Assembly: GCA_003144275.1 (NCBI GenBank)
Contig: NJBF01000012.1
Location: forward strand, 30,001 to 62,000
Reading direction: 5' to 3'
Source of the DNA: Candidatus Heimdallarchaeota archaeon B3_Heim
GTDB taxonomy: Archaea > Asgardarchaeota > Heimdallarchaeia > Hodarchaeales > Hodarchaeaceae
Length of the DNA: 32,000 bases
Shown piece by piece: positions 1 to 32,000 of this stretch. Made by a program: the position numbers and the translations under genes. The number at the start of each line of letters is the position of its first letter. The first letter of the stretch is position 1. Below the pieces are notes generated by a model, which saw only the letters and a list, made by a program, of their open reading frames with translations, did no database searches and was not told where the DNA came from.

Positions 1-96
1 ACGGAAGAAGAAGAATCTGAATTCTTTAAAACCAACGCGCCTCGGATGTTTCAAGCAATCACCACATTTAAGGAATTTGTCACATCACTCAAATGA
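1..96 (+). CDS. 3' end of an unidentified CDS entering the window (TEEEESEFFKTNAPRMFQAITTFKEFVTSLK*)
   Basis: Manual translation: frame 1 is open from base 1 to TGA at 94-96. Too short to assign a family. Confidence 0.5.
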   Translation, partial: TEEEESEFFKTNAPRMFQAITTFKEFVTSLK

Positions 97-267
97 GTAG
101 AAAATCTCCATTATTGTCTACAATAGTTGTAGAAAAGCAATGTTTCTTCAAATCTCATGGGAATTATAATGCACGTGGAAAACCTATAACAATTGAGAGG
201 GAGAGTCGTAGTTGATTCAGAAGATGCTATTTTGAACGATTCATAGCCAATCAACTATAAGAAGTAA

Positions 268-1149
268 TTAGATGTCAATTTTAAATACTATTTTGACTAT
301 CATTCCAATTAAGAGACTTAGAACAGCAACACTTATGGTAACTGTTGTGATTTTAGCAAATCTTTGCTTAAAAGGAATAGATTTCGCAATGGAGATGTAG
401 AATGTAAAAATAAATATTATTACAATAGCAGCAAATATACTCACAACTAATGATAGATTTGGGTTTTTTTCGATGAGGAAAAAAGGAGTAATCAGAATAA
501 TAACTGTAAAGATATAAGCTGATCCTGTGTATAATGAAGCTTTGAATGGAGATTTCGTTTCCAGACCTTCCTCAGATGTAGCTAGATATTCTGAGGCCCC
601 CATGGATAAGGAAGCACTTATTCCTGTTATCAAGCCAATAACCGCTATAAGAACTGTATCTTGGAATGCGAGAGTAAAACCTGCTAATGCTCCTGTTAAC
701 TCTACTAATGCATCACTTAAACCAAGCACGATGGATCCTACGTAATTTAACATTTCTTCATCCAGCATTTCGATAAGTTGGTTCTCATGTTTTTCCTCGT
801 CCTTCAACATAGATCCAATTTCTGGAAATTTTTCCATGATTTCTGAATATAATATCTGTGCTTCCCCTTCTCCTCTCTCCATTAACCTAATTCCAAATGT
901 TAATCCAAAAACCCTTAATATAAATGTATAGAGAATAATTTTGAATCTACTAGCTTTAACTTCTTTCTTTGTAATCTTTTTCAATATATGATAATGCTTT
1001 TTCTCCTCTTATGCAATTTCAGATAGAATCTTTGCGTTGTGTTCATTCTTATTTCTCTTTACGAGGTTTCTTTATATAATGTAACCATTAATTTCGTCCT
1101 TTTGTGCACGAAGTAGTATCTTCAATGTTATTATATCGATATGAGACAT
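268..1149 (-). pseudogene. VIT1/CCC1 iron transporter with N-terminal rubrerythrin/ferritin-like domain, interrupted by two in-frame TAA codons (1072-1074, 1009-1011); intact remainder 268-984
   Basis: The 268-984 ORF has VIT1/CCC1 motifs (SIVLGLSDALVELTGALAG, ASLSMGASEYL). The same frame continues upstream to ATG 1149, preceded by an SD-like AGGAGGGG. That extension reads MSHIDIITLKILLRAQKDEINGYII*RNLVKRNKNEHNAKILSEIA*EEKKHYHIL, with ferritin-like E/ExxH motifs. Confidence 0.7.
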
Positions 1150-1276
1150 ATTTACCCCTCCTGTGTATTTTAGAGCTCATATTTTAGCTTTTCGATATTT
1201 TTAGAACCTAAGCTAAAAAATTTAACGATTTCAAAAATGTTGTTGGTTAGTGTTTGATAAGAGGAGGTCATTTATT

Positions 1277-2065
1277 TTGTCTTCGATCGAGCATGAAATT
1301 CTTGCTATAGGAAAAGAACTTAATGTAGCATATACGAAACGAACTACTAGTGAAGGAAACAGACCTTACATTGTTTTCATTCACGGATTCGGATCTTCCA
1401 AAGAATTTTTTAGATTTGCTTTCCATGATCCATCACTCAAAGACTTTTCTTTAATATCTTTAGATCTCATCGGTTTTGGTAATAGTACCAAACATGAGAA
1501 ATTCAGTTACGAAATGTCTAATCAATCGGCAATAATGATTCAAGTGTTAAATCAACTAGATGTAGGTTCTTTTCATTTATGTGCCCATTCCATGGGGGGA
1601 TTGGTAGCGATGGAGATGATTGACCAATCACCCCCTCAAGTCCTTTCTTTCACCAATTTAGAAGGTAATCTCACTCTTGATGATTGTTTTGTTACGGGAA
1701 AAATACTTGATTATCCTTTTGATGTTTTTTTAGCTTCAGGGAGAACTGAATTTGAACAAAGTCTGAAGGATTTCCCTTCCTATTTACGAGAATTTCAAAA
1801 AGCTTCATCAATAGCTCTTCACAGAAGTGCTGCCGACACAGTTAAGTTATCAAGTAATTCTCGCCTATTAGAAGATTTTAGTAATATATCAATAAAAAAG
1901 TGTTATATTTATGGAGAAATAAATAAAGGTAAGTTCCCTGTTGAACAAACTCTTATTGACAATGGAGTACCCGTATTTTATATATCTGAAAGTGATCATG
2001 AAATGGCCGAACAAAATCCTTCCCATCTCTATTCAACCATTAATGAATTTTTAGCTACTAAATGA
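1277..2065 (+). CDS. alpha/beta hydrolase fold protein
   Basis: HGFGSS oxyanion motif, DLIGFG, nucleophile elbow AHSMGG and C-terminal catalytic His (SDHEM). Start moved from GTG 1250 to in-frame TTG 1277 because SD GAGGAGGT lies at 1261-1268. Confidence 0.85.
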   Translation: MSSIEHEILAIGKELNVAYTKRTTSEGNRPYIVFIHGFGSSKEFFRFAFHDPSLKDFSLISLDLIGFGNSTKHEKFSYEMSNQSAIMIQVLNQLDVGSFHLCAHSMGGLVAMEMIDQSPPQVLSFTNLEGNLTLDDCFVTGKILDYPFDVFLASGRTEFEQSLKDFPSYLREFQKASSIALHRSAADTVKLSSNSRLLEDFSNISIKKCYIYGEINKGKFPVEQTLIDNGVPVFYISESDHEMAEQNPSHLYSTINEFLATK

Positions 2066-2100
2066 ACTGTTTTGTTAACAAATTAAGGAGTCTGAGATTA

Positions 2101-3066
2101 ATGACAAGAATTCTGAAACTGAATGAAATCAAGAAAATACTTGAGGGAATTGATCCGATCAAGATAATAGAGGAAGGATTTATTGCATATTCACAAGGAA
2201 AGGTCGTTGTGCCTCCAATCGGGGAAATGATATTTGATGATCCAAAACATCCTGGAGATTGTCATATAAAATATGGATTCATTAAAAACGATGAATATTA
2301 TGTAGTTAAAATCGCTCAGGGGTTTTATAACAATCCGAAAGTTGGATTACCTTCAACTAATGGCCTTAATATCCTATTTAATCAAAAAAATGGTGCCATT
2401 GAATGCATTTTACTTGATGAAGGATATCTAACTGATGTTAGAACTGCTAGTGCTGGAGCGATTGCTGCAAAGTATATGGCTCCGAAGAATGTGAACCGCA
2501 TTGGGATATTTGGTACAGGTTTACAAGGGAAGATGCAATTGCAATTTCTAAAATCAGTCGTTGATTGCCGAAAAGCAAGTATATGGGGAAGAGGCAAGGA
2601 GCAATTAAAGAAGTATCAAGATGATATGGCATCATCTGAATTCGAAATTGAGACCACTATGAATTCAAACGACATTACCAATTCATGTAATCTCATTGTG
2701 ACATGTACACCCTCTAAACTCCCTTTGATAAATGCAGATCAAGTTCTCAAAGGTATGCACATAACAGCTATGGGATCCGATACCTCAGAAAAGCAAGAAT
2801 TGGAGTCCAAGATTTTACAGAAGTCTGATCGAGTAGTTGTCGATAGTCTCTCTCAAGCTGGAACTCGTGGTGAATGTTTTCACGCGATAAGAAATGGGGA
2901 TATCAAAAAAGACAGAATAATTGAGCTTGGGAATATGATTACAGATAAAAATTTCCAACGAGCTAATGATGACGAAATTACGATTGTAGATCTCACAGGA
3001 GTAGCAGTTCAAGATATTCAAATTTCCAAAGCAGTCTATGAAGGATATTTATCTCTAAACAAGTAA
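2101..3066 (+). CDS. ornithine cyclodeaminase / mu-crystallin family protein
   Basis: LTDVRTASAGAIAAKY, Rossmann GIFGTGLQG, TAMGSD and DLTGVAVQD motifs. ATG 2101 follows AAGGAG; the ORF track starts at 2062. Confidence 0.9.
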   Translation: MTRILKLNEIKKILEGIDPIKIIEEGFIAYSQGKVVVPPIGEMIFDDPKHPGDCHIKYGFIKNDEYYVVKIAQGFYNNPKVGLPSTNGLNILFNQKNGAIECILLDEGYLTDVRTASAGAIAAKYMAPKNVNRIGIFGTGLQGKMQLQFLKSVVDCRKASIWGRGKEQLKKYQDDMASSEFEIETTMNSNDITNSCNLIVTCTPSKLPLINADQVLKGMHITAMGSDTSEKQELESKILQKSDRVVVDSLSQAGTRGECFHAIRNGDIKKDRIIELGNMITDKNFQRANDDEITIVDLTGVAVQDIQISKAVYEGYLSLNK

Positions 3067-3085
3067 TTAACTTGGAGTTAATAAA

Positions 3086-4198
3086 ATGAAAATTGAAACA
3101 TTCGAATTAGAAAGAAGACAATCTGTTTGGGAGAATCGAGTCAAGTTTAATCTAACAGAAAGTGGTGTTCATCCTTACAATTTGACAGAAATTTTGAGTA
3201 AAGAGGAGATAGAAGACTTTCTTTCAATGAGGATTGGATATGGTCAAACCAATGGCTCAGATGAATTGCGTGAAACGATCAGTTGCATTTATCCAGGGTC
3301 AGACCTTGATAATGTATTGGTTACAAATGGGTCATCCGAGGCAAATTTTGTTACGATTTGGAGTTTGTTAGAACCTGGGGATGAGTTAATCTTAATGCTC
3401 CCTAATTATATGCAAATCTGGGGAATTGCACGATCGTTTGGAATTAAGGTTCGGCCATTCCACCTAAAAGAAGAGCTAAATTGGCAGCCAGATATGGTAG
3501 AAGTACGATCTTTGATTTCTCCAAAAACAAAGATGATTGCAGTTTGCAATCCTAATAATCCAACTGGAGCCGTATTAAGTGAAAAAGCAATGGAAGAGCT
3601 GATTACTTTTGCCAAAGAGTCAGATGCTTGGTTGTATGCCGATGAAGTTTATAGAGGTGCGGAATTAGATGGTGAAGAATCGCCTACTTTTTGGGGTCGT
3701 TATAATAAATCCATCATAGCGTGTGGCCTTTCTAAATCTTATGCTCTTCCTGGATTAAGGATTGGTTGGCTAGTAGGCCCGAAGTCTTTTATTGAGAAGG
3801 CGTGGTCTTATCATGATTATACATCAATAGCCTCTGGATACCTTAGTAATTGGATAGCTACTAAAGCTCTGCAACCTGAAATGCGAATGAAAATACTAAC
3901 TCGGAATAGGGACATGTTAAAGGAGAATTTACTAGTTTTACAAAAATGGGTGGATGATCGAGAAGACAAATTTGTCTTTATTCCCCCTCGAGCAGGAGGG
4001 CTGGCATTCTTGCGCTATAAGTTCTCTATAAACTCCACGAAGCTAACCACGAAACTTCGTGAAGAAAAAAGCTGTTTCATAGTAGCTGGGGATTGTTTCG
4101 GAATGGATGGTTATATACGAATCGGAATCGGTTCTGAAAAGGAGTATTTTATTGCAGGTCTTGAATTATTAAGTGAAATGATAGATGAGCTCACTTGA
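3086..4198 (+). CDS. PLP-dependent aminotransferase class I/II
   Basis: VTNGSSEAN, NPNNPTG, ADEVY and PLP-lysine motif GLSKSYALPGLRIGW; C-terminal YIRIG. GGAG upstream of ATG. Confidence 0.92.
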   Translation: MKIETFELERRQSVWENRVKFNLTESGVHPYNLTEILSKEEIEDFLSMRIGYGQTNGSDELRETISCIYPGSDLDNVLVTNGSSEANFVTIWSLLEPGDELILMLPNYMQIWGIARSFGIKVRPFHLKEELNWQPDMVEVRSLISPKTKMIAVCNPNNPTGAVLSEKAMEELITFAKESDAWLYADEVYRGAELDGEESPTFWGRYNKSIIACGLSKSYALPGLRIGWLVGPKSFIEKAWSYHDYTSIASGYLSNWIATKALQPEMRMKILTRNRDMLKENLLVLQKWVDDREDKFVFIPPRAGGLAFLRYKFSINSTKLTTKLREEKSCFIVAGDCFGMDGYIRIGIGSEKEYFIAGLELLSEMIDELT

Positions 4199-4199
4199 G

Positions 4200-4225
4200 A
4201 AAAAAAAACTAGCCCTTGCGACTAT
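4200..4225 (-). terminator. putative terminator: short hairpin with GCAAG loop followed by T9 on the minus strand, between convergent genes
   Basis: Minus strand reads ATAGTCGCAAGGGCTAGTTTTTTTTT, downstream of the 4280-5371 gene. Confidence 0.5.
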
Positions 4226-4279
4226 AAACTCTTCTAAATTTGGGTATTGAAAAGTAGGGGTTAATTAAACCTTAAAAAC

Positions 4280-5371
4280 TCACGTTTCATCGAGAATGTC
4301 TCTGGAAACTTTTGTTAGTGATACACACCCTGTCATTAACATGGCTTTTGCCAGAGTTTTTTGTAGAAAGTCCATTTGAAGACGGACACCTTCACTTCCT
4401 CCACCAACTGCAGCTCGAACAATATCTCTACCTATAAGAACTGCATCAGCCCCTAAAGCCAGCATCTTCAATACATCATAACCTGTTCTGACACCACCAT
4501 CAGCTACGATCATTGCACCTGTGCTCTTAAGTGCAGTAACAATCTCTGGCAATACATCGGCAGTTCCAGGAGTATGATCAAGAACACGACCTCCGTGATT
4601 TGATACAACTATTGCTTTTGCTCCCGCATCAACTGCATCTACCGCATCTTCCACACACATTACTCCTTTAATAATCACAGGCAAAGAGGTCGAATTCACC
4701 AGATCGGTAATTTCTTCAGGAGTTTTCCGAAACACTGGTTTATTATTCGTACGCATGGCATAACTACCAGCTCCATCTGTATCAACTCCAACTGCTGTGG
4801 TTCCACATAATTCTGCCTTATTAAAAAATTGTTTTATTATGGTCTGTTCTCGGGGTTTAACAATCTTCACACCACCAGCATTCCCTTCTGCTATCGCATC
4901 AAGACCATAAGATTTTTCTAATGAGTAGGTAAATGTATCTCCACGCCATCCAATTGTTCCCGCATCTCGACAACCGTTGATTACTGCATGACAAAATTCT
5001 CTCTCTGTGATGACTGAATCACCCCCAAATGAATTTACTCCTGAGACCGAAGCAGACATAATTGGCATCGAAATATCTTTACCAAAGAAATTAAATCGTG
5101 TATCGGGTTCTGAAAGGGCGATCTGATCGCTATCTATAAGTTTCATCTTGAGATTAAGTTTACGGAGTGCTAACCAATTATTATGAAATGAAGCTCCGCT
5201 ACCAATACCACCAAACCCTAACCGTCTACCATAATGCTGACCTTGACAAAATCGGGTTGGTCCACCATCACAGTCTTTATAGACCATACAAAATTGAGCT
5301 GCCTTTAATTTTTCTCTGGCTTTATTACGAACATCTTCTAAAGTCATTTCATTCGTCGTCATATTTATCAC
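4280..5371 (-). CDS. FMN-dependent alpha-hydroxy-acid oxidase/dehydrogenase family protein
   Basis: PVIIKGV, VVSNHGGRVLD and ADGGVRTGYDVLKMLALGADAVLIGR motifs; Cys-containing N-terminus (CMVYKDCDGGPTRFCQG). Start could be a downstream ATG. Confidence 0.9.
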   Translation of the reverse strand: MINMTTNEMTLEDVRNKAREKLKAAQFCMVYKDCDGGPTRFCQGQHYGRRLGFGGIGSGASFHNNWLALRKLNLKMKLIDSDQIALSEPDTRFNFFGKDISMPIMSASVSGVNSFGGDSVITEREFCHAVINGCRDAGTIGWRGDTFTYSLEKSYGLDAIAEGNAGGVKIVKPREQTIIKQFFNKAELCGTTAVGVDTDGAGSYAMRTNNKPVFRKTPEEITDLVNSTSLPVIIKGVMCVEDAVDAVDAGAKAIVVSNHGGRVLDHTPGTADVLPEIVTALKSTGAMIVADGGVRTGYDVLKMLALGADAVLIGRDIVRAAVGGGSEGVRLQMDFLQKTLAKAMLMTGCVSLTKVSRDILDET

Positions 5372-5400
5372 GGAGTTTATATCGCATTAAATAATTTTTT

Positions 5401-6261
5401 TTAACGGAAAGAGTTTATCAAAGTTTTTAACTTCTCTTTTGATAAGTCACGTTCCCATAGGGGACGAGAATCATTTTTGTAAATTTGTATGTTATCTTCG
5501 TAAGTAGGTCGTTCATTGATATAAAATACACCAAGAGGAAGTTTACTTCGTTCTAAGGCTCTTCCAATTGCTTCTTTTTGATCAAATGGTGTGTAGGAAT
5601 CTTCAAGATAGTAGGTATTTTCTCTATACCATTGATATGTATTTATTCGGTTGAAACTTACACATGGACTGAACAAATCAATGAAAGCGTACCCTTTGTG
5701 GGCTATTGCTTTCTTCAGAATCTCTTTTGTCTGTTCTGCATGTCCTACAAATGCTCTGGCCACAAATGATGCATTTTGTGCAATTGCCACGGCAATAGGA
5801 TTGAAAGGGGTATTGTACACACCTAGTGTCTGAACTCCCGTCTTCACCCCAATTTCACTAGTTGGTGATGCTTGCCCTTTGGTTAAACCATATACGGCAT
5901 TATCATGAACAATATTGACAATAGAAGGATTGTACCTCATTGTGTGTAAAAAGTGATTACCTCCTTCACTATATGTACACCCATCTCCAGAGATAGCAAA
6001 CACTGAAAGTTCTGGATTTGAAGCTTTAATTGCCAAAGCATTTGAGAGATAACGGCCATGTAATCCATTGATCATGTTCCCCTCAATGAAATGACTAAAC
6101 TTCCCCGCTTGACCAATCCCAGTAACTATCACTGCATTGTTGGGAGTAATATTAAGATCAGTTAAGGTCTCTTTTAGAATTTTCAAGGCAGGATAATTAC
6201 CACATCCGGGACACCAGTGTACTTCTACCTCTCTATCAAAATCTGAAGAATTTACCATCAT
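5401..6261 (-). CDS. 2-oxoacid:ferredoxin oxidoreductase beta subunit
   Basis: WCPGCG, GIGQAG, LHGR, ThDP motif GDG...N (SGDGCTYSEGGNH...HDNAVYGLTKGQASPT) and SPCVSFN. Overlaps the alpha-subunit stop. Confidence 0.95.
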   Translation of the reverse strand: MMVNSSDFDREVEVHWCPGCGNYPALKILKETLTDLNITPNNAVIVTGIGQAGKFSHFIEGNMINGLHGRYLSNALAIKASNPELSVFAISGDGCTYSEGGNHFLHTMRYNPSIVNIVHDNAVYGLTKGQASPTSEIGVKTGVQTLGVYNTPFNPIAVAIAQNASFVARAFVGHAEQTKEILKKAIAHKGYAFIDLFSPCVSFNRINTYQWYRENTYYLEDSYTPFDQKEAIGRALERSKLPLGVFYINERPTYEDNIQIYKNDSRPLWERDLSKEKLKTLINSFR

Positions 6262-7988
6262 TTCAACTCCTTTTCTAACTCTTTTACCAACTCTTCAATT
6301 GAAAAAGGATAACCCGTATATTTGAGGACTTTCCTGGTCATTTTAATTCCAAATTCTAAATATAATTGCTGTGCAAACTGTCCTGTAGCATTATTTTCTA
6401 CCATGACTATCTTTTTTGCTTTTTTCAAGTAGTCACTTGTTGATCTATGAATGGGATAAACTTGGGAAAAGTGAAGATAGGATAATGAATGCCCTTTTTT
6501 TCCTAATTCTGTAATCGCACCTTTGACGTTATGAAAAGTACTTCCCCAACTGATTACTAAAACCTCATCCTCAGAATTACCAAGGAAATTTGGTTTAATC
6601 GCTACTTCTTTTAACTGTTGAAGTTTTTTAAACATTTTATCAACCATGTTTTTCCTGATAACAGGATCCTCGGTTATTTGTGAGTTTTGTGTATGAGTAT
6701 GGCTATCTACTCGAATAAAACCTTCACCTCTCCCAGGAATCCCCCGTGGAGAAATTCCATCCTCAGTGAATTGATAACGTTGGTAACCTGACTGAGTCTC
6801 GATAAGATGTTTTTCTACTATTGTATTTTCATAATCCAGTGAAGGAAGATTATAACTTGTGTTAATGAAATAATGATCCGTTAGTATGATAACGGGGACC
6901 TGATATTTGGCTGCAATATTAAATGCTTGTTGGGTCATTAAAAAAGCTTCTTTAAGAGTACCAGGCGCATAAATCACTCTAGGAAAATCTCCATGTCCCG
7001 AATAAAGTACAAGTTCCAAATCACCTTGCTCTGTTCTCGTGGGCATTCCAGTTGCAGGGCCAGGACGCTGACCGAGATGTATGATTAAAGGCATCTCTGT
7101 TACTCCAGCTAGGGATAATCCCTCTGTCATTAAGGCAAAACCGCCCCCTGATGTGGTTACTAATGCTCTTGCACCCGCATACCATGCCCCAAAAGCTTTG
7201 TTTATGGCACTGATTTCATCTTCTGTTTGATCAGAAACGATTCCAAATTTCAAACGATTTCTTGCTAAGAAGGCTCCAACACCCGTACTCGGAGCCATTG
7301 GATAGAAAATGACATAATTACATCCTCCAGCAATTGCGCCTAAAGCTACCGCATCCCGACCAGAAAGATATAGTTCTGAACTTACAGAAGGCTGATTAAT
7401 GAGACTAGGTAAAGGTGGTAACTGATTACTTGACATTATTTCATCAGCAAGATCACAACCTCGTTTTACTGCCTCTATATTATTATTAACAATCTTCTCT
7501 CCCTTTGATTGAAAACGATCGGCCATTAATCCAGCAATTAGCTGACGATCAGTCTGTAATAATCCTGCAAGAACACCGACAGCAACGCTATTTGAGTATA
7601 CACGATGACCAATTTCTTCAGCTACTGCCTCATAGTTGACATCCACCAGAATACAGGATTGAGCATCAGAATTACTCTCAAACAGCTTTTTATTTCCAAT
7701 AATACAGCTAATTGACGATAATCGATTTTTTACATGAGAAACCGCCTCTCGAGTAAACGGCACAAGAATGTCAATTTTTTCACAATAGGATTGAACTCTA
7801 TTTGTAGATACACGAATAGTTGTAGAATTTGTACCTCCTCGAACCCGAGACATGAACTCTTGCGTTGAGAAAACGTGAAATCCAGATTTTTTTAAGGCAC
7901 TGGTAAGAAGAGTTTCAACCGTGGCAATGCCTTGTCCAGCAGCACCGCACAGAACAATCGAAATCGAATCACTGAATTCAATAGCCAT
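6258..7988 (-). CDS. 2-oxoacid:ferredoxin oxidoreductase alpha subunit (with fused gamma-type N-terminal domain)
   Basis: GAAGQGI, SRVRGG, YPMAPST, EDEISA, TSGGGFALMTEG, QRPGPATGMPT and SWGST motifs. Substrate specificity is not determinable from sequence. Confidence 0.95.
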   Translation of the reverse strand: MAIEFSDSISIVLCGAAGQGIATVETLLTSALKKSGFHVFSTQEFMSRVRGGTNSTTIRVSTNRVQSYCEKIDILVPFTREAVSHVKNRLSSISCIIGNKKLFESNSDAQSCILVDVNYEAVAEEIGHRVYSNSVAVGVLAGLLQTDRQLIAGLMADRFQSKGEKIVNNNIEAVKRGCDLADEIMSSNQLPPLPSLINQPSVSSELYLSGRDAVALGAIAGGCNYVIFYPMAPSTGVGAFLARNRLKFGIVSDQTEDEISAINKAFGAWYAGARALVTTSGGGFALMTEGLSLAGVTEMPLIIHLGQRPGPATGMPTRTEQGDLELVLYSGHGDFPRVIYAPGTLKEAFLMTQQAFNIAAKYQVPVIILTDHYFINTSYNLPSLDYENTIVEKHLIETQSGYQRYQFTEDGISPRGIPGRGEGFIRVDSHTHTQNSQITEDPVIRKNMVDKMFKKLQQLKEVAIKPNFLGNSEDEVLVISWGSTFHNVKGAITELGKKGHSLSYLHFSQVYPIHRSTSDYLKKAKKIVMVENNATGQFAQQLYLEFGIKMTRKVLKYTGYPFSIEELVKELEKELK

Positions 7989-8060
7989 TTTCTATTACTC
8001 ACATCCTCAGAAAACTACTTCCAGCCGAAAATTAAATGACTGTTAGGAGGTAAGGCTTGT

Positions 8061-8081
8061 AATAGTCACCTTGCGACTATT
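8061..8081. repeat. inverted repeat AATAGTC-ACCTTGC-GACTATT between the aldehyde dehydrogenase and OFOR-alpha genes
   Basis: Perfect 7-bp arms, extendable to a 9-bp RNA stem with one G-U pair on the minus strand. Shares the 12-mer CCTTGCGACTAT with 4214-4225. Confidence 0.6.
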
Positions 8082-8146
8082 TTATTTGTCTAACTACATT
8101 TTGTTGTGAGTTGCAGTACGATAAAAAATAGGAAGAAACGTGAAAT

Positions 8147-9514
8147 TTAGCGTATGTAGATAGTTTTCACATTAGTAAATTCTCGTATTCCATAGTAGGA
8201 TAATTCTCTTCCGTAACCTGATTCCTTTATTCCCCCAAAAGGCAATCGTGGATCGGAGCGTACATAAGCATTAACAAAACAGGCTCCTGCTTCTAATTCT
8301 TGAGTAGCTATCCGTTCTCCTTTCTTAAGATCTTCAGTAAATACTGCAGCCCCTAATCCAAACACTGTATCATTTGCTACTCGTTTTGCTTCAGCTTCAT
8401 CCTTTACAGGAATAATTGCAGCTACAGGGCCAAACAGCTCTTCATCGTATGCAGGCATTCCCTTCCTAACATCGCTTAACACTGTTGGTGGATAAAAAGC
8501 TCCTTTATCATCAGGAATCTCCGCCCCTAATAACACTTTTGCTCCTTTTGCGATACTATTCTGAACTTGTTCATGAAGCTCATCACGAAGATCATGTCGT
8601 GCTTGTGGACCAACAGAAACATTTTCACGTAGAGGATCTCCCATTTTACGGTTTTTCATGTTATAAACATATAACTCTTCAAACTTCTTTAGCTGAGACT
8701 CAACAACAATAAATCTCTTTGCAGCTATGCAGCTTTGGCCTGAATTAATCATCCGACTAGAGACACAAGTAAGAACTGTTTCTTCAATGTTTGCATCTTC
8801 AAGGATAACATATGGATCACTTCCTCCCAACTCTAATAGCGAACGTTTCAACATTCCACCTGCTTTTGAGGCTACGGCTCTTCCCGCAAATCCACTCCCA
8901 GTTAACGTAACTGCTTTAATAATTGGATTTTCAATTATAGCGTTTACTTTGCGGCTTCCCACTAGTAGTGTTCGGAAAATATTTTTTGGAAACCCTGCTT
9001 GATGGAAGACTTCCTCTATCGCTAGAGCACTTCCCGGTACATTACTAGCATGTTTCAATACTCCACCATTTCCAGCCATTAAGGTGGGTGCAATAAATCG
9101 AAGAGCCTGCCAGAAAGGGAAATTCCAAGGCATGACAGCCAGGATAATACCTAGAGGTTGGTATGAGATAAAACTCTTTGACGCATCAGTTTCTATTATT
9201 TCAGATTTTAACTGATTTTCTGCCTCCTCTGCATAATACTCACACACCCAAGCACATTTCTCAATCTCTGCACGGCCATCAACAATGGGTTTTCCCATCT
9301 CGAGAGCCATAATTTTAGCATATCTATCCTTATTCTCACGAAGAACTTTTGCTGCATTGAACATCAATTTCTTTCTATGTTCAAAACTTGTCTTTCTCCA
9401 ACGTAAATATTCCTCTTGTACACTCTCAAGAATATCCTTAACCTCTATTTCAGTCATTTCCGGATACTCGCTTACAACTTCATTATTGAACGGGTTTATC
9501 ACTTTTAGCGTCAT
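8147..9514 (-). CDS. NAD(P)-dependent succinate-semialdehyde dehydrogenase-like aldehyde dehydrogenase (GabD1/Sad type)
   Basis: VMPWNFPFWQ, LKHAS, LTGS, catalytic LELGGSD, catalytic Cys in GQSCIAAKR, EELFGP and PFGGIKESGYGRELS. AGGA upstream of ATG. Confidence 0.9.
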   Translation of the reverse strand: MTLKVINPFNNEVVSEYPEMTEIEVKDILESVQEEYLRWRKTSFEHRKKLMFNAAKVLRENKDRYAKIMALEMGKPIVDGRAEIEKCAWVCEYYAEEAENQLKSEIIETDASKSFISYQPLGIILAVMPWNFPFWQALRFIAPTLMAGNGGVLKHASNVPGSALAIEEVFHQAGFPKNIFRTLLVGSRKVNAIIENPIIKAVTLTGSGFAGRAVASKAGGMLKRSLLELGGSDPYVILEDANIEETVLTCVSSRMINSGQSCIAAKRFIVVESQLKKFEELYVYNMKNRKMGDPLRENVSVGPQARHDLRDELHEQVQNSIAKGAKVLLGAEIPDDKGAFYPPTVLSDVRKGMPAYDEELFGPVAAIIPVKDEAEAKRVANDTVFGLGAAVFTEDLKKGERIATQELEAGACFVNAYVRSDPRLPFGGIKESGYGRELSYYGIREFTNVKTIYIR

Positions 9515-9547
9515 ATTTATTCCTTTCCTGTCATTTTTAAACCATTA

Positions 9548-11203
9548 TTACTCTAGAAGACAAAGTCTCTCTCCTAGTTCCTGAATTAAAACTCTCTCAT
9601 TATCCGAATAATCCACTGGGACATCTATCAGATGTACTCCTGGAGTATTGAGCTTCTGTTTTAACACCACATGTAAATCATCTTCAGGCTGGAGTTTGTA
9701 ACCAGTTGCACCATAACTCTCCGCATATTTGCAAAAATCGGGATTAGAGAAACCTAATCCGAAGTTTGTAAACCCCATTGCACTCTGTTTCCACTTTATC
9801 ATCCCGTACGCACTATCATTTAAGATTAAAATAACTAAATCGAGTTTCATGCGCACTGCAGTTTCAAGCTCTTGAGAATTCATCATAAATCCCCCATCCC
9901 CCAAAATAGCCATTATTCTTTTAGTAGGATGAACTAATTTTGCTCCTATAGCGCTAGGTAATCCTGCACCCATGGTTGCCAAAGCATTATCCAAGAGAAC
10001 CGAATTGGGATTATGTGCTTTATAATTTCGTGCAAACCAAATTTTATACACTCCATTATCTAGGCAAATTATTCCGTCAGACGGCATTGCATCGCGGACT
10101 TCGCCTACGATTTTCTGGGGGTAAAGTGGGAAATTTTCAAGGGATTCCCCTTCTGCTATATGGGTTTCTAGGTGGGATTTTACCTGAAGAAAATATTCAA
10201 AATCCCAATCCTGTGGAATTATTTGCTCTTTAATCTGCCAAATGCTATTTGCAATGTCACCAATTACTTCTAATTGGGGAAAATAAACTTCATCGACCGC
10301 AGCAGACAGAAAATTAATATGAATGACTTGAACAGGATTCCGTTCATCCATAATAAATGGAGGTTTTTCCACTACATCGTGTCCAACATTTAGAATGAGA
10401 TCTGCATGATTAATTGCACAATGGATGTAATCTTGGAAAGATAGCGCTGTTGTACCAAGATATTGGGGGTGTCTCTCATCAATAACTCCTTTACCCATTT
10501 GTGTATTAATGAATGGAATTCCTGTTTTATCGACAAATTCCCTTAACATATTTTGGGTTCTCTTGCGGTTAGCTCCGGCTCCAATCACGATAAGTGGACG
10601 TTTTGCTTGTTCTAACATTCTGACAGCGGTTTGAATGGCTTTAATTTCAGCAGTTGGTCTTCGCACTTGACTAACTGGAAAAATTCTACACGAAGTATCT
10701 TCTCGAGCAATATCTTCTGGTAATTCAATATGGACTGCCCCAGGTCTTTCCTCTTCCGCGATTCTAAAAGCTTCCCTCACAATTGCTGGTATAGTGTTTC
10801 CATTAACTATCTGCTTAGTATATTTAGTCAAAGGTTGCATCATATGGACAATATCTACAATTTGAAACTGTCCCTGCTTACTTTGCTTTATCGGTTTCTG
10901 TCCTGTTAGCATCAACATAGGCATTGCACCTAATTGAGCATAAGCTGCTGCAGTGACAAAATTTGTAGCACCTGGGCCTAAAGTGGACAAGCATACCCCA
11001 GTTTTACCTGTTAATCGTCCATACGTCGCAGCCATAAAACCAGCTGCTTGTTCGTGTCGGGTTAGGATCAATGATATACTAGATGTACGGAGTGATTCCA
11101 GAAAATCTAAGTTTTCCTCTCCTGGCACACCGAAGATGTATTTCACTCCTTCGTTTTCCAACGCCTTCACAAGAAGATCTGAAGCTTTCAAGATTATCCC
11201 CAA
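9548..11203 (-). CDS. ThDP-dependent enzyme, acetolactate synthase large-subunit-like
   Basis: IFGVPGEENL, RHEQAAGFMA, LGPGATN, ATMGAG and GDGGFMMNSQELET...LNDSAYGMIKWKQ motifs. True start may be TTG 11191. Confidence 0.9.
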   Translation of the reverse strand: MGIILKASDLLVKALENEGVKYIFGVPGEENLDFLESLRTSSISLILTRHEQAAGFMAATYGRLTGKTGVCLSTLGPGATNFVTAAAYAQLGAMPMLMLTGQKPIKQSKQGQFQIVDIVHMMQPLTKYTKQIVNGNTIPAIVREAFRIAEEERPGAVHIELPEDIAREDTSCRIFPVSQVRRPTAEIKAIQTAVRMLEQAKRPLIVIGAGANRKRTQNMLREFVDKTGIPFINTQMGKGVIDERHPQYLGTTALSFQDYIHCAINHADLILNVGHDVVEKPPFIMDERNPVQVIHINFLSAAVDEVYFPQLEVIGDIANSIWQIKEQIIPQDWDFEYFLQVKSHLETHIAEGESLENFPLYPQKIVGEVRDAMPSDGIICLDNGVYKIWFARNYKAHNPNSVLLDNALATMGAGLPSAIGAKLVHPTKRIMAILGDGGFMMNSQELETAVRMKLDLVILILNDSAYGMIKWKQSAMGFTNFGLGFSNPDFCKYAESYGATGYKLQPEDDLHVVLKQKLNTPGVHLIDVPVDYSDNERVLIQELGERLCLLE

Positions 11204-11421
11204 AATTCTATATGAAGTTTTCTAATAGCGATTCTTAGAACTAGTGAAATAATATTCGTAAAAACTCTTCGAGGATTGGAAAGAGAGAAGTTTCATCAAA
11301 AATGGATACTATTTTTTTAACTACTATTGAGGAACTGTTTGAAATTCTGGGATATATGACTTTTTAAGGCTAGACACTCAGATCCTTGCAAACGCGGATA
11401 TGAATTGGGGATATTATTCGG

Positions 11422-11796
11422 ATGAGTAATGGACTATCTATTGAAAGCACAGGAAACATCATTCTAAGCAAGATACTTGAAATATCTCTTCTTGTCGGAA
11501 TGAGCGTGATTGTATCGTTTATTATTGCTCTGGTAATCGGTTCAGAGGATATAATTACTACCACGATTAATATAGTTGGTATATTCGGGTTAGTTGAGAT
11601 TACATTCGGGTCTTTCTTTGGCATAGGATTCAGTGAAGTGGCATACGCGTCCCGATCCGCAGGAAATCCAATTTACGGTGAAATGTTATTCCGAGATAGG
11701 TTGAATTACCGTTCGAAACAGCTTATGACTGGGTTTAATCTCATCATTTCAGGTGCGATATTACTTCTCTTTTCTGTAATGATGAGCAACATTTAG
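11422..11796 (+). CDS. hypothetical membrane protein (about 3 TM helices)
   Basis: 124-aa ORF with hydrophobic segments filling the intergenic space; no family recognised. Confidence 0.65.
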   Translation: MSNGLSIESTGNIILSKILEISLLVGMSVIVSFIIALVIGSEDIITTTINIVGIFGLVEITFGSFFGIGFSEVAYASRSAGNPIYGEMLFRDRLNYRSKQLMTGFNLIISGAILLLFSVMMSNI

Positions 11797-11808
11797 TCGC
11801 ATTATGAG

Positions 11809-12228
11809 TCATTTTTTCAAATTATCAAGAAATGATCGTAATTGGGCAGTAACTTCAGGTTCTTCCACCAATTCCGTTTTTTGAGCCATAAAAACGATAT
11901 TATCGTTTTCAAATCTTGGTATCACATGGAAGTGGACATGCATGATTTCCTGCATAGCGACTTTTTCATTTGCCTGGTAAACATTTACTCCATCGCATTT
12001 TAAGACTTGTTTAACCGCTTTCGTCACTCGACTGACAGTTGCTCCGACTGCTTTTGCATCCTCAACTTGAATATCGTATAAGGTTTCTGAATGAGCTTTG
12101 GGAATAATTAATGTATGTCCCCGTGCAATAGGGAAGATATCTAAGATAGCTATCGTTTTTTCATCTTCATACAATTTTATACTAGGCATTTCTCCTGCAA
12201 TAATCTTACAAAAGATACATGAATCCAT
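11809..12228 (-). CDS. HIT family protein (HINT-like nucleotide hydrolase)
   Basis: CIFCKII, DIFPIARGHTLIIPK and the histidine triad HVHFHVIPR. GAGGT upstream of ATG. Confidence 0.95.
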   Translation of the reverse strand: MDSCIFCKIIAGEMPSIKLYEDEKTIAILDIFPIARGHTLIIPKAHSETLYDIQVEDAKAVGATVSRVTKAVKQVLKCDGVNVYQANEKVAMQEIMHVHFHVIPRFENDNIVFMAQKTELVEEPEVTAQLRSFLDNLKK

Positions 12229-12292
12229 TTAACATACCTCTTCCGATCGAAAGTAAACCATAAACTATAGAATAATAATATTTTGATCAATA

Positions 12293-12694
12293 TTAAAAAT
12301 AACTTCTGCTTTTGTTATCAGCTTCAATATACATGGTTTTTGATTGTTTATCGGTTGGATCACATTTCAAGACCTTTAACAAGAAAAATTTTGCTAACTC
12401 CCAATTTTTTCTTTGATAATAGAATTTTCCTAGTTCTCTCCACGATTTAACTGATTTAACTCCGCTCTTACTGTCAAGAAGATCAGAATTTTCTGTATTC
12501 GCTTGACCAATTGAAGAGGCACAATAGGGGCATCGTTCAAGCCCAACCATTTTCAAATCCTGTAAACACGAGGCACATATGAAGCGGTGGCAAGTCTTAC
12601 ACTCATAGTTCTCTTTTTGCTCTTCATTATATTCGGTGCAAAGACAACAATATACAGTGCGGTGTTCTTCTCGTGGTGGTAGACGTTCTAACAT
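12293..12694 (-). CDS. RING-like Cys-rich zinc finger with a C-terminal TPR motif
   Basis: Four CxxC pairs (CCLC...CKTC-HRFI-CASC...CPYC). WRELGKFYYQRKNWELAKFFLLKVLKCDP fits the TPR consensus. Confidence 0.75.
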   Translation of the reverse strand: MLERLPPREEHRTVYCCLCTEYNEEQKENYECKTCHRFICASCLQDLKMVGLERCPYCASSIGQANTENSDLLDSKSGVKSVKSWRELGKFYYQRKNWELAKFFLLKVLKCDPTDKQSKTMYIEADNKSRSYF

Positions 12695-12714
12695 CTTAAT
12701 CTGGGATTAAGATG
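12692..12714. repeat. perfect 10-bp inverted repeat CATCTTAATC-TGG-GATTAAGATG overlapping the start codon of 12293-12694
   Basis: Read directly from the sequence. One arm includes the ATG of the minus-strand gene; it lies in a divergent intergenic region. Confidence 0.8.
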
Positions 12715-12820
12715 AACGAAGCCTCAATTAAGGTTTTCTATCTTGGAATTTTTCACGCAAAGAAGTATTTTCATCAAAGACTATCAGGGATTGATGAGGA
12801 TCAGAAGCTTTAAATAGCAC

Positions 12821-14155
12821 ATGAGTTCCTTATTCCAAGAAATAAAACATGGAGAATGGATTATATTGAAACTCGGGGCAATGCAGCCTCTTAAGAAGTA
12901 CAAATTCTTACAAGAACAAGTTTTTGAAGGATTTTGGCCTTTCAGCAGATTTCAATCACCTGCGAACGTCCTTCTTTTACTTCTGGTCTATTTCATCTGG
13001 GGGTTTTGTCTATATCTAATCTATAATATTCCTCTTAGTTTTATGATCGCAGGATCATGTGGCGCCTTCGGATTATTCTTATGGACGATAGGTATTTTTC
13101 GTTATGCGAATGCTTTAAGAAATGTTAAAATTGAGAGAATCAATAAGGTTAATCAAAAATTCTTAATTGGATTCCTTGAAAATCTATTCCATCCTTCATC
13201 CATTGTCCTTGGTGTATTTATATTTACAGCTGTGTTAACATATCTCTTTACCTCTCCCTCACTAGGGACAGATAATTTTCTTACGGAACTCCGATCTGCT
13301 ATGAACGTAGAATCTTTACCCCCTCTTCTTATGTTATTCATTTTCTTATTAATTTTTGATCTCTGTTACAGATTAGGATTATCTCTATATCTAATTCTAA
13401 CTCAAATAAAAAGAAATCTCATTTTGTCTCATTACCTTAATACACCATTATTAAAATCTCATTTTTCTCCTATAGACATTCGAAATTTAGAAAGATCTGA
13501 TCGTATCCATTTTGTATCTATATGTGGAGGGTTCACACTTATCCCTTTAGGGTTATTGGATCCAATCATACTCATTGTTTTACTAATTTATATTAGTACT
13601 ACTTTTATCCTTTCAACAGCAGTACTTATTCATTTACGGTTCATGTATCTTCGAGCTATTCCTGATGGCATAATGAAATTAATTAGATCAGCCAAATTTG
13701 CCCAAGTTGGTACAATCAGATCAGGAAAAAAACCCCATCTTACCCCAACTCTATTTATCTTCAATGGTAGAAATTTTTTTATCGCTACATCAAATAGAAG
13801 TCAAAAAGTTAAGAATCTAAGTAATTTTAATAAGATTGCAATCTTCATTGACTCTCAAAATCAACGTGATTTTACAAAAAATGTAGGACTCTTGACTATT
13901 GGACATGCAAGAATTTATGGCCACAATATAAGAACTGGAATCGGCTATTTTCTTATCTTAGGCTTTCGAATGATCCGTACCTATCTACTATTTCAGTTGA
14001 AGTATCCTCATTATATAAATGAATATTTGAGAGGAACTAAAGACCTACCTCGTGCGTGGCAGGTGTTTCCTATCATAAGTAGAACGATAATTGAAATAAT
14101 ACCAGAGGAATTTTATTTGTCCAAAGCTTCAAGATCGGAATTAATCAAATTTTAG
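12821..14155 (+). CDS. multi-pass membrane protein with C-terminal PNPOx-like (split-barrel, FMN/F420-binding) domain
   Basis: Several hydrophobic helices in the first about 275 aa, then AQVGTIRSGKKPHLTPTLFIFNGRNFFIATSNRSQKVKNL, typical of pyridoxamine-5'-phosphate-oxidase-like proteins. Confidence 0.75.
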   Translation: MSSLFQEIKHGEWIILKLGAMQPLKKYKFLQEQVFEGFWPFSRFQSPANVLLLLLVYFIWGFCLYLIYNIPLSFMIAGSCGAFGLFLWTIGIFRYANALRNVKIERINKVNQKFLIGFLENLFHPSSIVLGVFIFTAVLTYLFTSPSLGTDNFLTELRSAMNVESLPPLLMLFIFLLIFDLCYRLGLSLYLILTQIKRNLILSHYLNTPLLKSHFSPIDIRNLERSDRIHFVSICGGFTLIPLGLLDPIILIVLLIYISTTFILSTAVLIHLRFMYLRAIPDGIMKLIRSAKFAQVGTIRSGKKPHLTPTLFIFNGRNFFIATSNRSQKVKNLSNFNKIAIFIDSQNQRDFTKNVGLLTIGHARIYGHNIRTGIGYFLILGFRMIRTYLLFQLKYPHYINEYLRGTKDLPRAWQVFPIISRTIIEIIPEEFYLSKASRSELIKF

Positions 14156-14172
14156 GGCTGTGAATTTAACCT

Positions 14173-14667
14173 TTGAGAGTGAAATGTAAAATTGATGGGA
14201 AGTGGTGCGACCTTCCAGACACTATTTCACAGTTCTTTCTCAAAAAAGCAATGATATACGTTTGCTCAATGGATCGCTTGAAGAAGCCAATAATTCAATC
14301 AGTTATTTTTGTAAATGAACCTAGCAAATGTACAATCGCATTCATGGCAAAAAAGTCATCTCAGATTGGGAAAAATTTACAGAATAATCCCTATCTAACT
14401 CTTACTCTCGATGAAACCCATTTAAAAGATCCTTTACAGCACGAAGGTATAATGATTGAGACGACAACACGATCTTCTAAGTCTCAAAGTGAAATACAAC
14501 AATGTTATGATGATTTACAAAAAAAGTATGGAATTGATATTACAACAAAAATCTTAGGAATGGAAATAATAACAGATTATATTAAAATACAGGCAACACC
14601 GACAAAGATTATTCACTGGGAAGGCCCGTTCTATCGAAAATTTGTATGTACAAGTAAGAAAGTATGA
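14173..14667 (+). CDS. PNPOx-like split-barrel family protein
   Basis: YVCSMDRLKKPIIQSVIF...KSSQIGKNLQNNPYLTLTLD fits the split-barrel pattern. TTG start 17 bp after the upstream gene. Confidence 0.7.
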   Translation: MRVKCKIDGKWCDLPDTISQFFLKKAMIYVCSMDRLKKPIIQSVIFVNEPSKCTIAFMAKKSSQIGKNLQNNPYLTLTLDETHLKDPLQHEGIMIETTTRSSKSQSEIQQCYDDLQKKYGIDITTKILGMEIITDYIKIQATPTKIIHWEGPFYRKFVCTSKKV

Positions 14668-14703
14668 AATATTGACTTTAAAGTAAATAGTGCTATCAAA
14701 AAG

Positions 14704-15216
14704 GTGTGTAAGCTGAATAACCAAGAAACAAGCCTTCAAATTGGTCATGTCTTAGCAAAGGAGTTTGGAAGGAGTTGGCTGATATTGCGTGAAGCAATGG
14801 AAAATATCTCTGGTAAGGAGTGGAATAATAGAACGAATAATTGGTCTTTTTCAAATACAGTTTATCATATAATTGAAACAGCAGAATATTACCATAGAAA
14901 TACCCCTGAAGGAATGGAATGGGGGAAACGAGCTGGTTTTTCGTGGACAGATGACAGTGAAGAGACAATATTAAGAAAATTGGCAAGTCTTACTAAAAAC
15001 GATTTAATCGAATATCTAGATGAAATTGAGAAGTGTATCTCACAGAGCTTGGAAAAATCTACTAACGAAGACCTTTTCGGCACGGATAGTTTTAACAATG
15101 GTAAGTTGCGAATAATCGAAAAAATGTTGTACCTACTTCGACATAATATGCATCATATTGGAGAACTTAATAAAGTTCTAAGAGACACAGAAAGCAAACG
15201 AATTAAATGGCAATAA
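14704..15216 (+). CDS. DinB/YfiT family four-helix-bundle protein
   Basis: VYHIIET in the N-terminal half and C-terminal LLRHNMHHIGEL (conserved His metal ligands). Start codon uncertain. Confidence 0.85.
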   Translation: MCKLNNQETSLQIGHVLAKEFGRSWLILREAMENISGKEWNNRTNNWSFSNTVYHIIETAEYYHRNTPEGMEWGKRAGFSWTDDSEETILRKLASLTKNDLIEYLDEIEKCISQSLEKSTNEDLFGTDSFNNGKLRIIEKMLYLLRHNMHHIGELNKVLRDTESKRIKWQ

Positions 15217-15253
15217 CGTGTCTAACGGCAGGATCAACTAACACTTGATCTGA

Positions 15254-15697
15254 TTATACTAATTGCAAATCTTCAAACCAATTTCCCATTGACTCGAACC
15301 AATTCTCTAAAAACGTCTTTAATTGAATAAATGTTGGTTTAACAAGCGAATAATGAGTAAAATTACCCCTTTTCCATCCTTGAATTAATTTTAAATTCTC
15401 CAATTTTCTTAAGTCCCTTGAAATTGCAGGTTGCGACTTTTGTAACATAGCTTCAAGTTCACAAGAACAACGATCTTTCTCTCGTAAAGCATTTATAATC
15501 AACAATCTATCAGTATTTCCAAGAACTTCAAAAATACTTTTTATGAAGGGAAACGGTTCTTCCGCTTTCAGTGCTATAGACAATGCTCCCAGATTGTGAT
15601 AATAGTCTTCAGCGTTATCTATCCCCTCACATTTTCCTAATATCTGTACGATACGAGTTTTAAATTGTTCTTCGCCGATTTTGGTCACATAAATCAC
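15254..15697 (-). CDS. arsR: ArsR/SmtB family transcriptional regulator
   Basis: LGNTDRLLII, Cys pair CSCELE in helix 3, HTH SQPAISRDLRKL and wing GWKRGNFTHYSL. Divergent from acr3. Confidence 0.85.
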   Translation of the reverse strand: MIYVTKIGEEQFKTRIVQILGKCEGIDNAEDYYHNLGALSIALKAEEPFPFIKSIFEVLGNTDRLLIINALREKDRCSCELEAMLQKSQPAISRDLRKLENLKLIQGWKRGNFTHYSLVKPTFIQLKTFLENWFESMGNWFEDLQLV

Positions 15698-15820
15698 TAA
15701 TCTGATGGGTTAAACTATTTTAAGAAGCTATATAAAAATTTTTAAATATATATAACAAAAAGTGAATACGTTTTATAAAATTATCTATTTTTAAAATCAA
15801 CAGTAATCTGGTGTTAAACA

Positions 15821-16882
15821 ATGGAAACTCATGATTCAATGGCCATTAAACATGACAAAGAGGAATCAGCACTAAGCTTATTCGAAAAATATCTGGTGGT
15901 TTGGATTCCATTATGTATGCTCGCAGGAATACTCTTATCCCAATATCTACCATGGATTAGTGAGACAATTGATAATATCCAAATAAGAGGAATTTCCATT
16001 CCGATAGGTATTTGCTTATTTCTTATGATGTACCCCGCAGTACTCAATCTCACGAGTTCTGAATTAAGAAAACTCGGTAGAAATCCAAAACCAATAATCC
16101 TCACTCTCTTCTCAAATTGGATAGTCGCACCAATTGTTGGTCTTGTATTAGCGAATTTCTTTCTGGCAGGAAACGACGAACTAATAACTGCAATAATCCT
16201 ACTTAGTGCCAGTCCTTGTACAGCAATGGTATTAGTATGGGGATTAATGGCTGAAGGGAATCAAGAACAAAATGTTGTTAACACAAGTTTGAATACAATT
16301 ACAATAATGGTTCTTTACGCTCCACTTGTTACAATTCTCACTGGAATTCAAAATATCCCTATTGACAGAGTCAGTCTTGCATTATCGGTTATTATGTTCA
16401 TTGGATTACCAATCTTTCTCGGATTGTTAAGTAGAAATTATTTAATTTCACAAAAAGGAGATCTTTGGTTCAATGAGACTTACCGACCGATAATTGGTAA
16501 AGTAGCAATTGTTGCGTTACTAATAACTCTGATTTTATTATTTGCTTTAAATGGTAATACTCTTATTGAAAATCCAGAACTACTCGTCTTAGTTTCGATT
16601 CCATTATTGCTAGGTTTTGTGATAGTTGTTGGGTTTAATATGTTCATTACCCGTATATTCAGGTTACAGTACAAAGAAGCTATTATTACAGTGATCATCG
16701 GATCTTCAAGTCATTTTGAAATAGCAATTGCAACAGCGATTGCCGTGTACGGACTTGGATCAGTAGCTGCTCTAGGTACAACAATGGGATTATTCTGGGA
16801 AATTCCCATCATGCTCAGTATTGTGTATATGGGAAAATATCTTGGAAAAAGAGCTTTTTGGAACACCGAAGCGAAGACATAA
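15821..16882 (+). CDS. acr3: Acr3 family arsenite efflux transporter
   Basis: LFLMMYP, NWIVAP, SPCTAMVLVW, SSHFEIAIATAIAVYG and GLFWEIPIML motifs; about 10 TM helices. Confidence 0.93.
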   Translation: METHDSMAIKHDKEESALSLFEKYLVVWIPLCMLAGILLSQYLPWISETIDNIQIRGISIPIGICLFLMMYPAVLNLTSSELRKLGRNPKPIILTLFSNWIVAPIVGLVLANFFLAGNDELITAIILLSASPCTAMVLVWGLMAEGNQEQNVVNTSLNTITIMVLYAPLVTILTGIQNIPIDRVSLALSVIMFIGLPIFLGLLSRNYLISQKGDLWFNETYRPIIGKVAIVALLITLILLFALNGNTLIENPELLVLVSIPLLLGFVIVVGFNMFITRIFRLQYKEAIITVIIGSSSHFEIAIATAIAVYGLGSVAALGTTMGLFWEIPIMLSIVYMGKYLGKRAFWNTEAKT

Positions 16883-16918
16883 GCTTTTATCACTGTTCTT
16901 TGAGAATGTGGTTAATAT

Positions 16919-17608
16919 TCAAACAGTTTTCTTTATTAAAAATCGAAAATGACCCCATCCCTTTTGTGAAAGGACATTCTCGAGATTATAGGGGGTATCG
17001 AACACCTCATTATAGACTAAACTTTCAATGTGAAAATCTTTGAAGAAATCGAATACATCTTCTATATGGGAGAAAAAATGAGGAATTCCATCCTCCACCC
17101 CACTTTTTATAACAATTGTCTGCTCATCAACAATACGATTACCTTTTTCTCTAAATTGAGATCCCCTATCTTTTGTTAATAGAGTTCCATAGAAAGCTCC
17201 TCCAGGCTTTAGAATACGATACACTTCGGAAATGGTTTTCACAATATCCTTTCTAAATGCATGATATATAACATTAAAACTTACTACTAAATCAAAAGTA
17301 TTATCTGGATGAATATTTTGTGTCATTCGTCCCTGGTTAACATTGGCTGATAAACCAGCTTTTTCTAGCCACATTTTGGTTTCTAGAACGGCTTCTTTTG
17401 AGATGTCGCTCGCATAAACTTGGTATCCCTGAGCCGCGAAAAAAACCGTATGTCTCCCAATTCCACAACCAAGATCATAAACTTTAATTTCAGGATTTTG
17501 ACCCAGTGAAAAGACTAAGCTCATTACAGGACCATCGGGTATTTCCCAACCGCTTTTATCCTTAAGTTCTAACCAGTTCCAGCCCTGTTGTACTGATTTT
17601 TTTTTCAT
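16919..17608 (-). CDS. class I SAM-dependent methyltransferase
   Basis: Motif I VYDLGCGIGRH, ASDIS, FDLVVSFNVIYH and YRILKPGG. ATG 17608 preferred because the longer ORF (to 17665) overlaps the upstream gene. Confidence 0.9.
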   Translation of the reverse strand: MKKKSVQQGWNWLELKDKSGWEIPDGPVMSLVFSLGQNPEIKVYDLGCGIGRHTVFFAAQGYQVYASDISKEAVLETKMWLEKAGLSANVNQGRMTQNIHPDNTFDLVVSFNVIYHAFRKDIVKTISEVYRILKPGGAFYGTLLTKDRGSQFREKGNRIVDEQTIVIKSGVEDGIPHFFSHIEDVFDFFKDFHIESLVYNEVFDTPYNLENVLSQKGWGHFRFLIKKTV

Positions 17609-17627
17609 GCTATGACCACATTCAGAA

Positions 17628-18566
17628 TTATCGGGATATGTTCGTCCGTGAATTCTCCTTCCCACTTGTTTTTGCCCTATTAAATTGTAAGGTAAAAGTA
17701 GAAATAAGCAAAATTACTAGCCCTATCCATTCATTCATCAAAGGCATCTCCTCGAGAAATACCATTGAAAGAAATACAATTTGTGGAAACATCGTTCCAT
17801 TAATAATAGAAATATCCATAGCTCTTATTTTCCGCATAGCATTATTCCACAAAGTAAATGCTAAGGCTGTGTTCACAACTCCCAACCAAAGAATCATGAT
17901 GAAGGACTTTAAAGAAATGGATGGAATTGACTCAAAGCTGAAAGCAAATACTAATAGTAAAATAGATCCAAAACTCATGCTAATAGCTGTAATTAACAAG
18001 GGATGAAGAGAATTTCCACGATTTATTCCCCGACCTATAATTGATGACAGAGCATTTACTACAACTAATCCTAGCCCTACAAGTAACCCTGAGATAGAGA
18101 AAAGTTCAAATTGGAACGGATAGAAGTAATAAAGAATCCCAATTAGGGCGATAAGAAAGAAGAATATTTCAAACCTAGAAGGGAATTCCTGGAGAAAAAA
18201 TAAAGAGAATAAAATGACAACAAATGGAGTAAGATTTAGGAGGAAGGATACAGTTATCGCTGGCAAAAGGGATAAGGCCAAAAACTGCCCTCCTTGTGTA
18301 AAAGTAATGAACACTAAGCCATAAACAAATAACAGTATCCACCATCTCCTACCTTGATTCTTTAGACTATTACGATGAGAAGAATTGATAAAAACCAATG
18401 TGAGAAGCAGAAGGGATCCAACAAGGTAACGAAGTCCCGCAAAATATAAAGGAGGCAATTCATCTAAACCAAATTTAATAATAACCCAAGAACTACTCCA
18501 TAAAACAGTTACGAATAGTGCCTGTAATACTGCGTATACATATTCACGAGAAAACTGATTTTTCAT
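17628..18566 (-). CDS. EamA/DMT family transporter
   Basis: LWSSSWVIIKFGL, PPLYFAGLRY and AFTLWNNAM; two EamA halves, about 10 TM. Confidence 0.9.
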   Translation of the reverse strand: MKNQFSREYVYAVLQALFVTVLWSSSWVIIKFGLDELPPLYFAGLRYLVGSLLLLTLVFINSSHRNSLKNQGRRWWILLFVYGLVFITFTQGGQFLALSLLPAITVSFLLNLTPFVVILFSLFFLQEFPSRFEIFFFLIALIGILYYFYPFQFELFSISGLLVGLGLVVVNALSSIIGRGINRGNSLHPLLITAISMSFGSILLLVFAFSFESIPSISLKSFIMILWLGVVNTALAFTLWNNAMRKIRAMDISIINGTMFPQIVFLSMVFLEEMPLMNEWIGLVILLISTFTLQFNRAKTSGKENSRTNISR

Positions 18567-18669
18567 TCAATCAACCTAAAATACTGATGAATTTCAAGAG
18601 TAACTTCACCAAGGAAGGAGAGGTACTCTGAATTTATGGCAAAAATAAATATAACTGACTGGGGAAGGA

Positions 18670-19524
18670 GTGTTAGTTCACCTCTTAAAACAAGCGGAAT
18701 TTCAAATGGATTCTTGGCCACCACTAATCGAACAATTTTATCAGGAAATCTGTGACTCTTGTAATAAACAGATTGACCCCCACCGTTTCATCTTCGAAAG
18801 TAGAGCACTACTCCGATTAGACCTTGATAATTTAGCATTGGAAACTATACCATCATCGACTGGCGACATAGCTAGCTTACAAACTTTGAACCTAAGAAAT
18901 AACAGGTTAAAGGATCTTCCAAAGCAATTAGAGAATCTCAAAGCGTTAGAGGAGGTTTCTCTTTCGGCCAATTCATTTACGAAAGTACCTGAATGCTTAG
19001 TGAAAGTTTCATCATTAAAAATTCTTCATTTGGTTAAGAATCAACTTACACATCTTCCTGAAGACATGAGTAATTGGACTCTCCTACGTGAACTAGGTAT
19101 TGCTAAAAATGAATTAAAGAAACTACCTGAATCTATTGGTACATTGAAGAATTTACGTGAAATTTCATTATCGAAAAATCCACTTTCAACTTTTCCAGAG
19201 AACTTTAGTAAGTTATTAAATCTGAAATTCCTGTTTGCTTATTCATGCTCAATCCATTCCCTTCCAGAGAGTTTTGGTGATCTCAAATCACTCGAAAAAG
19301 TCGATTTGAGTAATAATCAACTAAGAAAACTCCCTACATCAAGTGAAGGGTTAACCAAGATGGAAAATCTTGATTTACAACAGAATCAGCTTACGACTAT
19401 TCCTTATACACTTTTATCCCTCCCTTCCCTAAAATATTTGAATTTGTCCAAGAATCCACTAACCGCTGAAACTCGAGCCCAATTATCATCACATACCGAG
19501 AAGAGTGTCAGAATGATCTATTAA
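18670..19524 (+). CDS. leucine-rich repeat protein (about ten 23-aa LRRs)
   Basis: Repeating LxxLxLxxNxLxxLP units (e.g. LQTLNLRNNRLKDLP, LEKVDLSNNQLRKLP). Start codon uncertain. Confidence 0.92.
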   Translation: MLVHLLKQAEFQMDSWPPLIEQFYQEICDSCNKQIDPHRFIFESRALLRLDLDNLALETIPSSTGDIASLQTLNLRNNRLKDLPKQLENLKALEEVSLSANSFTKVPECLVKVSSLKILHLVKNQLTHLPEDMSNWTLLRELGIAKNELKKLPESIGTLKNLREISLSKNPLSTFPENFSKLLNLKFLFAYSCSIHSLPESFGDLKSLEKVDLSNNQLRKLPTSSEGLTKMENLDLQQNQLTTIPYTLLSLPSLKYLNLSKNPLTAETRAQLSSHTEKSVRMIY

Positions 19525-19547
19525 CACTGGATATCAAGTGTTATATT

Positions 19548-20396
19548 ATGTTTATCCCGATTCTTGTGGCGTTAACTGGGACTATCATTCTAAATATTGG
19601 ATTTGTACTCCAAAAAAGTGAAGCAGAAAAACTTCCACCCTTTATAACCAAAGATATTAGTAATTCCCTTAGAAAGATTCTGAAATGTAGAATCTGGCTA
19701 TTTGGAACATTGTTAACAACATCAGGATGGCTTTTTTTCTTGATTGCGATCTCCTTGGCACCTTTGACAGTGATCGCTCCTCTTAGTAACGCAGGAGTCA
19801 TTATTCTTGCTGTCATTTCAATTTTCTATTTAAAGGAATCATTACACATTTACGAATGGATAGGATTCTGTGCAATCCTTGTAGGAGTTATTTTCATACC
19901 CATTTATTCTATTCCTGTTACTAGTGACGGAGTTGAGTTCGATACGTTTTTACTTGTGATAATAACTATCATTGCTCTTATTGGTCTCATAATATTAAAA
20001 ATCAGTCAGAAATTACTCTTTCCCCTAAAAAATGGAAGTATTTTAGGTATTGCTTCTGGAGTGACTGCTGGACTTGGTTCTGCATTCACAAAAATGCTTG
20101 GATTATTAGCTGAGGAACTGATTCCGCTCTTAATAGCTTTATTATTTGTTGGAATATTTCAAATCCTTTCTTTCTTAACTTTACAGACAGCCTTTCAACA
20201 AGAACGTGCAACGATTGTCGTCCCACTGTTTAATAGTTTTGCTACGCTTCTACCTCTAATCTATGGAGTATTCGTTTTCTCAGAAACTATTCCTATTGGC
20301 CAACTAATGGGGATTATATTGATGGTACTTGGTGCTTCGGCATTATTTCAATTCAGCGGAAAGGATTTTAGCTCAAAAATACAGGATGACTACTGA
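19548..20396 (+). CDS. DMT superfamily transporter (NIPA/EamA-like)
   Basis: LNIGFVLQK, LAPLTVIAPL, FYLKESL and VFVFSETI; about 9-10 TM. Stop overlaps the next start (TGATG). Confidence 0.8.
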   Translation: MFIPILVALTGTIILNIGFVLQKSEAEKLPPFITKDISNSLRKILKCRIWLFGTLLTTSGWLFFLIAISLAPLTVIAPLSNAGVIILAVISIFYLKESLHIYEWIGFCAILVGVIFIPIYSIPVTSDGVEFDTFLLVIITIIALIGLIILKISQKLLFPLKNGSILGIASGVTAGLGSAFTKMLGLLAEELIPLLIALLFVGIFQILSFLTLQTAFQQERATIVVPLFNSFATLLPLIYGVFVFSETIPIGQLMGIILMVLGASALFQFSGKDFSSKIQDDY

Positions 20397-21247
20397 TGCC
20401 CGAAGGACCTGAAGTTGAATCAGTTCGTCTAGAGTTACTACAATTAACTTCGCAAAAAGTGAAGAAAATAACACTAACGCCCCTTTCACAGAAATATCCG
20501 AAATATCTAGGAAAAGAAGACGAGTTCTCACAGTTCAGAGGTCAAGAATTGAGGAACATTCACCGTTTTAACAAATTCCTCATTTGGGAGTTTGAGAAAA
20601 AACCTGTTATCCTAAATCATCTTGGTATGTCTGGACGCTGGACGATTGTTGATACTAAAGAGGAAATATCTACAAAAACCACTCATCCAAAGGTCATTGT
20701 AGAAATGAGCAAGCCTCCTTATGCCATTTTCGACGATACTCGCAATTTTGGTCAATTTAGGATTTTTTCCTCGATGGAGGCAGTAAAACTATATCCTCCA
20801 ATCAAGAAATTAGGAATAGATGGATTAACCAAGGTGTTTCCACTTCAGGATTTTGTAGAACGAATTGCTGAACAACGTTTTCAAAATAGACAGATTGGAG
20901 ATCTTTTGATGGATCCACGCCTAGTAGCAGGCATTGGAAATATCTACAAAGCTGAGATCTTGTTTGAGGCGAAAATTCATCCTGAGCGAATTATATCAAC
21001 TTTAACACAAGAAGAAACAGTATTTCTGGGAAAATCTATTTCAAAAATTCTTTTAAAGGCATTTTATGATAAAGGAAGTTCTTTTGATGCTCGGTATAAA
21101 CTCCCTTCTGGAGAAGGAGGACAAGCACAACGCTGGCATATGGTGTATCAACGAATTGACCAGCCATGTGGGGAATGTGGATCATTGATAAAAAAATTAA
21201 TACAAAAAAACAGAAGTACGTATTTCTGCCCCAAGTGTCAACACTAA
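20396..21247 (+). CDS. mutM: Fpg/Nei family DNA glycosylase/AP lyase (MutM-like)
   Basis: N-terminal catalytic PEGPEV, HLGMSG, DTRNFG, H2TH motif VAGIGNIYKAEILF and C-terminal zinc finger CGEC...RSTYFCPKCQ. Confidence 0.88.
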   Translation: MPEGPEVESVRLELLQLTSQKVKKITLTPLSQKYPKYLGKEDEFSQFRGQELRNIHRFNKFLIWEFEKKPVILNHLGMSGRWTIVDTKEEISTKTTHPKVIVEMSKPPYAIFDDTRNFGQFRIFSSMEAVKLYPPIKKLGIDGLTKVFPLQDFVERIAEQRFQNRQIGDLLMDPRLVAGIGNIYKAEILFEAKIHPERIISTLTQEETVFLGKSISKILLKAFYDKGSSFDARYKLPSGEGGQAQRWHMVYQRIDQPCGECGSLIKKLIQKNRSTYFCPKCQH

Positions 21248-21326
21248 GGCAAAGAAAAGTAGAGGGAGAAAAAGAAGGGAGAGAGATGAAGACTTCATCT
21301 AAAATAATAAATGTGTATGTGAATAC

Positions 21327-23006
21327 TCAATTTGGTTTAAAATCTCGACGTAAGGGAGTAAACATAGGTACATATAATAGAGGAACCCAATCTTTGGGAT
21401 TAGGCCGCCAGCGACCGATAACGGCTTTCACTTCTTCTCCTTCAGTGAAGTTACAAATCTTAGGATTGTAATTAAAACCTCTTACCATCTTTTGATCGAA
21501 CATTGCCCAGTAGGGTTTGCCAGGATGACCCGCAGTCTTTTTCGTTGAGGGACTGAAAAAGTTTACACTCTTGATCCGAGCTCTTTTAGGGATTTGCACT
21601 GTTTCTAATTGCTCTCCGCAAATTCTCTTCGCATCGGAAGCATCCTTCTGTATTCCTCTAAGACATTTACCTTTCAATGCTTCAAATTTCATTGGAGGGG
21701 CAAAATCAGGAAAATTGTCTTTGCTCCAACTATCCCCGAAATAGACGGCTCCACATTTGGGGCAACCCTCAACTTCATAAAATTCTTCTGAGATAGGTTC
21801 ATAATCAATTAACGCAATATGTTTGGCTGCATTATCTGGATTATCTCGGAATCGGATATAATCATCAACGGATATTTTTTGCTTGTACTCAATCTGTTCC
21901 TGAACAGTAGGAACACCATTATTTGCAGCTTTAGATCCATTTTGTTTGACATTTATACTAATGACATCTGAACCAGCACCTGAACCATAAAGAACAGTCA
22001 TAATTTCATCGCCATCCTGAGCTCTTTCAATCGCATCACACAATGCGGTAGGAGCAGTTGCAGAATATCCATTGGCGATTTGGGGCGCCAAGTTCGAAAC
22101 CTTTACCTGAGGTTTGATACCAAGCATTTTACCATCAGTATCAAATTCTTTCTCAGCAAGTTTGACCTTATAGAAATTTGAAATATCAAGCAAGGCTTCA
22201 TTCGGGAAAGAACCATTCGGACTATGGATAACCCAAGTTTTATTAGGGAGACACTTGGGATCTATCGAATACCGTTCCACATGTTTCTTCACAGCAGATA
22301 AAATCATCCCACGAAAGGCTAAACTAGTACCCTGACCTTCATGTTCAGGAAAACTTTGTCCTTCTTTTCTAACGAAGTCTGAAAAATCATAATTAATGGA
22401 AGTACGGCCTTTAAGTTCAGCAATACCATTATCCTTCGCTAGGATAATCGTTGTAGAATAGAAAGAGGCAGAGAATTCAAGATCATCACCAGGTGCTCCT
22501 TGAGAAGCATCAGTGGCAGTAATTGCTACATATCGACAGCGATCCGCGTCTATCAGTGCAGCACCAATCTCTAAGAATTCTCCAAATGGTTTACAGGCGA
22601 ATTCTCCGCGTACTCCAAATCGTAAATTCGTCAATCCCGCTTTTCCAGCAATTGCTGTACTAGATTTTACAGCGTAGGGATAGGATTCGGATACTACGAA
22701 TAACGCATCAATTTGAGTGGGATCAATGCCCGCTCTTTTAACAGCATAGTTTAAGCTTTGAATGCCAGCGGTTAAAGCATCTTCATTTGGTCCAGGCACA
22801 ATTTTCTCTATTAATAAGAGACGTTGATTATATACCCACCGAACGGATCTTAATGCTTTACCTCTGAAACGGTTAACTGTGTTTTTCATCATTCTAAATG
22901 CAGTTTTATAATGCAATTGTGACATAGAATGATAATGATCAACTAACTCCTCTATTTCCAGCCGGTTGACAGGAATGAATGAAGCGATTGATTTAATCTC
23001 AGCCAT
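21327..23006 (-). CDS. archaeal HMG-CoA synthase-like domain fused to a C-terminal DUF35 (Zn-ribbon + OB-fold) domain
   Basis: SESYPYAVKS, EFACK (catalytic Cys), QGAPGDDLEF, HSPNG and YGSGAGSD match archaeal HMGS. The last about 160 aa carry GCPKCGAVYF...KC...ICG...RARIKSVNFF...PY...VKAV, as in DUF35/ChsH2 proteins. Confidence 0.82.
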   Translation of the reverse strand: MAEIKSIASFIPVNRLEIEELVDHYHSMSQLHYKTAFRMMKNTVNRFRGKALRSVRWVYNQRLLLIEKIVPGPNEDALTAGIQSLNYAVKRAGIDPTQIDALFVVSESYPYAVKSSTAIAGKAGLTNLRFGVRGEFACKPFGEFLEIGAALIDADRCRYVAITATDASQGAPGDDLEFSASFYSTTIILAKDNGIAELKGRTSINYDFSDFVRKEGQSFPEHEGQGTSLAFRGMILSAVKKHVERYSIDPKCLPNKTWVIHSPNGSFPNEALLDISNFYKVKLAEKEFDTDGKMLGIKPQVKVSNLAPQIANGYSATAPTALCDAIERAQDGDEIMTVLYGSGAGSDVISINVKQNGSKAANNGVPTVQEQIEYKQKISVDDYIRFRDNPDNAAKHIALIDYEPISEEFYEVEGCPKCGAVYFGDSWSKDNFPDFAPPMKFEALKGKCLRGIQKDASDAKRICGEQLETVQIPKRARIKSVNFFSPSTKKTAGHPGKPYWAMFDQKMVRGFNYNPKICNFTEGEEVKAVIGRWRPNPKDWVPLLYVPMFTPLRRDFKPN

Positions 23007-23027
23007 AAGTTACAAATCCAAATTCAT

Positions 23028-23160
23028 TTACTTTATATAAAAAATTCTTTTGATAGGTCTTATAGATACTTCTATTTTAATCCTATTGGCAGGAATAAAC
23101 GAGGCGGTCGATTTTATCACAGCCATTAGTTTAACAGTCCAGAGTTATTACCTATTATAA
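23028..23160 (-). repeat. diverged tandem copy (120-bp offset) of the promoter and first 19 codons of the HMGS-DUF35 gene, forming a 32-aa mini-ORF at 23028-23126
   Basis: MAVIKSTASFIPANRIKIE vs MAEIKSIASFIPVNRLEIE; 43/57 nt identical by hand count. A TATA-like box lies at the same offset before both ATGs (23153-23160 and 23033-23040). Confidence 0.85.
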
Positions 23161-23218
23161 AGGGCTGCGAGTATACCTATGCCAGAAACAGTTCTAGTCA
23201 CAGTCCTTCAGAATGAAA

Positions 23219-23270
23219 AAACCTTTCATTTTCATAATAAACCTTTCTTTTATTTTCATAATAAAGGTTT
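23219..23270. repeat. imperfect direct repeat (ATTTTCATAATAAA x2, AAACCTTTC x2) with nested inverted repeat AAACCTTT...AAAGGTTT
   Basis: The 14-mer occurs at 23228-23241 and 23252-23265; inverted arms at 23239-23246 and 23263-23270. Confidence 0.65.
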
Positions 23271-23415
23271 CTGGAGATTCCTTACCGACAAAACATCGAA
23301 ATGGGTGTGTGCACTGGGTTAGCAAGTAACCTCGTGATTCACTACTCCAAAATAATTTCCAAATAATATGAAATGGTATTCATCTAATGTCTTGATTAAA
23401 GCATAAATGACTCGT

Positions 23416-24498
23416 TTATATCACTTGAACGATCCAATTATATGGATCTGGAATGTTACCATATTGAATATCGAGGAGTCTTTTTGACACTTTCTTCGTC
23501 AAAGATCCGACCTTAAACTCATTAATGATATGATTCTCCCCTTGATAAAATAGGCTGCCTGTGGGAACAATAGATGCGGCTGTTCCCGTTCCAAAACTTT
23601 CTACAAGAGCTCCTTCTTTGATTCCTCTTACAATTTTGTCAATAGCAAGTGATTCTTCTTTAACAGTATATCCAAAGTCTTGAATAAGCTGGATTGCGCT
23701 TTCACGCGTGATTCCATGCACAATGGTATCACCCTCTATTGGAGTTGTGTAAACAATATCATTATAAACAAAAAAGATGTTCATTGCTCCTACCTCCTCC
23801 ACATAACGTCGATGGATCGCATCAAGCCATAAGACCTGATCAAACCCCGCTTTTTTAGCTTCCTGTCCTACAAGAAGACTTCCTGCATAATTTCCTCCTG
23901 TTTTTGCATTCCCCATTCCTCCTGGTGCAGATCTAATATATTGCTCACTGACATAAAGTTTCAAAATTTCAGGGAAATATGATCTAGAGGGTGAAAGGAT
24001 AATAAAGAATAAATATTCGTTAGATGCGCGTAACCCCAAGCATGGTTCGGTTCCTATCATTGCGGGCCGAATGTAAATTGTTGATCCCTTGGATTTAGGA
24101 ACCCAATCTTTTTCAATAATTAAAAGCTCCTTTAATCCAGTTAAATATATCTCTGGGTCAATTTCTGGCATCATCATACGTTGTGCAGATAGATTGAATC
24201 GTGCAGCATTTTTTTCTGGTCTAAACAGGTTAATATGCCCTTCTTGAGTCCAAAAGGCTTTTTGACCCTCAAAAATGGTTTGACCATAATGGAAGCACAC
24301 TGCTGTAGGATCTAGAATTATTGGGGCATATTTCTTGATTGTTAGGTCTTTCCATGTTCCATCTCTATAACTAGCTGTGAACATTCTATCAGTTTTAATC
24401 TGTCCAAAGCCTATGTCTTCTTCGGATTCATATTTCGGCTTTAATTCAGCTTCAGGTATTTCCTCAATGTGTATTTGCAGTGCTTTCATGTCTTTCAA
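23416..24498 (-). CDS. ilvE: branched-chain amino acid aminotransferase (class IV PLP)
   Basis: FHYGQTIFEGQKA, IYIRP, PLP-lysine motif AKTGGNYAGSL, EEVGAMNIFF, GITRES and FGTGTAA. Confidence 0.93.
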   Translation of the reverse strand: MKDMKALQIHIEEIPEAELKPKYESEEDIGFGQIKTDRMFTASYRDGTWKDLTIKKYAPIILDPTAVCFHYGQTIFEGQKAFWTQEGHINLFRPEKNAARFNLSAQRMMMPEIDPEIYLTGLKELLIIEKDWVPKSKGSTIYIRPAMIGTEPCLGLRASNEYLFFIILSPSRSYFPEILKLYVSEQYIRSAPGGMGNAKTGGNYAGSLLVGQEAKKAGFDQVLWLDAIHRRYVEEVGAMNIFFVYNDIVYTTPIEGDTIVHGITRESAIQLIQDFGYTVKEESLAIDKIVRGIKEGALVESFGTGTAASIVPTGSLFYQGENHIINEFKVGSLTKKVSKRLLDIQYGNIPDPYNWIVQVI

Positions 24499-25274
24499 AG
24501 TGTTGTTTTTCTCAAGCCTAATTAATTTTACTCAGAATCCACAACAAATTTTTACCAACAAAGGATTTACTCAATTTGTGAATAAATAAATTTCTTTCAG
24601 ATTCAGAAATCTCTCTCTGTCTCACGGTTATAAGAAATTACATTCCAATAAACACAGATAATATTAGAATATTTGAGCTGGAACAAAATACAGTAATAAA
24701 GACCCCTCATAGTCAAACTAGTAACTATTATCGATTTTAAGGAGAGATATGAGATATTTCTTAAGGAACAATCTCCGATATCCTCAATCATAATAGTTAA
24801 GGAAAATGGATTATTTTGTCGGATTTACTTAAAATCTCATTTGTCTCAGTCTTCAACGTCATTTTGTCAATAAAATAAAATAAAATCTAGAAATTCAGTA
24901 TAAGATTAAACCTTGGTCATAAAAACAATTCAAAAACGTTAGTTCACAACTATTTCAACTACAAACGAATTTCCAGATCCTAATACTTCTCTTAGGATAT
25001 TTCTCTTAGAGAAAGAGTGACCCCCCGATAGTAGATATTTTTTTTTGGAAAATAAAACCTGAAAAGGACTTAACTTTAGAATGGTCTTTGGAAATCTTAA
25101 ATAATTTTAATGAATTTAACCTAGTGCTTTATATTAATATTGACACTAAATCCTGTACTAAACTCTCATCTTGGTACAGCTGGTTGAATCTGTACGCTAA
25201 CTGAAATAAATCCCACATTCAGCTAAACGATTAATTATGCTATGATCCTTGTACTAGATATTATGTAATATTAT

Positions 25275-25427
25275 TCAATCAATTCCGCTACCAAGTGGAC
25301 CATTCATACCCGCGCCAACAGTGGAAGCAACCATGAACAATAATATCATGAATATCAAAGGAAGCATTTTTAGTAGTACTAGTTCAGCATTGAATTTCGA
25401 TTCTCTTATTCTTTCTTTCTTTTGCAT
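25275..25427 (-). CDS. small 50-aa signal-peptide-like protein, candidate secreted peptide precursor (MQKKERIRESKFNAELVLLKMLPLIFMILLFMVASTVGAGMNGPLGSGID)
   Basis: Manual translation, below the ORF-track cut-off. Archaeal SD GGTGA 6 nt before ATG; basic N-region, long hydrophobic core, V-G-A putative cleavage site and polar Gly-rich tail. Confidence 0.7.
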   Translation of the reverse strand: MQKKERIRESKFNAELVLLKMLPLIFMILLFMVASTVGAGMNGPLGSGID

Positions 25428-25530
25428 TTATTTTCACCATTTTCTTTAAAGTCGTCATTTTCAGTTTTTGGACTAGAGAAAATCTCCGCATCTTTTTACT
25501 GAAATTACTGATAACTTTACTAGATATCCT

Positions 25531-25537
25531 TATAAAC
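25531..25537. promoter_or_regulatory. TATA-like TTATAAA in the divergent peptide/regulator intergenic region
   Basis: The palindromic core TTATAA lies about 40 nt upstream of ATG 25577 and could act in either direction. Position-based inference only. Confidence 0.35.
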
Positions 25538-25576
25538 TATACGATGATCCTCATATATCACTTAGGACGAAATAGG

Positions 25577-27019
25577 ATGCAACCTCAAAGCCAAAGCACA
25601 GAAATAATCGATAGGATCCGACAAAATCCTGAACAGAAGGTAGATACCTTCGTTCTTGATTTTCTGGATATTTGGTTTGAGATTCACAATTTAACTGAAA
25701 AATGCAATCTTGAGGATGCACTTAAGATATGTCAATCATTACTACCTTCCCATATCCTCCCATTTTTTGAAAAATACAAAGATGAGGGGAATCTACAAAA
25801 GCACAAGGGATGGATCGACGCGTATGCATCTATCTATCTGAAATGGGGTGAACGAGGAGGATTTCTTTTTCCGTTAACTCTGGTCATATACGAAATTGCG
25901 TATAATGATAAGGGAATACTATTCGACCTTCTAAAGCAACTAAGGATGGGTATTAATAGAGGTAGCAAGGTCGAACTTTACGAAATAATATTTCCCATTT
26001 TAACTAATTTTACCGTCCCTCTTGATGAATTAGATTTAGGTATAATGAAAGCATATCAAACTTTGCAACCTCTAAAATCTATCTTATTCAAAAACCCAGA
26101 GAATAAATCGTTTGCTGAAATCCTTGATGTTTCAACCCGAACGATAATACGTAGATTAAAAGTTCTTAATCTACTCCAAATTGTACGTCCTGTTCAATTT
26201 ATTGACATGGGGAAATTAGGATATGAATCATTACTTTACGTTCATCAAAATCCGTTTCCAAAAGAATTTCAGAAAAATTTGCTATTTTCGTGCAATTTAA
26301 CGGTAGGAAACTTCAGCATTGTGCAACTACCATCATCTCAGCTTGCAGCTCAGACTAAACTTCAAGATAAACTTGATTTGATCATGGCTCAACCGATGGT
26401 AAAGCGTACAACCTCCTGGAATCTCAATAGTCTCTCCAGTGGAGAAGCGACGTGGAAGAATCCACCTACGTTCTTCTTTTCAAAACCCGAAACAAGTGTA
26501 ACTACTCCAACTGCTGATGTTAATCTAAATCTAAGACCAACCTTCGACTCCTTCAGAAAATTAACGCGAGCAGATTTCAATCTATTAGATTTCATCGCAA
26601 GAGAAGGCGGATTTAAAAATCTCAATGATTTAAGTAAAGCAATTAAAGTAAATAGGATGGAAGTCTCTAACCGATTAAAAGAGTACACCGATGAAGATCT
26701 AATTTTCAAAGCTCATCAATTTTTCAACATCGGATTGGATCTGTCGATTTTCTTCTTTATTTCAGATGTTGAAGATAAAATTCCGTGGATTTCACACCTT
26801 CTTACTTTTCCCAAAGTCGATGTCTTCTATCAGAAAGAAGAGAACCCTCATTATTATTTCGGTTATCTTAAACTTCCCAATACGTGGATCAAACCATTTG
26901 CACGTAAGATAGATCTTATTCGCAATGAGTACGATGTTAAAGTCTATTATAAAATTGCGAGTGCCATTGATCACTTCAAATGGGGAATTTCATTGGCAGA
27001 TACCTACTCATATCGTTAA
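25577..27019 (+). CDS. large transcriptional regulator with two tandem Lrp/AsnC-type wHTH modules and an uncharacterised N-terminal helical domain
   Basis: Module 1: LDELDLGIM...FAEILDVSTRTIIRRLKVL...IDMGKLG. Module 2: LTRADFNLL...LNDLSKAIKVNRMEVSNRLKEY...NIGLD. Start ATG 25577 or 25544. Confidence 0.8.
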   Translation: MQPQSQSTEIIDRIRQNPEQKVDTFVLDFLDIWFEIHNLTEKCNLEDALKICQSLLPSHILPFFEKYKDEGNLQKHKGWIDAYASIYLKWGERGGFLFPLTLVIYEIAYNDKGILFDLLKQLRMGINRGSKVELYEIIFPILTNFTVPLDELDLGIMKAYQTLQPLKSILFKNPENKSFAEILDVSTRTIIRRLKVLNLLQIVRPVQFIDMGKLGYESLLYVHQNPFPKEFQKNLLFSCNLTVGNFSIVQLPSSQLAAQTKLQDKLDLIMAQPMVKRTTSWNLNSLSSGEATWKNPPTFFFSKPETSVTTPTADVNLNLRPTFDSFRKLTRADFNLLDFIAREGGFKNLNDLSKAIKVNRMEVSNRLKEYTDEDLIFKAHQFFNIGLDLSIFFFISDVEDKIPWISHLLTFPKVDVFYQKEENPHYYFGYLKLPNTWIKPFARKIDLIRNEYDVKVYYKIASAIDHFKWGISLADTYSYR

Positions 27020-27402
27020 TTTTTCATAATAAACTTGAAGAGGAGAGTATAGTTCAGTATCAATTTTTATGACCAGATTTCTGCCTAAATTATTGACGAG
27101 GATGAAATTCGGGAAGGTTCTCGTCTGCCTGGTGGTTACTATGGGATTATTTCATTCAGCATCAGACTCTCTGGGGTGATAAATTTCTTTATCATCGTGT
27201 CGAATTTTCTGGGACAGAATGGTCACTTTCTTTAAGATTTCCTACCATTATAGTAATTTTCTCGAAGAATTACCCTGAATTATTGAAGCGAACAACAATT
27301 TATAAGGAACATAATTCTCCTACCACTTAGTGTCCTGCCTACTAATAAATAAAGATTTTTTGTTGGTAAAAGCTTAATTCCAATAATTTGAAGGATGTAA
27401 AT

Positions 27403-28020
27403 ATGCAAGAAAATACAACTAATTTACGCATTTACGGCCCACAGATGCCTGAGGCTATTGAACGATTGCATAATCTAGAAGAGAAAGTAGTTGCTGAATT
27501 ACCCATCGAGCGTGGTGAGATCAATATTGGTAAGTATGATTATATTTACCACTGGGAAAAAGCACCCACTCCTGAGCCTTTATTAACTCTTATTGAATAT
27601 ATTGATGATATATTTACTGGTTTACCCGCTCGCTATTCCATTACTACAGAGGGATATCATTCTCGCCGATTAACAGCAGAACTTGACCGTCGGGGTTCAC
27701 ATACAACTTTCAGCTTTGTCCGGATTCACGGACCGAGCATATCGAAAGCTCTTCGGGCTATTGAAAAAGTTGTAGAAGATGTCGAGACTACAAGTACAAT
27801 ACAATCACTAAAATCGTCTGTTCTTGTAGGTGAGCAGGATTATGCCTTTGAATGGGATCATTATCCTACAGTGGATGAGATTCATAGTTTACTTGCCTCA
27901 ATCGATAAGCTAGTTGAACCTACAGGCGCTTTGTACAAAACGTCTACCTTAAAAAACGTCTATCGGACTGAAAAAGTGATTGACGATCATACTTCTGATA
28001 ATTTAATGGCATTCTTATGA
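27403..28020 (+). CDS. hypothetical protein built from two internally repeated domains of about 80 aa
   Basis: LRIYGP...IGKYDYIYHWEKAPT...IDDIF...ARYSITT vs VRIHGP...VGEQDYAFEWDHYPT...IDKLV...ALYKTST. ATG 27403 follows AAGGA; the ORF track starts at TTG 27388. Confidence 0.85.
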   Translation: MQENTTNLRIYGPQMPEAIERLHNLEEKVVAELPIERGEINIGKYDYIYHWEKAPTPEPLLTLIEYIDDIFTGLPARYSITTEGYHSRRLTAELDRRGSHTTFSFVRIHGPSISKALRAIEKVVEDVETTSTIQSLKSSVLVGEQDYAFEWDHYPTVDEIHSLLASIDKLVEPTGALYKTSTLKNVYRTEKVIDDHTSDNLMAFL

Positions 28021-28090
28021 GCTAATTTCAATTGGTTTTCAGTAGATGGGAATAAAAAGAGTGTCGCTCTTATCTTGAGCAGATTGAAAA

Positions 28091-28357
28091 ATGAATTCTG
28101 CGGAAAAACGACGACTACGGGCAATACTCATTCTAAGTCTATTTGTAATCTTAGCCTGGGCACCGTGGATTACAGAAGATAGGGCAAATGAATTAGTTAC
28201 TAGTCACCTAGGAGGGGAGACTCCTTATAATTACCTTGGGGAGACTGTTTTAGTCAAGAATATTCCACGGTCTTTTGTAAAACTTCCATTTATTGCGTTA
28301 GTTTACTTCCCTGGAGAAGCAGTTTATATTGTCACGTTTTTTGGCTGGGTAATTTAA
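28091..28357 (+). CDS. small hypothetical protein with N-terminal membrane anchor/signal sequence
   Basis: Basic KRRLR followed by hydrophobic AILILSLFVILAWAPW; 88 aa; fills the intergenic space. Confidence 0.7.
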   Translation: MNSAEKRRLRAILILSLFVILAWAPWITEDRANELVTSHLGGETPYNYLGETVLVKNIPRSFVKLPFIALVYFPGEAVYIVTFFGWVI

Positions 28358-28382
28358 TAAAAAACCCCAGAAAGACTCGAAT

Positions 28383-28955
28383 TTAAAGAGGAGAAATGAT
28401 CTTTCGTGTTTTTCTAAAGAGATTTATGACATCAATTCCTTCTCTTTCTAGCAACACTTTTTTCATGTGTGGATCATCGCCATACTTTCCTAAGGAGTTT
28501 GCACGAGTAATACGATGGCAGGGGATCAGAATAGGGAAACGAGTTTTGGCCATACATGTACCAGCGAATCGAGCTGCTCCTTCAAAACCAGATTTTGCAG
28601 CTAATTCTCCATAGGAAAGTGTTGTGCCAAAAGGTACGCTAGTACATGTTTTTAGAACTTGGACCTGTTTTTTGGAATACCCTCTATAATCAAGAGGTAG
28701 TTGATTTTGGACTAGATAGTCCTTTCCTATCCATCTTTGGTAAATAATTTCTGCTGTTTCCTCTACTAACCCATTATACGACTCATTGTCATAATTAGCT
28801 ACTACTTTGCTCTCTGGAAAATACTTCGCTATTTTCTCTTCTACAGTGACCCTAGTTCGATAAGGTACTGTATTTCCGAACACTCCTCGGGTTGTAATAC
28901 ACACTCCGATAAAAAAATTGTCCTTCTGTACAATTTTCCACTCTGTTTTAGACAC
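28383..28955 (-). CDS. ogt: methylated-DNA--protein-cysteine methyltransferase
   Basis: VPFGTTLSYGELA, AARFAG and active-site ILIPCHRI, plus KKVLLERE. GAGAGG upstream of GTG. Confidence 0.92.
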   Translation of the reverse strand: MSKTEWKIVQKDNFFIGVCITTRGVFGNTVPYRTRVTVEEKIAKYFPESKVVANYDNESYNGLVEETAEIIYQRWIGKDYLVQNQLPLDYRGYSKKQVQVLKTCTSVPFGTTLSYGELAAKSGFEGAARFAGTCMAKTRFPILIPCHRITRANSLGKYGDDPHMKKVLLEREGIDVINLFRKTRKIISPL

Positions 28956-29065
28956 CGAGAAATCCTCTCATCACTAACCTTTGTTAATTGTTCCTTTTTC
29001 TGGTTACTTATCAAGTATCAGTTAGCTGAAATCCTTGATATATGACCTTTACTAGTGTCCTACCT

Positions 29066-30112
29066 TTAAAAGGGAAACAGGGTGAAAAATAGAAGTAATT
29101 CAAAGGGTAACATGATTAATGCCAATAATGTCACTATTGTGATAATAGAGCTCATTAAAGCCTCATTTAGCTCGAAAAACGTTGCATAAACAATATTTGA
29201 AACTGCTGGAGGAGCCATACTTTGAATTAATAGGGGTATAGCTATAATTGGTGCAAAATTAAATATTGATACTGCTATAATGGTAAAAATTGGAACTATG
29301 ATGAACCTAATTCCCGAAACTTGAAATTTATGTCTTGTAAAGAGTTTTCGAGGATGTAGATCACTCAAATTTCGAAAAGAAACGCCCACTAACAACAAAG
29401 ATCCATATAACGCGATAGTTTTCCATATCTGCAACCCTGGAAAAGCTCTGATTACTTCTGGCCCTACTAGAAGATGAAGGATAAATCCTACAATGACTGC
29501 TAAGAATGGAGGAAACTTACACATATCGATAAGGAGCTTCATGAACAGTAAGTCTCCTTGTTTATCGTTCTCTTCAACTCCTTGTGATTTATTACGAAAT
29601 TTTCTCCCCATATACATCCCAAAAGTATTGCGTATTATCATGGCAAAAAATACAAAAAGTGTAGCATAAACAATTGCATCATTTATGAATACACCTTTTA
29701 TTATAGCATCATTTCTTAATTCAACTTCCAATGCAAGTATTATTGGGAATGGATACAACAACGCATTTGGAAAAGTGGCAGTAAATGCAATAGCTCCGTT
29801 ATCTGGCGTGGATCCTTCTTTACGAGTGAGAAATATAAAAAAATAATATCCTCCCAAGTGAACTAAGATAGCAATTATCGCAATCTGTAAAATAATTATC
29901 CCTCCAAATGTTTCGACTTTAGCAAATGACGAAATTATCGAAATTGGGAAGAATATTGAAATAATGACTTTAGTGATGTTATCTGCATGGCTCTTTTTGT
30001 AAAAGGGGGAAAATCTCCATAATATTCCTAGTAAAATAAACAAATATACCCAGAAAAGGTCGCTTAATAAATCTACAAAACCAGTAATCGCGTCCATATC
30101 AGTCATCACCAT
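29066..30112 (-). CDS. AEC (auxin efflux carrier / membrane transport) family permease
   Basis: About 10 TM; TATFPNALLYPFP, KFPPFLAVIVG and QSMAPPAVSNIVYA motifs typical of the AEC family. Confidence 0.82.
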   Translation of the reverse strand: MVMTDMDAITGFVDLLSDLFWVYLFILLGILWRFSPFYKKSHADNITKVIISIFFPISIISSFAKVETFGGIIILQIAIIAILVHLGGYYFFIFLTRKEGSTPDNGAIAFTATFPNALLYPFPIILALEVELRNDAIIKGVFINDAIVYATLFVFFAMIIRNTFGMYMGRKFRNKSQGVEENDKQGDLLFMKLLIDMCKFPPFLAVIVGFILHLLVGPEVIRAFPGLQIWKTIALYGSLLLVGVSFRNLSDLHPRKLFTRHKFQVSGIRFIIVPIFTIIAVSIFNFAPIIAIPLLIQSMAPPAVSNIVYATFFELNEALMSSIITIVTLLALIMLPFELLLFFTLFPF

Positions 30113-30136
30113 TATTTACAAAAAGAAGATTGAATC

Positions 30137-30844
30137 CTACTTTGGATCATGATATGGACGGAAAATTGTTAAATAATGCCCAAACCGTTGTTTTTTTGTT
30201 TCCATATATTTCACATTGTGCTCTGTGAGAGGTAATTCGAGGGGTACACGTTCTGATATTGGTATATATTGCTCAAGCTGCTTTATTTTGTCAGGATTAT
30301 TTGTAATCAAGCGCACACTATTTACTCCAAGTGTACGAAGCATTTCTCCTGATATTTCATAATCTCGTGGGTCAGGACCGAATCCTAGGACAACATTCGC
30401 ATCATAGGTATCATAGCCCTCATCTTGTAGAGCGTAAGCTCGAAGCTTATTTAGTAAGCCAATTCCTCTCCCTTCCTGTTGCATGTATATCACTAATCCA
30501 CTTCCCTCCTTTTCTATCATACTCAAAGCAGTTCCTAGTTGAGGTCCACAATCACAGCGTAACGATGCTAAGGCATCACCAGTAAGGCAGGAGGAATGAA
30601 CTCGTGTTAACACATGCTCTTTGTTAACTACATCTCCCTTCATTATAGCAATATGTTCCTCCTTGTCTTTGTTATTTACAAACCCTATTATTTTAAATGT
30701 TCCATATTTACTCGGAAAATCAGCGACAGCAACGATGCTAACACATACGTGTTTCTTACAGTTTTCACAATCTTCATGATCTGGGCAATTCTTAAAGGTT
30801 TCAAGGCTTTGAGAGATAATTTTTTCAATAGATAGTTTTTCCAT
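30137..30844 (-). CDS. ribA: GTP cyclohydrolase II with a Cys-rich N-terminal extension
   Basis: RVHSSCLTGDALASLRCDCGPQL (Zn ligands), QEGRGIGLLNKLRAYALQD and LITNNPDK. Confidence 0.93.
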   Translation of the reverse strand: MEKLSIEKIISQSLETFKNCPDHEDCENCKKHVCVSIVAVADFPSKYGTFKIIGFVNNKDKEEHIAIMKGDVVNKEHVLTRVHSSCLTGDALASLRCDCGPQLGTALSMIEKEGSGLVIYMQQEGRGIGLLNKLRAYALQDEGYDTYDANVVLGFGPDPRDYEISGEMLRTLGVNSVRLITNNPDKIKQLEQYIPISERVPLELPLTEHNVKYMETKKQRFGHYLTIFRPYHDPK

Positions 30845-31000
30845 AGATTTTGAGCACCTTCATGGGTATGATACTGGTTGTCAGAAGGATTTATTTCCAC
30901 TTTTTGAAAATTTACTTTCTTTTATTACTAGATACTTACTTTAAAAGGGCTAATACCATACATAAATAGAGTCATCCTTTCTTCTCTTGAGGTAGATCAA

Positions 31001-32000
31001 TTGGAACTTGATGAATTAGTACTAAAACATTGTCTCATTAATGCTATTAAATATAAAGGTAAAGCTGATTCAAAATCGACATTAGGTGCAATAATTCAAT
31101 CAGATCCCAAAGCTATCAAACCCTTAATCGCTGAAATACGCCCTATGATTGATATCACAATTAAACAGGTTAATGCGATGAACTTGGATCAACAAAAAGA
31201 GTCTTTACTTGAAATCGATCCACAGAGCTTACCATCCCAAGAGAAAAAGAAAAAGGAAGTCAAGATTGAACTTCCTAATCTTGATAGATTTAAAAATGTT
31301 GCATTAAGACTTGCTCCTTATCCGTCAGGGCCACTGCACATTGGTAACAGCCGTATGGTTGTATTAAATGATTATCTCGCGAAAAAGTACAATGGTAACC
31401 TGTACTTAGTGTTCGATGATACTATTGGGTCAAAAACAAAAATCATTGATCCTAGTGCCTATGATTCAATACCTGAAGGATTAACCCTTTTAGATGTCAA
31501 AGTACACAAAACTTATTATAAATCCGATCGGCTTCAGCTCTTCTATGATTATTGTGTGAAAATTCTAGAAAAAGGACGGGCATATGTATGTGATTGCGAT
31601 GGTTCGCTCTGGCGTACAAAATACAAGGTCAAACAAATAGAATGTCCGTGTCGTATTCTGAGTAAGGAAGATAATTTAGCTCGCTGGGAAAAGATGCTTG
31701 ATGGAACCTACCCTGAGCAAGGTGCTGTTGTCAGGTTAAAAACAGGAATGGATACTCCTGATCCAGCCATCCGTGATCCAGTAATGTTACGTATTTCAGA
31801 ACGAGAACACCCACGAGTCGGATCAAAATACCGAGTCTGGCCTCTTCTTGAGTTTTCATGGGGAATAGATGATCACGAGCTCAGAATATCACATATTATA
31901 AGAGGAAAAGACTTACGGAAGGAAGGAGTCCTTGAAGAAAAGATCTGGGATATATTTAATTGGAAAAAACCTTCCATCAATCTTTATGGAAGGATGAAAC
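31001..32000 (+). CDS. gltX: archaeal-type glutamate--tRNA ligase, 5' part (runs off the window; absent from the ORF track)
   Basis: Manual translation from TTG 31001 (GAGGT at 30989): archaeal N-terminal domain NAIKYKGKA, then RLAPYPSGPLHIGN (HIGH motif), FDDT, YVCDC, ECPCR, VWPLLEFSWGIDDH and HIIRGKDL. In frame at the window end. Confidence 0.93.
   Translation, partial: MELDELVLKHCLINAIKYKGKADSKSTLGAIIQSDPKAIKPLIAEIRPMIDITIKQVNAMNLDQQKESLLEIDPQSLPSQEKKKKEVKIELPNLDRFKNVALRLAPYPSGPLHIGNSRMVVLNDYLAKKYNGNLYLVFDDTIGSKTKIIDPSAYDSIPEGLTLLDVKVHKTYYKSDRLQLFYDYCVKILEKGRAYVCDCDGSLWRTKYKVKQIECPCRILSKEDNLARWEKMLDGTYPEQGAVVRLKTGMDTPDPAIRDPVMLRISEREHPRVGSKYRVWPLLEFSWGIDDHELRISHIIRGKDLRKEGVLEEKIWDIFNWKKPSINLYGRMK

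Follow-up and report, generated by a model that had tools for sequence, protein, structure and literature searches.

The gene at positions 21327 to 23006 of the window (the whole 32,000-nucleotide stretch of DNA that was analysed) probably encodes the working HMG-CoA synthase (HMGS) of the mevalonate pathway in a genus of Hodarchaeales. An earlier note on this DNA had placed HMGS and DUF35 on one polypeptide, and the open reading frame indeed runs through 559 codons without stops; the DUF35 label is one of remote homology only, and on that evidence the C-terminal 165 residues appear to be a strongly diverged DUF35 scaffold domain fused in cis, its fold and position being deduced. Homologs in Hodarchaeales MAGs are 70-97% identical and 555-569 aa long, and NCBI records label the fusion protein 'hypothetical protein'. 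The gene and its parts are located as follows.

21327..23006, minus strand: whole gene of the HMGS-DUF35-like fusion, 559 aa, stop codon included; open reading frame without internal stops
21837..23006, minus strand: HMG-CoA synthase domain, aa 1-390
22827..22931, minus strand: family-specific N-terminal helical insert region, aa 26-60 (inserted: 26-48 and 57-60), missing in >80% of canonical HMGS
22686..22688, minus strand: codon of Glu107, predicted catalytic Glu, equivalent to E82 of 6ESQ HMGS by alignment; invariant
22593..22595, minus strand: codon of Cys138, predicted acetyl-accepting nucleophile, equivalent to C114 of 6ESQ HMGS by alignment; invariant
22224..22226, minus strand: codon of His261, equivalent to H238 of 6ESQ HMGS by alignment; invariant
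22134..22193, minus strand: family-specific 20-aa insert, aa 272-291, between His261 and Asn312
22071..22073, minus strand: codon of Asn312, equivalent to N270 of 6ESQ HMGS by alignment; invariant
21609..21776, minus strand: expanded 4-Cys Zn-ribbon-like segment, aa 411-466 (C415, C418, C448, C463)
21348..21608, minus strand: OB-fold-like segment, aa 467-553, from the model pattern and a collinear hhalign match to the OB part of DUF35
23028..23126, minus strand: upstream mini-ORF that repeats, in diverged form, ~19 codons from the start of the gene

The mini-ORF, which also precedes the orthologs in L023 and L024, lies outside the enzyme and is possibly a leader or a remnant.

The N-terminal part of the protein has the HMGS fold of the thiolase superfamily, and its nearest relatives are archaeal HMGS. 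A phmmer search of the PDB gives the HMGS chain of 6ESQ/6ET9 as top match (E 3.8e-42). The NCBIfam model for archaeal HMGS, NF003274, scores 204.6 bits over residues 37-388 against a curated cut-off of 244, a shortfall common to all orthologs in the genus (~182-205 bits), and TIGR00748 gives 179.7 bits against a cut-off of 353.35. In Pfam, the whole fusion protein returns only a sub-threshold FabH C-terminal match, and PF01154 and PF08540, the models of the bacterial/eukaryotic HMGS subfamily, find no match in it.

The catalytic residues are all in place. In the 6ESQ enzyme the E-C-H-N tetrad consists of E82, C114, H238 and N270 (PMC12960953). E107, C138, H261 and N312 of the fusion align with these residues and are invariant in alignments of 25 and of 97 sequences, so that the retention of Cys, Glu and His motifs claimed earlier is borne out and extended to the Asn. 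The hallmark motifs QGAPGD, DF.R, P.H and GSGAGSD are likewise invariant across fused and canonical sequences. This pattern argues against a catalytically dead scaffold subunit, of the type of PhlA, MucA or the Pseudomonas fluorescens HMGS-DUF35 protein, that would aid a thiolase-type acyltransferase: those units lack the tetrad, and the true Phl-like HMGS unit of the genus, with G-G-H-D, is another gene. We regard such a role as hardly credible.

Of the 21 genomes assigned to the genus, 19 carry the ~560-aa fused form, one of them a single-contig genome of 4.9 Mb (G010), and the two genomes that lack it are 71% and 80% complete. In the Hodarchaeales MAG studied here (G000), which is 94% complete, no HMGS other than the fusion has a live tetrad. 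Searching the genome with NF003274 produced no second HMGS, the only other match being a thiolase, and the N- and C-terminal HMGS models PF01154 and PF08540 found no HMGS there. The genome also encodes HMG-CoA reductase, at 357 bits, and mevalonate kinase, at 228.8 bits; both scores exceed the cut-offs. Because it is the only HMGS in these genomes, the putative enzyme most likely does the ordinary isoprenoid-entry job in an unusual form. The earlier note held that an exotic role would fall if the fusion proved to be the standard sole HMGS of its lineage with ordinary activity, and in its distribution the gene agrees with this.

Several other candidates were set aside. Extra HMGS-like genes in G001 and G016 are no substitute for the fusion, since G-G-H-D replaces the tetrad and the genes lie in a PhlACB-like operon. 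The 3397-aa protein P0122 (45 matched stretches, E 5e-57) is not a relative; it consists of ~57-residue tandem repeats whose weak matches sum up. Open frames of 560 and 734 aa in G347 and G031 are ordinary HMGS genes followed by thiolase, not fusions. Not among these is a partial candidate for a second HMGS with an intact tetrad, on contig C242 of G004.

Around the conserved tetrad the HMGS part has been extensively remodelled. Among 136 positions conserved within both groups, 55 (~40%) differ between fused and canonical HMGS, and changed residues that are 100% conserved elsewhere include K266S in PNGKF, H234M, and PFG in place of AGT directly behind the catalytic Cys. By analogy with related enzymes, the Lys of PNGKF may contact CoA. 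The motif differences listed earlier hold: FACKPFG for FACKAGT, SESYPY for SESHPY, SASFYS for ASAGG and ANGYSA for GNTYSG. Three lineage-specific inserts are present in the HMGS part. The N-terminal insertion of ~25 aa reported before corresponds to residues 26-48 and 57-60, modelled with helices at 33-47 and 52-62 (pLDDT 59-65). The additional insert of 20 aa between the His and the Asn (residues 272-291), absent from the earlier note, forms a helix plus a strand in the model and has a dN/dS of 0.14. Both domains are under strong purifying selection: at dS ~1.7, dN/dS is 0.05 in the core and 0.085 in the C-terminal domain.

A very long stem leads to the fused clade (2.3-5.4 substitutions per site in trees that were all quick searches with SH-aLRT support only). 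A first tree placed the clade among bacterial 348-aa HMGS, a placement lost when P0124 and P0127 were there to split the long branch, so that no bacterial origin is claimed. P0124, a distant relative that is also fused, retains many canonical states, so that fusion and remodelling are separable.

Judged from the sequences, the 55 altered positions make a changed substrate or partner possible. Taken further, the protein could be a neofunctionalised condensing enzyme that uses another acyl-CoA/ketoacyl-CoA pair or performs an extra Claisen step; HMG-CoA would then have another source, or its formation would need more than this protein. Several changes lie beside catalytic residues, which fits this idea, as do the long stem and the scores under the equivalog cut-offs, and relatives of the thiolase/HMGS/DUF35 complex have been repurposed before, in PhlABC and MucABC, with a Phl-like operon inside the genus itself. 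However, the tetrad is complete and, like the HMGS hallmark motifs, does not vary, unlike in PhlA and MucA, and P0124 shows that a fused protein need not be remodelled to this degree. Moreover, the fusion is the sole HMGS candidate where HMG-CoA reductase and mevalonate kinase remain, and the pathway would be left without an HMGS. We consider neofunctionalisation very unlikely. Of the two possibilities offered by the earlier note, the fused mevalonate entry enzyme is thus upheld by the tetrad, the sole occurrence, the downstream genes and the presence in nearly all genomes of the genus, and the neofunctionalised enzyme is less favoured, although so many conserved positions differ.

The identity of the C-terminal domain had to be approached by remote homology. 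Pfam models PF12172 (zf-ChsH2) and PF01796 (OB_ChsH2_C) find nothing at E <= 1 in the fusion protein. A HMMER profile of the domain run against PDB sequences retrieved no DUF35 chain, only chance matches (LIM kinase, E 0.6), and phmmer against 1.8 billion representatives returned no DUF35 protein, only the domain's own family and P0124. By contrast with these searches, hhalign against DUF35 aligns 97-115 columns in collinear order (probability 53-55%, P 1.2e-4). Its score, 32.5, exceeds the maximum of 26.4 in 30 column shuffles and also the reversed control. The outcome depends on the input: with 6 DUF35 sequences only the last 27 columns aligned, at 41% probability, and the value rose with 15-17 sequences and P0124/P0127. 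The search for DUF35 homologs yielded 9 proteins. ESM-Atlas features give DUF35 (PF01796/PF12172) as best match (score 0.87, 191 of 256 features in common), and every family-bearing match in the top 10 belongs to the family or clan of that best match; this is a lead only.

Four Cys (C415, C418, C448 and C463) are invariant in the C-terminal domain. The first pair forms a CxxCG..YF knuckle like that of DUF35, and the second pair is spaced 14 residues apart rather than as CxxC. The first knuckle aligns with DUF35 as well as with the Zn ribbon, recognised by Pfam, of a fusion in another Asgard genome (G028), with which BLASTP is collinear through the linker into this knuckle. The inserts in the Zn ribbon described earlier are recovered, since the hhalign alignment to DUF35 requires gaps of 13 and 12 residues within the ribbon. 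In the model, the OB-like segment shows a beta-beta-(beta)-helix-beta-beta order, which fits an OB fold.

The full-length AlphaFold model built from a 97-row alignment has a pTM of 0.89; an earlier input of 25 close homologs had given a pLDDT of 60.8. In this model the C-terminal domain would sit on the HMGS face that free DUF35 uses in archaea. In VIA, HMGS chains from bacteria and eukaryotes can be aligned as far as model residues 549-551 and, as modelled, appear to place their own C-terminal extension at the same face; for VirC, the extension is stated to occupy the DUF35 site (PMC11522927). The returns of Foldseek and of the wide VIA search were filled by thiolase-fold chains, i.e., by matches to the HMGS domain, and these searches barely probed the C-terminal part.

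The earlier note saw no thiolase gene in the window, and there is none elsewhere on the contig either. No thiolase adjoins the fusion at 7 orthologous loci or on the P0124 contig. The sister family retains a thiolase/HMGS/DUF35 operon. The thiolase closest to that of the operon, on contig C43, carries HDAF and has a Pro at the position of the nucleophilic Cys (confirmed against 7YVY); Cys-less operon thiolases are seen in several Asgard lineages. The C52 contig holds an acyl-CoA cluster with Cys-bearing thiolases, and the C52 thiolase has both the Cys and HDxF. HDxF and GHP motifs are kept in the C43, C47 and C52 thiolases, and each archaeal-type thiolase of the genome adjoins its own DUF35 gene, the DUF35 protein of the C43 pair being 118 aa long.

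These observations bear on whether the classical channelling complex has been kept. In such a complex, which the earlier note implied with its thiolase elsewhere, the DUF35 domain would recruit a separately encoded thiolase dimer (that of C52, or the Cys-less C43 protein as a non-catalytic CoA-binding partner), and acetoacetyl-CoA would pass via a CoA site common to the partners, as in 6ESQ. In the structure of the complex it is DUF35 that links thiolase to HMGS (PMC11522927, PMC12960953), and bacterial HMGS-DUF35 fusions assemble with thiolase, as in the P. fluorescens complex (PMC12960953). The strong constraint on the C-terminal domain, with its many invariant motifs of exposed type, and the motifs kept in the C43, C47 and C52 thiolases also speak for it. 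On the other hand, the gene is without a linked thiolase at every locus examined, the archaeal-type thiolases are already paired with DUF35 neighbours, the operon thiolase's ortholog is without the nucleophilic Cys, and the fusion itself combines the K266 to Ser change with two inserts in the Zn ribbon. Channelling of the classical type is therefore possible but doubtful.

We lean, narrowly, towards an enzyme that has become independent of a dedicated thiolase encoded alongside it. Acetoacetyl-CoA would then come from the Cys-bearing thiolases of the C52 acyl-CoA cluster, and the fused domain would be mainly a built-in structural subdomain. The strongly conserved surface-type motifs of the C-terminal domain (WRP, YVPM and FNYNP) would be consistent, too, with a domain that still binds another protein, and this counts against the lean. 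For the working HMGS that we favour, the established chemistry of the family suggests that Cys138 would be acetylated by acetyl-CoA and that Glu107 would generate the enolate, which would attack acetoacetyl-CoA at its keto group, with His261 and Asn312 holding this substrate. HMG-CoA would then be freed by hydrolysis for the HMG-CoA reductase encoded elsewhere. The DUF35 scaffold, comprising an expanded 4-Cys Zn ribbon and an OB-like barrel, would have become fused in cis.

That the fusion and the replacement of ~40% of otherwise conserved positions mark a genuine shift of mechanism in the first step of the pathway is unlikely; on this view the conserved Cys-less thiolase-like protein and its DUF35 would act as a pseudo-enzyme partner, or the acetoacetyl unit would be obtained or made without a classical thiolase. 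If true, the first isoprenoid steps in close relatives of eukaryotes would be organised unlike any characterised system. Together with the Cys-less Asgard operon thiolases, the fusion in any case reopens the source of acetoacetyl-CoA in these archaea. In practical terms, a score below the cut-offs combined with the name 'hypothetical protein' means that automated reconstructions can miss the mevalonate entry enzyme of Hodarchaeales. The protein also offers a natural case of an enzyme that absorbed its scaffold, both parts then being remodelled under strong constraint.

Compared to the archaeal thiolase/HMGS/DUF35 complex, the partner module is here fused to the HMGS C-terminus and has moved beyond Pfam detection, the gene lies outside any thiolase cluster, and the fusion carries two Zn-ribbon inserts, three HMGS inserts and 55 changed positions. 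The HMGS-DUF35 fusion architecture itself is not new: it is known in bacteria, and a canonical one occurs in another Asgard genome. According to PMC11522927, Voegeli 2018 noted an HMGS-DUF35 fusion in Streptomyces albus DSM 41398. As here, HMGS precedes a C-terminal DUF35 in the bacterial fusions, and the phmmer search of 1.8 billion representatives gave no sequence link between them and the C-terminal domain studied here. In the P. fluorescens PfACAT/HMGS-DUF35 complex, the HMGS unit has lost its tetrad, is inactive and is clustered with thiolase (PMC12960953), whereas the present gene keeps an intact tetrad and has no such neighbour. PhlA and MucA also lack the tetrad, catalysis being performed by the thiolase-like unit (PMC12960953). 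The fusion differs in this respect from the PhlABC and MucABC C-acyltransferases (PDB 5M3K, 9VBO), and the Phl-like operon of G001 and G016 lies at a different locus. MvaS (5HWO), the S. aureus enzyme (1XPL) and VirC (8S81) likewise carry an extra C-terminal module on the DUF35 platform, but they belong to a different HMGS subfamily and their extension is not a Zn-ribbon/OB module. A further parallel in architecture is the 506-aa fusion of G028 (L030:993-2513), from the same phylum, which is collinear with P0001 into the first Zn knuckle and in which both domains are canonical and Pfam-positive, unlike in the Hodarchaeales protein. The HMGS part of this G028 protein falls among ordinary Asgard HMGS and shares 71% identity with P0076, which by sequence points to an independent and probably younger fusion event.

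The fused gene lies in a 3.95-Mb MAG (G000, 94% complete), of which the window is G000:C19:30001-62000:

21327-23006, minus strand: fused HMG-CoA synthase (HMGS) gene, a stop-free ORF of 559 residues (P0001)

The nearest protein homologs belong to MAGs with the labels Hodarchaeales, Hodarchaeota or Heimdallarchaeota. The archaeal HMGS profiles NF003274 (NCBIfam; 204.6 bits) and TIGR00748 (179.7 bits) match residues 37-388, both under their curated cut-offs, and the sole Pfam match is FabH-type and sub-threshold. Among PDB sequences, P0001 best matches the HMGS chain in 6ESQ/6ET9, a complex from M. thermolithotrophicus (E 3.8e-42). Mutation of the catalytic tetrad of that enzyme, E82/C114/H238/N270, abolishes HMG-CoA formation (PMC12960953), and the aligned counterparts in P0001 are E107/C138/H261/N312. 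The motif differences from the archaeal consensus described in the earlier note are all borne out by sequence alignments; the N-terminal insert it proposed is also real, comprising residues 26-48 and 57-60, and a second insert region of 20 residues lies at 272-291.

A word-based search returned approximately 50 homologs of 555-569 aa with 70-97% identity to P0001 over the full length, below which identity falls sharply to ordinary HMGS of approximately 348 aa (30-37%). The tetrad and 4 cysteines (C415, C418, C448, and C463) are invariant in 25 fused homologs. A comparison of 47 fused with 48 canonical sequences gave 136 positions at which both groups are conserved. At 81 of these the residue is identical, including QGAPGD, DF.R, P.H, H.PNG.F, N.YS, and GSGAGSD, whereas at 55 it differs, for example AGT to PFG directly after the catalytic cysteine, AGG to FYS, H234M, and K266S. 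Pairwise dN/dS values for 8 orthologs, which are rough given that dS is near saturation (approximately 1.7), are lowest in the HMGS core (0.05), followed by the C-terminal domain (0.085) and the inserts (0.13-0.14). The low values for core and C-terminal domain indicate that both are strongly constrained.

Three other window ORFs deserve mention:

23028-23126, minus strand: mini-ORF of 32 codons, approximately 120 bp upstream of the HMGS gene
27388-28020, plus strand: 210-aa protein with two repeats of approximately 100 aa, no Pfam match
18670-19524, plus strand: 284-aa leucine-rich repeat protein (LRR_8, E 8e-36)

The mini-ORF is a diverged repeat of the first 19 or so codons of the HMGS gene; the orthologs in G005 and G006 (L023, L024) are preceded by the same duplicate, which is absent in 4 more distant species. 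In 4 relatives (L019-L022), the next conserved gene 5' of the fused HMGS gene encodes the ortholog of the 210-aa protein; it is read from the other strand and lies at a distance of 420-1040 bp. In the window, an aminotransferase and a double-Lrp gene separate the two. The 284-aa protein consists almost wholly of leucine-rich repeats, and its gene is flanked by two EamA-type transporter genes.

Sequence-to-profile methods were uninformative on the C-terminal domain, with no DUF35 match by Pfam in P0001. When 49 C-terminal sequences were compared, profile against profile, with 15-17 DUF35 proteins, 97-115 columns were collinear (P 1.2e-4, probability 53-55%). The first Zn knuckle, the post-ribbon strand, and a G.(E/K)V strand close to the end are paired with DUF35, and the alignment requires 2 gaps, of 13 and 12 residues, within the Zn ribbon. 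The score of 32.5 exceeds those of 30 column-shuffled controls (maximum 26.4) and a reversed control (16.1). An ESM-Atlas feature search led to DUF35 clusters (score 0.87, 191/256 features; a lead only by the tool's calibration), with the ten best family-bearing matches all sharing a family or clan with the top match. Further evidence comes from a second fusion:

L030:993-2513 (G028:C96), plus strand: 506-aa fusion of canonical HMGS and Pfam-recognisable DUF35, from a different Asgard family

Here, DUF35 follows directly C-terminal to HMGS (zf-ChsH2 376-411, OB_ChsH2_C 413-477), and the BLASTP alignment with P0001 starts in HMGS and extends without interruption across the linker into the first Zn knuckle of DUF35. 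The neighbours of this gene include hydrogenase maturation protease and NiFe hydrogenase genes. In an AlphaFold model of full-length P0001 (97 rows, pLDDT 83.2, pTM 0.89), the linker helix is followed by a beta-hairpin, the Cys knuckles, and a beta-beta-helix-beta-beta arrangement that would fit an OB fold. Bacterial and eukaryotic HMGS chains align up to model residues 549-551, with approximately 40 more aligned residues than archaeal HMGS, and according to PMC11522927 VirC has its C-terminal subdomain exactly where DUF35 lies in the archaeal complex, suggesting indirectly that the fused domain sits on the DUF35 platform. Given the profile-profile result and its controls, the ESM-Atlas, BLASTP, and AlphaFold data, and this position, a DUF35 origin is likely, though not proven.

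Across 24 genomes of the order searched with NF003274, the form of approximately 560 aa is present in 19 of the 21 genomes of the window's genus (182-205 bits), among them G010, a single contig of 4.9 Mb, and genomes of 94-99% completeness; completeness is 71% and 80% in the 2 genomes that lack it. The same search found no fusion in the sister family (G022 and G023), which has a canonical HMGS (530-540 bits) within an HMGS-thiolase-DUF35 operon. P0124 and P0127, metagenomic proteins with 29% full-length identity to P0001 and the same inserts, fall in one clade with the genus proteins in quick trees (SH-aLRT 96-99); among 400 Asgard genomes, full-length matches to P0124, a distant fused relative, are confined to the window's genus, and elsewhere the HMGS part alone is matched. 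Since both relatives belong to this clade and retain many canonical residues, the fusion predates the greater part of the remodelling. In a quick tree, the G028 fusion groups among ordinary Asgard HMGS, and it is independent.

Three genomes of the genus (G001, G016, and G004) carry an extra HMGS-like gene:

L016:3596-6540 (G001) and L017:4594-7526 (G016): operons with a G-G-H-D gene
L026:1-800 (G004:C242): partial gene of a third type, at the edge of a 6-kb contig

In these operons, an HMGS-like gene with G-G-H-D in place of the E-C-H-N tetrad is followed by a thiolase that keeps its Cys and lacks HDxF, and by a Pfam-positive DUF35 of approximately 200 aa. They are PhlACB/MucABC-like sets with a C-acyltransferase signature, not HMGS, which puts this type of signature in an Asgard archaeon. 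The partial gene (C, H, and N intact, approximately 50% identity to canonical HMGS, 34% GC) may be either a true paralog or the result of misbinning.

The earlier note had suggested checking for another canonical HMGS in the genome. None was found in G000 with the archaeal HMGS model, and a profile search of the genome found no HMGS of bacterial or eukaryote type. HMG-CoA reductase (357 bits) and mevalonate kinase (228.8 bits, over cut-off) are present, and the fused protein is thus the sole candidate for the HMGS step. A changed reaction is unlikely, because the pathway would then lack its entry enzyme. Most simply, P0001 would be the HMGS of the genus, with the scaffold absorbed in cis, and ordinary HMGS function is most likely.

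The earlier note had asked where the thiolase lies. By tblastn, G000 has 3 archaeal-type thiolases, on C43, C47, and C52. None adjoins the fused gene, and no thiolase is next to it in 7 orthologous loci or on the contig of P0124. A DUF35-type gene comes after each of the 3 thiolases (118 aa on C43, 220 aa on C47, and on C52 a DUF35-SDR fusion within a gene cluster for acyl-CoA metabolism). HDxF and GHP are present in all 3 enzymes, but the nucleophilic Cys in that of C52 alone. The C43 enzyme, the closest to the operon thiolase of the sister family (41-43% identity), has Pro (PASG vs CASG of P. furiosus thiolase 7YVY), and the C47 enzyme likewise lacks Cys at this position. C52 also holds a bacterial-type thiolase-like gene with Cys. 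Operon thiolases of other Asgard genomes have Asp (G022), Gly (G031), or Cys (G347), so that the nucleophile of this type has been lost in several lineages:

L004:206-1393 (G000:C43:68464-69651), L018:4547-5755 (G022), and L031:2274-3431 (G031): Cys-less operon-type thiolases
L006:1604-10669 (G000:C52): acyl-CoA cluster

The residue pattern around the nucleophile is retained in all 3 Cys-less enzymes, and HDxF and GHP in those of G000 and G022. The C52 cluster comprises enoyl-CoA hydratase, Zn-ADH, thiolase, the DUF35-SDR fusion, acyl-CoA dehydrogenase, a second hydratase, the bacterial-type thiolase, and 3-hydroxyacyl-CoA dehydrogenase, and resembles the Sulfolobus archaeal thiolase/DUF35/reductase fatty-acid module (bioRxiv 10.1101/2024.07.05.601840).

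That the fused domain still recruits a thiolase into a complex is a live alternative, favoured by the strong conservation of the C-terminal domain. However, the fused gene is never linked to a thiolase, each thiolase comes with a DUF35 of its own, the thiolase of operon type has no nucleophilic Cys, and changes have occurred at residues that every canonical enzyme conserves. We therefore lean slightly towards a predicted stand-alone HMGS supplied by Cys-bearing thiolases.

Our literature search found no published account of the Asgard form, and no fusion is mentioned in a survey of mevalonate genes in archaea (PMC11052028). Bacterial fusions are known: one in Streptomyces albus is credited to Voegeli 2018 in PMC11522927, and in that of P. 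fluorescens the HMGS unit is dead (PMC12960953). The overall observation of the earlier note holds, and in P0001 a known arrangement occurs as a diverged variant that is lineage-wide.

Follow-up and report, generated by a model that had tools for sequence, protein, structure and literature searches.

A tiny precursor-like gene divergent from a double-Lrp-like regulator: a candidate peptide-signalling cassette in Hodarchaeales

The gene pair and its shared spacer

Within the window, by which we mean the whole stretch of 32,000 nucleotides analysed, an unannotated small ORF lies head-to-head with the gene of a 480-aa regulator. The pair is found throughout one genus of Hodarchaeales (Asgard archaea), and this DNA occurs in marine and cold-seep sediments. 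Its features, in window coordinates, are the following.

25275..25427, minus strand: pre-peptide ORF, 50 codons plus stop; product MQKKERIRES...GAGMNGPLGSGID
25368..25427, minus strand: basic n-region, codons 1-20, defined by family alignment; net charge +3
25308..25367, minus strand: hydrophobic core and c-region, codons 21-40; core MLPLIFMILLFMVA, c-region STVGAG
25278..25307, minus strand: tail MNGPLGSGID, codons 41-50; candidate mature peptide and ligand
25435..25439, minus strand: GGTGA, Shine-Dalgarno-like, 8-12 nt 5′ of the small ORF ATG
25428..25576, no strand: divergent spacer, 149 bp from ATG to ATG, with both promoters
25470..25492, no strand: operator-like site 1, GGACTAGAGAAAATCTCCGCATC, a CTAG-centred half-palindrome
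25514..25537, no strand: operator-like site 2, TTTACTAGATATCC, abutting the TATA-like box of the regulator
25530-25536: TATA-like box of the regulator, TTATAAA
25577..27019, plus strand: regulator (putative receptor) gene, 480 aa, stop codon included
25577..26011, plus strand: N-terminal domain, aa 1-145, helical with one beta-hairpin in the AF2 model
26024..26419, plus strand: Lrp/AsnC-like unit 1, aa 150-281, HTH and RAM-like alpha/beta part, from secondary structure and Foldseek
26564..26956, plus strand: Lrp/AsnC-like unit 2, aa 330-460, HTH and RAM-like alpha/beta part, from the model and Foldseek

An earlier note on this DNA had described a 50-aa ORF with a GGTGA element, a basic N-region, a hydrophobic core, a V-G-A-G stretch and a short tail, divergent from the regulator at about 150 bp. 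All these elements are present in the sequence, and the spacer measures 149 bp up to the regulator ATG at 25577. A GGTG-type element occupies the equivalent position in most orthologous loci. In the family alignment, R6 and R8 of the n-region are invariant and K20 is nearly so, P23 is invariant in the hydrophobic core, and in the tail G43 hardly varies, many members ending in a hydrophobic residue plus Asp. The N-region was net positive and the tail net negative or neutral in 47 of 47 family members. All 47 precursors have a hydrophobic core of about 14 residues, and their tails are of 9-15 residues and rich in G and P. Most of them carry a small-x-small site (G-x-A/G), whose conserved position falls here in the polar, small-residue c-region STVGAG; this motif after the hydrophobic segment is a pattern common to classes I, II and III of the family. 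We observed a similar layout in the signal peptides of the same genome's own solute-binding proteins.

The signal-peptidase-type site had been placed after V-G-A in the earlier note. A small-x-small site is indeed present, but the family alignment locates the conserved one at G-A-G|M. Both cuts are possible from the sequence, giving the 10-aa MNGPLGSGID (after G-A-G) or the 11-aa GMNGPLGSGID (after V-G-A). Other types of signal were rejected by eye on the alignment and the 47 sequences: the conserved arginines form R-x-R and not the RR of a Tat signal, no conserved Cys follows the hydrophobic core as in a lipoprotein, and no conserved G/A precedes it as in a pilin-type (class III) signal. Since the n-region, of about 20 residues, is strongly conserved and goes beyond the need of a plain signal peptide, the N-terminal part of the pre-peptide may have a function of its own. 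A search of the 50-aa protein against a collection of 5.8 billion proteins returned only itself (with a reference one codon off), a feature search of the ESM Atlas yielded nothing usable and the Pfam search gave only a chance-level match to RseC.

We then considered the divergent spacer. A CTAG core was found in 20 of 21 class I spacers and the full TCTAGA in 13 of 21, the expectation being about 0.04 per spacer; this statistic is inflated because the loci are related. In clade A the TCTAGA stands directly 5′ of the TATA-like box, as at site 2. Class III spacers carry another conserved motif instead, and the TCTAGA palindrome is class-specific. The spacer is conserved out to an orthologue with an 81%-identical regulator, where alignment breaks down past the small ORF. 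These conserved palindromes are consistent with DNA binding by the putative regulator. An in-frame ATG at 25544, which would extend the regulator to 491 aa, is an unlikely start because it falls 3′ of the TATA-like box and 5′ of the conserved leader, and we rejected it. On the other side of the pair, the gene-poor stretch 24499-25274 gave no Rfam or tRNA match and could be aligned with the closest relative only.

The AF2 model of the regulator had a pLDDT of 88.6 and a pTM of 0.84. Folded alone, its N-terminal domain gave a pLDDT of 88.7 and showed no convincing fold match in the PDB (best VIA-align Z 4.8), which does not prove a new fold. Downstream of it, the order of an HTH followed by a RAM domain (beta-alpha-beta-beta-alpha-beta) was found at fold level twice in tandem. 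The best Foldseek match was the fused double-Lrp protein NirDL (E 6e-8, TM by target 0.58, identity 11-12%); many single Lrp/AsnC regulators ranked after it (TM by target 0.6-0.67). Taken separately, unit 1 matched NirDL and single Lrp/AsnC proteins in Foldseek, with weak sequence matches to PH0061 and HTH_11, and unit 2 gave profile matches to PH0140 and other Lrp/AsnC structures (E 7e-4 to 2e-2). Profile-to-PDB matches of the regulator were to PH0140, PH0061 and FL11 (E 7e-4 to 0.26). The double-Lrp fold read by the earlier note is thus supported by the structure model and by Foldseek, although the curated Pfam cut-offs are not reached: HTH_24 (aa 330-376) scored 17.6 bits, below its cut-off of 21.9, and AsnC_trans_reg did not match. 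NCBIfam similarly gave HTH matches only, all sub-threshold. No TPR receptor, the type found in RRNPP systems, was among the Foldseek and VIA-align matches of the regulator.

As to transcription of the small ORF, one metatranscriptome run yielded two contigs of 151 nt, 25158-25308 and 25328-25478, which overlap it, and another RNA run yielded contigs over parts of the regulator gene. This evidence is thin, the contigs being of low depth and unstranded, and DNA carry-over is possible; regions of these runs that have no contig cover are uninformative. Two further runs labelled metatranscriptomic WGS are probably DNA.

Recurrence of the pair and evolution of the tail

A divergent ORF of 43-78 aa (median 51) adjoins regulator homologues at about 47 loci, about 110-270 bp away, and these loci span three regulator subfamilies with regulator identity down to 23%. 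The recurrent short ORF of signal-peptide-like layout for which the earlier note had called was therefore found. Class I contributes 24 pairs, with a homologous ORF of 49-53 aa; a related small ORF stands at 3 of 5 class II loci and at 18 of 22 class III loci. Among four distant family members, one has a small ORF, two have no convincing one and the last lies at a contig end. The genome studied here holds exactly two regulators and two small ORFs, paired side by side. Elsewhere about nine regulators are arranged in tandem arrays and have no peptide gene of their own. When 201 genomes of the phylum were searched with a profile, full-length regulator matches were confined to the window's own genus; at seven loci of other families, where regulator matches were weak or partial, we saw no small ORF of this kind. 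Almost every genome of the genus appears to have retained one cassette of each deep class. The small ORF is a real gene, its recurrence being far above chance.

Beyond the closest relatives the pair has no conserved neighbours, so that the gene pair itself is the unit. In the closest relative the small ORF is identical at the nucleotide level and its flanks are different. Synteny being lost beyond the closest relatives, no exporter, peptidase or importer was found linked to the module.

We measured selection on the small ORF in related genomes. As a whole it has a dN/dS of 0.2-0.3, hence purifying selection, the lack of which the earlier note would have read as a refutation, and the single change found within it in a metagenomic variant is synonymous. 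This constraint is unevenly spread: in clade A, the best-sampled group, dN/dS was 0.60 for the tail against 0.12-0.15 for the rest of the ORF (0.15 for the n-region, codons 1-20). The tail is the most variable and fastest-evolving part of the ORF. In genomes with multiple cassettes, one of which holds at least five pairs, tails differ from one cassette to another. The class I tails are of the G-P-x-G-x-x-I-D and A-P-P types, the class II type is DPLEGPYPPIGY, and the class III type consists of DP plus a Pro-rich run.

Predicted tail-regulator complex and its possible readings

The earlier note had suggested co-folding the regulator with the peptide as a check. In the resulting model the proposed tail (residues 40-50) sits in a pocket of the regulator with a median ipSAE of 0.77 (0.61, 0.80 and 0.77 in individual runs), and the best of three controls reached 0.01. 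Among solved complexes 58 of 80 attain the ipSAE mark, as do 2 of 110 mismatched pairs; these counts are only an approximate guide for our complex because we used our own alignments. Contacts agreed between runs to at least 52% and the partner pLDDT was at least 59. On the peptide side the interface comprises residues 40-50 only, and no confident contact (expected error under 8 A) involves the N-region. The predicted pocket is formed by the N-domain, which gives residues 74-97 and 139-144, together with the two Lrp-like units. It is rich in aromatic residues (W79, W90 and W469, invariant or nearly so in class I), a composition that may suit a Gly/Pro-rich ligand. Pocket residues 194-201 lie within the presumed recognition helix of the HTH of unit 1, so this HTH may not bind DNA. 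As a whole, the complex model supports binding of the tail by the regulator.

The positions of the pocket are conserved to no greater degree than the remainder of the regulator. The tails had been expected to co-vary with the regulator, and in part they do: tail type differs by subfamily and tail change correlates with overall regulator divergence (r=0.66), but covariation specific to the pocket was null in three tests, all of low power. Tails compared with predicted pocket residues gave a partial Mantel r of 0.035 (p=0.33). Among positions conserved in class I, 7 of 9 in the pocket differed in class III, against 51 of 102 elsewhere (p=0.17). Finally, positions that discriminate tail types by mutual information were not enriched in the pocket (p=0.40).

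The reading that we consider first, and to which we give an even chance, is that of a self-contained two-gene peptide-receptor cassette with a loop of export, cleavage and re-import, resembling RRNPP and Rgg-SHP systems and built from unrelated proteins. The pre-peptide, with its Sec-type signal layout, would keep its N-terminus cytoplasmic and present its last 10 residues (MNGPLGSGID) on the outside. Signal peptidase I would cut after G-x-A/G and free the tail, which would build up extracellularly and re-enter the cell, for instance via an Opp/Dpp-type ABC importer. Once inside, it would occupy the pocket that the N-domain of the 480-aa regulator forms with its two Lrp-like units, and alter the action of this regulator on the CTAG-centred palindromes of the shared 149-bp spacer, so closing a feedback loop on both genes. 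The contact of tail and pocket is here a prediction of the complex model; cutting and release of the tail, its import, DNA binding by the regulator and the direction of its control are steps that we infer. The genome encodes one archaeal signal peptidase I and four SBP_bac_5 (Opp/Dpp-type) binding proteins, which are necessary and not sufficient for such a loop. Of the peptide-signalling module put forward in the earlier note, the gene pair, the layout, the fold and the tail-pocket model stand, and specific covariation of tail and pocket was not found in tests of low power.

The lack of detected covariation between tail and pocket fits an alternative already named by the earlier note: the small protein could be an uncleaved single-pass membrane micro-protein (N-terminus in, tail out) which releases no diffusible peptide. 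It would then be the main target gene of the regulator, or a partner that tethers or sequesters the regulator at the membrane through its N-region. The N-region and core are indeed the most constrained parts (dN/dS 0.12-0.15; R6, R8, K20, P23), and the conserved operator-like motifs of the shared spacer suit a pair of regulator and target. However, the confident contacts of the model come from tail residues 40-50 and none from the N-region. The purely hydrophobic core is also short (about 14 residues) and continues into polar small residues like the c-region of a signal peptide, the G-x-A/G motif recurs across classes despite different tails, and the tail itself retains G43 and its terminal hydrophobic residue plus Asp. 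We regard this explanation as unlikely, though it is the one to be taken most seriously beside the cassette.

The regulator might otherwise bind the tail of the precursor before its export, inside the cell, and so report insertion or secretion capacity or serve autoregulation. This would reconcile a cytoplasmic receptor with an external tail and spare the importer, and it is compatible with the tail-pocket model. The hydrophobic segment of a 50-aa protein leaves the ribosome only at termination, as in tail-anchored and very small secretory proteins, and the protein therefore needs post-translational targeting. On the other hand, sensing of the precursor explains neither the diversity of tails within genomes and their faster evolution nor the recurring small-x-small site, and we know of no precedent with an Lrp-type protein. 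We judge it improbable.

A mobile toxin-antitoxin-like or defence-like module, in which a small membrane-damaging peptide is controlled by an HTH protein, seems very unlikely. Small hydrophobic toxins are common in toxin-antitoxin modules, and the present pair shifts its genomic context between non-conserved flanks, is multiplied in some genomes and is confined to one genus. But no defence or toxin-antitoxin family was assigned to the gene pair in PADLOC or NCBIfam, PADLOC giving a single sub-threshold match at HTH level. A three-domain regulator of 480 aa is unlike known antitoxins, a conserved G/P-rich external tail with a modelled fit to the regulator is unexpected for a pore-forming toxin, and the cassette of each deep class is apparently retained in nearly every genome of the genus. 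Least credible of all is a siroheme decarboxylase-type (NirDL/AhbAB) enzyme or scaffold with a functionally unrelated small ORF, since the best PDB fold match to NirDL (E 6e-8, TM by target 0.58) comes with only 11-12% identity, the family is multi-copy, fast-diverging and limited to one genus, unlike a haem-pathway enzyme, no haem-pathway genes were found within the window, and regulation is suggested by how closely the gene is linked to the small ORF and to the operator-like palindromes.

Relation to known systems and meaning

Returning to the peptide-receptor cassette, export, processing, re-import and binding to a regulator form the established loop of RRNPP systems, and the same loop is proposed here. 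In Rgg/SHP and PrgX/PrgQ, a tiny precursor gene is likewise divergent from the gene of an HTH receptor located in the cytoplasm, activity resides at the C-terminus of the precursor, as proposed for our tail, and operator sites lie in the shared spacer, where we find operator-like ones. The conserved adjoining precursor gene of about 20-60 codons that characterises RRNPP pairs has its counterpart at the approximately 47 loci (43-78 aa). In contrast, the Rgg/SHP and PrgX/PrgQ receptors combine an HTH with a TPR array, whereas the present regulator has two Lrp/AsnC-like units and an N-domain that lacks a PDB match; these systems belong to Bacillota and the host here is an Asgard archaeon; and the n-region within the Sec-like n-h-c layout of our precursor is unusually long and conserved.

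Similarly, Rap-Phr, NprR-NprX, PlcR-PapR, AimR-AimP and Alo use pre-peptides (about 40-50 aa) in which a Sec signal precedes a short mature peptide at the C-terminus, as seems to be the case here, but their peptide gene is usually downstream in the same direction instead of divergent. In some genomes the Alo system of Paenibacillus comprises many paralogous receptor-peptide pairs with diversified peptides, and orphan receptors (PMC7425212); in the present family we also find several paralogous pairs with differing tails, plus regulators that have no peptide gene. Profile searches for AloR-like proteins in bacterial and archaeal genomes found them essentially in Paenibacillaceae only (PMC7425212). 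The receptor family differs from our regulator in all five systems.

Lrp/AsnC regulators (FL11/PH1519, PH0140, Rv3291c and E. coli Lrp) share the HTH and RAM domains of both units, and ligand control of DNA binding is a theme of the family. A canonical member has some 150 aa, assembles into dimers up to octamers and takes amino acids as ligands between the RAM domains. The present regulator carries two units in one chain, preceded by a 145-aa domain with no convincing PDB match, and the modelled ligand is a peptide of 10 residues in a pocket common to all three domains. NirDL and AhbA-AhbB, the siroheme decarboxylase of haem d1 and alternative haem synthesis, also have two Lrp/AsnC-like units in a single chain; unlike the present regulator, they have neither the N-domain nor a paired peptide gene.

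To our knowledge, all peptide pheromone-receptor cassettes described so far come from Bacillota or their phages, and we found no archaeal counterpart in the literature. The gene pair is a credible candidate for archaeal peptide signalling. The broader proposal, cell-to-cell peptide communication in Hodarchaeales by parts unrelated to those of bacteria, a Sec-exported pre-peptide and a single-chain double-Lrp receptor with a new N-domain, diversified into several orthogonal 'pherotypes' per genome, falls somewhat short of an even chance in our judgement. If true, Archaea would have their first described quorum-sensing-type peptide system, one that evolved convergently with RRNPP, the logic of a tiny precursor beside its receptor having arisen independently with different proteins. 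The Lrp/AsnC fold, known for binding amino acids, could then form a peptide receptor, and small ORFs overlooked by gene callers can be key partners of 'hypothetical' regulators. Archaea of a lineage often placed closest to eukaryotes would sense each other through secreted peptides.

Gene pair and its distribution

The window contains every sequence feature from which the earlier note had drawn a secreted-peptide precursor divergent from a double-Lrp regulator, in a genome assembly of 3.95 Mb and 36% GC:

25275-25427, minus strand: small ORF, a 50-aa protein by translation
25577-27019, plus strand: regulator ORF, 480 aa, head to head with the small ORF (ATG-to-ATG gap 149 bp)

The small protein comprises a basic N-region (net +3), a hydrophobic core, an S-T-V-G-A-G stretch and the tail MNGPLGSGID, and GGTGA lies 8-12 nt 5′ of its ATG. 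Short divergent ORFs, which the earlier note had proposed to look for beside regulator homologues, indeed recurred. In class I, the regulator subfamily of the window pair, a 49-53-aa ORF (located by tblastn, then by an HMM of the small protein) occupied the same divergent position beside 24 different regulators of 35-95% identity, with ATG-to-ATG gaps of 111-170 bp. Class II (~32% identity) carried a divergent ORF in 3/5 loci, with C-terminus ...TQG[VIS]A-DPLEGPYPPIGY, and class III (~23-27% identity, about one per genome) one of ~50 aa in 18 of 22 loci, ending in ...LG[IV]A-DP and a Pro-rich tail. In a still more distant family member, the divergent position is taken by a called 49-aa gene whose product has a Pro/Gly-rich tail. 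Beside this member we also observed a gene row (L066:34-1371) in which the 49-aa peptide gene is followed by a same-strand 103-aa gene without Pfam match and an Arf/Roc-type small GTPase gene; the row may be a peptide-GTPase operon.

By the source names of its close homologues, the window belongs to Candidatus Hodarchaeales (Heimdallarchaeia, Asgard archaea). Regulator homologues turned up in 21/21 other genomes of the genus, and neither a search of 61 relatives with the single protein nor a profile search across 201 phylum genomes gave a full-length homologue outside it; the family amounts to only 129 clusters among 1.84 billion representative proteins. The window's genome (G000) holds two regulators and two short divergent ORFs, no more of either, and each ORF adjoins a regulator:

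G000:C47:24053-25815 (L002:1507-3218): second cassette of the genome, divergent, 188-bp gap, class III regulator and 56-aa ORF

This second regulator is 23% identical to that of the window, and its 56-aa ORF terminates in ...SLGIADPTTPPPRPPNGDGT. Since flanking genes vary between loci, the two genes constitute the unit. About nine regulators lacked a peptide gene of their own, every one inside tandem arrays; such arrays hold 3-5 regulator paralogues with a peptide gene for one or two only (L035, G020:C234; L036, G001:C14; L037, G004:C14; L038, G020:C126, all in relatives' genomes). Relics of the regulator C-terminus (profile positions ~435-470) lie beside some cassettes, e.g. L036:5456-5536, L037:4195-4302 and L045:3536-3628. 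Arrays and relics suggest repeated duplication followed by decay.

Around the window pair, the 775 bp between a class IV aminotransferase gene and the small ORF (24499-25274) have a longest ORF of at most 62 aa, no Rfam match and no tRNA, and were alignable only to the closest relative (~95% identity). Downstream of the regulator, 27388-28020 and 28091-28357 encode a 210-aa protein and an 88-aa membrane-like protein, neither with a match in Pfam, NCBIfam or PADLOC; elsewhere the 210-aa gene occurred only in the closest relative and near the cassette array in G020:C126 (87% identity).

Coding evidence and architecture of the small protein

The small ORF is a coding gene. Pairwise dN/dS was 0.2-0.3 over the whole ORF; the best-sampled clade gave values of 0.15 (N-region), 0.12 (hydrophobic part) and 0.60 (tail). 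M1, R6, R8 and P23 are invariant in the alignment, K20 and G43 nearly so. The closest relative has a nucleotide-identical small ORF between different flanks, and the one substitution within the ORF of a metagenome-contig variant is synonymous. In one metatranscriptome, two 151-nt contigs (25158-25308 and 25328-25478) match the small ORF and adjoining DNA, one of them extending ~117 nt beyond the stop codon into 24499-25274; a second RNA run has matches to parts of the regulator gene. Both data sets have low depth, unknown strand and possible DNA carry-over.

The N-region was net positive and the tail net negative or neutral (C-terminal carboxylate counted) in 47/47 family members, an asymmetry which predicts an N-in, C-out topology. 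A purely hydrophobic core of ~14 residues precedes a polar small-residue stretch whose usual ending, in each of the three classes, is G-x-A or G-x-G (S-L-G-T-A, Q-G-V-A, L-G-I-A; V-G-A-G in the window). Signal peptidase I sites have a -3/-1 pattern of this type, and the general shape is shared with signal peptides of the genome's own solute-binding proteins; from the motif, we infer cleavage at G-x-A/G. By eye, a Tat signal was ruled out by arginines arranged R-x-R instead of RR, a lipobox by the lack of a conserved Cys behind the core, and a pilin-like signal by the lack of a conserved G/A ahead of it. The genome carries a single gene for an archaeal signal peptidase I and four for Opp/Dpp-type binding proteins, none linked to the cassette.

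Regulator fold, predicted pocket and spacer motifs

The AlphaFold2 model of the regulator (19 homologues in the alignment) was confident, with pLDDT 88.6 and pTM 0.84, and divides into:

aa 1-145: N-domain, helical with one beta-hairpin
aa 150-281: HTH plus RAM-like unit 1
aa 330-460: HTH plus RAM-like unit 2

Its best Foldseek match in the PDB was NirDL, a fused double-Lrp siroheme decarboxylase (E 6e-8, TM by target 0.58), followed by many single Lrp/AsnC regulators (TM by target 0.6-0.67). The family profile matched Lrp/AsnC structures weakly at both units, and scores against Pfam and NCBIfam were under the cut-offs; the 'double Lrp' of the earlier note thus holds for the fold but not as canonical family membership by sequence. 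Folded in isolation, the N-domain reached pLDDT 88.7 and found no convincing fold match in the PDB (best Z 4.8). A structure search also returned predicted structures with an N-domain plus two Lrp units, in clusters of 62-523 members from Thorarchaeota, Heimdallarchaeota and Bathyarchaeota; these showed no detectable sequence similarity to the regulator family, and the few distant loci inspected had no comparable small ORF.

Complex prediction of the regulator with the full-length small protein gave a median ipSAE of 0.77 (three runs: 0.61, 0.80, 0.77), against 0.01 for the best of 3 controls; the ipSAE mark was attained by 58/80 solved complexes versus 2/110 mismatched pairs, counts that are approximate here because own alignments were used. 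Contact agreement between runs was at least 52% and partner pLDDT at least 59. On the peptide side, only residues 40-50 (G plus MNGPLGSGID), the ligand segment already proposed in the earlier note, took part in the confident predicted interface. The regulator contributed residues 74-97 and 139-144 of the N-domain, 160, 173 and 194-206 of unit 1, and 342-347, 380-390, 430 and 461-469 of unit 2, modelled as one pocket common to all three domains. Aromatic residues are frequent in this pocket; class I keeps W79, W90 and W469 without or almost without exception, next to clade-variable positions. We know of no solved complex of such kind, so the model is unlikely to be repeating a known structure. 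The prediction supports binding of the tail to the regulator. Tail distance correlated with the distance between whole regulators (r=0.66). Pocket residues specifically showed no such link: with the rest of the regulator controlled, partial Mantel r was 0.035 (p=0.33), and two further tests were not significant, at a power kept low by 24 pairs that are related and by only 11 columns of tail. The suggestion that tails co-vary with the regulator thus held only at the coarse subfamily level.

The spacers of class I have a common motif, yCGrAkA-N4-5-TCTCTAGA, which is centred on CTAG, partly palindromic and often mirrored. CTAG occurred in 20/21 of them and TCTAGA in 13/21; at its genome-wide frequency (0.295 per kb), ~0.04 copies of TCTAGA would be expected in each spacer, though kinship of the loci inflates this statistic. 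The window sites are:

25470-25492: CTAG-centred site
25514-25527: CTAG-centred site, abutting the TATA-like box of the regulator

Both are kept in an orthologue with an 81%-identical regulator, where DNA beyond the small ORF is unalignable. Class III spacers (loci L046-L059) lack the TCTAGA palindrome and share another motif, TTAATGAAG then GAAAAAATGCA[CT]AAA. Such class-specific motifs would fit class-specific DNA recognition.

Proposed mechanism and alternatives

The regulator has no hydrophobic N-terminus and is therefore taken to be cytoplasmic, whereas the predicted topology puts the tail on the outside; RRNPP logic is the simplest way to unite them. The pre-peptide would be exported by a Sec-type route and cleaved at G-x-A/G, a peptide of 9-15 residues would build up outside the cell and be taken back, and its binding to the receptor would feed back on the shared promoter region. 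We judge this loop about evenly poised between right and wrong.

A plain signal peptide does not account for so long and so strongly conserved an n-region. An uncleaved membrane micro-protein, either a target of the regulator or its partner through the N-terminal part, is possible but rather unlikely, and intracellular sensing of the not-yet-exported precursor is improbable. A toxin-like mobile module is very improbable, and to a NirDL-like enzymatic role of the regulator we give hardly any credence.

Returning to the export and re-import loop, we found no archaeal peptide-receptor system of such type in the literature. The closest systems in function would be Rgg/SHP and PrgX/PrgQ, where the genes diverge and the active peptide is C-terminal, and the multi-cassette character would resemble Rap-Phr and Alo. 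The window's regulator is not of the TPR type that defines RRNPP receptors, and the cassette would thus be an analogue of that family rather than a member.
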